From Mycobacteriales bacterium (GTDB taxonomy: Bacteria; Actinomycetota; Actinomycetes; JAFAQI01), in assembly GCA_036267755.1 (NCBI GenBank), contig DATAVK010000056.1, positions 1,989 to 65,988 on the forward strand: a DNA stretch of 64,000 nt, read 5' to 3'. The translations under genes were made by a program, and so were the position numbers. Shown here one piece after another: positions 1-64,000 of the stretch. Positions within the stretch are counted from its first letter, which is position 1; every line of letters begins with the position of its first letter. Under the pieces are notes generated by a model, which was given only the letters and a program-made list of their open reading frames with translations, did not search any database and was not told the DNA's origin.

Positions 1-650
1 GTGTCATAGAGCGAATAACCGAGGATGGTCAGCAGCGCGATCACGGTCGACGGGCTCACCTGCAGCCCCGACAGCGCATAGATGCCGGCCGTGATCACGA
101 GGTCGTGGATCAACGCGATGATGGCCGCGAGTGCCATCTTCCATTCGAACCGCACCGTCATATAGCCCGTGACAGCGATGAGGAAGATGACCAGACCCAG
201 GATCGCCTTGTGGGTGATCTGACCGCCCCACGTCGAGCCGATCGTCTGCACGCTCAACGAGTTCGCGCTGATGCCGAGCTTCGAGTCGAGCGCGTTCTCG
301 ATCTTGTCGGCTTGACTCTGGCCGCCGAGCGTCGTGAGTGTTGCGGTCTCGATCCGGAATCGCTCGGCCTTGCCCGTGCCCGTCGTCTGCTGGAGCTCCG
401 GCTTGACGCCGGTGCCCTCGACGGCGCTGACGACCTGGCTCAGCGAGTGCCCGTTCAGTGGGCCCTGGAAGACCGCGCCACCCTTGAAGTCGATCGACGG
501 GTTGAGGCCGAACACGATGATGCTGATGATCCCGATGAGCATGACGACGGCGGACCCGGTGTACCACCACCTGCGCCGGGCGACGATCGGGTAGGACTTC
601 TCGCCCCGATAGAGCCGGGTGGCCCAGGACTGCTGGCTGTTGACGTCCAT
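1..650 (-). CDS. secF: Protein translocase subunit SecF (3' end runs off the window edge; absent from the ORF track because no stop codon is in view)
   Basis: Manual minus-strand translation from ATG 650-648 gives MDVNSQQSWATRLYRGEKSYPIVARRRWWYTGSAVVMLIGIISIIVFGLNPSIDFKGGAVFQ... It is TM-rich and starts 1 nt after the secD stop (652-654). The secD-secF order is conserved. Confidence 0.85.
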   Translation of the reverse strand, partial: MDVNSQQSWATRLYRGEKSYPIVARRRWWYTGSAVVMLIGIISIIVFGLNPSIDFKGGAVFQGPLNGHSLSQVVSAVEGTGVKPELQQTTGTGKAERFRIETATLTTLGGQSQADKIENALDSKLGISANSLSVQTIGSTWGGQITHKAILGLVIFLIAVTGYMTVRFEWKMALAAIIALIHDLVITAGIYALSGLQVSPSTVIALLTILGYSLYD

Positions 651-651
651 C

Positions 652-2472
652 TCAGGCCTCCCTCGTCCGTCGCGGTCGGCGTCTGGTCGGCACACTGTCG
701 TCGTCGCGTAGCTGAGCGCCCTCGCGCGGTCGCCCGATTCCGGTCCACCCCTTGCCACGGTCGAACGCGGGCTGGCGTGCGAGGACGGTCAGGAGCGGCT
801 TGGTGAAGAAGAAGACGATGAACAGGTCCGAGATCGTGGACAGGCCCAGCGTGAACGCGAACCCGCGGACGTCACCGATCGACACCACGTAGAGGATCAC
901 AGCGGCCAGCAGCGAGACGGAGTCCGCGGAGATGATGGTGCGCCGGGCGCGCGGCCACGCGCGCTCGACCGCGCTGCGCAATCGGATCCCCTCACGCACT
1001 TCGTCTCTGAGTCGTTCGAAGAAGACGACAAAGGAGTCAGCTGTGATGCCGACCGCGACGATGAACCCGGCGATGCCGGGCAGCGAAAGGGTGTAGCCCA
1101 CCGAGGAGTGACCGAGCAAGGTCGTGACGGCGTACAGGATGAGGCCGGAGATCGCGAGACTGCCGATCGTCACCAAGCCGAGAGCGCGGTAGTACAGCAG
1201 CGAGAAAAGGATCACCAGGCCGAGGCCGATCGCGCCGGCGATGAGGCCGCCGCGCAGCTGCTCCGATCCCAAGGTCGGTGAGATCGACTGGATGCTCGGC
1301 GCGGTGAAGCGCAGCGGCAGCGAGCCGTACTTGAGGATGTCGGCGAGCTGGGTGGCGGTCGACTGGGTGAAGCCGCCCGTGATCTGCGCCTGGCCGCCCG
1401 CGATGCCCCCCGCCTGGGTGATGGTTGGTGCCGAAGTGACGTTGCCGTCGAGAACGATCGCCACGCTGTTGCAACCGGTCGGGGGCGCGCAGGTCTGGGC
1501 GTTGGCGTTGGTGGGGTCAGCGTTGTAGGCCGTGGCGGTCAGCTTCAGCCACGCCGAGGCTCCGCTGCCGTTGAAGTTGAGGTTGACCACCCAGTCGCCG
1601 GTGCCCTGCGTGTCCAGTGCGGCGCCCGCCGACTTGACCTGTGTGCCCTCCACTTTCGCCGGTGCGAGCAGGAACTTCTCCAGACCAGAGCCGTTGTTGC
1701 CGCACCCGATGATGTAGTCGTTCGGGTTGTCGGCGCCCTGCGTGGGGTTGGCTGTCGTCGCCTTGGTGCAGTCCCAGTTCGCGAAGGACTTCTGGAAGGC
1801 CGCGGTCAGCGTCGGCGACTGCGACCCGGGCAGCGGCTGGTCGGTGTTGCTCGTCGTCGTGGTGGTCGTCGCCGGCGAGGCACTCGTCGTCGGGGTCGGT
1901 GTGGCCGGGGTGGGCGTGGGCGTCGGACTGGCCGTTGCCGTTGCCTTCGCCTTGACCAGCGCCGAGCTCAGGGGACGGCCCTGGGACGACGACTTCTTCT
2001 TTTTCTTGGGCTTCGCGGTTGACGACTTCTTCGGTGTCGCCTTCGTCGAGCCGGACGCGGTGGGAGTCGGACTCGCGGTGGTGCTCGACGCTGGCACCGG
2101 GCTCGCGAACTGCATCACCTGACGGAAGCGCAGCAGGGCGGTCTGGCCGATGGTGTTGACGACCTGAGATCCCTTGCCGGGGATGTCGACGACGATGTTG
2201 GCCCCGCCCTGGGTGCTGACCTCCGCGCCGCCGACCCCGAGGCCGTTGGCGCGCTGCCGGATGATGTTCACGGCCTGGTTCAGGGCGGACTTGCTGATGG
2301 TCGTCCCGTTGATCGGATGTGCCGTCAGCGTGACCTCGGTGCCGCCGCGCAGGTCGAGACCCAGCTTGGGCGTCTGAGACGGCCCGAGGAACAGACCCAG
2401 GTACAGGCCGACCAGGGCGAGGGCGACGACAGCCAGGTACCGGCCGGGTTTCGACTTAGCGGCGGGAGCCAC
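652..2472 (-). CDS. secD: Protein translocase subunit SecD
   Basis: 606-aa ORF. It has an N-terminal TM (YLAVVALALVGLYLGLFLG), a periplasmic domain and a C-terminal multi-TM bundle (GIAGFIVAVGITADSFVVFFERLRDE). It lies directly upstream of secF and carries a Pro/Thr/Lys-rich linker as in other actinobacterial SecD proteins. Confidence 0.95.
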   Translation of the reverse strand: MAPAAKSKPGRYLAVVALALVGLYLGLFLGPSQTPKLGLDLRGGTEVTLTAHPINGTTISKSALNQAVNIIRQRANGLGVGGAEVSTQGGANIVVDIPGKGSQVVNTIGQTALLRFRQVMQFASPVPASSTTASPTPTASGSTKATPKKSSTAKPKKKKKSSSQGRPLSSALVKAKATATASPTPTPTPATPTPTTSASPATTTTTTSNTDQPLPGSQSPTLTAAFQKSFANWDCTKATTANPTQGADNPNDYIIGCGNNGSGLEKFLLAPAKVEGTQVKSAGAALDTQGTGDWVVNLNFNGSGASAWLKLTATAYNADPTNANAQTCAPPTGCNSVAIVLDGNVTSAPTITQAGGIAGGQAQITGGFTQSTATQLADILKYGSLPLRFTAPSIQSISPTLGSEQLRGGLIAGAIGLGLVILFSLLYYRALGLVTIGSLAISGLILYAVTTLLGHSSVGYTLSLPGIAGFIVAVGITADSFVVFFERLRDEVREGIRLRSAVERAWPRARRTIISADSVSLLAAVILYVVSIGDVRGFAFTLGLSTISDLFIVFFFTKPLLTVLARQPAFDRGKGWTGIGRPREGAQLRDDDSVPTRRRPRRTREA

Positions 2473-2484
2473 GTGCTCGTCCTC

Positions 2485-2919
2485 TCAGCTGTCGGTCGGC
2501 TCGTCGACGACCGGAGGTTGCTCGGACTCGCCGTGCACCTCACTGGCGTCGTCACCGTCCGCCTCGTCGTCAAGGTCGTCATGGCCGTCGTGCTCGTAGG
2601 TCTCGGGCGGATCCATCACACGCAGGATCGCAGCCGGCAGGTACTGGCTGTACACGCCGGGGGCTACCTCGAGGGTGACCTCATCGTCGTCGATCGCCAC
2701 AACGGTGGCGATCAGGCCCGCCGTCGTCGTGACCCGGTCTCCTACCTCCGCCTTGTTGCGCTGGGCGGCGGCCTTCTTCGACCGGGAGCGGGCCGGCCGC
2801 AGGAACACGATGTAGACCACGGCGAAGATCACGATGATGACGAGGAACCCGATCGGGCTGCCACCACCCCCGCCCGAGCCGCTCTTGGCAAGCAGCTCAG
2901 TTGCCAGCAGGTGCGTCAT
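2485..2919 (-). CDS. yajC: Preprotein translocase subunit YajC (start trimmed from track ORF 2485-3075)
   Basis: Starts at internal ATG 2919 (MTHLLATELL...). It has a single TM (IGFLVIIVIFAVVYIVFL) followed by RPARSRSKKAAAQRNKAEVGDRVTTTAGLIATV, which is the YajC core, and a long acidic tail. It sits between secD and ruvB. Confidence 0.85.
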   Translation of the reverse strand: MTHLLATELLAKSGSGGGGGSPIGFLVIIVIFAVVYIVFLRPARSRSKKAAAQRNKAEVGDRVTTTAGLIATVVAIDDDEVTLEVAPGVYSQYLPAAILRVMDPPETYEHDGHDDLDDEADGDDASEVHGESEQPPVVDEPTDS

Positions 2920-2990
2920 TGCGTCCCGGTCCCATCGTCGATCAACGTCACATAGCGCCAGCCGGACGGCCGGGCGACCGGGATCGCAGT

Positions 2991-4043
2991 CTACGTGTCG
3001 TCGTCGCCCGAAAGGCTGAAGAGTGCGACGTCGGCAGCGGCCGGGGTCGGTGGTCGGATCCCGAGATGGCTCCACGCCGCTGCAGTGGCGACCCGTCCCC
3101 TCGGTGTCCGGGCCAGCAGGCCGGCTCGCACCAGGAACGGCTCCGCGACGGTTTCCACCGTCTCGGGCTCCTCGGCGACCGCGATCGCCAGCGTGGTCAG
3201 GCCCACCGGGCCACCACCGAACCGGATGAGCAGGGCCGACAGCACCGCCCGGTCGAGCCGGTCGAGGCCGAGCTCGTCGACCTCGTAGACGGCCAGCGCG
3301 GCCCGTGCCACCTCGCGCGTGACCACGCCGTCGGCGCGCACCTCGGCGAAGTCACGGACCCGTCGCAGCAGCCGGTTCGCGATTCTCGGCGTACCGCGGG
3401 CCCGTCGTCCGATCTCGGAGGCACCGTCTGGTTCGAGCTGGACGCCTAGCAGCGTGGCGTTGCGTCGCAGCAGCTCCTCGAGCTCCTCGGTGGCGTAGAA
3501 GTCGAGATGGGCGGTGAAGCCGAACCGGTCACGCAACGGCCCCGGCAGCATGCCGGCCCGCGTCGTCGCGCCCACCAGCGTGAACGGCGCCACATCGAGC
3601 GGGATCGCGGTGGCGCCCGGGCCTTTGCCGACGACCACGTCGACCCGGAAGTCCTCCATCGCGACGTAGAGCATTTCCTCAGCCGGACGCGCCATCCGAT
3701 GGATCTCGTCGAGGAAGAGCACCTCGCCCTCGGTGAGCGTCGAGAGCAACGCGGCCAGATCACCGGCCCGCTCGATCGCCGGGCCGCTCGTGATCCGCAG
3801 CGGCGCGCCAAGCTCGCCGGCGATGATCATGGCGAACGTCGTCTTGCCCAGCCCCGGTGACCCGGACAGCAGCACGTGGTCTGGCGGCCGGCCCCGAGCC
3901 TTGGCGGCGTCGAGCACGACGGACAGCTGCTCGCGAACCCGGTCCTGTCCGACACAGTCGGCCAGCCGCTTGGGCCTTAGTGCGGCGTCGACCACCTCGT
4001 CGTCGACGTCGGCAAGCGGCGAGGTGACGTCAGGTTCAAGCAC
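2991..4043 (-). CDS. ruvB: Holliday junction branch migration helicase RuvB
   Basis: 350 aa with Walker A motif GSPGLGKTT and an AAA+ RuvB-type sequence ([25 protein letters not shown]). Part of a ruvC-ruvA-ruvB operon. Confidence 0.97.
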
Positions 4044-4662
4044 GGCTGAGCACCCGCAGGCTGGAGCGCAGCAGGGACGCCACGGCGGGCTGCTCCCCCA
4101 GCGCCAAGGCTGCCTCCGCCTCGGGACCGACTGCGACCAGCGCCTCGTCGACCTCGCGGGCCGACCAGCCGAGCCCGGTCAGCGCAGAGCGGAGCTGCTC
4201 ACGCCAGGCACCGACATCCGGGGAGCCGGGGAGCCGGACGACCTCCGACATCGAGCCGCCGCGAACGCCCAGCTTGTCCTTGAGCTCAAGCACCAGGCGC
4301 TGGGCGCCCTTGCGGCCGATTCCCGGGACCAGGGTGAGCGCGCCGAGGTCCTCACTGGCGACGGCAGCGCGTACGGCGTCGGGTGAGTGAACGGCCAGCA
4401 CGGCCTGCGCGATCCGAGGCCCGACGCCACTGACGCCCTGCAGCGTGTCGAACACCACCCGCTCGTCGTCCGTCGCGAAACCGAACAGGGTCAGCGAGTC
4501 CTCACGCACGACGAGCGAGGTCGCCAGCCGGGTGGGCTCGCCGACCCGCAGTGTCGCGAGGGTGCCGGGGGTGCACTGCACGGCGATGCCAACCCCGCCC
4601 AGCTCGATCACCGCACTGTCGGGGCCGACGGCCGCGACCTCGCCGTTGACGCTGGCGATCAT
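4036..4662 (-). CDS. ruvA: Holliday junction DNA helicase subunit RuvA
   Basis: 208 aa. The N-terminus is [19 protein letters not shown] and there is a helix-hairpin-helix region ([20 protein letters not shown]). It overlaps the ruvB start by 8 nt. Confidence 0.95.
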
Positions 4663-5171
4663 CGGGCCGCCGCCGCCGCTTGCTGCAGTCGTGTCATCGC
4701 GCTACCTCGCCAGACGTGGCAGATCGCGAGTGCGAGGGCATCCGCGGTGTCCGCGGGGGTCGGCGGGCCCGCCAGCCCCAGTAACCGCGCGACCATGGCT
4801 CCCACCTGTCCCTTCTCGGCCCGGCCGGAGCCGGTCACCGCCGCCTTGACCTCGCTCGGCGTGTGCAGCACCACGGGTATCCCGGCGCGGGCTGCGCAGG
4901 TCATCGCGACCGCCGCGGCTTGCGCCGTACCCATCACGGTGCGGACGTTGTGCTGGCTGAACACTCGCTCCACGGCCACCACGTCGGGCTGGTGCTGGGC
5001 GAGCCACGCCATGATCTCGACCTCGAGGGCGAGCAACCGCCGTGAGACGTCGTCTGTGGACGGGGTCCGGATCACGTCGTAGGCCACCGGCGCGAGGCGC
5101 TGGCCGGGCCGGCCGTCGACCACCCCGAGACCACATCGCGTGAGTCCAGGATCGACCCCGAGCACCCGCAC
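4659..5171 (-). CDS. ruvC: Crossover junction endodeoxyribonuclease RuvC
   Basis: 170 aa with an RNase-H-like fold signature ([19 protein letters not shown]). GTG start, 4-nt overlap with ruvA. Confidence 0.95.
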
Positions 5172-5188
5172 CGCCGTACCTCCAGATC

Positions 5189-5202
5189 CGAACGTGTGTT
5201 CG
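5189..5202. promoter_or_regulatory. LexA (SOS) box upstream of ruvCAB
   Basis: The palindrome CGAAC-GTGT-GTTCG lies 18 nt upstream of the ruvC start. It matches the actinobacterial SOS-box core GAAC-N4-GTTC (TCGAAC-N4-GTTCGA). Confidence 0.7.
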
Positions 5203-5297
5203 GTACCTTATGGCCCGGCCGGGCGGACACCGCGCATGACGCGCCGATCCTCCCGCCCCTTCGCGATTGGGGGTGACGGACCGTGGCCAGATAGGCG

Positions 5298-6044
5298 TTA
5301 GACGGACTCGAGGACCTCGTCGCTCACGTCGAAGTTGGCCCAGACGTTCTGGACGTCGTCGCAGTCCTCGAGGGCGTCGACCAGCCGGAGCACCTTGCGG
5401 CCGGTCTCGTCATCGAGCGGGACCGAGACCGACGGCAGGAACGACACATCCGAGGACTCGACGGGGATCGACGCCGCTTCGAGCGCCGACCGCACGGCGT
5501 GCATGTCGGTCGCCTCGGAGATCACCTCGTAGGTGTCGTCGAGGTCATTGACCTCTTCCGCGCCGGCGTCGAGAACGGCCCCGAGGACGTCGTCCTCCCC
5601 CAGCCCAGCCGCGGGCACCAGCACCACGCCCTTACGGCTGAACAGATACGCCACGCTACCGGGGTCGGCCAGCGAGCCACCGTTGCGGGAGAAGATGGTG
5701 CGGACCTCGGAGGCAGCGCGGTTGCGGTTGTCGGTGAGGCACTCCACCAGTACGGCGACGCCGCCGGGCCCGTAGCCCTCATACGTGATCGACTCGTAGT
5801 CGGCGCCGCCTGCGTCAACGCCCGCGCCGCGGCGTACCGCGCGGTCGATGTTCTCGTTGGGGACCGAGCTGCCCTTGGCCTTGGCGATCGCGTCGGCGAG
5901 GGTCGGGTTGCCCGCGACGTCGCCACCACCGGTCCGCGCAGCGACCTCGACGTTCTTCACGAGCTTCGCGAACAGCTTGCCGCGCCGGGCGTCGACGACC
6001 GCCTTCTTGTGCTTGGTCGTCGCCCACTTGGAATGGCCGCTCAT
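5298..6044 (-). CDS. yebC: YebC/PmpR family DNA-binding transcriptional regulator
   Basis: 248 aa. The N-terminus [28 protein letters not shown] is the invariant YebC signature. Confidence 0.95.
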
Positions 6045-6634
6045 GGTGTGTGCTCCCTGACCATCGACACGAACAACTGGTGAACCCGCGGGTCGCCGGT
6101 CAGCTCCGGATGGAACGATGTCGCGAGCAGCGGCCCCTGCCGTACCGCCACAATCCTATCGGCGGCGCGGGCCAGCACTTCGACCTCCGGACCGGCCGAC
6201 TCGACCCACGGCGCCCGGATGAACACCGCGTGCATCGGCTCGGGCGAGACGCCTGCAAACGTCAGATCGCCCTCGAAGGAGTCGATCTGACGGCCGAAGG
6301 CGTTGCGCCGGACCGTCACGTCGAGACCGCCGAGCCACACCTGGTCGGGCGTCGCGTCGAGCAGCCGGTCGGCGAGCAGGATCATTCCCGCGCACGACCC
6401 GTACGCCGGTAGGCCGCCGGCCAGCGCCTTGCGCAGCGGCTCGAGCAGCTCGAAGGTCACCAGCAGCTTGCCCATCGTCGTGGACTCGCCACCCGGCAGC
6501 ACGATGCCGTCGAGGTCGTCGAGCTCGCCAGCCCGGCGGACCGCCACGGCGGAAGCACCGGCGGACTCCAGGGCGCGGCGGTGCTCGCGGACGTCACCTT
6601 GCAGCGCGAGCACCCCGACTCGCGGGGTGCTCAT
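6041..6634 (-). CDS. pdxT: Pyridoxal 5'-phosphate synthase glutaminase subunit PdxT (start trimmed from 6838)
   Basis: Starts at internal ATG 6634, giving [23 protein letters not shown]... The sequence includes [10 protein letters not shown] and CAGMILLA (catalytic Cys). It follows pdxS with a 1-nt gap. Confidence 0.93.
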
Positions 6635-6635
6635 C

Positions 6636-7529
6636 TCACCAGCCGCGCGAAGCCAGCCGGTGGTCCACAGGCAGCTGCTCGACGTTGATGCCCACCATGG
6701 CCTCGCCCAGCCCCCGCGACACCTTCGCGACGACATCGGGGTCGTCGTACATCGTGGTGGCGGCGACGATCGCGCGGGCGCGCGCCGCCGGGTCGCCGGA
6801 CTTGAAGATCCCGCTGCCGACGAAGACGCCCTCAGCACCGAGCTGCATCATCATCGCCGCGTCGGCGGGGGTGGCGATGCCGCCCGCCGTGAACAGCACC
6901 ACGGGAAGCGAGCCGGTGCGAGCCACCTCGACGACCAGGTCGTACGGCGCCTGCAGTTCCTTCGCCGCGACGTAGAGCTCCTCGTGGGGCAACGAAGCGA
7001 GCCGAGCCAGCTCGGCCCGGATCGTGCGCATGTGGGTGACGGCGTTCGAGACGTCGCCGGTGCCGGCCTCGCCCTTGGAGCGGATCATCGCCGCGCCCTC
7101 GGTGATCCGGCGCAGCGCCTCGCCGAGGTTCGTGGCACCGCAGACGAACGGCACCGTGAACTGCCACTTGTCGATGTGATGCGAGTAGTCCGCGGGGGTG
7201 AGCACCTCGGATTCGTCGACGTAGTCGACGCCGAGGGCCTGCAAGACCTGGGCCTCGGCGAAGTGCCCGATCCGTGCCTTGGCCATCACAGGGATCGAGA
7301 CCGCCGCGATGATGCCGTCGATCATGTCCGGGTCGCTCATCCGGCTGACGCCACCCTCGGCGCGGATGTCGGCGGGCACGCGCTCCAGCGCCATGACCGC
7401 GACCGCGCCGGCGTCCTCGGCGATCTTGGCCTGCTCAGGGGTGACGACGTCCATGATGACGCCGCCCTTGAGCATCTCCGCCATGCCGCGCTTGACCCGT
7501 GCGGTACCTGTTGTCTGTTCCTCGCTCAC
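6636..7529 (-). CDS. pdxS: Pyridoxal 5'-phosphate synthase lyase subunit PdxS
   Basis: 297 aa with the highly conserved PdxS core [41 protein letters not shown]. Confidence 0.97.
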
Positions 7530-7538
7530 CAGTCGATT

Positions 7539-8081
7539 CTACGGCCGAAGTGCAAGTGAAAAGGCTGGTGACGGCAGTTCCTCGTCGTCCATCTCGAAAT
7601 ACCTCGGATGCGGCGCGGATCCGGCGAGACGCAGCCAGCGCACCAGCCGGCGGTCCCGCACGACGAGCGCGTCGCGGACCGCGTCGTTGTGGAACCGGCG
7701 CGCGAACGCGGCCCGCAGCGCCTCGTCGTGCATCTCGGTCCCCGCGCCGGTGGCCGCCACGAAGACCTCGGGCGCGGCGGCCGCCACGTCGGCAAGCGCT
7801 CGCGACAACGCACTTTCCGCGGCCTCGCGGTCATGGCCGAGGCCGGTGACGACGGTCGCCTCGGCCGACGCGCCGGACAGTGCAAGCGCCAGGTACGGCG
7901 AAAGCGGCACGCGTGCCGCGAACACCGCAGCGGTCGCGCTCCGTCGCCGCAGCTGCGCATCGAGGGCGGCCGCGGCAGCGTCGACTCGGGCATGCAGCCG
8001 GTCGAGACGTTGTGCGGTGAAGTACACGTAGAGCAGGACGTCAGCAAGAATCGCCGCAACCGCAACGATCTTGGGAATCAC
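7539..8081 (-). CDS. Membrane-anchored hypothetical protein (LemA-like layout)
   Basis: 180 aa. An N-terminal TM is followed by an Ala/Arg-rich helical region (RLDRLHARVDAAAAALDAQLRRR). It overlaps the pimA stop by 4 nt. No motif is firmly recognised. Confidence 0.6.
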   Translation of the reverse strand: MIPKIVAVAAILADVLLYVYFTAQRLDRLHARVDAAAAALDAQLRRRSATAAVFAARVPLSPYLALALSGASAEATVVTGLGHDREAAESALSRALADVAAAAPEVFVAATGAGTEMHDEALRAAFARRFHNDAVRDALVVRDRRLVRWLRLAGSAPHPRYFEMDDEELPSPAFSLALRP

Positions 8082-9247
8082 TCAACGACGTTATCCGCCG
8101 CCACGTGCGAGCCCAGCACTGCGGTGTCGACACCGTCCTGCTCCTCGACGACCCGCCCGGTCGACGCGGCGATCGCGGTCTCGTAGACCCGGAGGATCTG
8201 CCGGGTCACCACCGACCAGTCGTAGCGCGACACCGCGTGGTTCCCGGCTGCGATCAACGCGGTACGACGGTCGGCGTTTCCAAGCAGCCCGTCCACCGCG
8301 CCGGCCAGCGCGACCGGGTCGCCGACTGGCGTCAGAACGCCGAGCCTGCCGTCCTCGAGCACCCGCCGGAACGCCTCGAGGTCGCTCGCCACGATCGGGG
8401 TGCCGGCCGCCATCGCTTCCAGCAGCACGATCCCGAAGCTCTCGCCGCCGGTGTTCGGCGCGACGTACACGTCAGCCGCTGCATAAACCCGCGCCTTGTC
8501 CGCCTCGGAGACCTGCCCGAGCACCGTCACCCCGTCGGGGACGTCGGCGTCGAGCTCGCCGGGTCCGGCGACGAGCAGCCGAAGCCCCGGCCGCTTCCGG
8601 CGAATCAGCGGCCACGCGGCGAGCAGGACGGCCAGACCTTTACGCGGCTCGTCGAGCCGGCCTACGAAGGCGACGGCGCCGTGCTCCCCCGGCCAGCCGG
8701 GCAGCGGCCGCGCACCGGCGTACCTCGCGACGTGGACGCCATTCGGGATCACCACGGCGTCACCTCCGAGATGGTCAACGATCGTCTTGCGCGCCGCGTC
8801 GGAGACGGCGATCCGGCCGGCCAGCTTCTCCAGATAAACCTGCAGCGGGGTCTGCATCCAGGCCATGATCCGCGACCGTGGGTTCGAGGCATGGAAGGTC
8901 GCGACGATCGGGCCGCGGGCGTTGCCGAGCGCGAGCAACGACAGCGAGAACGTCTCGGGTGAGTGCACGTGCAGCACATCGAAGCGACCGTCGTGCAGCC
9001 ACCGTCGTACCCGAGCCTGGCTCACCGGCCCCAGCAGCAGCCGTGACACCGAGCCGTTGTAGGGCACCGGAACGCTGCGGCCCGCGCGGGTGACCCAGGA
9101 CGGCAGGTCCATCTCGTCGTCGTCGACGGGGCTGATCACCTGCGCGTCGTGCCCGCGCGCGATCAGCGCCTCCGCGAGGTCGCTGATGTGCGCGACGACC
9201 CCGCCCGGCACGTCCCACGGGTACGGCGATACCAACCCGACGCGCAT
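8078..9247 (-). CDS. pimA: GT4 glycosyltransferase, phosphatidylinositol alpha-mannosyltransferase PimA
   Basis: 389 aa with the GT-B/GT4 E-x7-E region (GGESFGIVLLEAMAAGTPIVASD). Its position downstream of the pgsA-acyltransferase pair matches mycobacterial Rv2612c-Rv2610c. Confidence 0.88.
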   Translation of the reverse strand: MRVGLVSPYPWDVPGGVVAHISDLAEALIARGHDAQVISPVDDDEMDLPSWVTRAGRSVPVPYNGSVSRLLLGPVSQARVRRWLHDGRFDVLHVHSPETFSLSLLALGNARGPIVATFHASNPRSRIMAWMQTPLQVYLEKLAGRIAVSDAARKTIVDHLGGDAVVIPNGVHVARYAGARPLPGWPGEHGAVAFVGRLDEPRKGLAVLLAAWPLIRRKRPGLRLLVAGPGELDADVPDGVTVLGQVSEADKARVYAAADVYVAPNTGGESFGIVLLEAMAAGTPIVASDLEAFRRVLEDGRLGVLTPVGDPVALAGAVDGLLGNADRRTALIAAGNHAVSRYDWSVVTRQILRVYETAIAASTGRVVEEQDGVDTAVLGSHVAADNVVE

Positions 9248-9251
9248 CTGC

Positions 9252-10169
9252 TCAGACTCCCTGTGAGGCGGGCAGCCGGTTCCGGTCCAGGTCGTCGACC
9301 CAGACCTTCTGCAGCATGTGCCAGTCGGCCGGGTGGGCGGCGATCGCCTCGGCGAACGCGTCAGCCGTCTGCTGCGTCATTGCCCGCACCTTGGCGTCCC
9401 GATCGCCCTGCGCGGGCACCTGCACCTGCGGGTGGATCCGGCCGTGCCAGCGCCGCCGGTCGGGGTACCAGAGCGTGACCGGGAGCAGCGCCGCGCCGGT
9501 GTCATGCGCCAACGCGGCGGGGCCGGCCGGCATCCGGGCCACGGACCCGAAGAAGTCGACGTCCACCCCGGTCGAGGTCAGGTCCCGGTCGGCGAGCAGG
9601 CACAGCACGCCGCCGGACCGCAGCCGCTCGGCGAGCAGTGCGTACGGCGGCCGCTGCCCCCCGGTGAGCGGCACCACCTCCATGCCGAGCGACTCGCGGA
9701 ACGCGACGAACCGCTCGAACAGCGACTCCGGCTGGAGTCGTTCCGCGACCGTCGTGAACGGCACGCCGGTGCCGGTGAGCCACGCTCCGGCGTGATCCCA
9801 GTTGCCCATGTGGGGCAACGCGAGGATCACGCCATCACCCGCGGCGACAGCATCGCGCAGCCGCTGTTCGTCGACGACAAACATCCGGCCAACGACGTCA
9901 TCGACCGACATCCGCGGCAGCCGGAACACCTCACACCAGTACCGGAAGTAGGACCGCATGGCCGACCGGGTCAGCATCCGCAGCTCGTGGTCGTCGAGTT
10001 CAGGCTTCACCCGGTGCAGGTTGTTGCGGAGCCGTTGCACGCTCTTGCCTCCACGCAACCATGCTGCGTCTGCGACGGCATCGAACTGCGCGCGGGCCAG
10101 CGCTTCCGGCATGCCACGCACCATCGACCAGCCAGCCGCATAAGCGACGTCGACGAGCTCGTCGTTCAC
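9252..10169 (-). CDS. patA: Phosphatidylinositol mannoside acyltransferase (LpxL/HtrB-type lysophospholipid acyltransferase)
   Basis: The start is placed at GTG 10169, which forms a GTGA overlap with the pgsA stop. The sequence has the HxxxxD acyltransferase motif (LPHMGNWDHAG). It lies between pgsA and pimA. Confidence 0.8.
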   Translation of the reverse strand: MNDELVDVAYAAGWSMVRGMPEALARAQFDAVADAAWLRGGKSVQRLRNNLHRVKPELDDHELRMLTRSAMRSYFRYWCEVFRLPRMSVDDVVGRMFVVDEQRLRDAVAAGDGVILALPHMGNWDHAGAWLTGTGVPFTTVAERLQPESLFERFVAFRESLGMEVVPLTGGQRPPYALLAERLRSGGVLCLLADRDLTSTGVDVDFFGSVARMPAGPAALAHDTGAALLPVTLWYPDRRRWHGRIHPQVQVPAQGDRDAKVRAMTQQTADAFAEAIAAHPADWHMLQKVWVDDLDRNRLPASQGV

Positions 10170-10816
10170 GGCGATGACGTGGGGACCGGCGGGACCGGCG
10201 GAGTCGGCGTACCCGTCCGGGACTGCCGGTAGACCTCGACCATCCGCTGCCCGACCGTCACGGTGGTGGCGGCGGCGAGGCCCCACAGCCCGATCGCCCG
10301 CAGGATCGGGAGCGAGAACAGCCCGGAGAGCCCGGTCAACACGAGGATCGCGATCAGTCGCTCGCCGCGCTCCGCGATGCCGACGTTCGCGGTCATGCCG
10401 AGGCTTTCGGCGCGAGCCTTCGCGTACGACGTGACCGCCCCGGCGACCAGGTCATAGATCGCCACGGCGCACAACGTGAGGTTGTTCCCGTCGCCGGCGT
10501 ACCAGAGGGCCAGGCCACCGAAGACGGCTCCGTCACCGACCCGGTCGAGGGTGGAGTCGAGGAACGCTCCCCAGGGGCCGCTGGTGCCGCGCGCCCGGGC
10601 GACGGCGCCGTCGAGCATGTCGCTGAAGACGAAGGCGGTGATGACGAGAGTGCCCAGGAAGAAGGAGCCGCGCGGGTAGAAACCGAGAGCGCCGCCAGCG
10701 ACCCCGATGGTCCCGACGATGGTGAGCGCGTCCGGGGTGACGCCCATGCGCACCAGACGATGGGCTAGTGGCTCGACCACGCGGTTGATCTGTGGCCGCG
10801 CGTGAATCCCCAGCAT
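10166..10816 (-). CDS. pgsA: CDP-alcohol phosphatidyltransferase, phosphatidylinositol phosphate synthase
   Basis: Starts at internal ATG 10816 (MLGIHARPQ...). It carries the CDP-alcohol motif DMLDGAVARARGTSGPWGAFLDSTLDRVGD and is 216 aa. Confidence 0.9.
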   Translation of the reverse strand: MLGIHARPQINRVVEPLAHRLVRMGVTPDALTIVGTIGVAGGALGFYPRGSFFLGTLVITAFVFSDMLDGAVARARGTSGPWGAFLDSTLDRVGDGAVFGGLALWYAGDGNNLTLCAVAIYDLVAGAVTSYAKARAESLGMTANVGIAERGERLIAILVLTGLSGLFSLPILRAIGLWGLAAATTVTVGQRMVEVYRQSRTGTPTPPVPPVPTSSP

Positions 10817-10914
10817 TGTCCGGCGAGGATAGCGACCGATCCCTCCCCACCTCTTGTCCTGCGCGCCTATCGGGTGGACGCTGCCCGGAACACCCGTTTC
10901 GAGGAGGCGACCAG

Positions 10915-13086
10915 ATGGCCGAGAAGTCCACGGCACCAACTCCCGGCGGCAAGACATCGGGAGCGGCCGGCAGAGCACCGATGGCCGATGAGCCGTCACG
11001 GATCCGCAACGTCGTGCTCGTCGGCCACTCCGGAGCCGGGAAGACCACATTGGTCGAGGCCCTGCTCGTGGCGACCGGGACGATCCCCCGCGCCGGTCGC
11101 GTCGAGGACGGCACGACGATCAGCGACTTCGACGAGGCAGAGGTCCGCCAGCAGCGCTCGATCAGCCTGACCCTCACCCCCTTCGAGCACAACGGCGTCG
11201 TCGTCAACCTGCTCGATACACCGGGGTACGCCGATTTCGTCGGTGACCTGCGAGCCGGGCTGCGCGCCGCCGACGCCGCGCTGTTCGTGGTGAGCGCCGC
11301 CGACGGGATCGACGGCACGACCCGGATGATCTGGGACGAGTGCGCCGCCGTCGGCATGCCACGTGCCGTCGTCGTGACCCGGCTGGACTCCGCGCGGGCC
11401 GACTTCGAGGACACCCTGATCGCCGCACAGGCGGAGTTCGGCGATGCCGTGCTCCCCCTCTATCTGCCGCTCCATGCCGACGATGGCGCGATCGGGGGCG
11501 TGATCGGGCTGCTGTCGCGCCGCATCGCCGACTACTCCTCCGGTGCCCGCGTTGAACGCGAGCCCGATGCGGAACACCTGCCGTTCATCGCGACCCAGCG
11601 CGACAGCCTGATCGAGGGCATCATCGCCGAGTCGGAGGACGAGACCTTGCTCGACCGGTACCTCGGCGGTGAGGAGATCGACGTCAAGGTCCTCATCGAC
11701 GACCTGGAGACCGCGGTCGCCCGAGGCAGCTTCTATCCCGTCCTTCCCGTCTGCGCCGGCACCGGTGTCGGGATGACGGAACTGCTCGAGGTGCTGACCA
11801 GCGCGTTCCCGTCGCCGCTCGAGCACCCATTGCTGCCGGTCTCGCGGCCGAACAGCGACCCGGTCGAGCCGCTGACTTGCGACCCGGCGGGCCTGCTGTG
11901 CGCCGAAGTCGTCAAGACCACCACCGACCCCTACGTCGGACGGATCTCGTTGGTGCGGGTGTTCTCCGGGACGCTCACGCCCGACGCCATCCTCCACGTG
12001 TCCGGGCACGGTCTCGCCGAACGCGGCCACGACGACCACGACGTCGAGGAGAAGGTCGGTGCGTTGGCGAGCCCGTTGGGGAAGACGCTTCGCCCGGTGG
12101 ACCACGCGATCGCCGGCTCGATCGTCGCCATCGCGAAGCTGTCCCGCGCTGAGACCGGGGACACCTTGTCGACTAAGGACGAGCCGCTGCTCGTGGCGCC
12201 GTGGGAGATGCCGGAGCCGCTGCTCCCGGTGGCCATCCAGGCGCGGAGCAAGGCCGACGAGGACAAGCTCTCCACCGGCCTGCAGCGCATCGTCGCCGAG
12301 GAGCCCACGGTCCGGCTCGAGCGCAACATCGAGACCTCGCAGCTCATCTTGTGGTGCATGGGCGAGGCTCACGCCGACGTCCTGGTCGACCGGCTGGCCA
12401 CCAAGTACGGCGTCGCGGTCGACCAGGTGGAGCTGCGGGTCCCGTTGCGGGAGACCTTCGCCAGCCCGGCCTCCGGCCATGGCCGACACGTCAAGCAGTC
12501 CGGTGGCCACGGCCAGTTCGCGGTCTGCCACGTGGACTTCGAGCCGATGCCGGCCGGCAGCGGGTTCGAGTTCATTGACAAGATCTACGGCGGATCGGTG
12601 CCCCATCAGTTCGTCCCGTCGGTGGAGAAGGGCATCCGCGCGGCGATGGAGCACGGCGTCGCGCAGGGATATCCGGTCGTGGACCTGCGGGCGACGCTGC
12701 GGGACGGCAAGGCCCACTCAGTCGACTCCTCCGACATGGCGTTCCAGCTGGCGGGCGGCCTCGCGCTCCGGGACGCCGCCGCGACCGGGCAGGTCGACCT
12801 GCTCGAGCCAGTGCTCGACATGTCGATCCTGGTCGCGGACGACTACGTGGGTGCGGTCATGAGCGACCTGTCCACCCGCCGTGGTCGCGTGACCGGCACC
12901 GAGCCGGTAGGAACCGGCCGGTCGCTGGTGCGCGCGGAAGTGCCCGAGGTCGAGGTCACCCGCTACGCGATCGACCTGCGGTCGCTGTCGCACGGCACCG
13001 GCACCTTCAGCCGCCGGCATCTGCGCTACGAGCCGATGCCGTCCCACGTCGCCGCCCGGCTGGCGAGTTCAGGGACCTCTCACTGA
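10915..13086 (+). CDS. Elongation factor G-like GTPase (EF-G2 type)
   Basis: ATG 10915 is preceded by GAGGAGG. G1 is GHSGAGKTT, G3 is DTPGYADF, and G4 is the degenerate TRLD typical of EF-G-like paralogues. The protein has full five-domain length. Confidence 0.88.
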   Translation: MAEKSTAPTPGGKTSGAAGRAPMADEPSRIRNVVLVGHSGAGKTTLVEALLVATGTIPRAGRVEDGTTISDFDEAEVRQQRSISLTLTPFEHNGVVVNLLDTPGYADFVGDLRAGLRAADAALFVVSAADGIDGTTRMIWDECAAVGMPRAVVVTRLDSARADFEDTLIAAQAEFGDAVLPLYLPLHADDGAIGGVIGLLSRRIADYSSGARVEREPDAEHLPFIATQRDSLIEGIIAESEDETLLDRYLGGEEIDVKVLIDDLETAVARGSFYPVLPVCAGTGVGMTELLEVLTSAFPSPLEHPLLPVSRPNSDPVEPLTCDPAGLLCAEVVKTTTDPYVGRISLVRVFSGTLTPDAILHVSGHGLAERGHDDHDVEEKVGALASPLGKTLRPVDHAIAGSIVAIAKLSRAETGDTLSTKDEPLLVAPWEMPEPLLPVAIQARSKADEDKLSTGLQRIVAEEPTVRLERNIETSQLILWCMGEAHADVLVDRLATKYGVAVDQVELRVPLRETFASPASGHGRHVKQSGGHGQFAVCHVDFEPMPAGSGFEFIDKIYGGSVPHQFVPSVEKGIRAAMEHGVAQGYPVVDLRATLRDGKAHSVDSSDMAFQLAGGLALRDAAATGQVDLLEPVLDMSILVADDYVGAVMSDLSTRRGRVTGTEPVGTGRSLVRAEVPEVEVTRYAIDLRSLSHGTGTFSRRHLRYEPMPSHVAARLASSGTSH

Positions 13087-13105
13087 CGAGGCTTACGCTT
13101 GAGTC

Positions 13106-13456
13106 ATGGTGCTCGCCGTCTTCGCCGTACTGATCGTTCTGTTTGTCGTTCTGCCGCTGGTAGGCGTCGCCCTGTGGTTTGTCATCAGTACCGCAGTGGT
13201 GGGCCTCGTGCTCGGTGCGCTCGGCCGGCTCATCGTTCCCGGGGAGCAGCCGATCGGCGTTATTGCCACGATCATCTGTGGCTGGGCCGGCTCGTTGATC
13301 GGCGGCGTGATCGGCCGGATCATCTGGAACCACTCACATCACTGGGCCACGTTCCTCATCGAGGTCGGCATCTCCGCGGGCGCCGTGCTGGCCTGGTCGC
13401 GTCACGACCGCAAGATGATCCAGGCCAACGCGCCACACCGCGTCATCGACATCTAG
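13106..13456 (+). CDS. GlsB/YeaQ/YmgE-family small membrane protein
   Basis: 116 aa with 3-4 TM helices and Gly-rich segments (GALGRLIVPG, GWAGSLIGGVIG) typical of the family. Confidence 0.65.
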   Translation: MVLAVFAVLIVLFVVLPLVGVALWFVISTAVVGLVLGALGRLIVPGEQPIGVIATIICGWAGSLIGGVIGRIIWNHSHHWATFLIEVGISAGAVLAWSRHDRKMIQANAPHRVIDI

Positions 13457-13471
13457 CCCCACCGTCGGCGG

Positions 13472-13972
13472 CTACCGGTTGATGCGGGAGCGCGCGCTGC
13501 TCGAGCCGGCCAACGGTTCGAGAGTGCCGGCCTTGCCCAGGCCGATCGGTGGCATGTTGCCGTAGATCGACTCGTACTCCCCGGCACGGACCAGGTAGGT
13601 CTCGTGCCAGATGCCACTGCGGTTGTCGTGCCCGACCCGGCGCCAGTAGTTGCGCATCGGCTGCAGGTGGGGGTCGGACTCGTCGCGCGCGAAGGCCTCG
13701 AGGTGCTCATAGGAACGCCAGTACTGCACGATGACCGGGAACCCGAACTCGTAGCCGAGCAGGCCTTTCTCCGGATGCTTCGAGAGGTACTTCAACATGT
13801 AACTCATCCCGCGCCGGCCGGCCACGTCATGCCACCAACGGATCGGGTGCCGCGGATCGGGACGGGTCCCGATCAAGAAGACGACGAAGTCGCCCTCGAT
13901 GGTGGCGCTGTAGCGACCCTGCAACGGCTTGACCATGCCGGCATCGTCCCGCTTTGCCTCGGTGCCCGGCAA
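13472..13972 (-). CDS. DUF4188 domain protein
   Basis: 166 aa. GDFVVFLIGTRP...W and HETYLV resemble DUF4188 (ABM-like) proteins. The start could instead be the internal Met at 13936. Confidence 0.6.
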   Translation of the reverse strand: MPGTEAKRDDAGMVKPLQGRYSATIEGDFVVFLIGTRPDPRHPIRWWHDVAGRRGMSYMLKYLSKHPEKGLLGYEFGFPVIVQYWRSYEHLEAFARDESDPHLQPMRNYWRRVGHDNRSGIWHETYLVRAGEYESIYGNMPPIGLGKAGTLEPLAGSSSARSRINR

Positions 13973-13978
13973 GGCACG

Positions 13979-14515
13979 TCACGAACCGGGGTTGGTCCAG
14001 GCGTCGGCGACCAGCTGGCGGGTGTCGCGCAATAGTTGCGGCAGCACCTTGGTGTGCCCGACGACCGGCATGAAGTTGGTGTCACCACCCCAGCGGGGTA
14101 CGACGTGTTGATGCAGGTGCTCGGCGATGCCGGCGCCGGCAACGCTGCCTTGGTTCATGCCGAGGTTGAACCCCTGTGCCCCGCTGGCCCGGCGGAGTGC
14201 CTGCATCGAGTGCTGGGTCAGCGTCGCGACCTCGACGGTCTCCTCCGCCGTGAGATCCGGGTAGTCGGCGACGTGCCGATACGGCACCGCCATCAGGTGC
14301 CCGGAGTTGTACGGGTAGAGGTTGAGGACGACGTACGCCGTGTCGCCCCGGTGGACGATCAGGCCGTCCTCGTCACTCATCGTCGGGATGGTGCAGAACG
14401 CGCAGCCGTCGCCCTTGCCCTCGCCCTGGATGTAGGCCATCCGCTCCGGCTTCCACAGCCGCTGCCAACCGTCGGGTACGCCGGCACCCCCCTGCGTCTC
14501 AGGCGACGACGTCAT
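13979..14515 (-). CDS. HIT-family nucleotide phosphorylase/hydrolase (Rv2613c-like Ap4A phosphorylase)
   Basis: 178 aa with the histidine triad [10 protein letters not shown]. It lies immediately downstream of thrS, as in mycobacteria. Confidence 0.85.
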
Positions 14516-16508
14516 CGGGGTTCAAGGCGTCCGGCTCGACCTGGCGTGAGGCGATGTTGCGTGCGATTTCGATGATCACGTCGTCGATCGGTACGCCGCG
14601 CCGCTCCACCCCGTTGCGATAGCGCAGGGATACGGCGTTTGCCTCGACGTCGCGCGGCCCGGCGACCAGCATGAACGGCACCTTCTGCTGCTGCGCCCGC
14701 AGGATCTTCTTCTGCATCCGGTCGTCCGCCGTGTCGACCTCGACCCGGACCCCCTCACCGCGCAACCGCTCCGCGACCAGCTCGAGGTACTCGTTGTTTT
14801 CCGAGCGGATCGGGATCCCCACCACCTGCACCGGCGCCAGCCAGGCCGGGAACGCGCCCGCGTAGTGCTCGGTGAGCACGCCGAAGAACCGCTCGATCGA
14901 CCCGAACAGCGCGCGGTGGATCATCACCGGCATGTGACGCTCGCCGTCGGCTCCCTGGTACTCCAGCCCGAACCGCTTCGGCTGGTTGAAGTCGACCTGG
15001 ATGGTCGACATCTGCCAGGTCCGGCCGATCGCGTCCTTGGCCTGCACCGAGATCTTGGGGCCGTAGTAGGCCGCGCCGCCCGGGTCGGGGACCAGCTCGA
15101 GGCCTGACTCGTCGGCGGCCCGCTGCAGCGCCGCGGTCGCCTCTTCCCAGTCGGCGTCCTCGCCCATGAACTTCGGCGAGTCGTCCCGGGTCGACAGCTC
15201 GAGATAGAAGTCCGTCAGTCCGTAGTCGCGGAGCAGGTCGAGCACGAAGGTCAGCAACGACGTCAGCTCGCCGGCCATCTGCTCGCGGGTGCAGTAGATG
15301 TGCGAGTCGTCCATGGTCAGGCCGCGCACCCTGGTGAGCCCGTGCACGACCCCGGACTTCTCGAACCGGTAGACCGTCCCGAACTCGAAGAGCCGCAGCG
15401 GCAGCTCGCGATACGAACGCCCGCGCGCCTTGAAGACCAGGTTGTGCATCGGGCAGTTCATCGCCTTGAGGTAGTACTCCGCGCCCTCGAGCTGCATCGG
15501 CGGGAACATTCCCTCCTCGAAGTACGGCAGGTGACCCGAGGTCTCGAACAGTCCGCGCTTGGAGATGTGCGGGGTGTTGACGAAGGAGTAGCCGGCCGTT
15601 TCATGGCGGTGCCGCGAGTAGTCCTCCATGACCCGGCGTACGACGCCACCCTTCGGGTGGAACACCGCGAGCCCCGACCCCAGCTCGTCGGGGAAGGAGA
15701 ACAGGTCGAGCTCGACGCCGAGCCGGCGGTGGTCGCGACGCTCCGCCTCGGCGAGCATCTCGACGTACTCGTCCAGCTCCGCACCCGACGGCCAGGCGGT
15801 GCCGTAGACCCGCTGGAGTTGCGGGTTCTTCTCGCTCCCCCGCCAGTACGCCGCCGCAATCCGGGTCAGCTGGAAGCCGGCGTCGGGAATGATCGCCGTC
15901 GACGACACGTGCGGGCCCCGACACAGGTCCTTCCACGCCAGCGAGCCGTCCGGGCGGACGTTGTCGTAGATGGTGAGCTCGCTGCCACCGACCTCCGCGT
16001 CGGCACCCTCGGCCACCTCGGCCGCGGCGCCCTTGAGGCCGATCAGCTCCAGCTTGTACGGCTCGGCGGACAGCTCGTCGCGCGCCTCGTCATCGCTGAC
16101 CACCCGGCGGACGAACCGCTGGTCCTCCGCGACGATCTCGCGCATCCGGGCCTCGATCCGCTCGAGGTCCTCCGGCGTGAACGCCGCGTCAACGTCGAAG
16201 TCGTAGTAGAAGCCGTTCTCGATCGGCGGCCCGATCCCTAGCCGGGCCGAGGGGAACAGCCCCTGCACGGCCTGGGCGAGCACGTGGGCCGTCGAGTGGC
16301 GGAGTACGGCGAGGCCCTCCGGCGAGTCGAACGGCACCGATTCGAGCGCGTCGCCGTCCTCAGGGACCCACGATAGGTCGTGCAGCGTGTCCTCGTTCGC
16401 CCGCACCACGATGCCACCGATGCCGGCCGAGGAGAACGCGTCGCCCGCCGTTGTCCCGGCAGGCACAACGTGCGGCGAGCCGTCGAGGGTCAGGCGGATG
16501 TCAGGCAT
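14499..16508 (-). CDS. thrS: Threonine--tRNA ligase
   Basis: 669 aa. It has a TGS N-terminus, a class II core (FRHETAGY.., [11 protein letters not shown]) and an anticodon-binding C-terminus. Confidence 0.97.
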
Positions 16509-16545
16509 GCGCCGAGGCTATCCAGCCGCGGCAACCGCGAATCCG

Positions 16546-16875
16546 TCAGTCGGCAATCGTCGCGTCGTCGACCGGCGTACCAAGCAGGTAGATGACTGCT
16601 GGCGGCACCGAGCTGCGCGCCTCGGCCAGCGACGGGGCGACCAGCCGGTGCACGATCGCGATGTCGTCCGCCGCGGGATGGGTGAGCGAGAACGATGCCT
16701 GCCACCCAGCCGGGCACTTCTCGAACCGGACAGACAGCGACAGATCACCGTCAACCACAACGTCTTCGACGATGCCACCGGCCTCGAGACGCGTGAGCAC
16801 GTCGGAAGTGTTTCCTACTGAACCCGGCCGCGTCCGGTTTTCCCTTGCAACGTCACCCGGACGCCCGGATGACAT
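16546..16875 (-). CDS. Hypothetical protein (orphan)
   Basis: 109-aa ORF with good third-position G/C bias and no recognised motif. An alternative GTG start lies at 16800. The annotated start is only 9 nt from tRNA-Val. Confidence 0.4.
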   Translation of the reverse strand: MSSGRPGDVARENRTRPGSVGNTSDVLTRLEAGGIVEDVVVDGDLSLSVRFEKCPAGWQASFSLTHPAADDIAIVHRLVAPSLAEARSSVPPAVIYLLGTPVDDATIAD

Positions 16876-16884
16876 GGGCGATAG

Positions 16885-16958
16885 TGGGCGATACAGGACT
16901 TGAACCTGTGACCTCTCGCGTGTGAAGCGAGCGCTCTAACCAACTGAGCTAATCGCCC
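16885..16958 (-). tRNA. tRNA-Val (anticodon CAC)
   Basis: The minus-strand read GGGCGATTAGCTCAGTTGGTTAGAGCGCTCGCTTCACACGCGAGAGGTCACAGGTTCAAGTCCTGTATCGCCCA folds as a cloverleaf. The anticodon loop is TTCACAC. Confidence 0.93.
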
Positions 16959-17073
16959 GTTCGACGGGCCCGTCAGCCTAGCGCCTGGAGAATCCTCGGC
17001 CACGACGTTAGGCGGGTCCCATGCGCGGGCATCTTCTAGGTAACCACCCTAACGACGGAGGACCTTGCCGACC

Positions 17074-17505
17074 ATGGACACCCCCTCGCAGCAGACGGTG
17101 AGCGCAGCCATCGATCTGCGTCTGCTGGTGACCGCTGGTCCCTCGCTGCCGCTTCGCGCGGACATCGAGTACACGTCTACCGATCCCTACGCGGTCCGGG
17201 TGACGTTCCACACCGGCATGGACGAGGTCGTCGCGTGGACCTTTGCCCGGTCCCTGCTGACCGACGGCATCAACGACCCGGTCGGGGAGGGTGACGTGCA
17301 GGTCTGGCCCTCGCGCACCGGCGGCATCCCGACGGTCTGCCTGTCGCTGTCCAGTCCCTCCGGTCGAGCGCTGTTCGAGGCTCCGCTCTCGGACCTGGTG
17401 GAGTTCCTCAACCGCACCTACGACAGCGTCCCCACCGGCCAGGAGAGCGAGTACGTCGATGTCGACGCCGAGCTCGCGATGCTGCTCTGGACCAACCCCT
17501 CCTAG
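17074..17505 (+). CDS. ssgB: SsgA-family sporulation/cell-division regulator (SsgB-like)
   Basis: The size is in the usual SALP range, and the pattern DPYAVRVTFH..VVAWTFARSLL..G.....GDV.V.P is the SALP core. I prefer ATG 17074 (GGAGGA sits 11 nt upstream) over the track's TTG 17065. Confidence 0.85.
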   Translation: MDTPSQQTVSAAIDLRLLVTAGPSLPLRADIEYTSTDPYAVRVTFHTGMDEVVAWTFARSLLTDGINDPVGEGDVQVWPSRTGGIPTVCLSLSSPSGRALFEAPLSDLVEFLNRTYDSVPTGQESEYVDVDAELAMLLWTNPS

Positions 17506-17509
17506 CCCG

Positions 17510-17554
17510 CGGCTCCCTCACTCACGGCTCCCTCACTCAGGGCTCGCTAACTCG
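17510..17554. repeat. Tandem 15-mer (CGGCTCCCTCACTCA x2 plus one degenerate copy)
   Basis: Two perfect copies lie at 17510-17524 and 17525-17539. A third diverged copy (GGGCTCGCTAACTCG) runs into the hutI stop codon. Together they fill the convergent ssgB/hutI gap. Confidence 0.8.
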
Positions 17555-18710
17555 GGATCAGGCCGCCCACCACAGTTGCGGTGACCGCTGGCGCGCCCAG
17601 GTGCGCCACCAGATCAGCCTCGTGGTCACTCGCCAGCACCACAAGATCGCCCCGGGCGCCGAGCCCGAGCTGACCCACGTCGTCCCGGCATAACGCCGCG
17701 GCTCCGCCGAGCGTCGCCGCGCGGAGCGCCTCATCCACCTCGAGCCCCATCCCGAGGCAGGCGAGCTGCACGGCGTACGGCATCGCCTCGCACCACGCCG
17801 TACCCGGATTGCAGTCCGTGGCGATCGCGAGGGTGCAGCCCGCGTCGCGGAGGACCTGACCGTGCCCCCAGCGGCCGTTGCGGGTGTAGAGCGAGGTCAC
17901 GGGCACCAGCGCGGCGACGACCCCAGCGGCCGCCATCGCCGCGGCACTCGTGGGGGTGACGTAGTCCAGGTGGTCGGCGCTCGCGCAGCCCAGCTCGGCG
18001 GCGAGCTCCGCCGCCCCGCTCGCCGACAGCTGCTCCGCGTGCATCCGCAGGCCGAGACCGGCGGCCCTGGCCGCGGTGAGGATGGTTCGGGCCTCGGCGA
18101 CGGAGAATGCCCCCTCGTCGCAGAAGACATCGCACCACCGGGCACCGTGGGCCACTGCGGCTGGAAGCTGTGCCACCACTTCGCGGACGTAGTCCGCCCG
18201 GTCGCGATCGGGGGGTACGACGTGCGCGCCGAGATAGGTAGTCGTGATCGTCGGCCCGGTCAGTGAGCCGGCGACGTCGAGCAGCCGCAGCTCGTCATCC
18301 GGTGTGAGGCCGTAGCCGCTCTTGACCTCCATCGTCGTGGTGCCAGATGCCACGGCAGTGTCGACCCGAGCCTGCGCCAGCGCGCCCAGCTGATCGGTGC
18401 CAGCCGCGCGGGTGGCGGTGACCGTCGACGTGATCCCACCCGGCTGGTACGACGCACCGGCGAGCCGGCCCACCACGTCGTCGCGGCGGCTCCCGGCCCA
18501 GACCAGGTGGGTGTGGGAGTCGACGAAGCCCGGCAGTACGGCGGCTCCCCCGGCGTCGAGCTCGGCCACGTCACCCAGCCCCGCGGGCAGGTCCCGGTCG
18601 GGCCCGACCCACCTCACCCGGCCGTCGCGGACCACGACCGCTGCGTCGGCGAGTCTGGGCTGCGCCCAGGTCGTCAGCCGACCGATCCGGCGGACGACGA
18701 GGTCGCTCAC
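17547..18710 (-). CDS. hutI: Imidazolonepropionase
   Basis: The start is trimmed to GTG 18710 ([10 protein letters not shown]...), which forms a GTGA overlap with the hutU stop. It has the amidohydrolase metal motif [12 protein letters not shown] and is 387 aa. Confidence 0.93.
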
Positions 18711-20389
18711 TCCTGCCAGGCGGGCGCGTGGGTCCCGGGCTCGAGCGGCATCCGGACCCCCACGTCGCGGGCCGTGTCGAGCGCGATCTCGTAGCCGGCG
18801 TCGGCGTGGCGGATCACGCCAGTCCCGGGGTCGTTGGTGAGCACCAGCTCGACCCGGCGCCGCGACGACGGCGTGCCCTCGGCGACGACGACCTGGCCGG
18901 CGTGGATCGACTTGCCGATGCCGACGCCACCGCCGTGGTGGATCGACACCCACGACGCGCCGGACGCGGTGTTGAGCATCGCGTTGAGCAGCGGCCAGTC
19001 CGCGATGGCGTCCGACCCGTCACGCATGCTCTCGGTCTCGCGCTCCGGTGAGGCGACCGACCCGGAGTCGAGGTGGTCCCGACCGATCGCGACCGGCGCG
19101 GTGACGATGCCGCGGGCGACCAGGTCGTCGAAGGCCAGGCCGGCCACCTGCCGTTCGCCGTACCCGAGCCAGCAGATCCGGGACGGCAGGCCCTGGCCCT
19201 TGACCTTCTCCCGGGCGAAGCGCACCCAGCGCTGCAGCGGGTCGTCGTCGGGGAACGCCTTCAGCACGGCGTCGTCGGTGGCCGCTAGGTCGGCGGGGTC
19301 ACCGGACAGGCAGGCCCAGCGGAACGGCCCGGCGCCGCGCGCGAACAGCGGCCGGATGTAGGCGGGAACGAAACCGGGGTAGTCGAAGGCGTTCGTGACG
19401 CCTGCGTCCTGCGCCTGGCCCCGCAGCCCGTTGCCGTAGTCGAAGACGACCGCGCCCTTGCCCTGCAGGTCGAGCATGGCCTGGCAGTGCTGGGCCATGG
19501 CCTGCTGCGCCCGCTCGACGTACTCCGACGGCTTGGTACGACGGAGCTCGCCGGCTTCTTCGAACGTCATGCCGTTGGGCACGTAGCCGTGCAGCGCGTC
19601 GTGGGCGCTGGTCTGATCGGTGACGATGTCCGGGACGACGTCGCGGCGGACCAGGTCGGGGAAGACGTCGGCGGCGTTCGCGACGACGGCGACCGACAGC
19701 GCCCGACCCTCGGCGGCTGCGGCCCTCACCCGGTCGAGGCCGTCATCCAGGGAGTCGGCGATCTCGTCGAGGTAGCCGTGGTCAAGCCGCCGCTGCGCCC
19801 GGGTGGCGTCGACCTCGATGCACAGCGCGGCGCCGCCGTTGCCGGTTACGGCGAGCGGCTGGGCGCCCCCCATGCCACCGAGACCGGCGGTGAGCACCCA
19901 TCGGCCCGCGAGCGTCCCATCGAAGTGCTGCTTGCCCACCTCGGCGAACGTGGCGTAGGTGCCCTGGAGGATCCCTTGGGTGCCGATGTAGATCCACGAC
20001 CCCGCGGTCATCTGGCCGTACATGGTCAGGCCCATGTCCTCGAGTTCACGGAAGTGCTCGGGGGTGGCCCACTTCGGCACCAGGTTGGAGTTCGCGATCA
20101 GTACCCGAGGCGCCATGTCGTGGGTACGCATGATGCCGACCGGCTTGCCGGACTGCACGAGGAGTGTGTCCTCGGGACCCATGGTCCGCAGCGACTCGAC
20201 GATCGCGTCGAAGCTGCGCCAGTCGCGGGCGGCCCGGCCGGAACCGCCGTACACGACGAGATCGTCGGGGCGCTCCGCCACCTCCGGGTCGAGGTTGTTC
20301 TGCAACATCCGCAGGGCGCCCTCGGCGCCCCAGGTCGCGGCGGTCAGTTGGGTACCGCGCGGCGCGCGCACGGGTCGGGCTCCGTCCAT
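18707..20389 (-). CDS. hutU: Urocanate hydratase
   Basis: The start is trimmed from the 869-aa track ORF to ATG 20389 ([21 protein letters not shown]...). The result is 560 aa with conserved stretches ([21 protein letters not shown]). Confidence 0.95.
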
Positions 20390-20403
20390 AGCCCGGAGCG
20401 TAG

Positions 20404-21939
20404 TCAGCCCAGCGCGCCTGTCACACCTTCGGCGGCGGCGAGCAGCGAGCCGTCCCGCACCCCCACGACGGCGGCCTCGATCTCCGGGGCCAGGTGACGG
20501 TCCGGTCCGACCCCAGGCACCGTTCGCCGCAGCTCCCCGACCACCGCCGCGGCGGCCGGTCCGGGCTGTAGCGGCGACCGCAGGTCCAGCGCCCGGGCCG
20601 CGGTGAGCACCTCGATCGCCAGCACTCGCGTCAGGCCGTCGAGCGAGCGCCGCAGCTTGCGCGCCGCCGACCAGCCCATCGAGACGTGGTCCTCCTGCAT
20701 CGCCGACGACGGGATGGAGTCGACGCTGGCGGGCGCGGCGAGCCGCTTGAGCTCGCTCACGATCCCCGCCTGGGTGTACTGCGCGATCATGTGGCCACTG
20801 TCGACGCCGGGCTCCCCGGCCAGGAACGGCGGCAGGCCGTGGGAACGGGCCCGGTCGAGCATCCGGTCGGTGCGCCGTTCCGAGATCGAGGCCAGGTCCG
20901 CGATCGCGATGGCCAGGAAGTCGAGCACGTAGGCGACCGGCGCGCCGTGGAAGTTGCCGTTGGACTCGACCCTGCCGTCCGGGAGGACGACCGGGTTGTC
21001 GATGGCAGAGGCCAGCTCGTACGACGCGACCCGCCGCGCGTGGTCCAGGGTGTCCCGGCAGGCGCCGGCGACCTGGGGTGCGCAGCGCAGCGAGTAGGCG
21101 TCCTGCACCCGGGTGTCCTCGGGGCCGGCGTGGGACGCGACGATCGGCGAGCCGCCGAGCAAGGTCCGCAGGTTGGCCGCGGAGACGGCTTGGCCGGGCT
21201 GCGGCCGCAGCGCCTGCAGGTCGGCGGCGAAGACCCGGTCGGTGCCCATCAACGCCTCGATGCTCATCGCCGCAGCCAGGTCCGCGGTCGTGATGAGCCG
21301 AGCCAGGTCGGTGCAACCGAGGACCAGCATGCCGAGCATCCCGTCGGTGCCGTTGAGCATCGCGAGACCCTCCTTCTCGGCGAGCGTCACCGGCTCCAGC
21401 GCAGCGGCTTCGAGCGCCTGGCCGGCGGGCACGAGTGCGCCGGAGCGACCGAGGACGTGGCCCTCACCCATCAGCGCTAGAGCGCAGGCGGCGAGCGGCG
21501 CCAGGTCGCCACTGCAGCCGAGTGAGCCGTACTCCGGGACGACCGGCGTGAGGCCCGCGTTGAGCAGCCCGACCATCGCCTGTGCCGTCTGAGGCCTGGC
21601 ACCGGTGCGTCCGGTCGCGAGGGTGTGCAGCCGGAGCAGCATCATCGCCCGGACCACCTCGCGCTCGACCGGGTCGCCGCTGCCCGCGGCGTGCGAGCGG
21701 ACCAGCGAGCGCTGCAGGTCAGCGCGCCGGTCGAGCGGGATGTGCGTGGTGGCCAGCGCTCCGAAGCCGGTAGAGATCCCGTAGGCGGGCTGATCGGACG
21801 CCGCGAGGGCCTCGACATGTGCCCGGGACTCCGCCATCGCGGCGAGCGCCTCGTCGGAGAGGTGGACGACCTCGTCGTGGCGGGCCACGGCGACGACGGC
21901 CTCCGCCGACAGCGGCTCTGGGCTGATGACCACAGTCAC
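20404..21939 (-). CDS. hutH: Histidine ammonia-lyase
   Basis: 511 aa. The MIO-forming ASG triad lies in the context [13 protein letters not shown], and the protein is HAL/PAL-like throughout. Confidence 0.95.
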
Positions 21940-22751
21940 GGGTCGATCTCCTTGCTCCTGGTCGCGAAGACCTCGATGGCGCGGGTGGTGAGCGGCCCGG
22001 GAGCGGACGGCAGCGGCCCGCCGTCGACGGTCCGGATCGGCTGGACGTCACGAGTGCTGGAGGCCAGGAACGCCTCGTCGGCCTCGGCAAGTGCCGACAC
22101 CGGCAGCGCCCGCTCGTCGACGTCACCGAGCCATTCGACGATCAGCTCGCGGGTGATTCCCGGCAGGCAGCCGCTGTCCAGCGGCGGCGTGACGATCCGA
22201 CCACCGATCCCGACGAAGACGTTGCTGCCGGTTCCCTCGCACAGCTCGCCGCGAGTGTTGGCGAAGATCGCCTCGCTGGCGCCGAGCTCGACCGCCCGGG
22301 CCAGTGCGACGACGTTCTCGGCGTACGACGTCGTCTTGATGCCAGCGGTGGCCGAGTGCTCGTTGCGGGTCCAGGGGACGACCGCGACGGCCGCAGTGGC
22401 GTCCCAGCCGTGCCACGGGACGGAGGCGACCAGCAGGCTGGGTGACGCGTCGCCTCGACCCGAGCCGTACGGCGCGGGACCGCCGGTGAGCGTGATCCGG
22501 AGCCGGCTGAGCCCGACCTGACCGGCCGTCACGGCGGCGACCCCGGCCCGGACCGCGGCCTCGTCGAACTGCAGCCCCAGGCCGGTCGCGGAGGTGCGGA
22601 GCCGGCGCAGGTGGCGACTCAGCGCGAAGACCTCGCCGTCGACGACCTTGCAGGTCTCGAAGACACCGTCACCGACCACCAGGCCGTGGTCGTTCGCGCG
22701 GATGACCGCCGCGTCCTCGGCCACGAGCGACCCGTCGACCCACAGCGTCAT
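21936..22751 (-). CDS. pabC: Class IV aminotransferase-fold protein, probable aminodeoxychorismate lyase
   Basis: ATG 22751 forms an ATGA overlap with the upstream stop. The sequence has a fold-type IV PLP pattern (HGLVVGDGVFET, catalytic Lys region, TTSYAENV). It is paired with a chorismate-binding protein. Confidence 0.7.
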   Translation of the reverse strand: MTLWVDGSLVAEDAAVIRANDHGLVVGDGVFETCKVVDGEVFALSRHLRRLRTSATGLGLQFDEAAVRAGVAAVTAGQVGLSRLRITLTGGPAPYGSGRGDASPSLLVASVPWHGWDATAAVAVVPWTRNEHSATAGIKTTSYAENVVALARAVELGASEAIFANTRGELCEGTGSNVFVGIGGRIVTPPLDSGCLPGITRELIVEWLGDVDERALPVSALAEADEAFLASSTRDVQPIRTVDGGPLPSAPGPLTTRAIEVFATRSKEIDP

Positions 22752-23770
22752 CGCACCTCCAGCAGCCGGCTCGTCTTGAGCCGGGTCTCGTCCCACTCAC
22801 GGTCCGGGTCACTGCCCCAGGTGATCCCGGCGCCGGTGCCCAGACGGAGTCTGCCCTCCTGCCACTCGAAGGTGCGGATCGCCACCGCCAGTACGCCCCG
22901 TGTCGCGTCGGCATCCACCCAGCCCACCGCCCCGCAGTAGACCCCGCGGGGCTCGGGCTCGAGGCTGCGGATGATCTCCAGGGCGGCCGCCTTGGGAGCT
23001 CCCGACACCGACCCGGCCGGCATCGTGGCGGCCAGCAGGTCGGCCCAGCCGAGGCCGTCGCGCAGCTCCGCCTCGACCGTCGACACCAGGTGAACCAGGC
23101 CCGGGTGCCGCTCCTGGCGCAGCAGCCCGGTGACGGCGACCGAGCCGGTCTCGGCGACTCGGCCGAGGTCGTTGCGGACCAAGTCGACGATCATGACGTT
23201 CTCGGCGGCGTCCTTGGCGGTGAGGTCGGCGGGAGTCGCGCCGGTCCCCTTGATCGGCCCGGCCGCCACCTGGCGGCCGTCCCGGCGCAGCGACAGCTCC
23301 GGCGAGGCGCAGGCGACGTGCAGTCCGAGGTCGGGTACCGACACCGTGGCGGCGTACGGCGCGGGGTTGCCGCGGGCGAGCGCGGCGCCGAGGGCGCGCG
23401 GGTCCGGGTCCATGGCACATGAGAGCACCCGGCACAGGTTGACCTGGTAGACGTCGCCGGCCGCGATCCGCTCCCGGATCGTGCGAACGCCCGCCACATA
23501 GGACTCCCGCGGGAGTGTTGAGACCCATTGCGACGCTGCCGGTGGGTGCCACGGCGGCGCGGCGTCGTACCAGTCGTCCAGCGGCTGGCCCTCGGCGAAC
23601 CGCAGGCACTGCAGTCGGCCCTCGAAGGTCATCACGACGACCCACAGTCCCGCGGAGTCCAGCGCGGCGGGGTCGTCGGTCACGTCGACCAGGCCCGTCA
23701 GCAGCCGGCCGTCGACGACGGCCCAACCGTCCTGGGACATCACCGCTCCGCCACGCAGCGATGCTGGCAC
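22748..23770 (-). CDS. pabB: Chorismate-binding enzyme, short aminodeoxychorismate synthase component I-like
   Basis: 340 aa with motifs of the anthranilate/ADC synthase C-terminal domain (PIKGT, DAAENVMIVDLVRNDLG, GSVSGAPK, RGVYCGAVGW). The N-terminal region is short. An alternative Met lies at 23740. Confidence 0.75.
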   Translation of the reverse strand: MPASLRGGAVMSQDGWAVVDGRLLTGLVDVTDDPAALDSAGLWVVVMTFEGRLQCLRFAEGQPLDDWYDAAPPWHPPAASQWVSTLPRESYVAGVRTIRERIAAGDVYQVNLCRVLSCAMDPDPRALGAALARGNPAPYAATVSVPDLGLHVACASPELSLRRDGRQVAAGPIKGTGATPADLTAKDAAENVMIVDLVRNDLGRVAETGSVAVTGLLRQERHPGLVHLVSTVEAELRDGLGWADLLAATMPAGSVSGAPKAAALEIIRSLEPEPRGVYCGAVGWVDADATRGVLAVAIRTFEWQEGRLRLGTGAGITWGSDPDREWDETRLKTSRLLEVR

Positions 23771-23829
23771 GACGACGCTCCGTGTAGCATCGTCGTCGCG
23801 TTGAAGGGCCGCAATCCGGCCCTGTGCGT

Positions 23830-23902
23830 GCGGACGTAGCGCAGCTGGTAGCGCATCACCTTGCCAAGGTGAGGGTCGCGGGTTCGAATCCCGTCGTCCG
23901 CT
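23830..23902 (+). tRNA. tRNA-Gly (anticodon GCC)
   Basis: Sequence GCGGACGTAGCGCAGCTGGTAGCGCATCACCTTGCCAAGGTGAGGGTCGCGGGTTCGAATCCCGTCGTCCGCT. The acceptor is GCGGACG/CGTCCGC and the anticodon loop is TTGCCAA. Confidence 0.93.
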
Positions 23903-23938
23903 CGATGACGTCCCTGTGGCGTCGTTTTACCACTAGAT

Positions 23939-24010
23939 GGCGGGATGGCCGAGTGGCTTAGGCAAGGGCCTGCAAAGCCCTGTACGCGGGTTCGATTCCC
24001 GCTCCCGCCT
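23939..24010 (+). tRNA. tRNA-Cys (anticodon GCA)
   Basis: Sequence GGCGGGATGGCCGAGTGGCTTAGGCAAGGGCCTGCAAAGCCCTGTACGCGGGTTCGATTCCCGCTCCCGCCT. The anticodon loop is CTGCAAA. Confidence 0.93.
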
Positions 24011-24022
24011 CGTAACACCTTC

Positions 24023-24096
24023 GGGCGATTGGCGCAGTCTGGTAGCGCGCTTCCTTGACACGGAAGAGGTCACAGGTTCAAGTCCTGTATCGCCCA
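24023..24096 (+). tRNA. tRNA-Val (anticodon GAC), genomically encoded CCA follows (to 24099)
   Basis: Sequence GGGCGATTGGCGCAGTCTGGTAGCGCGCTTCCTTGACACGGAAGAGGTCACAGGTTCAAGTCCTGTATCGCCCA. The anticodon loop is TTGACAC. Confidence 0.93.
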
Positions 24097-24174
24097 CCAT
24101 TACGTCGAGTGCGACGCTTATGTCGTTACCCGCTACGAGTAAGGACACCGGCGTCACACTCGACGCGATTGGCG

Positions 24175-26043
24175 TCAGAACTGGGTGGGGCGGCTGGTGC
24201 CGAGCACCTGTCCGGTCGCCGAGAGCGACTGCACCTCCACAACGCCGCTCGGGCGGCGCAACCGGAGGTGGGTCTCGAAGCCGGACCGCTTGACCGTCCG
24301 GATCGGATGCAGCTGCGACACGCTCGGGCCGGTGAGCAGCTGCCAGCGCTGCGTGCGGGTGTCGCCGTTCCAGCTGACGGCCACCGCCTGGTGACCATTG
24401 CGTTGAGTCACGGCGATGGCGGGCTTCGTCAACGGGATGCCGGTCCACGAGATCCGGAAGAACCGGTACGACGTAACGGTGGCAGGGAAGGCCGCGTTCC
24501 ACACCTCCACGCCGGCGGCATTGAACTCCGTCGCGGCCGCCTGGTCGCCCCAGCCGACCATGTAGTCGCCGTTAGGCAGCCCCTGCATGTTGCCCTGGCT
24601 GCCGCTGATCAACGGCGGCGTGTGGGTGTCCGACTGGGCCACCGACGCGGTGCGGTCGGCCTGGTCGACCTGCAGCACCAGGCCACGAGACTCCGGCTCG
24701 ACGCGTGGCGGCCCGCCGCCGTCGTCGAACAGCGAGATCACGTTGGGGCCGTGCCAGCGAGCATCGTGCTGGAAGTGGAAGGCAGCGCCGGGGCCGAGGG
24801 AGAAGCTGCTCTTCTTGCCGCCCAGCGTCCAGAGCACGTCACCGGTCGTCTCATCGACGTCATAGAGCGCGCTGGTGTTGCGTGCCGAGAACAACAACGT
24901 GCGGTTGGCACCGAAGTCGACGCTGTTGAGATGCACGTAGTCCCAGGCCCGAGTGGTGTTCTGGGGCGGGGGTACGACGGAAGCGTTCAGCGGGATGTGG
25001 TCGAGGGAGTTCCACTCGAACTCCACGAGCCCGGTCTTCACGTCGATCTCCTGGATCACCGGATCCAGCACGATGCTGTTCGGCTTGCCGCCGACCGGCG
25101 TCAGGTTCCACCGGATCGACTCGTACGCCGTGACGAAGGCGGTGCCCTGCGGCGTCAGCTGGAACTCGTGCAGGTCGACCATGGCGCCGTTGCCGGCGTG
25201 GACGGTCGCGACCACTTGGTAGTGGGAGTTGAGGATCTCCGCCACACCGAGCCCGTAGCCGTGCGAACCCTGGGTGAAGCCCTGCCAGTACGTCAGGACC
25301 GGCTTCCCGTCGTACCGCTGGACGTGGAGGTCGTTCGCCCCCGTGCCATCGGCCATCGCGCGGTCCCACACCGGGACCCCGCGGTCGTTGAGAATGAGCA
25401 GCTGCCCGGGCAGACCACCGTGCTTGGTCGCCAGCGCGACGTCCTGGTGGTCGGCGCTCGGCAGGTCCTTGGTGACCGTGATGACGGGTGGGTGCAGCCC
25501 CGGCGCCGAAGCGAAGTGCGAGCTGGGCGCGGGTGGCAGCGTCTTCGCCTTCGCCTTTTTCTTGGGGTGCGTGATGGGGTTCGTCTCTTGGGCCGGTTGT
25601 GCAACCCAGAACGAGAACACGCCGCGCCGGACGCCACGGATCGCGAGCGTGGTGTGAACGGTGACCCGCTCCCCTGGCGTGAACGGCGTCGTCGGCAGGA
25701 AGCTCCCCCCGCGGCCGTCGGAGTCGGCCTCCACCTCGCCGGAGTGCCGACCGCTGACCGACCCCCGCACGACCACGTTGTTGATCCGGTTGGGGTTGAT
25801 CCCGCGGAAGGTGATCTGGCTGGCGGGCAACGCGGTGCGGCTGCCGGGCTCGGGGAAGACCGTCACCGATCCGCTGTCGGCGGCGATGCTGTTGATCAGG
25901 TGGGGCGGCGTCGTGGGCCCTAAGAGCCCGGCACCCCCCTGGCCGGACGGTGAGTCACTCCCAGAGCAGGCAACCGCACAGGCCACCGTCAGTACGCCGA
26001 CCAGGGTGAACGAGACCCGGCGTACCGGGGAGGAGAGGGTCAT
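24175..26043 (-). CDS. Arylsulfotransferase (ASST)-family beta-propeller lipoprotein
   Basis: 622 aa. It has a lipobox (LTVACAVAC|S) and ASST-like blocks (DLHEFQLTPQGTAFVT, WDYVHLNSVD, FHFQHDARW). An N-terminal Ig-like extension and a Lys-rich linker precede the propeller. Confidence 0.75.
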   Translation of the reverse strand: MTLSSPVRRVSFTLVGVLTVACAVACSGSDSPSGQGGAGLLGPTTPPHLINSIAADSGSVTVFPEPGSRTALPASQITFRGINPNRINNVVVRGSVSGRHSGEVEADSDGRGGSFLPTTPFTPGERVTVHTTLAIRGVRRGVFSFWVAQPAQETNPITHPKKKAKAKTLPPAPSSHFASAPGLHPPVITVTKDLPSADHQDVALATKHGGLPGQLLILNDRGVPVWDRAMADGTGANDLHVQRYDGKPVLTYWQGFTQGSHGYGLGVAEILNSHYQVVATVHAGNGAMVDLHEFQLTPQGTAFVTAYESIRWNLTPVGGKPNSIVLDPVIQEIDVKTGLVEFEWNSLDHIPLNASVVPPPQNTTRAWDYVHLNSVDFGANRTLLFSARNTSALYDVDETTGDVLWTLGGKKSSFSLGPGAAFHFQHDARWHGPNVISLFDDGGGPPRVEPESRGLVLQVDQADRTASVAQSDTHTPPLISGSQGNMQGLPNGDYMVGWGDQAAATEFNAAGVEVWNAAFPATVTSYRFFRISWTGIPLTKPAIAVTQRNGHQAVAVSWNGDTRTQRWQLLTGPSVSQLHPIRTVKRSGFETHLRLRRPSGVVEVQSLSATGQVLGTSRPTQF

Positions 26044-26068
26044 GGTGTGGGGCCGGACCGCCCGATGC

Positions 26069-26305
26069 TCAGCGGTTGGTGGTGCCCGTGCCGGCGGAGG
26101 ACTCGACCGGCTTGAACTCGGTGACCGACTCCATGATCCCGGCGAAGTACCCCCCGATGCAGCCGGCGACGAACAGTCCGACGCCGATCCAGAACATCAC
26201 CCAGATCCACTCGATCAAGGCGATGCCACCCACGATGGTCCCGATGATGATGACGGCCGTGGCGAACCAGGTCGCGCCGCTTGCCCCGTGCCCGTTCCCG
26301 GCCAT
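26069..26305 (-). CDS. Small two-TM membrane protein, HGxxPAAW-family-like
   Basis: 78 aa. The N-terminus MAGNGHGASGATWFATAVIIIG resembles the HGxxPAAW signature and is followed by two TM helices. Confidence 0.6.
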   Translation of the reverse strand: MAGNGHGASGATWFATAVIIIGTIVGGIALIEWIWVMFWIGVGLFVAGCIGGYFAGIMESVTEFKPVESSAGTGTTNR

Positions 26306-26342
26306 CCCAAGTCCTCCTGCGTGGTCCCCTGTCGCCCGAAGC

Positions 26343-27290
26343 CTACGTGGCGTCGTTATCGCCCAGATGCAGCACCTGGGTCTGCGCGCTCGGGTACATC
26401 CGTTCGATCTCGTTGTTCAGCTCGGCCCCGAACAGGATGGCCAACGCAGTGAGGTACAGGAACAACAGCACGGCGACGGGAGCCGACAGCGGACCGTAGG
26501 TAGCGGTACGACGAAACGCCCAGGTGAGCCACTCGCGGAGCACGATCGAGCCGACCAGCCAGATCGCCATCGCGATGACCGCACCGGGCAGCGCCCGCCG
26601 CCAGGGGGCCCGGACCGGCACGGCCCGGTGGTAGAGCGTGGCGAGCAGGGTCAGCGTGACCCCGACCACCACCGGCCAGAAGGCGACCGTGACGATCCCG
26701 TGGATCACGCCGTGATCGTGCTCCGGGAACAGGTCGACCAGCTGGCCGGGCCCGAGCACCAGCAGCGGCAGCAGGACGATCGTCGCGAGCACGAACCCGA
26801 GGTAGAGCCGCAGTGCGAGCAACCGGCTGCGCACGGCGCTGCGACGCCCCCGCATCCCGTAGGCGATCGTGATCGTGTTGACGTAGGTCGCCATCGCCGA
26901 CGAGCCGGTCCACAGCGACACCACGAAGCTGATCGACACAACGTCCGCTCGGCCATCGGCAAGGATCCGGTGCAGCGCCGGCGCCACGGTGGACTGCACC
27001 GCGCTCTGCACGATCACATGTCCGAGACCGTTGTCGATCGTGCGCTGCAGGTCGTTGACGTTGGCCTTGCCGAGCACCCCGCTGAAGTAGCCGATCGTGC
27101 CGAGTACGGCGAGGATCAGCGAGGGCAACGACAGCAGCTGCCAGAACCCGGCTTCCGCGGCCAGCCCGAGCACCCGATCGTGCCAGGCCCGCTTGACCGC
27201 CGACACCGCGATCCTGCCGACAGCGACCGGAGCGCTGAGCTTGCGCGGGGGGCCCGAAGCCCGTTCCGCCGACTCAGCGACTGATGCCAT
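26343..27290 (-). CDS. YihY/BrkB-family membrane protein (start trimmed from 27629)
   Basis: Starts at internal ATG 27290 (MASVAESAERA...). It is 315 aa with 6 TM helices and carries the family motifs AAEAGFWQLLSLPS and LLFLYLTALAILFGAELN. Confidence 0.85.
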   Translation of the reverse strand: MASVAESAERASGPPRKLSAPVAVGRIAVSAVKRAWHDRVLGLAAEAGFWQLLSLPSLILAVLGTIGYFSGVLGKANVNDLQRTIDNGLGHVIVQSAVQSTVAPALHRILADGRADVVSISFVVSLWTGSSAMATYVNTITIAYGMRGRRSAVRSRLLALRLYLGFVLATIVLLPLLVLGPGQLVDLFPEHDHGVIHGIVTVAFWPVVVGVTLTLLATLYHRAVPVRAPWRRALPGAVIAMAIWLVGSIVLREWLTWAFRRTATYGPLSAPVAVLLFLYLTALAILFGAELNNEIERMYPSAQTQVLHLGDNDAT

Positions 27291-27317
27291 CCGCAAACGG
27301 TAGAGCCAACCGGCTGG

Positions 27318-28949
27318 TTGACTGGTGCAATGGCTGCGACGCATGACGTGGACAACCAGCCGCCACCGCTGGCCGGGTACGACGTGTTCACCGCCGATGC
27401 GGCGTTGGTGGAGGGTGTCGACCGGCACAGCGCCAGCTGGGCGACCGACCGGCTCAGCGCGCTGGGCCGGCGGGCCGGCAGCGACGAGGCCCAGGAATGG
27501 GGCCGGCTGGCCAACGTGAACCCCCCGGTGCTGCGCACCCACGACCGCTACGGGCACCGCATCGACGAGGTCGACTTCCACCCGTCGTGGCACTCGCTCA
27601 TGACGGTCGCCATCTCGGAGGGACTGCACGCCTCGTCGTGGCTGTCCCCGGGACCCGGCGCCCAGGTCGCCCGAGCCGCCGGGTTTGCGGTCTGGTCACA
27701 GGTCGAAGGAGGTCACGGCTGCCCCATCTCGATGACCCACGCCGCGATTCCCGCGCTGCGCACCGACGAAGCGCTCGCCGCCGAGTGGGAGCCGCGGCTG
27801 CTCTCGACGACGTACGACCCTGGGCTGCGGCCCCCGCAGAACAAGGCCGGATCCCTGGCCGGGATGGGCATGACCGAGAAGCAAGGTGGCTCGGACGTCA
27901 GGACCAATACGACGCGGGCCGTGCCCGCCGCCGACGGGACCTACCGGCTCACCGGCCACAAGTGGTTCACCTCGGCGCCGATGTGCGACGTCTTCCTGAT
28001 GCTGGCCCAGGCACCGGGCGGTCTCACCTGTTTCGTCGTACCTCGGGTGCTGCCCGACGGCACCCGGAACACCTTCCGGATCCAGCGGCTCAAGGACAAG
28101 CTCGGCAACCGGTCCAACGCCTCCAGCGAGCCGGAGCTTGAGGACACCGTCGCCTGGCGGCTCGGCGACGAGGGCCGTGGCGTCCCCACGATCATTGAAA
28201 TGGTCGGCGCAACCCGGTTGGACTGCGTGATCGGCTCGACGTCGCTGATGCGCGCGGCGGTCGCGCAGGCCACCCACCACGCGGCTTATCGGCGCGCGTT
28301 CGGCCAGCGGCTCGCCGACCAGCCGTTGATGCGTCACGTCCTCGCCGACCTCGCCGTTGAGTCCGAGGCCGCCACCGCACTGATGGTGCGGCTTGCGGCA
28401 GCGGTCGATGACGACGAGCGCGACTTCCGCCGGCTCGCCACGGCGGTCGGTAAGTACTGGGTGTGCAAGCGGGGGCCGGCGGTCGCGGCCGAGGCGCTGG
28501 AGTGCCTGGGCGGCAACGGGTACGTCGAGGACTTCCCGATGGCTCGGCTCTACCGCGAGGCGCCGCTGAACTCCATCTGGGAGGGATCGGGCAACGTCAA
28601 CGCCCTCGACGTGCTGCGGGCACTGAGCCGTTCGCCGGGCGCCTGGGAGGCGTTCCGGGCCGAGATCGGGCTCGCGCTCGGCGCCGACCCTCGCCTCGAC
28701 GCGGCGTTCGCCGAACTGGAGACCGCGCTCGCCGACACCTCGTCGATCGAGGTCCGCGCTCGCCGCCTCGTCGAGCGGATGGCCCTGGTGCTGCAGGCGT
28801 CGCTGCTCATCCGCAGCGCCCCGCCGTACGTCGCGGACGCGTTCTGCGCGTCGCGGTTGAGCGGTGACTGGGGGTACGCGTTCGGGACGTTGCCCGCTGG
28901 GGTCGACAGCGGCGCCATCGTCGAGCGCGCGACCCCCAAGGTGGCCTGA
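27318..28949 (+). CDS. AidB-like acyl-CoA dehydrogenase family protein
   Basis: 543 aa. It has an ACAD fold with an N-terminal extension (MGMTEKQGGSDV, KWFTSAP, ECLGGNGYVE), as in AidB. Confidence 0.88.
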   Translation: MTGAMAATHDVDNQPPPLAGYDVFTADAALVEGVDRHSASWATDRLSALGRRAGSDEAQEWGRLANVNPPVLRTHDRYGHRIDEVDFHPSWHSLMTVAISEGLHASSWLSPGPGAQVARAAGFAVWSQVEGGHGCPISMTHAAIPALRTDEALAAEWEPRLLSTTYDPGLRPPQNKAGSLAGMGMTEKQGGSDVRTNTTRAVPAADGTYRLTGHKWFTSAPMCDVFLMLAQAPGGLTCFVVPRVLPDGTRNTFRIQRLKDKLGNRSNASSEPELEDTVAWRLGDEGRGVPTIIEMVGATRLDCVIGSTSLMRAAVAQATHHAAYRRAFGQRLADQPLMRHVLADLAVESEAATALMVRLAAAVDDDERDFRRLATAVGKYWVCKRGPAVAAEALECLGGNGYVEDFPMARLYREAPLNSIWEGSGNVNALDVLRALSRSPGAWEAFRAEIGLALGADPRLDAAFAELETALADTSSIEVRARRLVERMALVLQASLLIRSAPPYVADAFCASRLSGDWGYAFGTLPAGVDSGAIVERATPKVA

Positions 28950-28958
28950 GCGCTCGAC

Positions 28959-29567
28959 GTGGGAGCAGAACCCGCGGAGCTGGTCATGGTCGACGCCACG
29001 GCCTGGCGCGGCTGGCTTGAGGAGTACCACGAGACACCCGCCGGCGTCTGGCTGGTCCTGGCCCGCAAGGGCACGGTGTCACCGACGTCGCTGACCCATG
29101 ACGAGGCCCTCGACGAGGCGCTGTGCCACGGCTGGATCGACGGCCAGACCAAGCGCCGGGACGACGCGACGTTCCGGCAGCGCTTCACCCCGCGCCGCGC
29201 CCGCAGCACGTGGTCGCTGCGCAACATCGAGCATGTCGAGCGGCTCGCCGGGCAGGGCCGGATGCACCCAGCCGGGGTTGCCGAGGTCGATCGTGCCAAG
29301 GCGGACGGCCGGTGGGAGGCGGCGTACGCCGGACCCGCCACGATCGAGGTGCCGCCCGATCTTGTCGACGCGCTCGCCGTGTCACCCGACGCCGCGGCGA
29401 TGTTCGACTCCCTGACCAGCCAGAACCGTTACGCGATCCTGTTCCGACTCGGTGGCGCGAAGCGGCCCGAAACCCGAGCCCGTCGTCTCACCTCGTTCAT
29501 CGAGATGCTCGAGCGCGGCGAGACGATCCACCCGCAGCGACCTCAGCGTCGCGACACGACCACGTAG
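28959..29567 (+). CDS. YdeI/OmpD-associated family protein
   Basis: 202 aa. The patterns W..WL......GVWL...KK and the C-terminal NRYAILFRL..AKRPETRARR are typical of the family. Confidence 0.75.
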   Translation: MGAEPAELVMVDATAWRGWLEEYHETPAGVWLVLARKGTVSPTSLTHDEALDEALCHGWIDGQTKRRDDATFRQRFTPRRARSTWSLRNIEHVERLAGQGRMHPAGVAEVDRAKADGRWEAAYAGPATIEVPPDLVDALAVSPDAAAMFDSLTSQNRYAILFRLGGAKRPETRARRLTSFIEMLERGETIHPQRPQRRDTTT

Positions 29568-30136
29568 CGCTCGTCCGCGATCGGCCCTCCCCACAGCCCG
29601 GGGTCGTCGAGCCGACTCGTCTCCGCCTCCTGCCGGCTGCGCAGAACCAGCGACCTCGCCTGGGCGGCGGTCAGTCCCGTGCCGGTTGACCGCTGCCCCT
29701 CGACCAGGACCAGACGACCATCCGGCGACAGCAGCTCGTTCCAGCGATTGATAGCCGCAGCAGGATCGGGCAGCGCCCACAGCACATGTCGGCACAGGGC
29801 CACGTCGAAAGCTGATGAACTCACGGCCGGGTCCGACGCGTCACCAATGACGAACCCGACCGTCACACCGGCGAGCTGGGCCTTACGCCGGGCCGCCGCG
29901 ACCATCCGGCGAGAAGAGTCGACCCCTGTGACGGCATAACCAGCCTGCGCCAAGAGCACCGACAACGTGCCGGTCCCGCACCCGACATCCAGCAGTGAGG
30001 CAGGCGCCGGTGGCATCAGCGGGAGCAGCAGATCGCGCCAAGCGCGCCGGACGTCAGGGTCGAGCAAGCCGTGATCCGGCTGCTCGTCAAACGACTCAGC
30101 CTGCGCGTCCCAGTCGTCGGCTGCATCGCGGGTCAT
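29543..30136 (-). CDS. Class I SAM-dependent methyltransferase (start trimmed from 30586)
   Basis: Starts at internal ATG 30136 (MTRDAADDWD...). Motif I is LLDVGCGTGTLS. 197 aa. Confidence 0.85.
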   Translation of the reverse strand: MTRDAADDWDAQAESFDEQPDHGLLDPDVRRAWRDLLLPLMPPAPASLLDVGCGTGTLSVLLAQAGYAVTGVDSSRRMVAAARRKAQLAGVTVGFVIGDASDPAVSSSAFDVALCRHVLWALPDPAAAINRWNELLSPDGRLVLVEGQRSTGTGLTAAQARSLVLRSRQEAETSRLDDPGLWGGPIADERYVVVSRR

Positions 30137-30235
30137 TCGGATCACCCTGCCACGGGCAACCGACTGCTCCCACGACCGGTTGCCCGCTGCGCATCGGGGC
30201 AGGTCGTCCCCGTGCCATCTACTAGCGTCTCCGAG

Positions 30236-32347
30236 ATGACCCCCTGGCCCGGCTCGGCGTACCCGCTTGGCGCCACCTATGACGGTTCGGGGACAAACTT
30301 CGCCCTGTTCAGCGAGTGCGCCGAGCAGATCGAGCTCTGCCTGTTCGACGACGACGGCATCGAGACCCGGACCCGCCTGCGAGAGCGCGACGCGTTCGTC
30401 TGGCACGGCTATCTGCCCAACATCGGGCCTGGGCAACGCTATGGCTACCGGGTCTATGGACCCTACGAACCCTCGCACGGCTGTCGCTGCAACCCGACGA
30501 AGCTGCTCCTGGACCCCTACGCCAAGGCGATCGAGGGTGCCGTCGACTGGGACGAGTCGTGCTTCTCCTACCAGTTCGATGACCACAAGAAGATCAACGA
30601 AAGCGACTCAGCGCCGCACATGCCGAAGTCGGTTGTCGTCAGCCCGTTCTTCGACTGGGACAACGACCGCCACCCTCGCACGCCGTACAACGAGACGGTC
30701 ATCTACGAGGCCCACGTCAAGGGTCTGACCATGACCCACCCTGGGATCCCGGAGGAGATCCGGGGCACCTACGCGGCGCTCGCGCACCCCCTGATGATCG
30801 AGCACTTCCACAAGCTGGGTGTCAGCGCGATCGAGCTGATGCCGGTGCACCAGTTCATCCACGACTCGTTCCTCAGCGACCGCGGCCTGCACAACTACTG
30901 GGGCTACAACACGATCGGTTTCCTGGCACCGCACAACGACTACTCTTCGGCTGGGCAGCGCGGCCAGCAGGTCCAGGAGTTCAAGGCGATGGTGCGCACG
31001 CTGCACGAGGCCGGTCTCGAGGTCATCCTCGATGTCGTCTACAACCACACCGCAGAAGGCAACGAGCTCGGTCCGACACTGTCGTTCCGCGGCATCGACA
31101 ACGCCTCTTACTACCGGCTCGTCGACGGCGACCCCGAGCACTACTACGACACGACCGGCACCGGGAACACGCTGCTGATGCGGCACCCACACGTGCTGCA
31201 GCTGATCATGGACTCGCTGCGCTACTGGGTGCTCGACATGCACGTCGACGGGTTCCGGTTCGACCTGGCGTCGACACTCGCCCGGCAGTTCCACGAGGTC
31301 GACCGGCTCTCGGCGTTCTTCGACCTGGTCCAGCAGGATCCGGTCATCAGCCAGGTGAAGCTGATCGCGGAGCCGTGGGACGTCGGCGAGGGCGGTTACA
31401 ACGTCGGCGGCTTCCCACCGCTGTGGACCGAGTGGAACGGCAAGTACCGCGACACCGTTCGCGACTACTGGCGTGGCGAAGGTGCGTCGCTCGCGGAGTT
31501 CGCGTCACGCCTGACCGGCTCCTCGGACCTCTACGAGGACGACGGCCGACGGCCGTTCGCCTCGATCAACTTCGTGACCGCCCACGACGGGTTCACGTTG
31601 CACGACCTGGTGTCCTACAACGAGAAACACAACGAGGCCAACGGCGAGGACAACAACGACGGCGAGAGCCACAACCGGTCATGGAACTGCGGGGTCGAGG
31701 GTGAGACGGACGACCTCGAGATCATCGCGCTGCGGGAGCAACAAAAACGCAACCTGCTGACCACCCTCTTGCTCTCGCAGGGTGTCCCGATGCTGCTGCA
31801 CGGCGACGAGCTTGGCCGGACCCAGCACGGCAACAACAACGTCTACGCGCAGGACAACCCGATCTCCTGGGTCGACTGGGACCGGGCCCGTGAGTTTGAG
31901 GTGCTCACCGACTTTGTCGCCAAGCTGGTCGCGTTCCGCAAGGAACACACCGTGTTCCGGCGCCGGCGCTTCTTCAACGGTCGCCAGGTCCGCGGCTCGG
32001 ACCTGCAGGACATCGGGTGGTTCCAGCCGAGCGGCGAGCCGATGACCGACGAGGACTGGGACTCCGGCGCCGCGAAGTCGCTGACGGTCTTCCTGAACGG
32101 CGACGGCATTCGCGAGCCCGACACCCGCGGTGAGCCAGTCAGTGACGACTCGTTCTTCTTGCTTTTCAACGGCTTCTACGAGCCGCTGGAGTTCACGCTC
32201 CCCGACTTAGACGCAGCCGAGCGCTGGAAGGTCGTGATCGACACCCACGCTCCGATGGTCGACCAAGCCGAGGAACGAGCGATGAAATCGGGCGAGGCGT
32301 TCGCCGTCGAGCCCCGATCGGTCCTCGTGCTGCAGAAGCTCTACTGA
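30236..32347 (+). CDS. glgX: Glycogen debranching enzyme GlgX/TreX
   Basis: Starts at ATG 30236, giving [27 protein letters not shown]. The GH13 catalytic blocks are present ([27 protein letters not shown]). Confidence 0.95.
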
Positions 32348-32349
32348 CG

Positions 32350-34623
32350 GTGAGAGTTCCGACCACGACCTACCGGCTGCAGCTGCGGGCCGACTTCGAC
32401 TTCCGGGACGCCGCTGCTGTTGTGCCCTACCTGAGCGACCTCGGGGTGAGCCACGTCTACTGCTCCCCCGTGCTGCAGGCGGCACCCGGCTCCGCCCACG
32501 GGTACGACGTCGTCGACCACTCGCGGTTGTCGGAGGATCTCGGCGGCGACGCGGGATGGGCCGAGCTCGTCGCCGCGTGCGAGCAATACGGACTCGGGCT
32601 CGTCATCGACGTCGTCCCGAATCACATGGCGTGGCCGACACCCGAGCGGCTCAACCCGGTGCTGTGGGACGTGCTGCGCCACGGCCGGGCATCGCCGTAC
32701 GCCGATTGGCTCGACGTCGACTGGGAGGCGCAAGGCGGCAAGATCCTGTTGCCGGTGCTGGGGAAACCGCTCCGTGACGCGGTGGCAGACGGCGAGGTGG
32801 TCGTCGACCGCGTCGCCGAGCTGGTCCGCTACTACGACCACGAGTTCCCGATGGCGCAGGGCACGCTGACCCTCGACGAGCAGCACTACCGGCTGGCTCA
32901 CTGGCGGACCGGCAACGACGAGCTGAACTACCGCCGGTTCTTCGACGTCACGACTCTGATGGGCGTCCGGGTCGAGCTGCCCGAGGTGTTCGAGGCGACC
33001 CACCGCAGCCTGCTGGATCTCCCCGGCCCGGTCGACGGCTGGCGGATCGACCACCCCGACGGCCTCGCGAACCCCGGTGGCTACCTCGACGACCTGGCCG
33101 CGGCCAGCCGCGACAAGTGGGTTGTGGTGGAGAAGATCCTCGGCGGCCAGGAATCGCTGCCCCGGTCGTGGAAGTGCGCCGGCACCACCGGGTACGACGC
33201 GCTGAACATGGTCACCGCCGTCTTGATCGACGCTCCCGAGGGCGGCCCCGACGACGACGGTGGTGACGCACCACCATTCACCACGATCCCGGCTGCGAAA
33301 CGGCTGGTCGTGCAGACGCTGCTCGGAAGTGAGGTTGACCGCGTCGTGCGGGAGCTGCTGGCCGATCCCGACGCGGCCGGCGCCGACCTCAACGCGAGGA
33401 GTCTGCGTGAGGCCGTCGAGCTGTTCCTGGCCGAGATGCCGGTCTACCGGGCGTACCCCGAGGAGCCGGACGCCGCCCGCGCCGTCATCGAGCGAGCCCG
33501 CGAGCAGGCGCACTGGCTGACCAGGGGGCGAAGCGAGCTCCGTCGCGGCCGGGAGGTCGATTGGGTAGCCGCTCACGCGTTGGGGTCGGTGCGGCTGATG
33601 CAGACGGCCGGCCCGGTCATGGCGAAGGGCGTCGAGGACACGGCCTTCTACCGCGACGCGGAGATGCTGGCGCTCAAGGAGGTCGGCAGCGACCTCTACC
33701 GCATCTGGGAAGGCCTCGAGCCGGCGCCCTGGCACCGGTTCTGTGAACAGCTGGCGAGCGACTGGCCAGCGACGATGACAACGCTGTCGACCCACGACAC
33801 CAAACGATCCGAGGACGTCCGCGCCAGGCTCGTCACGCTGCTTGAGTTACCGGAGGAGTGGCAGACCGCTGTGGCGGAATGGCAACGGGCCATCGGGCTG
33901 ATGAGCTCGCGTCCGCGGATCCGGTCGTTCATCTGGCAGAACCTGGTCGCCGCCTGGCCGATTTCGGAAGAACGACTTCAGGCCTACCTGGTGAAGGCCA
34001 ACCGGGAAGCGAAGCTGGCGACCACATGGACGGAACCAAACGCCAGCTTCGAGGAATCCGTCCACCGCTACATCGAGCGCATCTACGCGAACGACGCCCT
34101 CATGAACGACATCAACAGGTTCGTGGCTGAGAACGTCCGCGCGCCCGGACTGTCCAACTCGTTGTCGCAGAAGCTGTTGCAGTTGACGATGCCCGGCGTC
34201 GCCGACATCTACCAGGGCTGCGAGCTCGAGAGCTACGCGCTGGTCGACCCCGACAACCGCCGGCCGGTGGACTACGACGAGCGCCGGCGCAAGCTGGCCA
34301 GCCTCGATGACCCGAAGCTGCTCGTCACCGCGACGGCCGCGAGGCTCCGCCGCGACCGGCCGGAGCTGGTCGGCGCGCCGTACACCCCGATCGAGGTGAC
34401 CGGTGATGCGCACGAGCACGCGATCGCCTTCCGACGCGGTGAGGACATCGCCACCGTCGTCACCCGGCTCCCGGTCCGGCTGGCTCGGCGAGGCGGCTGG
34501 GGCGACACCCGTGTCGCGCTGCCCGGCGACGGCTGGCACGATCTGCTCACCGACCGCGACGTCATCGACGTGAGCCTTGCCACACTGCTCGACCGGCTGC
34601 CGGTCGCCTTGCTGGTGCGATGA
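32350..34623 (+). CDS. treY: Malto-oligosyltrehalose synthase
   Basis: 757 aa. The N-terminus is TYRLQLRADFDF..A...PYL..LGVSH.Y.SP and the protein is GH13-like. It lies between glgX and treZ. Confidence 0.93.
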   Translation: MRVPTTTYRLQLRADFDFRDAAAVVPYLSDLGVSHVYCSPVLQAAPGSAHGYDVVDHSRLSEDLGGDAGWAELVAACEQYGLGLVIDVVPNHMAWPTPERLNPVLWDVLRHGRASPYADWLDVDWEAQGGKILLPVLGKPLRDAVADGEVVVDRVAELVRYYDHEFPMAQGTLTLDEQHYRLAHWRTGNDELNYRRFFDVTTLMGVRVELPEVFEATHRSLLDLPGPVDGWRIDHPDGLANPGGYLDDLAAASRDKWVVVEKILGGQESLPRSWKCAGTTGYDALNMVTAVLIDAPEGGPDDDGGDAPPFTTIPAAKRLVVQTLLGSEVDRVVRELLADPDAAGADLNARSLREAVELFLAEMPVYRAYPEEPDAARAVIERAREQAHWLTRGRSELRRGREVDWVAAHALGSVRLMQTAGPVMAKGVEDTAFYRDAEMLALKEVGSDLYRIWEGLEPAPWHRFCEQLASDWPATMTTLSTHDTKRSEDVRARLVTLLELPEEWQTAVAEWQRAIGLMSSRPRIRSFIWQNLVAAWPISEERLQAYLVKANREAKLATTWTEPNASFEESVHRYIERIYANDALMNDINRFVAENVRAPGLSNSLSQKLLQLTMPGVADIYQGCELESYALVDPDNRRPVDYDERRRKLASLDDPKLLVTATAARLRRDRPELVGAPYTPIEVTGDAHEHAIAFRRGEDIATVVTRLPVRLARRGGWGDTRVALPGDGWHDLLTDRDVIDVSLATLLDRLPVALLVR

Positions 34624-34639
34624 CGGGTAGGCAGAGCAC

Positions 34640-36385
34640 GTGACGACCTTCCGGGTGTGGGCACCCGAGGCCACCCAGGTGGCGCTCTACGACGGCGAGA
34701 ACGACCGCGACCTGACGGAGCGCCATGGCGGCTGGTGGCAGCTCGCCGCCTCCGACCTCAAGCACGGCGCCGACTACGCCTTCCGCGTCGACGGGGGTGA
34801 GCCCCGACCGGATCCCCGGTCGCTGTGGCAGCCTAACGGCGTCCACGCCGCCTCACGCGTCTACGACCACGAGCGCTACGAGTGGCACGACGGCAGCTGG
34901 CGCGGAGTGCCGCTCGCCGGCAGCGTCCTCTACGAGCTGCACGTCGGCACCTTCACTGAGGAAGGCACCCTGTCGGCTGCCCTGACCCGGCTCGACCATC
35001 TCGTCGAGCTCGGCGTGGACGCGGTCGAGTTGCTGCCGCTCGCGGCGTTCGACGGGCCGCGGGGCTGGGGGTACGACGGGGTCGCGCTCTACGCCGTGCA
35101 CGAGCCCTATGGCGGCCCGGACGCACTCAAGGGTTTCGTCGACGCCTGCCACGACCGCGGCATCGGGGTCGTTCTCGATGTCGTCTACAACCACCTGGGG
35201 CCGAGCGGGAACTACCTGGCGGAGTTCGGCCCGTACTTCACCGACCGGCACACCACGCCGTGGGGATCGGCGGTCAATCTCGACGCTCCGGGGTCGGATG
35301 AGGTCCGGGCATGGATCATCGACAACGCGATCGGCTGGCTGCGGGATTTCCACCTCGACGGCCTGCGGCTCGACGCGGTCCACGCCCTGGTCGACACCCG
35401 CGCGTTCCCGCTGCTCGAGGAGCTGGCTGAACGGGTCCACGAGCTCGCCGCGCAGGTCGGCAAGCCGCTGTTCCTGGTGGCGGAGAGCGACCTCAACGAT
35501 CCGCGGACGGTGGCCGCGCCACCGGCCGGTCTCGGGCTGGACGCGCAGTGGAGCGACGACGTCCACCACGCCCTGCACGCGACGCTGACCGGCGAACGGC
35601 AGGGCTACTACGAGGACTTCGGGTCGCTGGCCACGTTGTCGACGGCGCTGTCCTCGGCGTTCGTCCACGCCGGCACCTGGTCGAGCTTTCGTGGCCGGAC
35701 CCACGGTCGTGCCGTCGACCGGCGCAGCACGCCGGGCTCGCGCTTCGTCGCCTACCTGCAGGATCACGACCAGATCGGGAACCGCGCCACGGGTGACCGG
35801 CTGTCGGCGATTCTCACGCCGGGCCTGTTGAAGGTCGGGGCCGCGCTGCTGTTGTGTGCGCCGTACACCCCGATGCTGTTCATGGGCGAGGAGTGGGCGG
35901 CCTCCACGCCGTGGCAGTACTTCACGTCGTTCCCGGACCCGAAGCTCGCGGCCGCGGTGCGGGAGGGTCGGCAGGCGGAGTTCGCCGCGCACGGCTGGGC
36001 CGCCGATGACATCCCAGATCCGCAGGACCCGCAGACCTTCGAGCGCTCGAAGCTCGACTGGGACGAGCTCGACGAGGACCCCCACGCCGGGCTGCTGGAC
36101 TGGTACCACAAGCTGATCGCGCTGCGCCGAGAGCGGCCCGAGCTCACCCAGGACCGGCTCGACGAGGTGCGCTGCGGCTTCGACGAGGACGCCCGCTGGT
36201 TCGTGCTGTACCGGGGCCGGCTCGCCGTGGTGTGCAACCTGTCGGGTCAACGCCTCGAGGTGCCGGTCGAAGGCACCCCGACCTCGGTGATCCTGGCGTC
36301 CGAGACCGGGTTCGTGTACCGCGACCGAGTCGTCGAGCTCGATCCCGAGTCGACGGTGATCGTCGAGCTCGCCACCGGCGACTGA
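34640..36385 (+). CDS. treZ: Malto-oligosyltrehalose trehalohydrolase
   Basis: 581 aa with GH13 blocks (DVVYNHLGP, DGLRLDAVH, AESDLND, YLQDHDQIGNR). Confidence 0.95.
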   Translation: MTTFRVWAPEATQVALYDGENDRDLTERHGGWWQLAASDLKHGADYAFRVDGGEPRPDPRSLWQPNGVHAASRVYDHERYEWHDGSWRGVPLAGSVLYELHVGTFTEEGTLSAALTRLDHLVELGVDAVELLPLAAFDGPRGWGYDGVALYAVHEPYGGPDALKGFVDACHDRGIGVVLDVVYNHLGPSGNYLAEFGPYFTDRHTTPWGSAVNLDAPGSDEVRAWIIDNAIGWLRDFHLDGLRLDAVHALVDTRAFPLLEELAERVHELAAQVGKPLFLVAESDLNDPRTVAAPPAGLGLDAQWSDDVHHALHATLTGERQGYYEDFGSLATLSTALSSAFVHAGTWSSFRGRTHGRAVDRRSTPGSRFVAYLQDHDQIGNRATGDRLSAILTPGLLKVGAALLLCAPYTPMLFMGEEWAASTPWQYFTSFPDPKLAAAVREGRQAEFAAHGWAADDIPDPQDPQTFERSKLDWDELDEDPHAGLLDWYHKLIALRRERPELTQDRLDEVRCGFDEDARWFVLYRGRLAVVCNLSGQRLEVPVEGTPTSVILASETGFVYRDRVVELDPESTVIVELATGD

Positions 36386-36430
36386 GCCCACAGGCCGGCG
36401 TCACGTCGGCGCCGTCCACAGCTTGCGCTC

Positions 36431-37723
36431 GTGACGACTTCACCGCCACGCCAGGCGCCAGGCTCGCCCGGTCAGCTCCCACCGACCGGAGGTCCGCCCG
36501 TGCACCACCGCATCCGACCCCTGCTTGGCTGCGCCGTGATCCTCGCCGCGCTCGCCACTGGCCAGCTCGACCCGATGGCCGCCCACGGCCACCCCGGGAC
36601 CGCCACATCGGGGGCGGTGGACAAGGCCGCCGCGAAGAAGACCAAGGACGTCACTGTGTGCAAGCGAGCCCACGGTGCCCGCAACCACTGCTTCGCGATC
36701 CGGGTGGACCACACCGTTAAGGGTCGGGTGCGGCACGAGACGTCGCCGGTCGGCTACGGTCCCCCGGCCATCCAGCAGGCCTACGAGCTTCCTTCAGCCA
36801 GCCGAGGCAGCGGCGAGACGGTGGCGATCGTGGACGCCTACGACGATCCGAACGCCGCCCACGACCTGGCTGTCTACCGCTCCCAGTACGGCCTGACGAC
36901 CTGCACCACGTCCAACGGCTGCTTCCGTAAGGTCGGCCAGGCTGGCGGCACCAGCTATCCGGCGGCCGACGGCGGCTGGGCGCAGGAGATCTCGCTGGAC
37001 CTGGACATGGTCAGCGCGACCTGCCCGCGGTGCCACGTGCTGCTGGTCGAAGCCGACTCGGCGTCGATGGCCAACCTCGGCGCCGCCGAGGACACCGCGG
37101 TGAAGCTCGGAGCTGACGTCGTGAGCAACTCCTTCGGCGGCCCCGACGCCGGCGACTCCAGCTACGGCCGCTACTTCCACCACTCCGGTGTCGCGATCAC
37201 GGCATCAGCCGGGGACGCCGGATACGGCGCGTCGTACCCCGCCTCCTCGAAATGGGTCACCGCGGTCGGTGGTACGTCGTTGAAGCGCTCCAGCGCGGCC
37301 CGCGGGTTCACCGAGACAGCGTGGAGCGACGGCGGCAGCGGCTGCTCGACCGAGAACACAGCGTCGTGGCAGAAGCGGACGCTGACCGGCTGCTCCGGTC
37401 GCGCCGAGGCCGACGTGGCAGCCGTCGCCGATCCCGCGACGGGAGTGGCTGTCTACGACAGCGACAGCTACCAGGGCACCAGCGGCTGGCTCACCTTCGG
37501 CGGCACCAGCGCCTCGTCCCCGATCATCGCGGCGGTCTACGCCCTCGCCGGCAACACCGGATCTGTCACCGACGCCGCCGGACTGTGGTCCCACCACGCC
37601 GCGCTGCACGACGTGACCCGCGGGAGCAACGGGTCGTGCCCGACCACCCGCTGGTGCGTTGCGCGCAGCGGCTGGGACGGACCGACCGGCTGGGGCACCC
37701 CCGACGGCACGGCGGCGTTCTGA
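36431..37723 (+). CDS. Secreted S53 (sedolisin-type) serine-carboxyl peptidase
   Basis: 430 aa with an N-terminal hydrophobic signal. The sedolisin-like residues are present (EISLDLDMVSATCP, VVSNSFG, catalytic GGTSASSPIIAA). The exact start is uncertain. Confidence 0.7.
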   Translation: MTTSPPRQAPGSPGQLPPTGGPPVHHRIRPLLGCAVILAALATGQLDPMAAHGHPGTATSGAVDKAAAKKTKDVTVCKRAHGARNHCFAIRVDHTVKGRVRHETSPVGYGPPAIQQAYELPSASRGSGETVAIVDAYDDPNAAHDLAVYRSQYGLTTCTTSNGCFRKVGQAGGTSYPAADGGWAQEISLDLDMVSATCPRCHVLLVEADSASMANLGAAEDTAVKLGADVVSNSFGGPDAGDSSYGRYFHHSGVAITASAGDAGYGASYPASSKWVTAVGGTSLKRSSAARGFTETAWSDGGSGCSTENTASWQKRTLTGCSGRAEADVAAVADPATGVAVYDSDSYQGTSGWLTFGGTSASSPIIAAVYALAGNTGSVTDAAGLWSHHAALHDVTRGSNGSCPTTRWCVARSGWDGPTGWGTPDGTAAF

Positions 37724-37738
37724 CCGGCCGCATGGGGC

Positions 37739-37972
37739 TCAGCCGGCGGGTCGGGCCTCCTGGCCCCTCAGCCACCGCTCGATGCCGGCCCGGTCCAACG
37801 TGAGATAGAACGCCAGCTCGTGAGCACGATGCCGACGGGACCACGGCAGCCTGGCCTCATCGACGTACGCCAACAGCCGGCGCTGCTCGGCGCGTCCCAG
37901 CCGGTCCCACTTCCCCCACGCCCCTCGATGGTGGGAGATCACGTCACTCAACAGTGCCTCAGTACCCGACAT
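37739..37972 (-). CDS. Hypothetical small protein
   Basis: 77-aa ORF with coding-like codon bias. It weakly resembles YdeI C-terminal helices (RRLLAYVDEARLPWSRRHR). Confidence 0.4.
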   Translation of the reverse strand: MSGTEALLSDVISHHRGAWGKWDRLGRAEQRRLLAYVDEARLPWSRRHRAHELAFYLTLDRAGIERWLRGQEARPAG

Positions 37973-38101
37973 GGCGGCCCCCCAGCCGATCGACTCAACC
38001 AGGGTCGATTCGATCAGCCAGGCGACCGTTCGACAAGACCGTCGACATCACAACTACGGGTGAATCTGATGACCGAACCGCCGCGCAATGGACAAACCCC
38101 C

Positions 38102-39190
38102 TCAGCGCAAGCCCGGCACGATGTCGCCGAGCTCGAAGGTGACCGGCCGTTCCAGCTGCTCGTAGGTGCAGGACCGCGGCGCCCGGTCCGGGCGCCAGCG
38201 GGAGAACTGCGCGGTGTGCCGGAACCGCGCCCCTTCCATATGGTCGTAACGGACCTCGACGACCAGCTCCGGCCGCAACGGCACGAACGACAGGTCCTTG
38301 CCGGCGTTCCAGCGCGACGTCTCACCCGACCGCGGGTTGCGCGCGGTGTCGCTGGGCGCCGCCCAGTTCCACGGATGCTCCTCGAACGTCGTGACCAGCG
38401 GCTGCAACTCGGCGAACAGCTCACGCCGACGGGCCATCGGGAACGCACCGATCACGCCGACGGACGCGAGCGATCCGTCCTCGGTATAGAGCCCGAGGAG
38501 CAAGGACCCCACCGCGTCCGGGCCGGACTTGTGCACCCGGTAGCCCGCGACAACACAGTCCGCGGTGCGCTCGTGCTTGATCTTGAACATCACTCGCTTG
38601 TCCGGCTGGTAGGTCCCGTCCAGAGGTTTGGCGACGACCCCATCGAGCCCGGCCCCCTCGAACTCCGCGAACCACCGCAGTGCGGTGTCCCGATCCGTGG
38701 TCGCCGGCGTGATGTGAACCGGCGGGTGCGACGACGCCAGCGCCTGCTCGAGCCGAGCCCGGCGGTCCTCGAACCGCTCACCCGTGAGGTTCTCGTCACC
38801 GATCGCGAGCAGGTCGAAGGCGATGAACGCCGCCGGGGTCTGCTGGGCAAGCAGGTTCACCCGGGACACGGCGGGGTGGATCCGCTGCTGCAGCGCCTCG
38901 AAGTCCAGCCCGGCGTCCGTGGCGATGACGATCTCCCCGTCCACCACGCAGCGTTCGGGGAGCTCGGCGTGGAACGCCTCGACCAGCTCGGGGAAGTAGC
39001 GCGTCATCGGCTTCTCGTTGCGGCTGCCGATCTCGACCTCGTCGCCGTCCCGGAAGATCACCGACCGGAAGCCGTCCCACTTCGGCTCGTAGGACCCGGT
39101 CGGCGGGATCTCCGGCACCGACTTCGCCAGCATCGGAGCGACGGGAGGCATCACGGGAAGCTTCATGTCGGTCATTCTGGCCGAAGCCAC
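38102..39190 (-). CDS. ligC: ATP-dependent DNA ligase, LigC type (ligase-only)
   Basis: 362 aa. Motif I is EPKWDGFR (adenylated Lys), motif III is FIAFDLL, motif IV is LDGVVAK, and motif V is MFKIKHERTAD. An OB domain follows. Confidence 0.92.
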   Translation of the reverse strand: MASARMTDMKLPVMPPVAPMLAKSVPEIPPTGSYEPKWDGFRSVIFRDGDEVEIGSRNEKPMTRYFPELVEAFHAELPERCVVDGEIVIATDAGLDFEALQQRIHPAVSRVNLLAQQTPAAFIAFDLLAIGDENLTGERFEDRRARLEQALASSHPPVHITPATTDRDTALRWFAEFEGAGLDGVVAKPLDGTYQPDKRVMFKIKHERTADCVVAGYRVHKSGPDAVGSLLLGLYTEDGSLASVGVIGAFPMARRRELFAELQPLVTTFEEHPWNWAAPSDTARNPRSGETSRWNAGKDLSFVPLRPELVVEVRYDHMEGARFRHTAQFSRWRPDRAPRSCTYEQLERPVTFELGDIVPGLR

Positions 39191-39346
39191 ATCGCCGAAC
39201 CCGGCCAGGTTTCAGGCGGTCTTCAGGTTGAAGAGTTTTTCTGAGGTCTGCAGGGCGCGCTCGCCGGAGTAGCTACCGATCCGGCTCGTCCCACCTCACC
39301 CCCCGGGGGCGGGACCCGGCGAGCGTGTCCTTGCCCGTGGCAGACC

Positions 39347-39691
39347 TCAGTCGGCCGCGCCGCCGAGGTTGAGGACGCGGACGATGAGGCGCCCCACCAG
39401 CAGGTACACGATGGCGGCGATCCCGTAGTTGACCAGGACTCGCAGCCGGGGTGACTTCGGCGTGAACAGGTCCTTGAATACCCAGGCGAGCGGTCGGGCG
39501 ATGTCCTTCACATCCCGCACGATCACGTTGTGCGGGTTGGCCTTGAAAACGACCAGCACGATGTACAGCACCAGGATCGCGGCCGCCACGACGCTGGCCA
39601 GCCCGACCAGGGTCGCGAGCAGACCGAGCAGCTTGGCCGGCGCTCGACGCAACGACATCGACGACATTTGGATCACCTTAGAGGTCGTCAC
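39347..39691 (-). CDS. Hypothetical two-TM membrane protein
   Basis: 114 aa with two strong hydrophobic helices (LLGLLATLVGLASVVAAAILVLYIVLVVF and NYGIAAIVYLLVGRLIV). It lies 9 nt downstream of the preceding ORF. Confidence 0.55.
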   Translation of the reverse strand: MTTSKVIQMSSMSLRRAPAKLLGLLATLVGLASVVAAAILVLYIVLVVFKANPHNVIVRDVKDIARPLAWVFKDLFTPKSPRLRVLVNYGIAAIVYLLVGRLIVRVLNLGGAAD

Positions 39692-39700
39692 TCTCCGTGA

Positions 39701-39964
39701 TCAGGCGAGCCAGCGCCCGAGCAGCGCGAGCGCGTCCGGCGGGCTCATCCCGGCGCCTTCGGCGTACCCAGTGAGCAGTACGCCGGTGAGTTGCACCAGA
39801 CCATCGAGGGCGACCCGGTCGCCCGGGCCGCCCGCCGCGGAGAGCGCGTCGAGACGCTCCTCGAGCAACGAAAAGTCCTGGTCGTCAGCGGCGTACCATG
39901 CGGTGAGCAGCTCCAGCGCGAGTCGCATCGACGGTTTCGCCTCGTCAGGGATCGCACTCGCCAT
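39701..39964 (-). CDS. Hypothetical small helical protein (start trimmed from 40165)
   Basis: 87 aa from ATG 39964 (MASAIPDEAKPSMRLALELLTAWYAADDQDF...). Codon bias is good. No motif is recognised. Confidence 0.45.
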   Translation of the reverse strand: MASAIPDEAKPSMRLALELLTAWYAADDQDFSLLEERLDALSAAGGPGDRVALDGLVQLTGVLLTGYAEGAGMSPPDALALLGRWLA

Positions 39965-40188
39965 GCACCCGTTATACGGGCCCGCGAAATGCCGGCCGTG
40001 ACGAGGTCGCGGTGAGGTCCCTACGGAGCTGGTGTTCACGAATGGCTCAACGAAGTTCACCCGTGCGTTCATCGCGCGGGACATCAAGGTCGCCAGATTG
40101 GGTACCGACAAGGAAGGAAAGCAATCCACCGCCGACCAGGAGGCATCGCGTGACGTTAGCCGCACCCGTGCTCGTCGCGGCTCCGTCG

Positions 40189-40872
40189 ATGCCCGACCAC
40201 GCGATGGACGTCGTCCCCCAGATCCACCCCCAGCCTCATCATCACACGCCGAAACTCGCGATGATCATGAAGCACCTGGGCCTGAGCCTGCTGATGGCCA
40301 ACGTGGTCCCCAGCGTGCTGTTCTTCCTGTGCCTGCGCGCCGGGAACGTCTGGACCGCTCTGATCGCCGCCCTGGTCTGGTGCTACGGCGCAATGGCCTG
40401 GCGGTTGCGCACCAAGCGCCGGGCGTCGGGCCTGCTGATGATCAGCATGGTCGGCCTGACGGCGAAGACCGTCCTCGCGCTCGCCAGCGGCAGCACCTTC
40501 ATCTACTTCCTGCAGCCCGCCGTCACCGACGGCATCGTCGCGGTCCTGTTCCTGCTGTCGCTCGCGACGGCGCGCCCGGTCGTGGCTCGGCTCGCCGGTG
40601 ACTTCTACCCGATGAACGACGAGGTCGCCGGTCGCCCGGCGATCCAGAAGCTGTTCTGGCGGCTGACCCTGTTCTGGGCCGGGCTGTGCCTGATGAAGTC
40701 CATCGTCACGGTGTTCCTGCTCGAAAACATGTCGACGGTCAGTTTCGTCGAAGCGAAGAGCGTCTTCGTCCTCGCCGTCGTGATCGGCGGCGCAGCGGTG
40801 ACCGTGGCCGCCGCGGTCCGGGTCGCCAAGGTCGAAGGCCTGCTGCACATCCCGCATCCCGTCACCGTCTGA
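40189..40872 (+). CDS. Polytopic membrane protein (VC0807 / septation-protein-A-like layout)
   Basis: It has 5-6 TM helices, with a basic loop (WRLRTKRRASG) after TM2. The start is ambiguous (ATG at 40189, 40204, 40261 or 40267). Confidence 0.5.
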   Translation: MPDHAMDVVPQIHPQPHHHTPKLAMIMKHLGLSLLMANVVPSVLFFLCLRAGNVWTALIAALVWCYGAMAWRLRTKRRASGLLMISMVGLTAKTVLALASGSTFIYFLQPAVTDGIVAVLFLLSLATARPVVARLAGDFYPMNDEVAGRPAIQKLFWRLTLFWAGLCLMKSIVTVFLLENMSTVSFVEAKSVFVLAVVIGGAAVTVAAAVRVAKVEGLLHIPHPVTV

Positions 40873-40890
40873 CGGGCGAGACGTCCTCGG

Positions 40891-41148
40891 TCAGGACGCC
40901 CGTGACTTGGCGGCCTGGCGGCTCCGGAGGATTCGCCGGATCCGGGCCAGCTCGCTAGGGACGACCTCCGTCGGATCCAGGTGCGCATCGACGAGGTGCA
41001 GGTAGTCGGCCGTGGCGTCCGCCCACTCGTGGTAGATCCGCCACTCCTCCTCGCTTCGCGGGACTCCGGGGGTTGCGTCGCGGTGCAACGCCGCGAATGC
41101 GGCGTCGGCTTGCATGTATCGATCGATGACGTTGGGCATGCTCCTCAT
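40891..41148 (-). CDS. Hypothetical small protein (tail of track ORF 40891-41460)
   Basis: About 85 aa (MRSMPNVIDRYMQADAAFAALHRD...EEWRIYHEWADATADYLHLVD...). Only this 3' part has protein-like composition. An alternative ATG lies at 41139. Confidence 0.4.
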   Translation of the reverse strand: MRSMPNVIDRYMQADAAFAALHRDATPGVPRSEEEWRIYHEWADATADYLHLVDAHLDPTEVVPSELARIRRILRSRQAAKSRAS

Positions 41149-41268
41149 CCTGCAGCCTGAAGCCGTTGGTCTGTAGCGCCGTTCGGAGCACATTCCGAAT
41201 CCTCGGCGCTGACCCGAACGTCGTAGTCCCACGCTTCGAAACCCCACCGGATGGGCAGGTCTTTGGAC

Positions 41269-41463
41269 ATGAACACCCAGGAGCACCACAGCGCCGCCGA
41301 AGAGCTGGCCGACAACGCCCATCAACTGCTGACGACCGCGATGGCCACCGAGGGCGACGACGCCAAGATCGACGACCGGGCGCGTGAGTTCGCGGTGGCG
41401 CTGGCCACGGCGTACTCCTCGATCGCGCAGGTTCACGCCACGCTGGCAACCAGCGGGCACTGA
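41269..41463 (+). CDS. Hypothetical small helical protein
   Basis: 64 aa from ATG 41269 (MNTQEHHSAAEELADNAHQLLTTAMATEGDD...). The track start 41251 is also possible. It is divergent from the preceding ORF. Confidence 0.4.
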   Translation: MNTQEHHSAAEELADNAHQLLTTAMATEGDDAKIDDRAREFAVALATAYSSIAQVHATLATSGH

Positions 41464-41658
41464 CTAGCCCGGCGGGAAGCAGTCGTCGAACAGCGACTGC
41501 GTGACCTCGTCGAGGGTCACGACGTGCCCGGCCTGTTGCAGCGCGAGCAGGTCGGCGCGGCTGTTGATGACAACCGTCTCCGCCGAGGTCTTGTCACTCA
41601 CCTCGGGCCACGCCAGGAACTCGCAGCCTGATTCCTGCCTCACTTCGTATCTCGCCAC
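41464..41658 (-). CDS. Hypothetical small protein
   Basis: 64 aa (MARYEVRQESGCEFLAWPEVSDKTSAETVVINSRADLLALQQAGHVVTLDEV...). Its stop codon directly abuts the stop of the convergent 41269-41463 ORF. Confidence 0.4.
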   Translation of the reverse strand: MARYEVRQESGCEFLAWPEVSDKTSAETVVINSRADLLALQQAGHVVTLDEVTQSLFDDCFPPG

Positions 41659-41713
41659 CCCCGAACCGTATCTAAGGCTTTCGCGCTCGGCTGGGCTGCC
41701 TATCGGCCAACCG

Positions 41714-41752
41714 CTGAAGTGCCCCCTGTGTCATCCCGCGGGGGCACTTCAG
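41714..41752 (-). terminator. Perfect 13-bp stem hairpin (CTGAAGTGCCCCC / GGGGGCACTTCAG, 13-nt loop)
   Basis: An exact inverted repeat at 41714-41726 and 41740-41752, lying 15 nt downstream of the TAG (41767-41769) of the frameshifted gene. There is no U-tract, which is common for actinobacterial terminators. Confidence 0.55.
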
Positions 41753-41766
41753 CGCGTCGTGCCTTG

Positions 41767-42194
41767 CTAGCCGTCTGCGCTGAATGTCACGCCTTCGAGG
41801 CTGGCGAAGTCCGTGATGGCGCTTGACGGCGCGCCACCACCGTTGGTCGGGTACACGGAGCCGTTGTTGATCTCAAGGGCTCCGATGTAGGTGTTGCTGT
41901 CTGAGACGACCGGGACGAATATCTCATGGGGGCCGGAGGAGATAGACGCGGGAAGCGTGAAAGCGGCGGTGCCCGAACTTCCGCCCTCGATCGCGCCGCG
42001 AAGATGAACGATTCCATGAGCGTCGATCGCCCAAGCAGGAGCACGCTCTTGTTCTTCAGTTTCTTGCCCGTGATCGTGTGGTTCTTGATCTGACTGCCCG
42101 TGATCAGGTGACTCGCCTCAGACGCAGCAGCAGGCGCTGCCAGGCCTACAACGAGCGCTCCTGCAGCTACAGCAATCATCGGTGACAGTTTCAT
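41767..42194 (-). pseudogene. Secreted protein gene interrupted by a frameshift near 42030-42040
   Basis: Frame A (42194 downwards) encodes a signal peptide (MKLSPMIAVAAGALVVGLAAPAAASEA) and then HLITGSQIKNHTITGKKLKNKSV. The protein-like continuation (WAIDAHGIVHLRGAIEGG...GVTFSADG*) lies in another frame, from 42033 to 41767. See finding. Confidence 0.7.
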
Positions 42195-42280
42195 GGCTTC
42201 CCCTCTGAGTCGGCCGATGCGGATAGGCCGAACGTTAGGGGCGCATCAGGGCGTGACCAGGGGTGACAGTGCCACGCCAG

Positions 42281-43312
42281 CTAGTCGGCAGCGTTTTCGC
42301 TGGTCACTCGCTTGGCGCGGCTCGGTTGGACTCTCGGAGGCTCGCCCTCCATCTTCGGAAAGTTCGGCGGGTACGGCGCATCGCCGAGACCACGGTCGAC
42401 CTCGTCACGGTCGGCCCAGTCGAGCAACGGCTGGATGCTGAAATGCACGTCATCGATCCCGGCATGCAGGTCGCCAAGTCGCGCAAATCGTTCCGGCATC
42501 GTCGCGATTGTGAAGTCGGCGGTCTCGACGTCGGGCAGCTCGTCCCACGTCAACGGCGCCGACACCGGACCATGAGGCAACCCCCGGACCGAGTACGCCG
42601 CCGCTATCGTGCGGTCCTTCGCATTCTGGTTGTAATCCAGGAAAATCTGCTCGCCTCGCTCTTCCTTCCACCAGGCCGTCGTGACCTGCTCGGGCACCCG
42701 CCGCTCGACCTCGCGAGCGAAGGCGAGCGCGGCCCGGCGTACCTCGCGGAAACCGAACTTCGGCTCGATCCGGACGTAGATGTGGATCCCGCGGTTGCCC
42801 GAGGTCTTCGGCCAGCCCACCGCTCCGAGCTCCGATAGAACCTCACGCACAATGAGCGCGACCTGCTTGGCCTCGGCGAATCCGGTGCCCGGCTGCGGGT
42901 CGAGGTCGATCCGAAGCTCGTCCGGCATCTCGACCGCGTCGCGCCGGGTGTGCCAGGGATGGAACTCGACCGTCGACATCTGCACGGCCCACGCAACCGA
43001 TGCCAGCTCGGTGACGCACAACTCGTCGGCGGTGCGGCCGGACGGGAAGCTGACCTCGGCGGTCTCCACCCACTCCGGGGCGCCTTTGGGCAGCCGCTTC
43101 TGGTAGATCTTCTCGCCGCCGACCCCTTCCGGGTAGCGATGCAGCATGCAGGGCCGCTCGTAGAGCGCGCGGACGATGCCCTCGCCGACCGACAGGTAGT
43201 AGTTGACGAGGTCGAGCTTCGTCTCACCGCGCGCCGGAAAGTACACCCGGTCGGGGTTGGTCACCTTGACGGTGCGAGGTCCGATCTCCACCTCGACGAA
43301 TGGCGACGCCAT
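42281..43312 (-). CDS. LigD-type primase-polymerase (stand-alone Prim-PolC-like, AEP superfamily)
   Basis: The start is trimmed to ATG 43312 (MASPFVEVEIGPRTVKVTNPDRVYFP...). The AEP motifs are present (ELRIDLDP, KTSGNRGIHIYV, FLDYNQN). 343 aa. Confidence 0.9.
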   Translation of the reverse strand: MASPFVEVEIGPRTVKVTNPDRVYFPARGETKLDLVNYYLSVGEGIVRALYERPCMLHRYPEGVGGEKIYQKRLPKGAPEWVETAEVSFPSGRTADELCVTELASVAWAVQMSTVEFHPWHTRRDAVEMPDELRIDLDPQPGTGFAEAKQVALIVREVLSELGAVGWPKTSGNRGIHIYVRIEPKFGFREVRRAALAFAREVERRVPEQVTTAWWKEERGEQIFLDYNQNAKDRTIAAAYSVRGLPHGPVSAPLTWDELPDVETADFTIATMPERFARLGDLHAGIDDVHFSIQPLLDWADRDEVDRGLGDAPYPPNFPKMEGEPPRVQPSRAKRVTSENAAD

Positions 43313-43367
43313 AGTCGGACCGTATCGCTCGTCAACCCGGCATCGGGTTCTGCCGATCAGTGAAGGT

Positions 43368-43733
43368 ATGACGCGTCGCTGGTCGGTCACGGTGCTCGCC
43401 ACGTCGACCCTGGTGGTCGTCCTGGCAGGGTGTGGCTCGAGCGCTCCACCCGCTGGCCACGCCCTCGCGGCCAAGGCGTGTCAGAGCGGCGGCTCTGCTG
43501 CGGCGTCACTGGCGTCGCAGGCGGCGGCCGCCAACTCGCTCTATGCGACCCTCTCGGCGGACGAGCACGCGAACGCCGCCACCGAGGCCGGCGAGGAGTC
43601 CGAGCAGTCCGACGGCAGCAGCGGCGACAGCGGCCTCGGCTCGCTCGCGAACGCCGAGAACCTCGGCAGCACCGGCAGCATCAAGGTGATCACGGACTGC
43701 GCCAAGCTCGGTCTTCCCGTGACGCCGCACTGA
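43368..43733 (+). CDS. Small lipoprotein, hypothetical
   Basis: Starts at internal ATG 43368, giving MTRRWSVTVLATSTLVVVLAGC|GSS (lipobox LAGC). 121 aa with an acidic Ser/Gly-rich middle. Confidence 0.65.
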   Translation: MTRRWSVTVLATSTLVVVLAGCGSSAPPAGHALAAKACQSGGSAAASLASQAAAANSLYATLSADEHANAATEAGEESEQSDGSSGDSGLGSLANAENLGSTGSIKVITDCAKLGLPVTPH

Positions 43734-43757
43734 GGATTTCGCCGTACGATTGAGGGC

Positions 43758-44165
43758 GTGACTCATGCTGTGGAGAAGACCGACGAAGAGTGGCGCGAGG
43801 AACTGAGTCCCGAGGAGTACGCCGTGCTCCGCCAGGCCGGCACCGAGCGCCCGTTTACCGGCCCGCTGCTCGAGGAGCACCGCGTCGGGGTGTATTCCTG
43901 CCGCGCCTGCGGCAACGAGCTGTTCCGGAGCGACACGAAGTTCGAGTCGCACTGCGGCTGGCCGTCGTTCTACGACCCGTCGAACTCCGACGCGGTCGAG
44001 CTGATCGAGGACCGCTCGCTGGGCATGACGCGCGTGGAGGTCCGGTGCAAGCGCTGCGGCAGCCATCTCGGCCACGTCTTCGAGGACGCGCCGCAGACCC
44101 CCACCGGCGACCGTTACTGCATGAACTCCATCAGCCTGACCTTCGCGCCCGTGGACGAGGCGTAG
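43758..44165 (+). CDS. msrB: Peptide-methionine (R)-S-oxide reductase
   Basis: 135 aa with two CxxC zinc pairs (CRAC, CKRC), and the GWPSF and RYCMNS motifs containing the catalytic Cys. Confidence 0.95.
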   Translation: MTHAVEKTDEEWREELSPEEYAVLRQAGTERPFTGPLLEEHRVGVYSCRACGNELFRSDTKFESHCGWPSFYDPSNSDAVELIEDRSLGMTRVEVRCKRCGSHLGHVFEDAPQTPTGDRYCMNSISLTFAPVDEA

Positions 44166-44267
44166 CACCTGGGTTTGTGAACTGCTGCCTACCGCCGGCG
44201 AGCAGTGGCGATTCACTGATCGCTGAAGTGCGGCGCACGAGCCGCCAGCACCTGCCAGACTCGATGG

Positions 44268-44708
44268 GTGGCTGACCGGACGGTGGGAGCGCCGCCGCTG
44301 CAGCCGCGGTGGCGGTGGCCGCTGTATGCCGCCGTCGGATTCAACCTGGTGCTCATCGCCGCCGGACTGATCGTCCACGGCACCCTCGGTGTGAACTCGG
44401 ACTCAAGCGGGGGCGTGATCTTCGTCTGGTTCGCCGACGTGTTCCTGATCGTTGCCGCGATCATCGGGCTAGTCGGATCCCTCGCCGTCATGGCCCTGGT
44501 GAATCTCTACGAGCGCCGCGGCGGTCGCTGGTTGCTGGCCGCACGCATCGTTGCGGGACTCATCGCGGGACTCGCGCTGTCGTCGTTGGCCGCCTTCGTC
44601 GGCGTCATCCTGCTCCCGACCGCTGCGGCGGTAGTCGCAGGCTGCATCACGCGTCCGTCCGGTGACCCGACTCTGGCCGGACGGTGGTTCCCCGCGGCAA
44701 CCGAGTGA
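44268..44708 (+). CDS. Hypothetical four-TM membrane protein
   Basis: 146 aa with four hydrophobic helices. No motif is recognised. Confidence 0.55.
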   Translation: MADRTVGAPPLQPRWRWPLYAAVGFNLVLIAAGLIVHGTLGVNSDSSGGVIFVWFADVFLIVAAIIGLVGSLAVMALVNLYERRGGRWLLAARIVAGLIAGLALSSLAAFVGVILLPTAAAVVAGCITRPSGDPTLAGRWFPAATE

Positions 44709-44715
44709 CGGCGGA

Positions 44716-45222
44716 TCAGGGAACGACGGAGACCGGCCAGCGTCCCGCGCGCACCAGCCGGCCGGCCAGCGATCCGATGATCCGGTGGCCGGCGCTCTCG
44801 GAGGCACCCACGACGACGATGTCCGCGCGCAGTTCGTCAGCGGCTCGGGTCAGCTCGGTCCACGGGTCGCCGACGACGGAGATGAACCGCAGCGGCACAC
44901 CGAGCTCGTCGGCCCGCGATACCAGGTAGTGCTCCAGCTCCTCGGCGACCTCGGTCGCCACGGTCGACATGGCGCCGGCGAGTCCGGGGGCGAGCGAGCC
45001 ACTGGCCGACGGCTTGTGGACGTGCACAACGACGAGCTTGGATCCTTGTCGGCGCGCCAGCCCCACCGCCCAGGCGGTCGCTCGCCACGACGTGCGAGAC
45101 CCGTCGAGACCCACTAACACGACGTTCGGGCCGTCCGTCCCGAGCTCAAACTTGCCCTCGATCGGCGCGGTCACCGCCCCATAGTCCTCCGGCGCAGCGT
45201 GGGAGGCTCGGATTCGTGGCAA
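44716..45222 (-). CDS. Universal stress protein (UspA family)
   Basis: It has VLVGLDGS near the N-terminus and a C-terminal ATP-binding-type motif (VVVGASESAGHRIIGSLAGRLV). The annotated start overlaps the divergent neighbour by 7 nt, so the true start is uncertain. Confidence 0.8.
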   Translation of the reverse strand: MPRIRASHAAPEDYGAVTAPIEGKFELGTDGPNVVLVGLDGSRTSWRATAWAVGLARRQGSKLVVVHVHKPSASGSLAPGLAGAMSTVATEVAEELEHYLVSRADELGVPLRFISVVGDPWTELTRAADELRADIVVVGASESAGHRIIGSLAGRLVRAGRWPVSVVP

Positions 45223-46265
45223 TCGCGGGTCTGCCGACGCTGGTCGACGCGGAGCGCGCGGCTCGCGAGCTGCTCCCGCCGGCCGTGTGGGACTACTACG
45301 CCGGCGGCTCAGGCCTCGAGATCACCGTCGACGAGGCGGTGGCGGCGTGGCAGCGACACCGGCTGCTCCCGCACGTCCTCCGCGACGTCGCCGCGGTGAC
45401 AACCAGCACGACCGTCCTCGGTACGTCGGTCACCTCACCGGTGCTCGTCGCCCCGACGGCGTACTCGGTCATGGCCCATCCCGAGGGCGAGGTGGCGACG
45501 GCGCGCGGTACGGCGGCCGCCGGCTCGCTGATGGCCGTCTCGTCCCGGTGCTCGACCCGACTCGAGGACGTCGCCGCCGCGGCCGCAGGGCATTGGTGGT
45601 TCCAGGTCTACGTGATGCGCGACCGCACGCTCACCGAAGGGCTGGTACGCCGGGCTGCCGCAGCCGGGGCCACCGCTCTGGTCCTCACCGGCGACACGCC
45701 GTACACCGGGGTGAAGCACCGACCCTCCGGCGCCCTGCCGCTCACCGACGAGCAGTCGTTGGTCAACGTCGGCGACCACCTGCGGCCCGGAGTCGACCCG
45801 TGGCTCAGCATGGACCAGGACCCGGCCACGACGATGGCCGACATCGCGTGGCTCCGCGAGCTCTCCGGGCTGCCCGTGGTGGTGAAAGGCGTGCTGCGCC
45901 CCGACGACGCGCTGGCCTGCCTCGCCGCGGGCGCAGCCGGCGTTGTGGTCTCCAACCACGGCGGGCGCCAGCTCGACCGGTCCGTGACGAGCGCAGACGC
46001 CCTCGCGGCCATCACCACGGCGGTCGGCGACCAGGGTGAGGTGTACGTCGATGGCGGGATCCGTGACGGCGTCAGCGTGCTCACCGCCCTGGCGCTCGGG
46101 GCTCGAGCCGTGTTCGTCGGCCGACCGACGATCTGGGCCCTCGCGGCCGGCGGCGCCGACGGCGTGACCGCCATGCTGACGGCGCTCACCGCAGACCTGG
46201 CGCACGCCATGGCGCTGGCCGGAGCGACCTGCCCGGACGAGATCGACCCGAGCCTGGTCGGCTGA
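45216..46265 (+). CDS. FMN-dependent alpha-hydroxy-acid oxidase/dehydrogenase
   Basis: 349 aa. It has WDYYAGGSG near the N-terminus, active-site SNHGGRQLD and FVGRP. It is a TIM-barrel LldD/glycolate oxidase family member. Confidence 0.88.
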   Translation: MAIAGLPTLVDAERAARELLPPAVWDYYAGGSGLEITVDEAVAAWQRHRLLPHVLRDVAAVTTSTTVLGTSVTSPVLVAPTAYSVMAHPEGEVATARGTAAAGSLMAVSSRCSTRLEDVAAAAAGHWWFQVYVMRDRTLTEGLVRRAAAAGATALVLTGDTPYTGVKHRPSGALPLTDEQSLVNVGDHLRPGVDPWLSMDQDPATTMADIAWLRELSGLPVVVKGVLRPDDALACLAAGAAGVVVSNHGGRQLDRSVTSADALAAITTAVGDQGEVYVDGGIRDGVSVLTALALGARAVFVGRPTIWALAAGGADGVTAMLTALTADLAHAMALAGATCPDEIDPSLVG

Positions 46266-46286
46266 GACCAGGACCGCGAGCAGGGC

Positions 46287-46994
46287 CTAGGGCAGAGCGG
46301 CGACCAGGTCGGCCGGTGACTTGCGGGAGCCGGTGTAGAACGGGATTTCGAGCCGGGTGTGCCGCCTCGCCCGGGCAGCGCGCAACTCGCGCATCAGGTC
46401 GACGATGCGGTGCAGCTCCTCAGCCTCGAACGCCAGGATCCACTCGTAGTCGCCCAGGGCGAACGCGGCGACGGTGTTGGCGCGCACGTCGGGGAACGTC
46501 CGCGCCATCATGCCGTGCTCCTTGAGCATGTCGCGGCGCTCGTCATCGGGCAGCAGGTACCACTCGTAGTCGCGGTTGAACGGGTAGACGCAGACGAAGC
46601 GCCCCGGGTCCTCGCCCGCCAGGTACGCCGGGACGTGGCTCTTGTTGAACTCCGCCGGGCGGTGCAACGCCATCGCCGACCACACCGGCTCGCAGGCGCG
46701 CCCGAGCCCGGTCTGCCGGAACCGGGACCATGCCTCCTGCAGGTCGTCCGAGCTGGGGGCCACCCACCAGATCATCAGGTCGGCATCGGCGCGGAAACCG
46801 GCCACGTCGTACAGCCCGCGGGTCACAACGCCCTTCTCGGCGAGCTGGTCGATCAGCGCCCCGATCTCGCCCGAGATCGCCTCGCGGTCACCGTCCGGCA
46901 GGCCGGTCCGCACCTTGAAGACGGAGTACATGACGTAACGGATGGTCTGGTTGAGTTCCTTGGCGCGCTTGCCCGTGGACGGCTGCTCCGACAT
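46287..46994 (-). CDS. chdC: Coproheme decarboxylase (HemQ/ChdC, chlorite-dismutase family)
   Basis: 235 aa. The sequence shows YVMYSVFK..., DLMIWW and [13 protein letters not shown]. It lies adjacent to hemY/hemE, as in other Actinobacteria. Confidence 0.9.
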
Positions 46995-47029
46995 GCAGCC
47001 ATTGTCCCTCAGGGTGCAGACTCGGCGAC

Positions 47030-48412
47030 ATGCGACGTTACGCGAAGCTTGTCAGCTTGCCGGTCCTTCTCACCGCTATCGCGTGCAGCGGCGGGAGTGC
47101 CGGAGCCTCAGGCGCCAGATCCCAGCCGGTGACACCTACGGCCTCATCGACGGCAGCGGCCACCACGTCCGCATTCACGACATGGCCCACCTACGGCCGG
47201 ACGGCGGGTCGGTCGGCTCACGCCACGCGTGCTGTCGGGAGGTTGCGCCCTGGCTGGAAGGACTCCCTGGATGGCGCGGTGTACGGCGAACCGCTCGTCG
47301 TCGGCAGCACAGTGATCGTCGCGACGGAGAACGACACGGTCTATGGGCTCAACGCCCGCAACGGCAAGCATCGGTGGCGCCGCCACCTCGGCACCCCCGC
47401 CCCACTGAGCAGCCTCCCGTGCGGCGACATCGACCCGCTGGGTATCACCGGAACGCCGGCCTACGACGCGAGAACCGGTTCGGTGTTCGTGGTCGCCGAG
47501 ACCACCGGGGGGCATCACACCCTGTGGGCGCTCAGCGCGAAGAACGGTCACCGACGTTGGCATCGGTCGATGGATGTGCTGAAGAGCCGGGAACGCCAAG
47601 CGGAACAGGAACGCTCGGCACTGCTCGTCGCCGACGGACGGATCATTACCACGTACGGCGGTCTCGCTGGTGACTGCGCGAACTACGTCGGTTATGTGAC
47701 CTCGACTGCGACATCAGGCAAGGGCGCGACTCGCCACTACGCCGTCCCCACCTCCCGTGAAGCCGGAATGTGGTCCCCGGCGGGTCCGGTGATCGGGGCC
47801 AACGGCAACGTCTACGTTGCCAGCGGCAACGGCGCCGAGTTGAACGGGAAATGGGACAAGAGCGACTCGGTGACCGAGCTCACCCCGACCCGGCTTCACC
47901 GGGTAGCCGTGTTCGCGCCGAGGACCTGGCCGCAGGACAACCAGGACGACCTCGACCTCGGCTCGTCGTCCCCCGTCCCGGTCAACCACCGGATCGTGAT
48001 CGCCGGCAAGCGTGGCACCGTCTACCTGTTGAAGCCCAGCCTGGGTGGCGTCGGGTCGGCTATCGCTACGGCTACCAACTGTCAGGCATTCGGTGGCGCG
48101 GCCGTGGTGGGCCACACGGTTCTCATGCCATGCAAGGGCCAGAACGCTATCCGCGCGCTCAAGGTCGGCGCGCATTCGCTGAAGTGGTCGTGGACGGCAT
48201 CGGGCGTCTATGCCTCGCCGGTGATCGCCGGCAAGAAGGTGTACGCCGCGGACCTCAACAGCGGGGACCTTGTGGTGCTGGGCCTGTCGACCGGCAAGGT
48301 GCTGCAACGACTCAGCGCCGGATCACTTCCCCATTTCCCATCGGAGACAGTCGACGGCGGCCGGGTTTTCGTGGGCACCTTGAACGGGGTGACTACGTTC
48401 AAGGCCTCGTGA
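47030..48412 (+). CDS. PQQ-like beta-propeller repeat lipoprotein
   Basis: 460 aa with a lipobox (LLTAIAC|SGG). It has repeated motifs of the type [26 protein letters not shown] and [14 protein letters not shown]. Confidence 0.75.
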
Positions 48413-49781
48413 TCGAGGCAAGCACCTGCTCGGCGGCCTGACGCCCGGTCTTGATGCAGGCCGGGATTCCGACCCCGTCGTAGGAGGCGCCGCACACGGC
48501 CAGGCCGGGTACGTCGGTAACCGCGGCACGGATCCTGGCCACCCGGTCCAGGTGCCCGACGGCGTACTGCGGCAGGCCGCCGCCCCAGCGGGTCACCCGA
48601 GACGCGACCGGCGCGCCAGTGAAGCCGGCGTAGCGGGTCAGCTCGGTCGTTGCGGCCGTCACCAGATCGCCGTCGTCACGCTGCAGGTCGGCCACGTCGC
48701 CGTGCCGACCGATCGAGGCCCGGACCACGGCGAGGCCATCGCGGTCGAGATGGGCCCACTTCGCGGAAGCGAAGGTGACCGCCTTGACCGGCCGCCCGGT
48801 CGCGGCCGGAACCAGGTAACCGCTGCTGGACTGCGCCGGCGCGTCCTCGCGGCGCCAGACCGTGGTGACGATCGCCATGCTCGCCGCGTCGATGCCGGCG
48901 AGCTCGCCAGCGGCGACCGGCACCGGGTCGGCGAGCAGCCGCCGGGTCGAGGCGGCGGGGAGCGCGAGGACGACGCCGTCGGCCTCGATCGCCTGTTCGT
49001 CGGTGGTCGGGCCGTGCACCGTCCGCCAGCCCGACGCGAAGCGCTCGATCCGGCGTACCGTCCGGCTGGTCACGATCACCCCACCCCGGCGGGTGATCGA
49101 GCCCGCGAGTGCCTCCGGCAGCGAGCCCATCCCGGTCGTGAGGGTCGCGAACACGGGCTCGGCTGGTTGTGATGGAAGGCCCGGTGGCGGCAGTGCTCGG
49201 CTGACGGCGGCCAGCGCTGAGCGCTGGTCCCGCGGCAGTTGCGGCAGGGTCGCCGCCAGGGAGAGCTCCCGCGCGCGTCCGGCGTACACCCCGCCGAGCA
49301 GCGGGTCGACCAGCCGGTCGACGACGGCCGGGCCGAGCCGACGGGCGACCCAGTCCCCCACGGCAACGTCCTCGCCGTCGGGCGGCTGGCCGGGCAGCCA
49401 GCGGTCGGCACGCACCCGCGCCACCTCGAGAGGTGACAGCACGCCCCGCAGCGCCGCGGGGTCGCCCGGCACGCCCATCAGGGTGCGGGCCGGGATCGCC
49501 CGAAGCGCGCCCCGCGCCCACACCGACGCCGAGCTGGCCGCCGGGCTGACCAAGTCACCATCGAGGCCGAGCGACGCCACCAGGTCGACGCCCTCGGGGC
49601 GCCGCCGCAGGAACGACTCCGCGCCCTCGTCCACGGCGATGCCGCCCACGTCGGAGACCCGCAGCTTCCCGCCGACAGCCCGAGCCGCCTCGATCAGCGT
49701 GACGGTCGCGCCACCGGCGAGCAGCGCGTCGGCGGCCGCCAGGCCCGCGATGCCACCGCCGACCACCACGACGTGGGTCAC
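48399..49781 (-). CDS. hemY: Protoporphyrinogen/coproporphyrinogen III oxidase (HemY/CgoX)
   Basis: 460 aa with the FAD dinucleotide fold [14 protein letters not shown]. It has a 4-nt overlap with hemE. Confidence 0.9.
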
Positions 49782-50812
49782 GGCCGGGCCGACTCCTCGT
49801 GCACCAGGTCGACCAGCCGGGCCAGGACGTCGGGGTCGGTGTCGGGCAGCACGCCGTGCCCCAGGTTGAACACATGCCCGGCCTTCAGGGCGGTCGCGGC
49901 GCGGAGCACCTCGCGGGCCCGCTCAGCAACGACCGGCCAGGGCGCGAACAGGCTCGCCGGGTCCAGGTTGCCCTGCAGCCCGGTGCCCGCGGGCACCCGT
50001 TCGGCGGCGGCGTCGAGCGGGACCCGCCAATCGACGCCGACGACGTCGGCTCCGGCCGAGGCCATCAGGCCGAGCAGCTCGCCGGTGTCCACCCCGAAGT
50101 GGATCTTGGGCACGCCGGTGACCGAGCCGAGGACCCGGCTGCTGTGCGGCAGGACGTAGCGCTCGTAGTCGGCTGCCGACAGCGATCCGGCCCAGGAGTC
50201 GAACAGCTGCACCGCGCTCACCCCGGCCTCGACCTGCACCCGCAGGAACGTGATGGCGATGTCCGCGAGCCGTTCGGCGAGCGCATGCCAAGTGCTCTCA
50301 TCGCCGTACATCAACGCCTTGGTCCTGACGTGGTCGCGGCTCGGGCCGCCCTCGATCAGGTACGACGCGAGAGTGAATGGCGCGCCGGCGAAGCCGATCA
50401 GCGGCGTCGGGCCGAGGTCGGCGGTCAGCAGCTTGATCGCGTCGGCGACCGGTGCCACCGCCTGCGGGTCCAGCGCGGGGACCCGGTCGAGGTCGGCGGC
50501 TCGGCGTACCGGTTCGGCGACCACCGGACCCACGCCCGGCGTGATGTCGAGGTCGACGCCGGCCGCCTTGACCGGAACCATGATGTCGCTGAAGAGGATC
50601 GCGGCGTCCACGCCGTACCGGCGTACCGGCTGCATCGTGAACTCGTGCACCAGGTCGGGCCGCAGGCACGACTCCAGCATCGCCACGCCCTCGCGGAGCT
50701 TGCGATACTCCGGCAGCGCGCGGCCCGCCTGCCGCATGAACCAGACGGGAGTGTGCGGAACCGGCTCCCCGCGGCAGGCACGCAGAAACGCGCTGTCGCG
50801 CAGATCGGTCAT
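49778..50812 (-). CDS. hemE: Uroporphyrinogen decarboxylase
   Basis: 344 aa with the motifs [10 protein letters not shown] and FDSWAGSLS. Confidence 0.95.
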
Positions 50813-50885
50813 CCCTCGAGTATCGCTGGGGGCAGATCCGGCGTGGCAGCCAGGAACTGTCCGAGCACCGTGTCAGCCTTTGATC

Positions 50886-51065
50886 ATGACCACGATTTAC
50901 TGCCCCACCTGTCGCGACCAGCGTCCGGTCGAGCAGCCACCGTGCGTCGACGGTCATGTCGACTGCCCGGAGTGGATCTGCCTGGACTGCGACACCGTCA
51001 TCGTCGCCGGGTGGAGCGTCACCGACGCGCCGCGCCGAGTCCGACGCCTTGTCCACGCGGCCTGA
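50886..51065 (+). CDS. Putative 59-aa zinc-ribbon protein (embedded in the tail of artefactual track ORF 50250-51065)
   Basis: Sequence MTTIYCPTCRDQRPVEQPPCVDGHVDCPEWICLDCDTVIVAGWSVTDAPRRVRRLVHAA. It has a CPxC ... CPxxxCxxC arrangement and strong third-position G/C bias. It occupies an otherwise empty 270-bp gap. No clear SD is present. Confidence 0.4.
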   Translation: MTTIYCPTCRDQRPVEQPPCVDGHVDCPEWICLDCDTVIVAGWSVTDAPRRVRRLVHAA

Positions 51066-51084
51066 GCCGGCCCTCTCGGACTGA

Positions 51085-51942
51085 TCAGCCCCCCGACGCG
51101 ATCAGCACCACTCCGGCGATCGCTCCCGTCACGCCGATCAGTTGCACCTTGCCGAGCCGTTCACCGTGCTGCACGGCCGCGAGCACGGCCGTCATCGCCG
51201 GGTACAGCGAGGAAAGCACCGAGACCAGGGCCAGCAGGCCGTGGTGCGTCGCGATGGCGAACAGCGCGTTGGCGCCGACGTCGAGAACCCCTATGACGGC
51301 CAGCAGCGGCAAGTCGCGGGTCACCACGCGCAGCGAGATCCGGGTCAAGAAAGCGGCGGCGAGAAGCACCACGAGGCTGATCAACCGCATGACCAGCAGC
51401 GTCATCACGGTGCTCGACCGGGCCCCGTGGTCGAGCGCCACGAACACCAGCCCGAAGCCCACCGCCGCGACACCTGCGAGAAGCAGCGGCTGCAACGAGG
51501 TACGTCGGGATCCGGCAGCCGCATCGGATCCGACCCGCAGTTCCGGTCCGCTGGCGAGCACGACGCCGAAGATCGCGACCGCGAGGCCGAGGTCCTGCAG
51601 CACGCTGGGCCGGTCACCCGCGGCGACTCCTGCGAAAACCGGAAGCGCCACTCCGAGCGCGGCGATCGGGGCGACCACTCCCATCGTGCCGGTCGCGAGG
51701 GCGCGGTAGAACGCGACGATGCCGAGCATCCCGGCCAGCCCGCCGAGCACCGCCCACGGTAGGTAGCCGGTCGGCGCGGCAAAGCCGCCCACCGCCACGG
51801 CGATCACCAGCAGCGGAACCAGCTCCGCCCCCTCGCTCCAGATCACAACCGTTACGGGGGGCAGCCGGCGTGACGCCGTGCCGCCAAGGAAGTCAGCGGT
51901 CCCCCAGAGGGCGCTCGACAGCAGCGCCAGGACCAGACCCAC
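51085..51942 (-). CDS. EamA/DMT-family transporter
   Basis: 285 aa with ten TM helices arranged as two EamA repeats. Confidence 0.85.
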   Translation of the reverse strand: MGLVLALLSSALWGTADFLGGTASRRLPPVTVVIWSEGAELVPLLVIAVAVGGFAAPTGYLPWAVLGGLAGMLGIVAFYRALATGTMGVVAPIAALGVALPVFAGVAAGDRPSVLQDLGLAVAIFGVVLASGPELRVGSDAAAGSRRTSLQPLLLAGVAAVGFGLVFVALDHGARSSTVMTLLVMRLISLVVLLAAAFLTRISLRVVTRDLPLLAVIGVLDVGANALFAIATHHGLLALVSVLSSLYPAMTAVLAAVQHGERLGKVQLIGVTGAIAGVVLIASGG

Positions 51943-52030
51943 TGGGCGCAGCCTAGGTGCCCGCGACGACAGGCCGTCTGGTCACGGACGGTCGCGTGTC
52001 GCAGCCGGACGCCGCCATCCGGCGCCTACA

Positions 52031-52630
52031 GTGACGAACGTGTCTGTGGATCTGTCCACACCGACCGACCTGCCGCCGGCCTTTCGGTCGGCCCTGGACG
52101 GCCTGGCGGCGGTCGAGCTGCGACCGGAGCTCGTAGTCCGCGAGCTGCCGGCGCCGCAGCGTCTCGCGCCGTTCGCCGTCGCGCTGCACGCTGCCGCCGT
52201 GGTCGGCGACGAGGAGCTCGCGGAGGGCCGGCTGGTCCTGCTCCACGATCCCGACGGGCAGGACGTGTGGGCCGGGGACACCCGCTGCGTGGCCTACATC
52301 CAGGCCGACGTCGAGGTCGAGATGGCGAACGATCCGATGCTGCTCGGGGTCGGGTGGGCCTGGCTGACCGAAGCGCTGCAGAGCGCAGAGGCGCAGTACG
52401 CCGCCGAAGGCGGCACGGTGACTCGGACCACGTCGGAGCGGTTCGGGGCGCTCACCGACCACCCGGTCTCCTGTGACATCGAGATCCGCGCGTCCTGGTC
52501 ACCGATCGGTGACCTCGGCCCTCACATGGTCGCGTTCGGCGAGGTGCTGTGCGTGGCTGCCGGCCTGCCGCCGATGCCGCCTGGCGTCGTGCCGATCCCG
52601 TCCCGTCGGCTCAGCCGGCGGGTTCGCTGA
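52031..52630 (+). CDS. DUF3000 domain protein (Rv2680-like)
   Basis: Starts at GTG 52031 (VTNVSVDLSTPTDLPPAFRSAL...). The pattern ELPAPQRLAPFAVAL...GRLVLLHDPDGQ..W is typical of the family. An alternative GTG lies at 52040. Confidence 0.75.
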   Translation: MTNVSVDLSTPTDLPPAFRSALDGLAAVELRPELVVRELPAPQRLAPFAVALHAAAVVGDEELAEGRLVLLHDPDGQDVWAGDTRCVAYIQADVEVEMANDPMLLGVGWAWLTEALQSAEAQYAAEGGTVTRTTSERFGALTDHPVSCDIEIRASWSPIGDLGPHMVAFGEVLCVAAGLPPMPPGVVPIPSRRLSRRVR

Positions 52631-53621
52631 CCGGAGCGCTGAGATGCCCGGCCAATACCCCGGCCGGTGGGACCGACATCCGCGGTAGCCGCAAGGTCAG
52701 CGTCGTACCCCCGAGCCGCCAGGCGGCCACCTCGAGCGAGCCACCGGCGAGCCGCGCCCGTTCCCGGAGCAACCCGAGACCGACGTGCCGGCCGCCCTCC
52801 GACCGTACGGCGAGCGGGTCGAAGCCCACCCCATCGTCGGAGACCACGGCGATCACGTCTTCGGAGTCGACCCGCAGCGTCGCGCTCGCCACGTCGACGT
52901 CGGCGTGCTTCACGACGTTGAGCATGGCCTCCTGGAAAAACCGGTAGACCGTCACCGCGGTGACGAGCGGGAGCGGGTAGGGGTCGGTCGGCCAGCCGAG
53001 CCGGACCTCCAGCCCGTAGCGGTTGCGCAGGTCGTCGCGCAACGCCGACACCGCAGCCGCGAGGTCACCGTCGCGCAGCGCGGGCGGCCGGGTCCGGGCC
53101 ATGACGGCGCGCACCTGTTCCTCTGCCTCGGCGATGAGCTCGCCGGCACGTGCTGCGGACTCCGCGGTGAAGGTGTCGAGCATCATCCGGGCCGTGTTCA
53201 GTGACTGCGCCACGGTGTCGTGCAGTTCCGCCGCCAACTGCCCCCGCGCGCCTTCTTCGGCTGCGACGAGACCCGACAGCAGTTCGAAGACGCCGGCGCT
53301 GGCATTCTCCGCCGTACGCCGGTGATGCTCGGCGGCGTCGTCGGCCATCCGGACCCGCAGCGCGAGGGCGTCGACGGTCCGGGCCTGGCCGCGGATCCGC
53401 CGCCACAGCCGGGTGGCGACCACGGCGGCCGCGGCGGCCAGCAGACCCAGCACCACGGCGGCAGGCGCTCCGTCGAGGACCACCTGCCAGACCGGTGCGG
53501 TCGTACGGCCGGTGCCGCGCAGCAGCGCCGCCGCGACAGCGAGCACGCAACTGCTCGCCGCCAGCGTCATCAGCACGACGAGCGCGGCGACCGAAGCGGC
53601 CCGGGCCTTTGTCAGTGTCAC
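52611..53621 (-). CDS. Sensor histidine kinase, HisKA_3/NarX-type, intramembrane-sensing architecture
   Basis: The H-box is AAELHDTVAQSL, the N-box is QEAMLNVVKHA, and the G-boxes are DDGVGF and GLGLLRERA. It has two TM helices separated by a very short loop. The start is set at GTG 53621 (GTGA overlap); the track start is 53660. Confidence 0.88.
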   Translation of the reverse strand: MTLTKARAASVAALVVLMTLAASSCVLAVAAALLRGTGRTTAPVWQVVLDGAPAAVVLGLLAAAAAVVATRLWRRIRGQARTVDALALRVRMADDAAEHHRRTAENASAGVFELLSGLVAAEEGARGQLAAELHDTVAQSLNTARMMLDTFTAESAARAGELIAEAEEQVRAVMARTRPPALRDGDLAAAVSALRDDLRNRYGLEVRLGWPTDPYPLPLVTAVTVYRFFQEAMLNVVKHADVDVASATLRVDSEDVIAVVSDDGVGFDPLAVRSEGGRHVGLGLLRERARLAGGSLEVAAWRLGGTTLTLRLPRMSVPPAGVLAGHLSAPVSEPAG

Positions 53622-55027
53622 GACGACAGGACTCCGGTTGTCGTCCAGTCGGTGGCCCACCAGGTGCTCGTCTCCTGCGCACCGGTCGGCGCGTGGCGGC
53701 CGAGGTCAGGCTCCGCGGCGAGCGCGATCGCGCCGAGCAGCGACGCCACGGCCCGCTCGACGGCGTACAGCTCGTCGACGATCTCGTGGACCGATGCCGG
53801 GCCGTCGGTCGCTGCCAGCCGGGCCAGCCGGTTCGCCGACTCGCGCAGCGTGACGAGCGACGGGGCGGTATCGGCGCCGATGTCACCGAGCGCGCGGGCG
53901 GCGTCCTCGGCGGCCTCGGCGTGCGCCAGCGCCTCATCCCGCGACGCCGCGAGCTCGGCGATCGACAACCAGGACTCTGCCTGCTGCTTGAGGACGTCGG
54001 CCAGCTGCGCCTCGCGACGGCCGAAGCCCACCGAGCCGGTCGCTCGCCGAGCAACCAGGACCGCCAGCGGCTCATCGGATCGCCCGAGCACTGTCGAGAT
54101 CCACGGCTGGCCGTTGTCAGTCCCGACCGCGACGCCGTCGCCGCCGAGCGCTCGAAGCACCCAGGGCGTGTCCAGCGCCTCGCGTTCGACCCGCCGCCGG
54201 GTCAGGCCATGGCCGTCCCCGCCGTAGTGGACCGGGCCATCCCCGGCCATCAGCACCATCTCGACGTCGTCGCTGCCGAACAGCCGGGCGGCGGCAGTCA
54301 GCACGACCTGGGCGGAGACGTCCACTGACCGGCCGCTGGCGCGCTCCTGCAGCCGGGCCAGCTCGGCGTAGAGCTGGGCCTCGGCGGCCCGGGAGGTCTG
54401 CTCGTCGTAGGAGATCCAGAGCAGCAGCAGCGGGACGACCAACGCCAGCAATCCGATGGGCGCGTTCGTCGCGAGCCATGCCGCGAGGATGCCCAGGCCC
54501 GAGGTGCCGAAGGAGTTCACGGCGGCGAGCGGCGCGCTGGCCCACAGCAGCGCCAGCAGCCGCTGGTTGGTCATGATCGACACCGCCTGCGCGATGAGCA
54601 GGTTGTTGGCGAGCCAGAACACGCCCATGCCGCCAACGGCGCCCCAGATGCCGCCACCGACCAGGCTGGCGAAGCCGGCGCCGAGCGCGGTTGCGGCCGC
54701 GAACTGGGCGACGTTGAACTGCAGCTTGAGCGGCTCCTGCCGGCGGATCAGCTGGGCGGCAGTCACGCCGACCGCGACCGACGCGATCGACCAGGCGTAC
54801 GGCGAGTGCACGAAGGCGATGGCGATCGCCGCTTCGGTCAGGCTGAACGTCCAGCGCTGGCGACCGAAGGAGAGGTGGACGACCGCGACCTCGGTGATGA
54901 CGACCGCCGCGACGAGCAGGGGTACGGCGTACCAGGCGGGTGAGTGCCAGCCGATGCACGCGCCGATGATGACGGCAGCCGCCGCGGCCACCGCCCCAAT
55001 CAGTCGGATCTTCAGGGGCGAACTCAT
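53618..55027 (-). CDS. Polytopic membrane protein with cytoplasmic GAF-like domain and helical tail; no recognisable output domain
   Basis: 469 aa. The first roughly 210 aa hold 6-7 TM helices. A GAF-like segment follows (VLTAAARLFGSDDVEMVLMAG...PLAVLVARRATGSVGFGRREAQLADVLKQQAESWL), then an Ala-rich helical C-terminus. It has an ATGA overlap with the upstream S8 gene. Confidence 0.7.
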   Translation of the reverse strand: MSSPLKIRLIGAVAAAAAVIIGACIGWHSPAWYAVPLLVAAVVITEVAVVHLSFGRQRWTFSLTEAAIAIAFVHSPYAWSIASVAVGVTAAQLIRRQEPLKLQFNVAQFAAATALGAGFASLVGGGIWGAVGGMGVFWLANNLLIAQAVSIMTNQRLLALLWASAPLAAVNSFGTSGLGILAAWLATNAPIGLLALVVPLLLLWISYDEQTSRAAEAQLYAELARLQERASGRSVDVSAQVVLTAAARLFGSDDVEMVLMAGDGPVHYGGDGHGLTRRRVEREALDTPWVLRALGGDGVAVGTDNGQPWISTVLGRSDEPLAVLVARRATGSVGFGRREAQLADVLKQQAESWLSIAELAASRDEALAHAEAAEDAARALGDIGADTAPSLVTLRESANRLARLAATDGPASVHEIVDELYAVERAVASLLGAIALAAEPDLGRHAPTGAQETSTWWATDWTTTGVLSS

Positions 55028-56583
55028 CCGCCGTCACCCCAGCTCTCGGCGGACCAGGAGCTAGCAGACCACGAGGACGCCGACCATGACGAGGCCGACC
55101 ACGAGCTGGCGGACCACGACGACGCGGACCACGAGGACGCGGACCACGAGCTGGCACTCCACGACGAGGCGGACCACGACGACGCGAGCAGCTGGACCCA
55201 GGAGCCGCCGAGCCAGGAGTGCGCCTGCCAGCGCGCGGCGTCGAACTGTGCCTCACCGGTCGGGTCGGACCGGACGTTGACGCCGCTGGCGTTCTGCCAG
55301 CCGCAGCGGCCACTGTCGCCGCGCGACCCGCGGGAGTCGCCGGCGGTCACGGACCCGGCGCCGGAGCCCCAGCTGCACAGCGGGCTGGCGGAGGTCCGCA
55401 GCCCGGTCTTCACCTGAATCGGACTGGCGCCGGGGTGCTTCGACAGGTACGCCGCGGCCACGCCGCTGGCGACGGCGGTCGCCTCGCTGGTGCCCGAGCC
55501 GACGAACAGGCCGTCTCGGGTCCACGCGGAGGGGTTCTGCTGCGCGATCAGGCTGTGGGGGTCCGTTTCGCCGAGCACGTGCGCGCCGGGGGCCACGACG
55601 TCCGGCTTGACGACGCCGTCGACCAGGCCGCGGCCGGAGAACGACGCGACCGTGGGGTGTGAGCCGCTGAGGTCGCTGGCGCCCACCGTGAGCGACTGCG
55701 GGTCGTCACCCGGGTCGCCGACCTGATCCGAGTTGTTGCCGGCCGACGCGACCACGAGAACACCCGCAGCCCGGACGTGCTCGATGCCTGCGCTGAGCGG
55801 GTCGGCGCCGTACCAGGGCCCGGTCGGGCGCTGGATCGCGAGCGACAGGTTGACGATCTGGATGCCGCGCGCGTGCACGGCGACCCAGTCGAGGCCGGCC
55901 AAGACCTCGGAGAGGCTGGTCACGCCCGCGCCGTTCGCCACCTTGACGACGACGACGTGAGCGGCGGGGGCGATGCCGAGCGCACGCGATCCGCTGCCGG
56001 GGACGACGCCGCCCGCGATCAGCGAGGCCATCATCGTGCCGTGGCCGTAGCCGTCGGTGAACCGTCCCGAGGTGAGCGCGGGACCGCCGGCCGCCAGCTG
56101 GGACACGTCCACGCCGTCGACGAGGCGGCCCGACGCCCGGTTGAGTGCGGGGGTGTCACTGACGCCGGTATCGAGGAGCGCGACCGTGACGCCGGAGCCG
56201 GTTCCCGGCTGGCCGGCGGAGCCACCCACCGCGTCAGCAGCGAGCACGTGATCATCGGAGCGATCGGAGCGGTCACGCCAGCCGGTCACATGGCCGGTCG
56301 CGTCCGGAGCGATCCCGGCGACCCGAGGGTCACGCGACAGCGTGGCGTACGACGAAGCGGGGGCGGTGACGACCTCCGCGTCGACCGCGCGAAGCACCTG
56401 GAGGACCCGGCCCCCGGGTACTCGAAGCGGCAGGTCAGCCGCGGAACGAACACTCACGACCGCGCGAACCTCCGGGCCACGTGGAGCGGCAACGGCCGTT
56501 CCGGTGGCGGCGGTCCCAGCCAACGCTGCAGACGCGGTGAGGACGGCCATGACCGACACGATGGCGGCGCGACGACGCGGCAC
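55024..56583 (-). CDS. Secreted S8 (subtilisin-family) serine peptidase with C-terminal (SSWSA)x9 repeat
   Basis: 519 aa with a signal peptide. The catalytic residues are D (VALLDTGVS), H (GHGTMMASL) and S (GSGTSEATAVASG). The C-terminus consists of W-spaced pentapeptides. Confidence 0.9.
   Translation of the reverse strand: MPRRRAAIVSVMAVLTASAALAGTAATGTAVAAPRGPEVRAVVSVRSAADLPLRVPGGRVLQVLRAVDAEVVTAPASSYATLSRDPRVAGIAPDATGHVTGWRDRSDRSDDHVLAADAVGGSAGQPGTGSGVTVALLDTGVSDTPALNRASGRLVDGVDVSQLAAGGPALTSGRFTDGYGHGTMMASLIAGGVVPGSGSRALGIAPAAHVVVVKVANGAGVTSLSEVLAGLDWVAVHARGIQIVNLSLAIQRPTGPWYGADPLSAGIEHVRAAGVLVVASAGNNSDQVGDPGDDPQSLTVGASDLSGSHPTVASFSGRGLVDGVVKPDVVAPGAHVLGETDPHSLIAQQNPSAWTRDGLFVGSGTSEATAVASGVAAAYLSKHPGASPIQVKTGLRTSASPLCSWGSGAGSVTAGDSRGSRGDSGRCGWQNASGVNVRSDPTGEAQFDAARWQAHSWLGGSWVQLLASSWSASSWSASSWSASSWSASSWSASSWSASSWSASSWSASSWSAESWGDGG
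55048..55182 (-). repeat. Nine in-frame 15-nt tandem units encoding SSWSA
   Basis: The units are identical at the peptide level but vary at synonymous positions. All six Ser codons and three Ala codons occur. Degenerate copies flank the block (ARWQAHSWLGGSW..., ESWGDGG). Confidence 0.95.
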
Positions 56584-56705
56584 GCGGTCTCCCTATGTCT
56601 TGGGCCTGAGGCGACCCACACCCTTCTTCGGCACGTCAGCACCGCGACTTTGCTGGCAAACGGCTCATTAACCCGTTCGGAGTAATGGCCGCTAGGCCGG
56701 ATGCC

Positions 56706-56736
56706 GATGGGCTGGACGGACCAACCAGATGGGCTG
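56706..56736. promoter_or_regulatory. Direct repeat GATGGGCTG (x2, 22-bp period) in the divergent S8/response-regulator control region
   Basis: Exact 9-mers lie at 56706-56714 and 56728-56736, inside the 256-bp intergenic region (56584-56839). This is a candidate regulator binding site. The function is inferred only. Confidence 0.3.
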
Positions 56737-56839
56737 TCGGGCTACAGGAGACGGGCGCTCCGGCCGACACAGTGACTAGGCACCTGCTCCCCGGTGCCCC
56801 ACCGGCCGAAGTGCCGGTTTCTTTAGTCCAGGAGGAACG

Positions 56840-57520
56840 GTGTCCGCACTCGCCGAGCAGACCGCGACGTCGGTCCCCGCTCCCGGGCCAGGCTTCACCG
56901 CCATGGTCGTCGACGACCACCCGTTGGTGCGCGAGTCCATGGTCGCCCGCCTCACCGCGATGGGCGCCCGTGACGTGGCCGAGGCCGCCAGCGTTGCCGA
57001 GGCCCGTGCTCGTGCCCACTCCGGTGGGATCCGCGACCTGTGCGTGCTCGATGTCGGACTCCCGGACGGCTCCGGGCTCGACCTGCTGGGCGACCTGCGC
57101 GCCACCGGCTGGCCCCGCCTCGTCGTGCTCTCGGCGGCCGATGACCCCTACTCCGTCCGCGCGGCCTTCGTTGCCGGCGCGCAGGGCTACCTGCTGAAGT
57201 CCGCCTCACCCCTGGTCGTCGCCGATGGCGTCCGGCGGGTCCTCGACGGCGGCGTATACGCCGATCCGTCCGTCGCCTCCCTGCTCGCCGCCGGCCTGCG
57301 TGGCGGCCCCCAGCAAGACGGCGTCGCGGAGCTGTCCGGCCGCGAGATCGAGGTCCTGCACCTCGTCGCCGACGGTCGCTCCAACAAGGAGATCGGCGAG
57401 ACCCTCGGGCTCTCGGCGCTCACCGTGAAGAGCCACCTGGCTCGGATCGCCCGCAAGCTCGGCACCGGGGATCGCGCCGAAATGGTCGCCATGGCCATGC
57501 GCGCCGGCGTCATCCGCTGA
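56840..57520 (+). CDS. NarL/LuxR-family two-component response regulator
   Basis: GTG 56840 is preceded by AGGAGG. The receiver domain (VVDDHPLVRE.., phospho-acceptor in VLDVGLPDGSG) is followed by a GerE HTH (LSGREIEVLHLVADGRSNKEIGETLGLSALTVKSHLARI). Confidence 0.93.
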   Translation: MSALAEQTATSVPAPGPGFTAMVVDDHPLVRESMVARLTAMGARDVAEAASVAEARARAHSGGIRDLCVLDVGLPDGSGLDLLGDLRATGWPRLVVLSAADDPYSVRAAFVAGAQGYLLKSASPLVVADGVRRVLDGGVYADPSVASLLAAGLRGGPQQDGVAELSGREIEVLHLVADGRSNKEIGETLGLSALTVKSHLARIARKLGTGDRAEMVAMAMRAGVIR

Positions 57521-57599
57521 CCTGAGCGTTCGCCACCCGCTAGCACCCTCCGCAGCGCGCCTCCCCCTGCCCGAGCCCGCCCGGCATTACCGTCTTGGT

Positions 57600-58874
57600 G
57601 TGAGCGAGGTCGTCGACGGGCACTCGCCGCCGGTCCCGCTGCTGGAGCCTCGCGGCGGGGTGCCGCCTGTCATCGCCACCCGCCGAGAGCTCGCCGAAGC
57701 CATCGACCGGATGGCGGCAGGAACCGGGCCGGTCGCGGTCGACGCCGAGCGTGCCTCGGGGTTCCGGTACGGCCAACGCGCCTACTTGGTCCAGCTTCGC
57801 CGCGAGGACGTCGGGACCATCCTCATCGACCCGATGGGTGTCCCGGACCTCGCTGGGCTCTCCGCGGCGCTCGCTGACGCCGAATGGGTCCTCCACGCGG
57901 CCTCGCAGGACCTGCCGTCGCTGCGGGAGACCGGGCTGGCCCCGAACCGGATCTTCGACACCGAGCTCGGCGCCCGGCTGGCCGGCTTCGAGCGGGTGGG
58001 GCTCGCCACCATGGTCGAGGTCCTGCTCGGGCGCGGGCTCGCCAAGGAGCACTCGGCCGTCGACTGGAGCCGCCGGCCGCTGCCCGAGCCGTGGTTGCGT
58101 TATGCCGCCCTCGACGTCGAGATTCTCGTCGACCTGCGGGACGCCGTGGCCGAAGAGCTGACTCGGCAAGGCAAGCTCGAGTGGGCCATGGAGGAGTTCC
58201 AAGCCGTCCTGGACGCGCCCGGCCCGGCCCCCCGCGCCGACCCCTGGCGCCGGACCAGCGGCATGCATCGGGTCCGCAGCCGCCGCCAGCTCGCCGTCGT
58301 ACGCGGGTTATGGGAAGCCCGCGACCAGATCGCCCGGCAGCGTGACACCGCCCCTGGCCGGGTGCTGCCGGACAGCGCGATCGTCGCGGCCGCCACCGCC
58401 TCCCCCGCGACCGTCGAGGGGCTGAGCCGGCTGCCCGGCTGGGGCGGCCGGTCGACCCGCCGGCTCGCGCCGGAGTTGTTTCCGGTGGTTACCGCGGCAC
58501 TCAACCTGCCCGAGACCGAGCTGCCGCGGCACTCCGTCCCCGGCGACGGGCCGCCACCGCCGAGCCGCTGGCCCGACCGGGATCCGATCGCGGCCGCGCG
58601 GCTCGCCCGGGCCCGAGCCGCGCTCGCCGGTATCGCGGAGGCTCACAATCTGCCGGCGGAGAATCTGCTGACCCCGGACGTCGTCCGGCGGCTGAGCTGG
58701 TCGCCACCGGAGCCGGCGGACGTCGACACGGTCGCTGCGTACCTCCGGCACGCCGGTGCCCGCAGCTGGCAGATCGACCTGACCGCCGGTCCGCTCGCCG
58801 AAGCGATGACCGCCACGGCCGCCCCGGACGACGACGAGACCCTCGAGGCAGATCCGGACATCGACGGGTCATGA
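57600..58874 (+). CDS. rnd: Ribonuclease D-like 3'-5' exonuclease with HRDC domain (Rv2681-like)
   Basis: 424 aa. The DEDDy exonuclease motifs are present (VAVDAERASGFRY, LHAASQDLPSL, YAALDVEIL), followed by an HRDC region. Confidence 0.88.
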   Translation: MSEVVDGHSPPVPLLEPRGGVPPVIATRRELAEAIDRMAAGTGPVAVDAERASGFRYGQRAYLVQLRREDVGTILIDPMGVPDLAGLSAALADAEWVLHAASQDLPSLRETGLAPNRIFDTELGARLAGFERVGLATMVEVLLGRGLAKEHSAVDWSRRPLPEPWLRYAALDVEILVDLRDAVAEELTRQGKLEWAMEEFQAVLDAPGPAPRADPWRRTSGMHRVRSRRQLAVVRGLWEARDQIARQRDTAPGRVLPDSAIVAAATASPATVEGLSRLPGWGGRSTRRLAPELFPVVTAALNLPETELPRHSVPGDGPPPPSRWPDRDPIAAARLARARAALAGIAEAHNLPAENLLTPDVVRRLSWSPPEPADVDTVAAYLRHAGARSWQIDLTAGPLAEAMTATAAPDDDETLEADPDIDGS

Positions 58875-59314
58875 GGCTGGATCGGCTCGACGCGGCGACG
58901 GCGCATGCCCTGCTGGCGGGTGACCTGGGGGGCCGCGAGACGGCCCCCGGCTGGCCGCACGAGGACACCGCGCCGGGGTTGCTGTTCGTCGATCACGGTG
59001 GTGAGGCCTTCCTCGTGATCGACGACGACGGCCGGATCGCCGGAGAGTGCGGCACCAAGTCGCCGCCCGACGCCGAGGGGATGGTCGAGATCGGCTACGG
59101 GCTGGGCACCGGAAGCCGCGGGCGCGGCCTGGGGACGGCAGCAGTCGCGGCTTTGGTCGCGTGGTTGCGGGCCGTGCCCGCAGTACGTCGGATCGAGGCT
59201 GAGGTGCACGCTTACAACGTCCCGTCGCAGCGCGTCGTCGAGCGCCAGGGTCTGGTCCGGGTCCATGACTCTGCTGTCGGATATCTCCGTTACCGCCTGG
59301 ACGTCACCGACTGA
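58871..59314 (+). CDS. GNAT-family N-acetyltransferase
   Basis: 147 aa with the acetyl-CoA motif RGRGLGTAAVAAL. It has an ATGA overlap with the rnd stop. Confidence 0.8.
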   Translation: MRLDRLDAATAHALLAGDLGGRETAPGWPHEDTAPGLLFVDHGGEAFLVIDDDGRIAGECGTKSPPDAEGMVEIGYGLGTGSRGRGLGTAAVAALVAWLRAVPAVRRIEAEVHAYNVPSQRVVERQGLVRVHDSAVGYLRYRLDVTD

Positions 59315-59396
59315 CCGTTTCGGGGACCCAAGATCACTCTCGCGGTTCACTCGCATGGCGGATCAAGTGATCGGGTCGCTTCGGTAAATTCACGCT

Positions 59397-60254
59397 ATGC
59401 CCACCTGGCCGGAGCCACCTCAGCTGCGGCGCTGTGCCCTGGGCGTCGCGGTCCTCAACGACATCGACGTGATCCCTGCGACCGACGGCGTGGTGCTGCC
59501 TGGACCTCCGCAGCTGAAGGTGATCTGGAGCGAGTGTCGTCGCGCGCTGGCTGGCGCCGACCCGGAGTCCGATGACGGCAGGGTCCGCGTCGCGCGATGG
59601 TTCGCGATGCGCCGCTGGCTGGCCGACCGGCCGATCGAGGACCTGGTGGAGCGCGCTCGGCCGTACGGCGCCAGCGTGACCTCACCGCTGCACCCCGGGC
59701 TGGACTGGGTCCGGCGGCGGGTCCTCGGGGACGCCCTCGACCTTGGGTTCGGCTTCGTCGGCATCGACCCGGCGGACGTCGAGCGAGTGGTCCCAGTCCC
59801 GCATGAGCTGCTGCGCGCGGCCGGCGTCGACCCGACTCACTGGTGGTCGACGGCCGTTGTCTACCTGGAGCGGATGGGAGAGATGGCGGCCGAGCGGATG
59901 ACCCGCTCGCCGAACGCCCCGCTTCGGCCGATGGGTGACTGCGACGTCGTCACGCTGCTCGGCTCCCGCACCTTCCGGCAGGCGATCGTCAAGGACGTCT
60001 TCGACGGGATGCGGACCGTCGCCGTACCCATGCGCTCCCGGGGCTGGCTCGACCTCAACCGGGTGGATCCAGCGTTCTCGGCGGCAGCTGCCCGGCTCAC
60101 CGCGGTCGAGGACCGGGGCTTCGACCGGCCGCTGCTGGTCACGCGCGACGAGCTGGCACTTGCCCGCGAGGGCGGCAACGTGGTCCGCGCGGCCACCGAG
60201 GACCGCCTCGCGCCGGTCATCGACCTGCGGGACGTCCTGTACCACCGCAACTGA
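59397..60254 (+). CDS. Hypothetical protein
   Basis: 285-aa ORF with coding-like composition and codon bias. No motif is recognised. Confidence 0.55.
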   Translation: MPTWPEPPQLRRCALGVAVLNDIDVIPATDGVVLPGPPQLKVIWSECRRALAGADPESDDGRVRVARWFAMRRWLADRPIEDLVERARPYGASVTSPLHPGLDWVRRRVLGDALDLGFGFVGIDPADVERVVPVPHELLRAAGVDPTHWWSTAVVYLERMGEMAAERMTRSPNAPLRPMGDCDVVTLLGSRTFRQAIVKDVFDGMRTVAVPMRSRGWLDLNRVDPAFSAAAARLTAVEDRGFDRPLLVTRDELALAREGGNVVRAATEDRLAPVIDLRDVLYHRN

Positions 60255-61260
60255 TCACGACCTTGCCGATCTGGTCGCCGCCGGCGAACAGGCCGAGGAA
60301 CGCATCTGGTGCCGAGTCCAGGCTCTCGTGCACGGTCTCGCGAGTGGCGATCTTCCCCTCGGCGAGCAGGCCGCCCACCTCGGCGAGGAACTCCGGCTGC
60401 TGGTCGAAGTGGTCGCTCACGATGAAGCCGCGCAACGTGAGCCGCTTCCCGACGGCCAGCCCTAGGTTGTCGATCGCGGTGCCGGCGCCGCCGTGGTACC
60501 CGGTGGAAATCGAGCCGCACAAGGCGATCCGGCCGAAGGCTCGCATCGCGTCGATGGCCGCCCGTAGCTGCTCGCCGCCGACGTTGTCGAAGTAGACGTC
60601 CACACCCTTCGGCGCCAGCCGGGCCAGGTGATCGCCGGGCTTGCCGTCGCGATGGCTGAACCCTGCGTCGTATCCGAACTCGTCGGTCAGCGACGCCACC
60701 TTGGCCGGTGAGCCGGCGCTGCCGATGACCAGACTGGCGCCTCGGAGCGGGGCCAGCTGCCCAGCGATCGATCCCACCGCACCCGCGGCGGCCGACACGA
60801 ACACGACATCGCCGTCGGCAACCGGCGCGATCAGCGTCACCCCGATCCAAGCGGTGAACCCGGGCACTCCCAGCACGCCGAGGTAGGCGCTGGGGCTGAC
60901 GCCCGGCGGTGGCGGAGGTAGCGGCTGCAGGGCCGAGCCGGGAGCGACGTACCGCTCCCGCCAGCCGAACATGCTCAGAACGACCGTGCCCTCCGGAAGC
61001 TTGGGGTCACGGCTGGCGACGACGACGCCGACCGCACCACCTTGCAGCGGCTCACCGACGGCGAACGGCGGGACGTAGCTGCGGACGTCGTTCATCCGGC
61101 CGCGCATGTACGGGTCCACCGAGAAGAAGTGGTTCTCGACCACGACCTCGCCGTCGGCGGGCTCGGGAAGCGTCACATCGACGATGTCGAAGCACTCCAC
61201 GGTGGCGTCGGACCCTGGCTCCGGACGCCGGGCGAGCCGGATCTCGCGGCTGGTGGTCAC
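60217..61260 (-). CDS. NADP-dependent medium-chain oxidoreductase (YncB/CurA, alkenal/one reductase-like); start trimmed from 62703
   Basis: Starts at GTG 61260 (VTTSREIRLARRPEP...). The sequence shows FFSVDPYMRGRM and the NADP fold VFVSAAAGAVGSIAGQLA. 347 aa. Confidence 0.85.
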   Translation of the reverse strand: MTTSREIRLARRPEPGSDATVECFDIVDVTLPEPADGEVVVENHFFSVDPYMRGRMNDVRSYVPPFAVGEPLQGGAVGVVVASRDPKLPEGTVVLSMFGWRERYVAPGSALQPLPPPPPGVSPSAYLGVLGVPGFTAWIGVTLIAPVADGDVVFVSAAAGAVGSIAGQLAPLRGASLVIGSAGSPAKVASLTDEFGYDAGFSHRDGKPGDHLARLAPKGVDVYFDNVGGEQLRAAIDAMRAFGRIALCGSISTGYHGGAGTAIDNLGLAVGKRLTLRGFIVSDHFDQQPEFLAEVGGLLAEGKIATRETVHESLDSAPDAFLGLFAGGDQIGKVVISCGGTGRPAGR

Positions 61261-61265
61261 GCGGC

Positions 61266-63164
61266 TCAGCCGCGGGACAAGACGTCGATGTCCGCACGCG
61301 CGGCTGCTTCCACGACCCGGCGGGCTATCTCCTGCGCCGACAGGCCCGCGGCGGCGAGCACGGCCGGCCGCTCGCCCTGGGCGAGGAAGCGCTGCGGCAA
61401 GGCGATCTCCCGAAGCGGTACGTCGATGTCGCGCGCCCGCAGCTCGCGCGACAACGCAGAGCCCACACCGCCGGCGATCACACCGTCCTCGATGACGACG
61501 ACGAGCGAGAACGTCGCGGCCAGCGCGGGCAGCGACTCGTCGACCGGGATGACCCAGCGCGGGTCGACGACGGTGACACCGAGGCCCTGCCGGGCGACCC
61601 GATCGGCCACGTCCAACGTCAGCCCGGCGAGCGCGCCGACCGACAGCAGGAGCACGTCGCTGGCCTCGTCGCGGCGCAGCACGTCCATCCCACCGACCCG
61701 GGCGATCGCGGCCACGTCGTCCGCGACTGCGGCCTTGGGGAAGCGCAGCGCCGTCGGACCATCCGACCACTCCACCGCTTCGCGTAGCTCGTCGCGGAGC
61801 CGGGTGGCGTCGCGGGGCGCCGCAACCCGCATGCCTGGCACGATGCCGAGGATCGACATGTCCCACATCCCGTTGTGCGACGCGCCGTCCGGACCCGTGA
61901 CGCCGGCCCGGTCCAGGACGAACGTCACCGGCAGCCGGTGCAGCGCCACGTCCATCAGCACCTGGTCGAACGCGCGGTTGAGGAATGTTGCGTAGATGCA
62001 GACCACGGGATGCAGGCCGCCCATCGCCATCCCCGCCGCCGACGTCACGGCGTGCTGCTCGGCGATCCCCACGTCGTACACCCGGTCCGGGAACGCGACC
62101 GAGAACGGCTCGAGCCCCACCGACCGCAGCATCGCCGCGGTCACCCCGACCACGTCGGGCCGCTCGTGCCCGATCCGGACCATCTCCTCGGCGAAGGTGT
62201 GGCTCCAGGTCGGTGCCGCCACGCCGACCGGTCGGCCGGTGACCGGGTCGATCACCCCGACCTGGTGGAACTGGTCGGCCTCGTCCTCGCGAGCCGGCGC
62301 GTATCCGCGGCCCTTCTCGGTCAGGCAGTGCACGATGACCGGCGCGCCGAAGTCGCGGGCCTTTCGCAACGCCTTCTCGAGCGCCTGCTCGTCGTGCCCG
62401 TCGATCGGACCGACGTACTTCAGCCCGAGATCCTCGAACATCACCTGCGGCTGGATGAAGTCCTTGAGGCCCTTCTTTGCGCCGTGCAACGCGTCGTAGA
62501 GCGGCCCTCCGACGAGCGGTGTCCGGGCGAGCGACACCTTGACGGCCTCGAGGACATGCTCGTACGACGGCGAGAGTCGCAGCGCCGCCAGATGCCGGGC
62601 CAGACCGCCGACAGTCGGCGAGTAGGACCGGCCGTTGTCGTTCACAACGATGATGACCGGCCGGTCGGGCGCGCCGGCGATGTTGTTCATCGCTTCCCAG
62701 CACATGCCGCCGGTCAGCGCGCCGTCTCCGACGACGGCGATGACCGAGCGGCCAGTTTCGCCGCGAACCGCGATCGCCTTCGCCAGTCCGTCCGCATACG
62801 ACAGCGCTGTCGAGGCGTGGGAGTTCTCGACCCAGTCGTGCGGACTCTCGGCCCGGGACGGGTAGCCGGACAGTCCGTCCTCCTGGCGCAGCCCCTCGAA
62901 GTCGGCCTGCCGGCCGGTCAGCAGCTTGTGGACGTAGGCCTGGTGGCCGGTGTCCCAGACGATCGCGTCGCGCGGGGAGTCGAACACCCGATGCAGGGCG
63001 ATCGTGAGCTCGACGACGCCGAGGTTGGGCCCGAGGTGTCCGGTGTGCCGCGACACGCAGTCGACCAGGAAGTCGCGGATCTCCTGGGCCAGGCCGTCGA
63101 GGTCCGCGGCCGGGAGCCGTCGCAGGTCGTCGGGGCCGCTCAACGAGGCGAGGACAGTTCTCAC
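61266..63164 (-). CDS. dxs: 1-deoxy-D-xylulose-5-phosphate synthase
   Basis: 632 aa with the TPP motif [16 protein letters not shown] and the conserved [12 protein letters not shown] and GIAEQHAVT blocks. Confidence 0.97.
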
Positions 63165-63260
63165 GTATCGGAGTCTAGAGCCGCAAAACGGTCCACACCC
63201 GTCAGGGCTCCCGGCCCAAACCCACCCTCGCGAGTCCTGACTCGTGATGGGTGCGCCGGC

Positions 63261-63662
63261 TCAGAGCCGGGCTGCCCACCGCTCGCCGCGCATGGCGCGC
63301 GCGACCAGGTCCACCGAACGGGCGCAGGCCTGCAGCCGCAACCGCTCCCGCTCATAGGTGGCGACCGCCTCGTCGACCGTCTCCGGCGGCACGACCTCGC
63401 GCAGGTCGTGGCGGACCGTGCGGATGCCTTGCTCGGTCGCGATGACGGCTCCGGTCACGCAGCTGCCGGCGAGGTGAGCCAGCACGACCGGGTATCGGCG
63501 CAGTACGTCGTACCCCCGAAAATCGGGCGGGCACAGGTCAAACAGCCAGCCGATGGCCGTGCGCTCCCAGTCCGGCGCCCCGGGCGGCCGGACCGCGTCG
63601 GGCCAACCCGGCGGAGCCACCGGCGGCCGGCTCACGCCTCGCGCACCAGCGTCGCCACGCAC
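63261..63662 (-). CDS. Hypothetical protein
   Basis: 133-aa ORF (..WERTAIGWLFDLCPPDFRGYDVLRRYPVVLAHLAG..). The start is uncertain because the 5' part overlaps the upstream gene end. Confidence 0.5.
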   Translation of the reverse strand: MRGDAGARGVSRPPVAPPGWPDAVRPPGAPDWERTAIGWLFDLCPPDFRGYDVLRRYPVVLAHLAGSCVTGAVIATEQGIRTVRHDLREVVPPETVDEAVATYERERLRLQACARSVDLVARAMRGERWAARL

Positions 63663-64000
63663 TCGACGTGCGCCGTCATCGGAAACAGGTCGAACGCCCG
63701 CAGCGCATCGAGTCGGTACCCGTGGCCGGCCAGCAACGACACGTCGCGGGCGAGCGACGACGGGTCGCAGGCGACGTGGACTATCCGTCGTGGCTCGGCG
63801 GCGACGATGCCGTCGATGACCGACTTGCCAGCTCCCTTACGGGGCGGGTCGAGGACCACCACGTCCGCCCTCGGGCGGGTTCGGGTCAGCCAGCGGTCGA
63901 CCCGGGCGGCGCTCACCGAGACGTTCGACAGGTCGGCGAGGTTGGCGACGGCGGCCGCGGCCGCGGCTCGGTCGCTCTCGACCGCCAGCACCCGGCCGGG
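63632..64000 (-). CDS. Class I SAM-dependent RNA (uracil-5) methyltransferase, TrmA/RlmD family, C-terminal part (5' end outside window)
   Basis: The sequence shows VVLDPPRKGAG and the C-terminal FDLFPMTAHVECVA, which is typical of the family. The reading frame remains open to the window edge. Confidence 0.8.
   Translation of the reverse strand, partial: PGRVLAVESDRAAAAAAVANLADLSNVSVSAARVDRWLTRTRPRADVVVLDPPRKGAGKSVIDGIVAAEPRRIVHVACDPSSLARDVSLLAGHGYRLDALRAFDLFPMTAHVECVATLVREA

What the first reader, a model, noticed from the sequence alone, without database searches (positions are those of the whole stretch)
55048..55182. (SSWSA)x9 tryptophan pentapeptide repeat at the C-terminus of the S8 peptidase, maintained at the protein level
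Nine consecutive 15-nt units encode exactly SSWSA. The DNA copies differ at synonymous sites: Ser is encoded by TCC, AGC, TCT, TCG, TCA and AGT, and Ala by GCC, GCT and GCG. The periodicity therefore appears to be selected in the peptide and is not a recent slippage product. The W-every-5-residues spacing continues in degenerate form on both sides (AARWQAHSWLGGSWVQLLA upstream, ESWGDGG downstream). Two functions are possible, and both are speculative. One is a cell-envelope or glycan anchoring module, by analogy with aromatic-repeat wall-binding domains. The other is a self-processed source of short Trp-containing peptides feeding the adjacent sensor.
Basis: seen in the sequence. Interest (0 to 1): 0.6.

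Follow-up and report, generated by a model that had tools for sequence, protein, structure and literature searches.

The report
Tryptophan-pentad tail on sensor-linked subtilase
A secreted subtilisin-type protease ends in nine identical Ser-Ser-Trp-Ser-Ala units that selection keeps constant; this undescribed tail occurs on hundreds of related proteases whose genes usually sit directly upstream of a MASE9-like membrane sensor gene, so it is probably part of an unstudied protease-to-sensor signalling link.

Summary
The minus-strand S8 gene (55024-56583, 519 aa) ends in nine exact SSWSA units (55048-55182) plus ESWGDGG. All codon differences between units are synonymous. The TCN/AGY serine pattern sits at the same positions in a congener with 90% identity, so the array is old and stable.

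The tail is the best-conserved part of the protein. It has no match in Pfam, NCBIfam, PDB sequences or the searched literature. AlphaFold2 gives only low-confidence coil.

W-x4 tails with lineage-specific units (ATWSA, GNSWS, GGSWY and others) occur on hundreds of S8 peptidases in several phyla. In about 80-100% of loci the next gene encodes a distant MASE9-like membrane domain. Here that is a 469-aa membrane protein followed by a histidine kinase, with a divergent NarL-type regulator. In paralogues the domain is fused to GAF-GGDEF-EAL.

Protease and sensor domains co-diverge (r=0.77; 0/5000 within-genome shuffles reach it), and paralogues within one genome carry different units.

Best reading (about 0.45): the tail is the extracytoplasmic element that couples the protease to its cognate sensor. 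Whether it acts as a tethered ligand or as clipped-off pentapeptides is unresolved. This is an undescribed module whose function is inferred only.

The parts
55024..56583 (-). S8 (subtilase) gene, 519 aa. GTG start preceded by GGGAG. The N-terminal region looks like a signal peptide (RRR followed by a hydrophobic stretch and AVAAP).
   Evidence: ORF. PF00082 E=1.4e-37 over residues 129-429. D138, H181, N283 and S366 are invariant in the 45-sequence alignment, and the same columns are intact in about 250 tail-bearing S8 proteins. RBS seen. The signal peptide is my reading of the sequence; no predictor was run.
55297..56199 (-). Catalytic subtilase domain (residues 129-429)
   Evidence: pLDDT mostly 85-98. 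Nearest solved structure by sequence is 3afg, a subtilisin-like serine protease, E=1.6e-26.
55267..55356 (-). Poorly conserved Gly/Ser/Arg/Asp-rich linker (residues 410-439)
   Evidence: Mean identity to the query is 49% in close homologues and 20% in distant ones, the least conserved region.
55183..55266 (-). Conserved pre-repeat segment DPTGEAQFDAARWQAHSWLGGSWVQLLA (residues 440-467). It holds three Trp spaced by 5, offset by 3 from the main array.
   Evidence: G443, E444, F447, W452, W457, W462 and L466 are invariant or nearly invariant. AF2 predicts helices 449-454 and 457-470, with pLDDT 84-86 for residues 431-450.
55048..55182 (-). Nine exact SSWSA units (residues 468-512), the finding itself
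   Evidence: AF2 pLDDT is 23-37.
55024..55047 (-). Terminal cap ESWGDGG plus the TGA stop. The stop overlaps the ATG of the next gene (ATGA).
   Evidence: The cap motif x-[GS]-W-G-[DP]-x-x recurs in orthologues.
53618..55027 (-). 469-aa polytopic membrane protein. N-terminal region of about 210 residues is a distant MASE9-like domain. The cytoplasmic part is GAF-like by homology to paralogues. No output domain.
   Evidence: Weak PF20972 MASE9 hit, E=0.007. 11 of 32 family members hit MASE9, best E=8e-6. Homologous N-terminal domains are fused to GAF-GGDEF-EAL downstream of other W-tail S8 genes.
52611..53660 (-). Histidine kinase (HisKA_3 + HATPase_c). As listed, the ORF overlaps the 3' end of the membrane-protein gene; its true start is uncertain.
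56840..57520 (+). Divergently transcribed NarL/LuxR-type response regulator
   Evidence: It is 83-100% identical across about 50 syntenic loci.
56584..56839 (.). 256-bp divergent intergenic region between the S8 operon and the regulator gene. Presumed promoter and autoregulation region.
   Evidence: Coordinates. Its function is inferred only.

Best explanation
The (SSWSA)x9 tail is a selected, probably flexible, Trp-studded extracytoplasmic extension of an active secreted subtilase. I read it as the coupling element between the protease and the MASE9-like membrane sensor encoded by the next, translationally coupled gene. That sensor would then signal through the adjacent histidine kinase to the divergent NarL-type regulator.

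The uniform units would be the cognate ligand of that sensor domain at the membrane surface. They could act while still attached, which would hold the protease on its sensor. Or they could act after the protease domain clips them off after each Trp. I cannot decide between these two modes and rate them roughly equal.

Shown:
- The array is real and under strong purifying selection.
- The protease active site is conserved.
- The protease gene is adjacent to the sensor gene, and the two co-diverge.
- Units are paralogue-specific.

Inferred:
- The protein is exported.
- The tail is disordered.
- The tail physically or chemically contacts the sensor.
- The tail is cleaved.
- The signal passes to the kinase and regulator.
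For: 1. Selection on every unit position.
- There are no non-synonymous differences among the nine units despite about 25% nucleotide divergence.
- Fifteen nucleotide differences from the congener within the 135-nt array are all synonymous, and the AGY codons keep their positions.
- The repeat region is 97% identical in close homologues and 85% in distant ones, against 86% and 70% for the catalytic domain.
- The same pattern of identical peptides on synonymously diverged DNA holds in 41 arrays, mean 2.7 of 15 nt.

2. Link to the sensor.
- In the first locus set, 68 of 74 tail-bearing S8 ORFs have a MASE9-like domain gene starting directly downstream on the same strand. The other six are cut contigs, tandem S8 arrays or a sensor upstream. 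Nineteen S8 genes without a tail have none. This set contains duplicate loci and the tail-less S8s are distant, so the counts are not independent.
- In an independent set of 80 loci, 55 have the sensor directly downstream, 10 have it elsewhere in the locus, and about 12 have none within 4 kb.
- The window's own genome has exactly two W-tail S8 genes and exactly two MASE9-like proteins, paired, both with stop/start overlap.

3. The sensor domain has interchangeable outputs: here a separate HK and RR, elsewhere GAF-GGDEF-EAL. What stays constant is S8 tail plus membrane domain.

4. Co-divergence. S8 catalytic-domain distances correlate with the distances of the adjacent sensor domains, r=0.77. 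Within-genome shuffles of the pairing give a mean of 0.03, and 0 of 5000 reach the observed value.

5. Paralogues within one genome carry different uniform units (SSWSA, GSQWV, GGSWY, GQAWS and others). The unit classes are conserved across genomes. This is expected for specificity determinants.

6. AF2 gives coil with pLDDT below 40 for the tail, both with an alignment and for an 18-unit tail alone. That fits an exposed, extended element.

7. MASE9 is described as a promiscuous membrane sensor with no known ligand, thought to bind its ligand within the membrane (bioRxiv 10.1101/2021.11.05.467447).

8. Compatible with clipping. The catalytic triad is intact in essentially all of about 250 tail-bearing S8 proteins. 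Over 77 distinct units the conserved positions are W and W+2 (A or G in 88%), and W+3 is the most variable. If cleavage follows Trp, these positions are P1, P4 and the solvent-exposed P3 of a subtilase substrate. That mapping uses general knowledge of subtilisin subsites and is an inference.
Against: - There is no direct evidence of contact, cleavage or signalling.
- About 15% of tail-bearing S8 genes in the second set have no MASE9-like gene within 4 kb. The tail can therefore exist without an adjacent sensor.
- Adjacency and co-divergence link the two proteins, not specifically the tail.
- Old paralogues would have different units by drift alone.
- A conserved, distinct terminal cap (WGDxx here, AWDQ or MAAAS in paralogue classes) is not needed for peptide release.
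- Strict uniformity of the units is not obviously needed for a simple tether.
- Low AF2 confidence cannot prove disorder.
- The MASE9 assignment of the window's own protein is below Pfam's threshold (16.7 against 24.3 bits).
Confidence: 0.45

Rival explanations
1. Generic envelope anchor. The Trp-every-fifth tail holds the secreted protease at the cell surface by inserting its Trp side chains into the membrane interface or by stacking on wall polysaccharide. It does this independently of the neighbouring sensor, which merely regulates or monitors the operon.
For: - The tail is at the C-terminus of an exported enzyme with no lipobox or TM anchor.
- Most carriers are Actinomycetota, Chloroflexota and Dormiibacterota (record titles).
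- Some tail-bearing S8 genes have no adjacent sensor.
- Trp is the classic membrane-interface and sugar-stacking residue (general knowledge).
Against: - No wall-binding repeat family matches the tail.
- A generic anchor does not explain why every non-Trp position is held identical in all units, nor why paralogues in one genome keep different unit types across genomes.
- In some S8 proteins the array lies N-terminal to the catalytic domain (P0131, P0147, P0165, P0213).
- With a spacing of 5, Trp side chains do not line up on one face of a beta-strand, alpha-helix or PPII helix (geometry, inference).
Confidence: 0.2
2. Ordered self-associating structure. The repeats form a regular beta-structure (a solenoid or amyloid-like stack) or drive Trp-mediated oligomerisation of the protease, as the Trp-every-fifth WR region does for the eukaryotic factor Nanog.
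For: - The periodicity is strict, the units are uniform, and a small residue (A or G) is conserved at W+2.
- The terminal unit is a distinct cap.
- The Nanog WR, with every fifth residue Trp, mediates dimerisation and higher-order assembly (PMC5446312, PMC9106587).
Against: - AF2 predicts no regular structure with an alignment or for an 18-unit tail alone (pLDDT about 25-40).
- No pentapeptide-repeat Pfam model matches at E up to 1.
- The position that would point inward in an Rfr-type helix (two residues before the aromatic) is the most variable and is often Arg, Lys or His.
- Register breaks occur in some homologues.
Confidence: 0.12
3. C-terminal pro-peptide or decoy substrate. The tail occupies or feeds the enzyme's own active site. 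It delays or tunes protease activity after export and has no signalling role.
For: - The conserved W and A/G positions fit the P1 and P4 subsites, and P3 is variable (inference from subtilisin subsite knowledge).
- The triad is always intact.
- The linker is flexible and the tail is probably disordered.
- C-terminal extensions that are removed during maturation are common in subtilases (general knowledge).
Against: - It does not explain the pairing and co-divergence with the membrane sensor.
- It does not explain the paralogue-specific units.
- Nine to more than thirty identical sites are more than an inhibitor needs.
Confidence: 0.1
4. No function: a neutral low-complexity expansion, or an assembly artefact of a 15-nt repeat.
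For: The DNA is a tandem repeat, and unit number varies between lineages.
Against: - All differences between units are synonymous.
- The same array with positionally conserved codons occurs in an independent genome.
- The tail is the best-conserved region of the protein across more than 100 homologues.
Confidence: 0.01

Closest known systems
Nanog tryptophan repeat (WR) of vertebrates (PMC5446312; PMC9106587)
   Same: A run of pentapeptides with Trp at every fifth residue and small polar residues between, in a largely disordered region. There the Trp residues mediate protein-protein association.
   Different: It is eukaryotic, nuclear and unrelated by descent. Its non-Trp positions vary between units, whereas here all nine units are identical. 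It has no protease and no membrane sensor partner. This is a resemblance of pattern only.
Pentapeptide-repeat proteins (Pfam PF00805 and relatives; Rfr right-handed quadrilateral beta-helix, e.g. Qnr, MfpA)
   Same: Five-residue period with a large hydrophobic central residue and a small residue (G or A) two positions after it.
   Different: No Pfam match. The central residue is Trp, not Leu or Phe. The inward-facing i-2 position is the most variable here. AF2 predicts no helix.
Mycosins (MycP), S8 proteases of type VII secretion systems (PMC5082899; PMC8131196)
   Same: An actinobacterial S8 protease whose C-terminal element ties it to a membrane protein complex. MycP stabilises the ESX membrane complex. 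Mycosin is the best NCBIfam model for this protein (TIGR03921, 108 bits).
   Different: The score is far below the cut-off (278.75). There is no C-terminal transmembrane helix, no ESX genes nearby, and no mycosin structure among the PDB sequence hits at E up to 1e-10.
Exported pheromone pro-peptides cut by extracellular subtilases (Phr/RRNPPA systems of Bacillota, including tandemly duplicated pro-peptides, PMC11343458; PMC3601957)
   Same: Short (penta)peptide signals, sometimes in tandem copies, are released outside the cell by S8-type proteases and read by a cognate, co-evolving receptor encoded next to them.
   Different: Here the repeats are fused to the protease itself. There are 9 or more identical copies with no spacers. 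The candidate receptor is a polytopic membrane domain, not a cytoplasmic TPR receptor. No Opp-type import is implied. Release is unproven.
MASE9 membrane sensor domain (Pfam PF20972; bioRxiv 10.1101/2021.11.05.467447)
   Same: The neighbour's N-terminal polytopic domain gives MASE9 as its only recurrent Pfam match (11 of 32 members). Like MASE9, it is combined with GGDEF-EAL outputs.
   Different: The window's own protein scores below Pfam's threshold. It is a stand-alone protein with a separate kinase. No protease partner is mentioned in the MASE9 passages I read in that paper.

Membership tests
Peptidase S8 (subtilases, PF00082) | Profile match above threshold and a catalytic Asp-His-Ser triad with the oxyanion Asn | tested here: met
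   PF00082 scores 130 bits against a cut-off of 21.8. D138, H181, N283 and S366 are invariant.
Mycosin (TIGR03921) | Score at or above the curated cut-off | tested here: not met
   108.3 bits against 278.75.
Mycosin (TIGR03921) | C-terminal transmembrane anchor and an ESX/type VII gene neighbourhood | tested here: not met
   The C-terminus is (SSWSA)9-ESWGDGG with no hydrophobic helix. The neighbours are a membrane sensor, HK, RR, DUF3000 and RNase D.
Pentapeptide-repeat proteins (PF00805, PF13599, PF13576) | Profile match | tested here: not met
   No family matches the 80-aa tail at E up to 1.
Pentapeptide-repeat proteins (Rfr fold) | Conserved small inward-facing residue at i-2 and Leu/Phe at i; predicted beta-helix | tested here: not met
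   The i-2 position (W+3) is the most variable, 3.28 bits of entropy, with Arg frequent. AF2 predicts coil with pLDDT below 40. The AF2 part is weak evidence.
Aromatic cell-wall-binding repeats (CW_binding_1, GW, WxL, SLH, LysM, LGFP) | Profile match to any of these Pfam families | tested here: not met
   No Pfam hit in the tail in the full-length scan or the tail-only scan. No NCBIfam hit.
Cyanobactin PatA/PatG proteases with multi-core precursors (TIGR03895) | Score at or above the cut-off | tested here: not met
   29.7 bits against 421.
Phr/RRNPPA peptide signalling | Small separate exported pro-peptide gene next to a cytoplasmic TPR-type receptor | tested here: not met
   No such genes flank the S8 gene. 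A six-frame scan of the whole genome for Trp spaced by 5 four or more times found no small ORF carrying the unit.
MASE9 (PF20972), for the neighbouring membrane protein | Profile match at or above the gathering score; polytopic domain combined with varied signalling outputs | tested here: inconclusive
   The window's protein scores 16.7 bits against 24.3. 11 of 32 family members match, best E=8e-6, and no other family recurs. Outputs vary: HK/RR here, GAF-GGDEF-EAL elsewhere.
Nanog-type tryptophan repeat | Trp at every fifth residue over 8 or more units | tested here: met
   Ten Trp in register, W470 to W515. This is a pattern criterion only; common descent is not implied and function is not testable here.

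The most novel reading that the evidence does not exclude
The protease carries its own multi-copy signal precursor. After export the subtilase domain cuts the tail, its own or a neighbour's, after each Trp. Each enzyme molecule would then release nine identical pentapeptides specific to its lineage and paralogue. These peptides partition to the membrane surface and are read by the cognate MASE9-like sensor, which here drives the HK and NarL-type regulator and in paralogues drives c-di-GMP turnover. This would be an enzyme-fused peptide signalling system that reports active extracellular protease. It would also give the first ligand class for MASE9-type sensors.
Probability: 0.2. Interest if true: 0.85.

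Novelty: new variant of a known kind. Interest (0 to 1): 0.65.

Why it matters
Subtilases and two-component or c-di-GMP sensors are both well known. A Trp-every-fifth tail held identical unit by unit is not. It occurs on hundreds of soil-bacterial proteases and is inherited together with a MASE9-like membrane sensor. I found no description of it in Pfam, NCBIfam, PDB sequences or the searched literature.

If the tail is the sensor's input, it gives a concrete and testable ligand hypothesis for a family of membrane sensor domains with no known signal. It would also reveal a widespread way for Actinomycetota, Chloroflexota and related phyla to couple extracellular proteolysis to gene regulation and c-di-GMP.

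At minimum the module deserves a family definition, so that these genes stop being annotated only as 'S8 family peptidase' or 'AprX'.

Tried and rejected
- **Pfam, NCBIfam and PDB sequence searches of the tail alone**. Nothing was found. The only PDB hit was a non-significant match to the DotG/IcmE repeats (E=0.34).
- **Literature full-text searches.** I searched for the motif strings SSWSA, WSASSWSA, WSGNSWSG and others, and for keyword combinations. No relevant paper turned up.
- **Pentapeptide-repeat (Rfr) beta-helix.** Rejected for lack of a profile match, the variable i-2 position, and AF2 coil.
- **AF2.** Both the alignment-based full-length run and the single-sequence run on an 18-unit tail gave low confidence for the repeats. 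No fold search on the tail was therefore meaningful.
- **Inactive-protease lineages.** I looked for lineages that keep the tail but have lost the triad, which would have argued against self-cleavage. None were found; the triad is intact in essentially all.
- **Small ORFs ending in the same unit.** Earlier notes report these in other genomes. None occur in this genome.
- **Loci without a detected sensor.** I tried to identify the downstream gene from stop-to-stop ORFs. The result was inconclusive in this high-GC DNA.
- **Mycosin membership.** Rejected.
Full report
**1. Observation**

The minus-strand ORF 55024-56583 encodes a 519-aa protein. Its last 52 residues read (SSWSA)x9-ESWGDGG. The nine 15-nt units occupy exactly 55048-55182.

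Six Ser codons and three Ala codons are used, and eight of the nine units differ at the DNA level. The mean pairwise difference is about 4 of 15 nt, and none changes an amino acid.

Tandem Repeats Finder finds period 15 at 73% match and a better period 45 at 84% match. Units 3, 6 and 9 all start with AGC. The array was therefore built by triplicating a 3-unit block and has since diverged only synonymously.

In a congener (L002/L021, 90% protein identity) the array again has nine units. There are 15 nucleotide differences, all synonymous, and the AGY codons sit at the same unit positions. The array is thus older than the split of the two species and is not being homogenised.

One detail needs correcting. 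The Trp in ESWGDGG is in register with the array. The three upstream Trp (W452, W457, W462) are offset by 3 residues.

The plus-strand ORF 54944-55417, with its DHEDA-type repeats, is the antisense shadow of the array.

**2. The protein**

- Pfam places a subtilase domain at residues 129-429 (E=1.4e-37).
- D138, H181, N283 and S366 are invariant in a 45-sequence alignment.
- The N-terminus looks like a signal peptide. This is my reading of the sequence; no predictor was run.
- GGGAG precedes the GTG start.
- The best NCBIfam model is mycosin, but at 108 bits against a cut-off of 279.
- The closest solved structure by sequence is 3afg, a subtilisin-like serine protease.

AlphaFold2 with the alignment models the pro-domain and catalytic domain confidently. 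It gives moderate confidence to the conserved segment 431-467, predicting two short helices. It gives pLDDT 23-37 for the repeats. An 18-unit SSWSA tail from an orthologue, folded alone, is also predicted as coil with pLDDT about 38.

**3. The tail is a conserved module, not a local oddity**

All 120 best homologues, down to 53% identity, end in the same kind of array. Within the orthologous group the unit is SSWSA, ATWSA, VSWSA, MSWSA, NSWSA, KSWSA, RNWTA, SRSWL, TRSWS, ASTWG or SNGWG, depending on lineage.

A search of 1.84 billion cluster representatives with the 80-aa tail alone returned 134 representatives. Most are S8 peptidases with 5 to more than 30 units of many kinds. A few have the array N-terminal to the catalytic domain.

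Over 281 S8 proteins there are 77 distinct consensus units:
- Trp is fixed.
- W+2 is Ala or Gly in 88%.
- W+1 and W+4 are mostly small polar residues.
- W+3 is the most variable position.

The repeat region is the best-conserved part of the protein. It is 97% identical in close homologues and 85% in distant ones, against 86% and 70% for the catalytic domain and 49% and 20% for the linker.

In 41 arrays from other loci, units with identical peptide sequence differ on average at 2.7 of 15 nt. A few arrays are nearly identical at the DNA level, which points to recent expansion.

No Pfam, NCBIfam or PDB sequence matches the tail. Full-text searches for the motif strings found nothing relevant.

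**4. Genomic context**

In about 50 loci from uncultured Frankiaceae, Acidothermaceae and other Mycobacteriales, the gene order is conserved even where the S8 protein is only 40% identical. The order is RNase D, divergent NarL-type regulator, S8, 469-aa membrane protein, HisKA_3 kinase, DUF3000.

The S8 stop overlaps the start of the membrane-protein gene (ATGA).

A profile of that membrane protein finds its N-terminal polytopic domain directly downstream of the more distant W-tail S8 paralogues. These include loci whose records are labelled Chloroflexota and Methylomirabilota. There the domain is fused to GAF-GGDEF-EAL.

The only recurrent Pfam match of this domain is MASE9: 11 of 32 members, best E=8e-6. 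The window's own protein is sub-threshold at 16.7 bits. MASE9 is described as a promiscuous membrane sensor with no known ligand (bioRxiv 10.1101/2021.11.05.467447).

Counts:
- **Set 1.** 68 of 74 tail-bearing S8 ORFs have the sensor domain starting directly downstream. The remaining six are cut contigs, tandem S8 genes before one sensor, or a sensor upstream. Nineteen S8 genes without a tail have none. Two apparent exceptions are frameshifted assemblies whose tail lies in another frame. This set contains duplicate loci, and the tail-less S8s are phylogenetically distant.
- **Set 2.** These 80 loci were found with a profile of the GGDEF-type paralogues and include cultured Geodermatophilus, Blastococcus, Virgisporangium and Actinoplanes. 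Of them, 55 have the sensor directly downstream, 10 have it elsewhere in the locus, and about 12 have none within 4 kb.
- **The window's own genome.** This assembly is about 80% complete. It has exactly two W-tail S8 genes and two MASE9-like proteins, paired, both with overlapping stop and start.

**5. Coupling and specificity**

I compared 18 S8-sensor pairs from five related genomes. Pairwise distances of the catalytic domains correlate with those of the adjacent sensor domains (r=0.77). Shuffling the pairing within genomes gives a mean of 0.03, and 0 of 5000 shuffles reach the observed value. The pairs have therefore duplicated and diverged as units.

Paralogues within one genome have different, internally uniform units. 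One genome, for example, carries SSWSA, GSQWV, GGSWY, GQAWS and D(V/A)(V/T)WS. The unit classes, including their distinct terminal caps, recur across genomes.

The catalytic triad is intact in essentially all of about 250 tail-bearing S8 proteins.

**6. Interpretation**

What is shown:
- The array is real, old, and under purifying selection at every position.
- It marks a large subfamily of active secreted subtilases.
- Its gene is usually translationally coupled to, and co-diverges with, a MASE9-like membrane sensor.
- That sensor has different outputs in different paralogues.

What I infer is that the tail is the element through which protease and sensor communicate at the outer face of the membrane (about 0.45). 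Two modes fit.

- **Tethered ligand or dock.** This is comparable in logic to the C-terminal anchor that ties mycosins to the ESX membrane complex (PMC5082899).
- **Clipping after each Trp.** This would yield identical pentapeptides, comparable in logic to tandemly duplicated pheromone pro-peptides cut by extracellular proteases (PMC11343458).

The clipping mode fits several facts:
- The units are strictly uniform.
- The units are paralogue-specific.
- The active site is always intact.
- W and the A/G residue fall at P1 and P4 of a subtilase substrate, while the variable residue falls at solvent-exposed P3 (my inference and general knowledge).

The tether mode fits the conserved terminal cap and the translational coupling. 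I cannot separate the two with the tools available.

Rivals:
- A generic envelope anchor (0.2). Orphan tail-bearing S8 genes favour it. Uniform units and paralogue specificity count against it.
- Ordered self-association of the Nanog-WR kind, or a solenoid (0.12). AF2 and the variable i-2 position count against it.
- A C-terminal pro-peptide or decoy substrate (0.1). It does not explain the sensor coupling.
- A neutral or artefactual repeat (0.01). Effectively refuted.

**7. Comparison with known families, and novelty**

The protein is a member of Peptidase S8. It is not a mycosin, not a cyanobactin protease and not a pentapeptide-repeat protein, and its tail matches no wall-binding repeat family (see the membership table).

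The only known sequence pattern like the tail is the vertebrate Nanog tryptophan repeat (PMC5446312). That repeat is unrelated by descent and is not uniform between units.

I rate the finding as a new variant of a known kind: a secreted subtilase within a signalling operon that carries an undescribed repeat module and an undescribed protease-sensor pairing.

Earlier notes from this scan had flagged the same kind of tail and its sensor neighbour in other genomes. I treated them as leads and re-tested adjacency, MASE9 similarity and selection here.

**8. Limits**

- Locus sets overlap and are phylogenetically structured, so the association counts are descriptive rather than independent trials.
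- The start of the kinase gene is uncertain.

Noticed in passing
window 55048-55182: The array has a 45-nt (3-unit) superperiod at 84% match, and units 3, 6 and 9 all begin with AGC. This points to an ancient triplication of a 3-unit block followed by synonymous divergence only.
   Followed up: yes
window 55024-55027 and 53618-53660: The S8 stop overlaps the ATG of the membrane-protein gene (ATGA). The listed kinase ORF overlaps the 3' end of the membrane-protein gene by 43 nt, so the three genes look translationally coupled. The true kinase start was not determined.
   Followed up: partly
own genome, contig C139:14557-18749: A second W-tail S8 is present. Its tail is heterogeneous, ending ...SHSWSSHSWSGSSW. 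Its TGA stop overlaps the GTG start of an 826-aa MASE9-like protein that contains GGDEF and EAL motifs. These are the only other W-tail S8 and MASE9-like genes in this assembly.
   Followed up: partly
L126 (uncultured Acidimicrobiaceae), L077, L078: Two or three W-tail S8 genes stand in tandem upstream of a single MASE9-like sensor gene.
   Followed up: no
P0131, P0147, P0165, P0213, P0161: In some S8 peptidases the Trp-pentad array (WDASQ or WDAST units) lies N-terminal to the catalytic domain instead of at the C-terminus.
   Followed up: no
L182, L187, L189, L194, L195: One paralogue class has units with two adjacent aromatic residues (GGSWY, GGSWF, GSNWY). It has an interrupting QP(T/D)S..DYG segment and a conserved GAWDQ end that recurs across five genomes.
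   Followed up: no
P0127: A 1154-aa protein with a GPS motif and a secretin-family 7TM domain (an adhesion-GPCR-like architecture, presumably eukaryotic) carries 93 consecutive WNGQV-type units. This is probably a convergent Trp-every-fifth array.
   Followed up: no
window 54944-55417 (+): The 157-aa plus-strand ORF with DHEDADHDEADHELA repeats is the antisense reading of the SSWSA array and is not a gene.
   Followed up: yes
L101, L117, L122, L124, L127, L128, L139, L151, L167, L169, L172: These W-tail S8 genes have no detectable MASE9-like gene within 4 kb, including those in cultured Virgisporangium ochraceum and an Actinoplanes sp. What lies downstream could not be read reliably from stop-to-stop ORFs.
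   Followed up: partly
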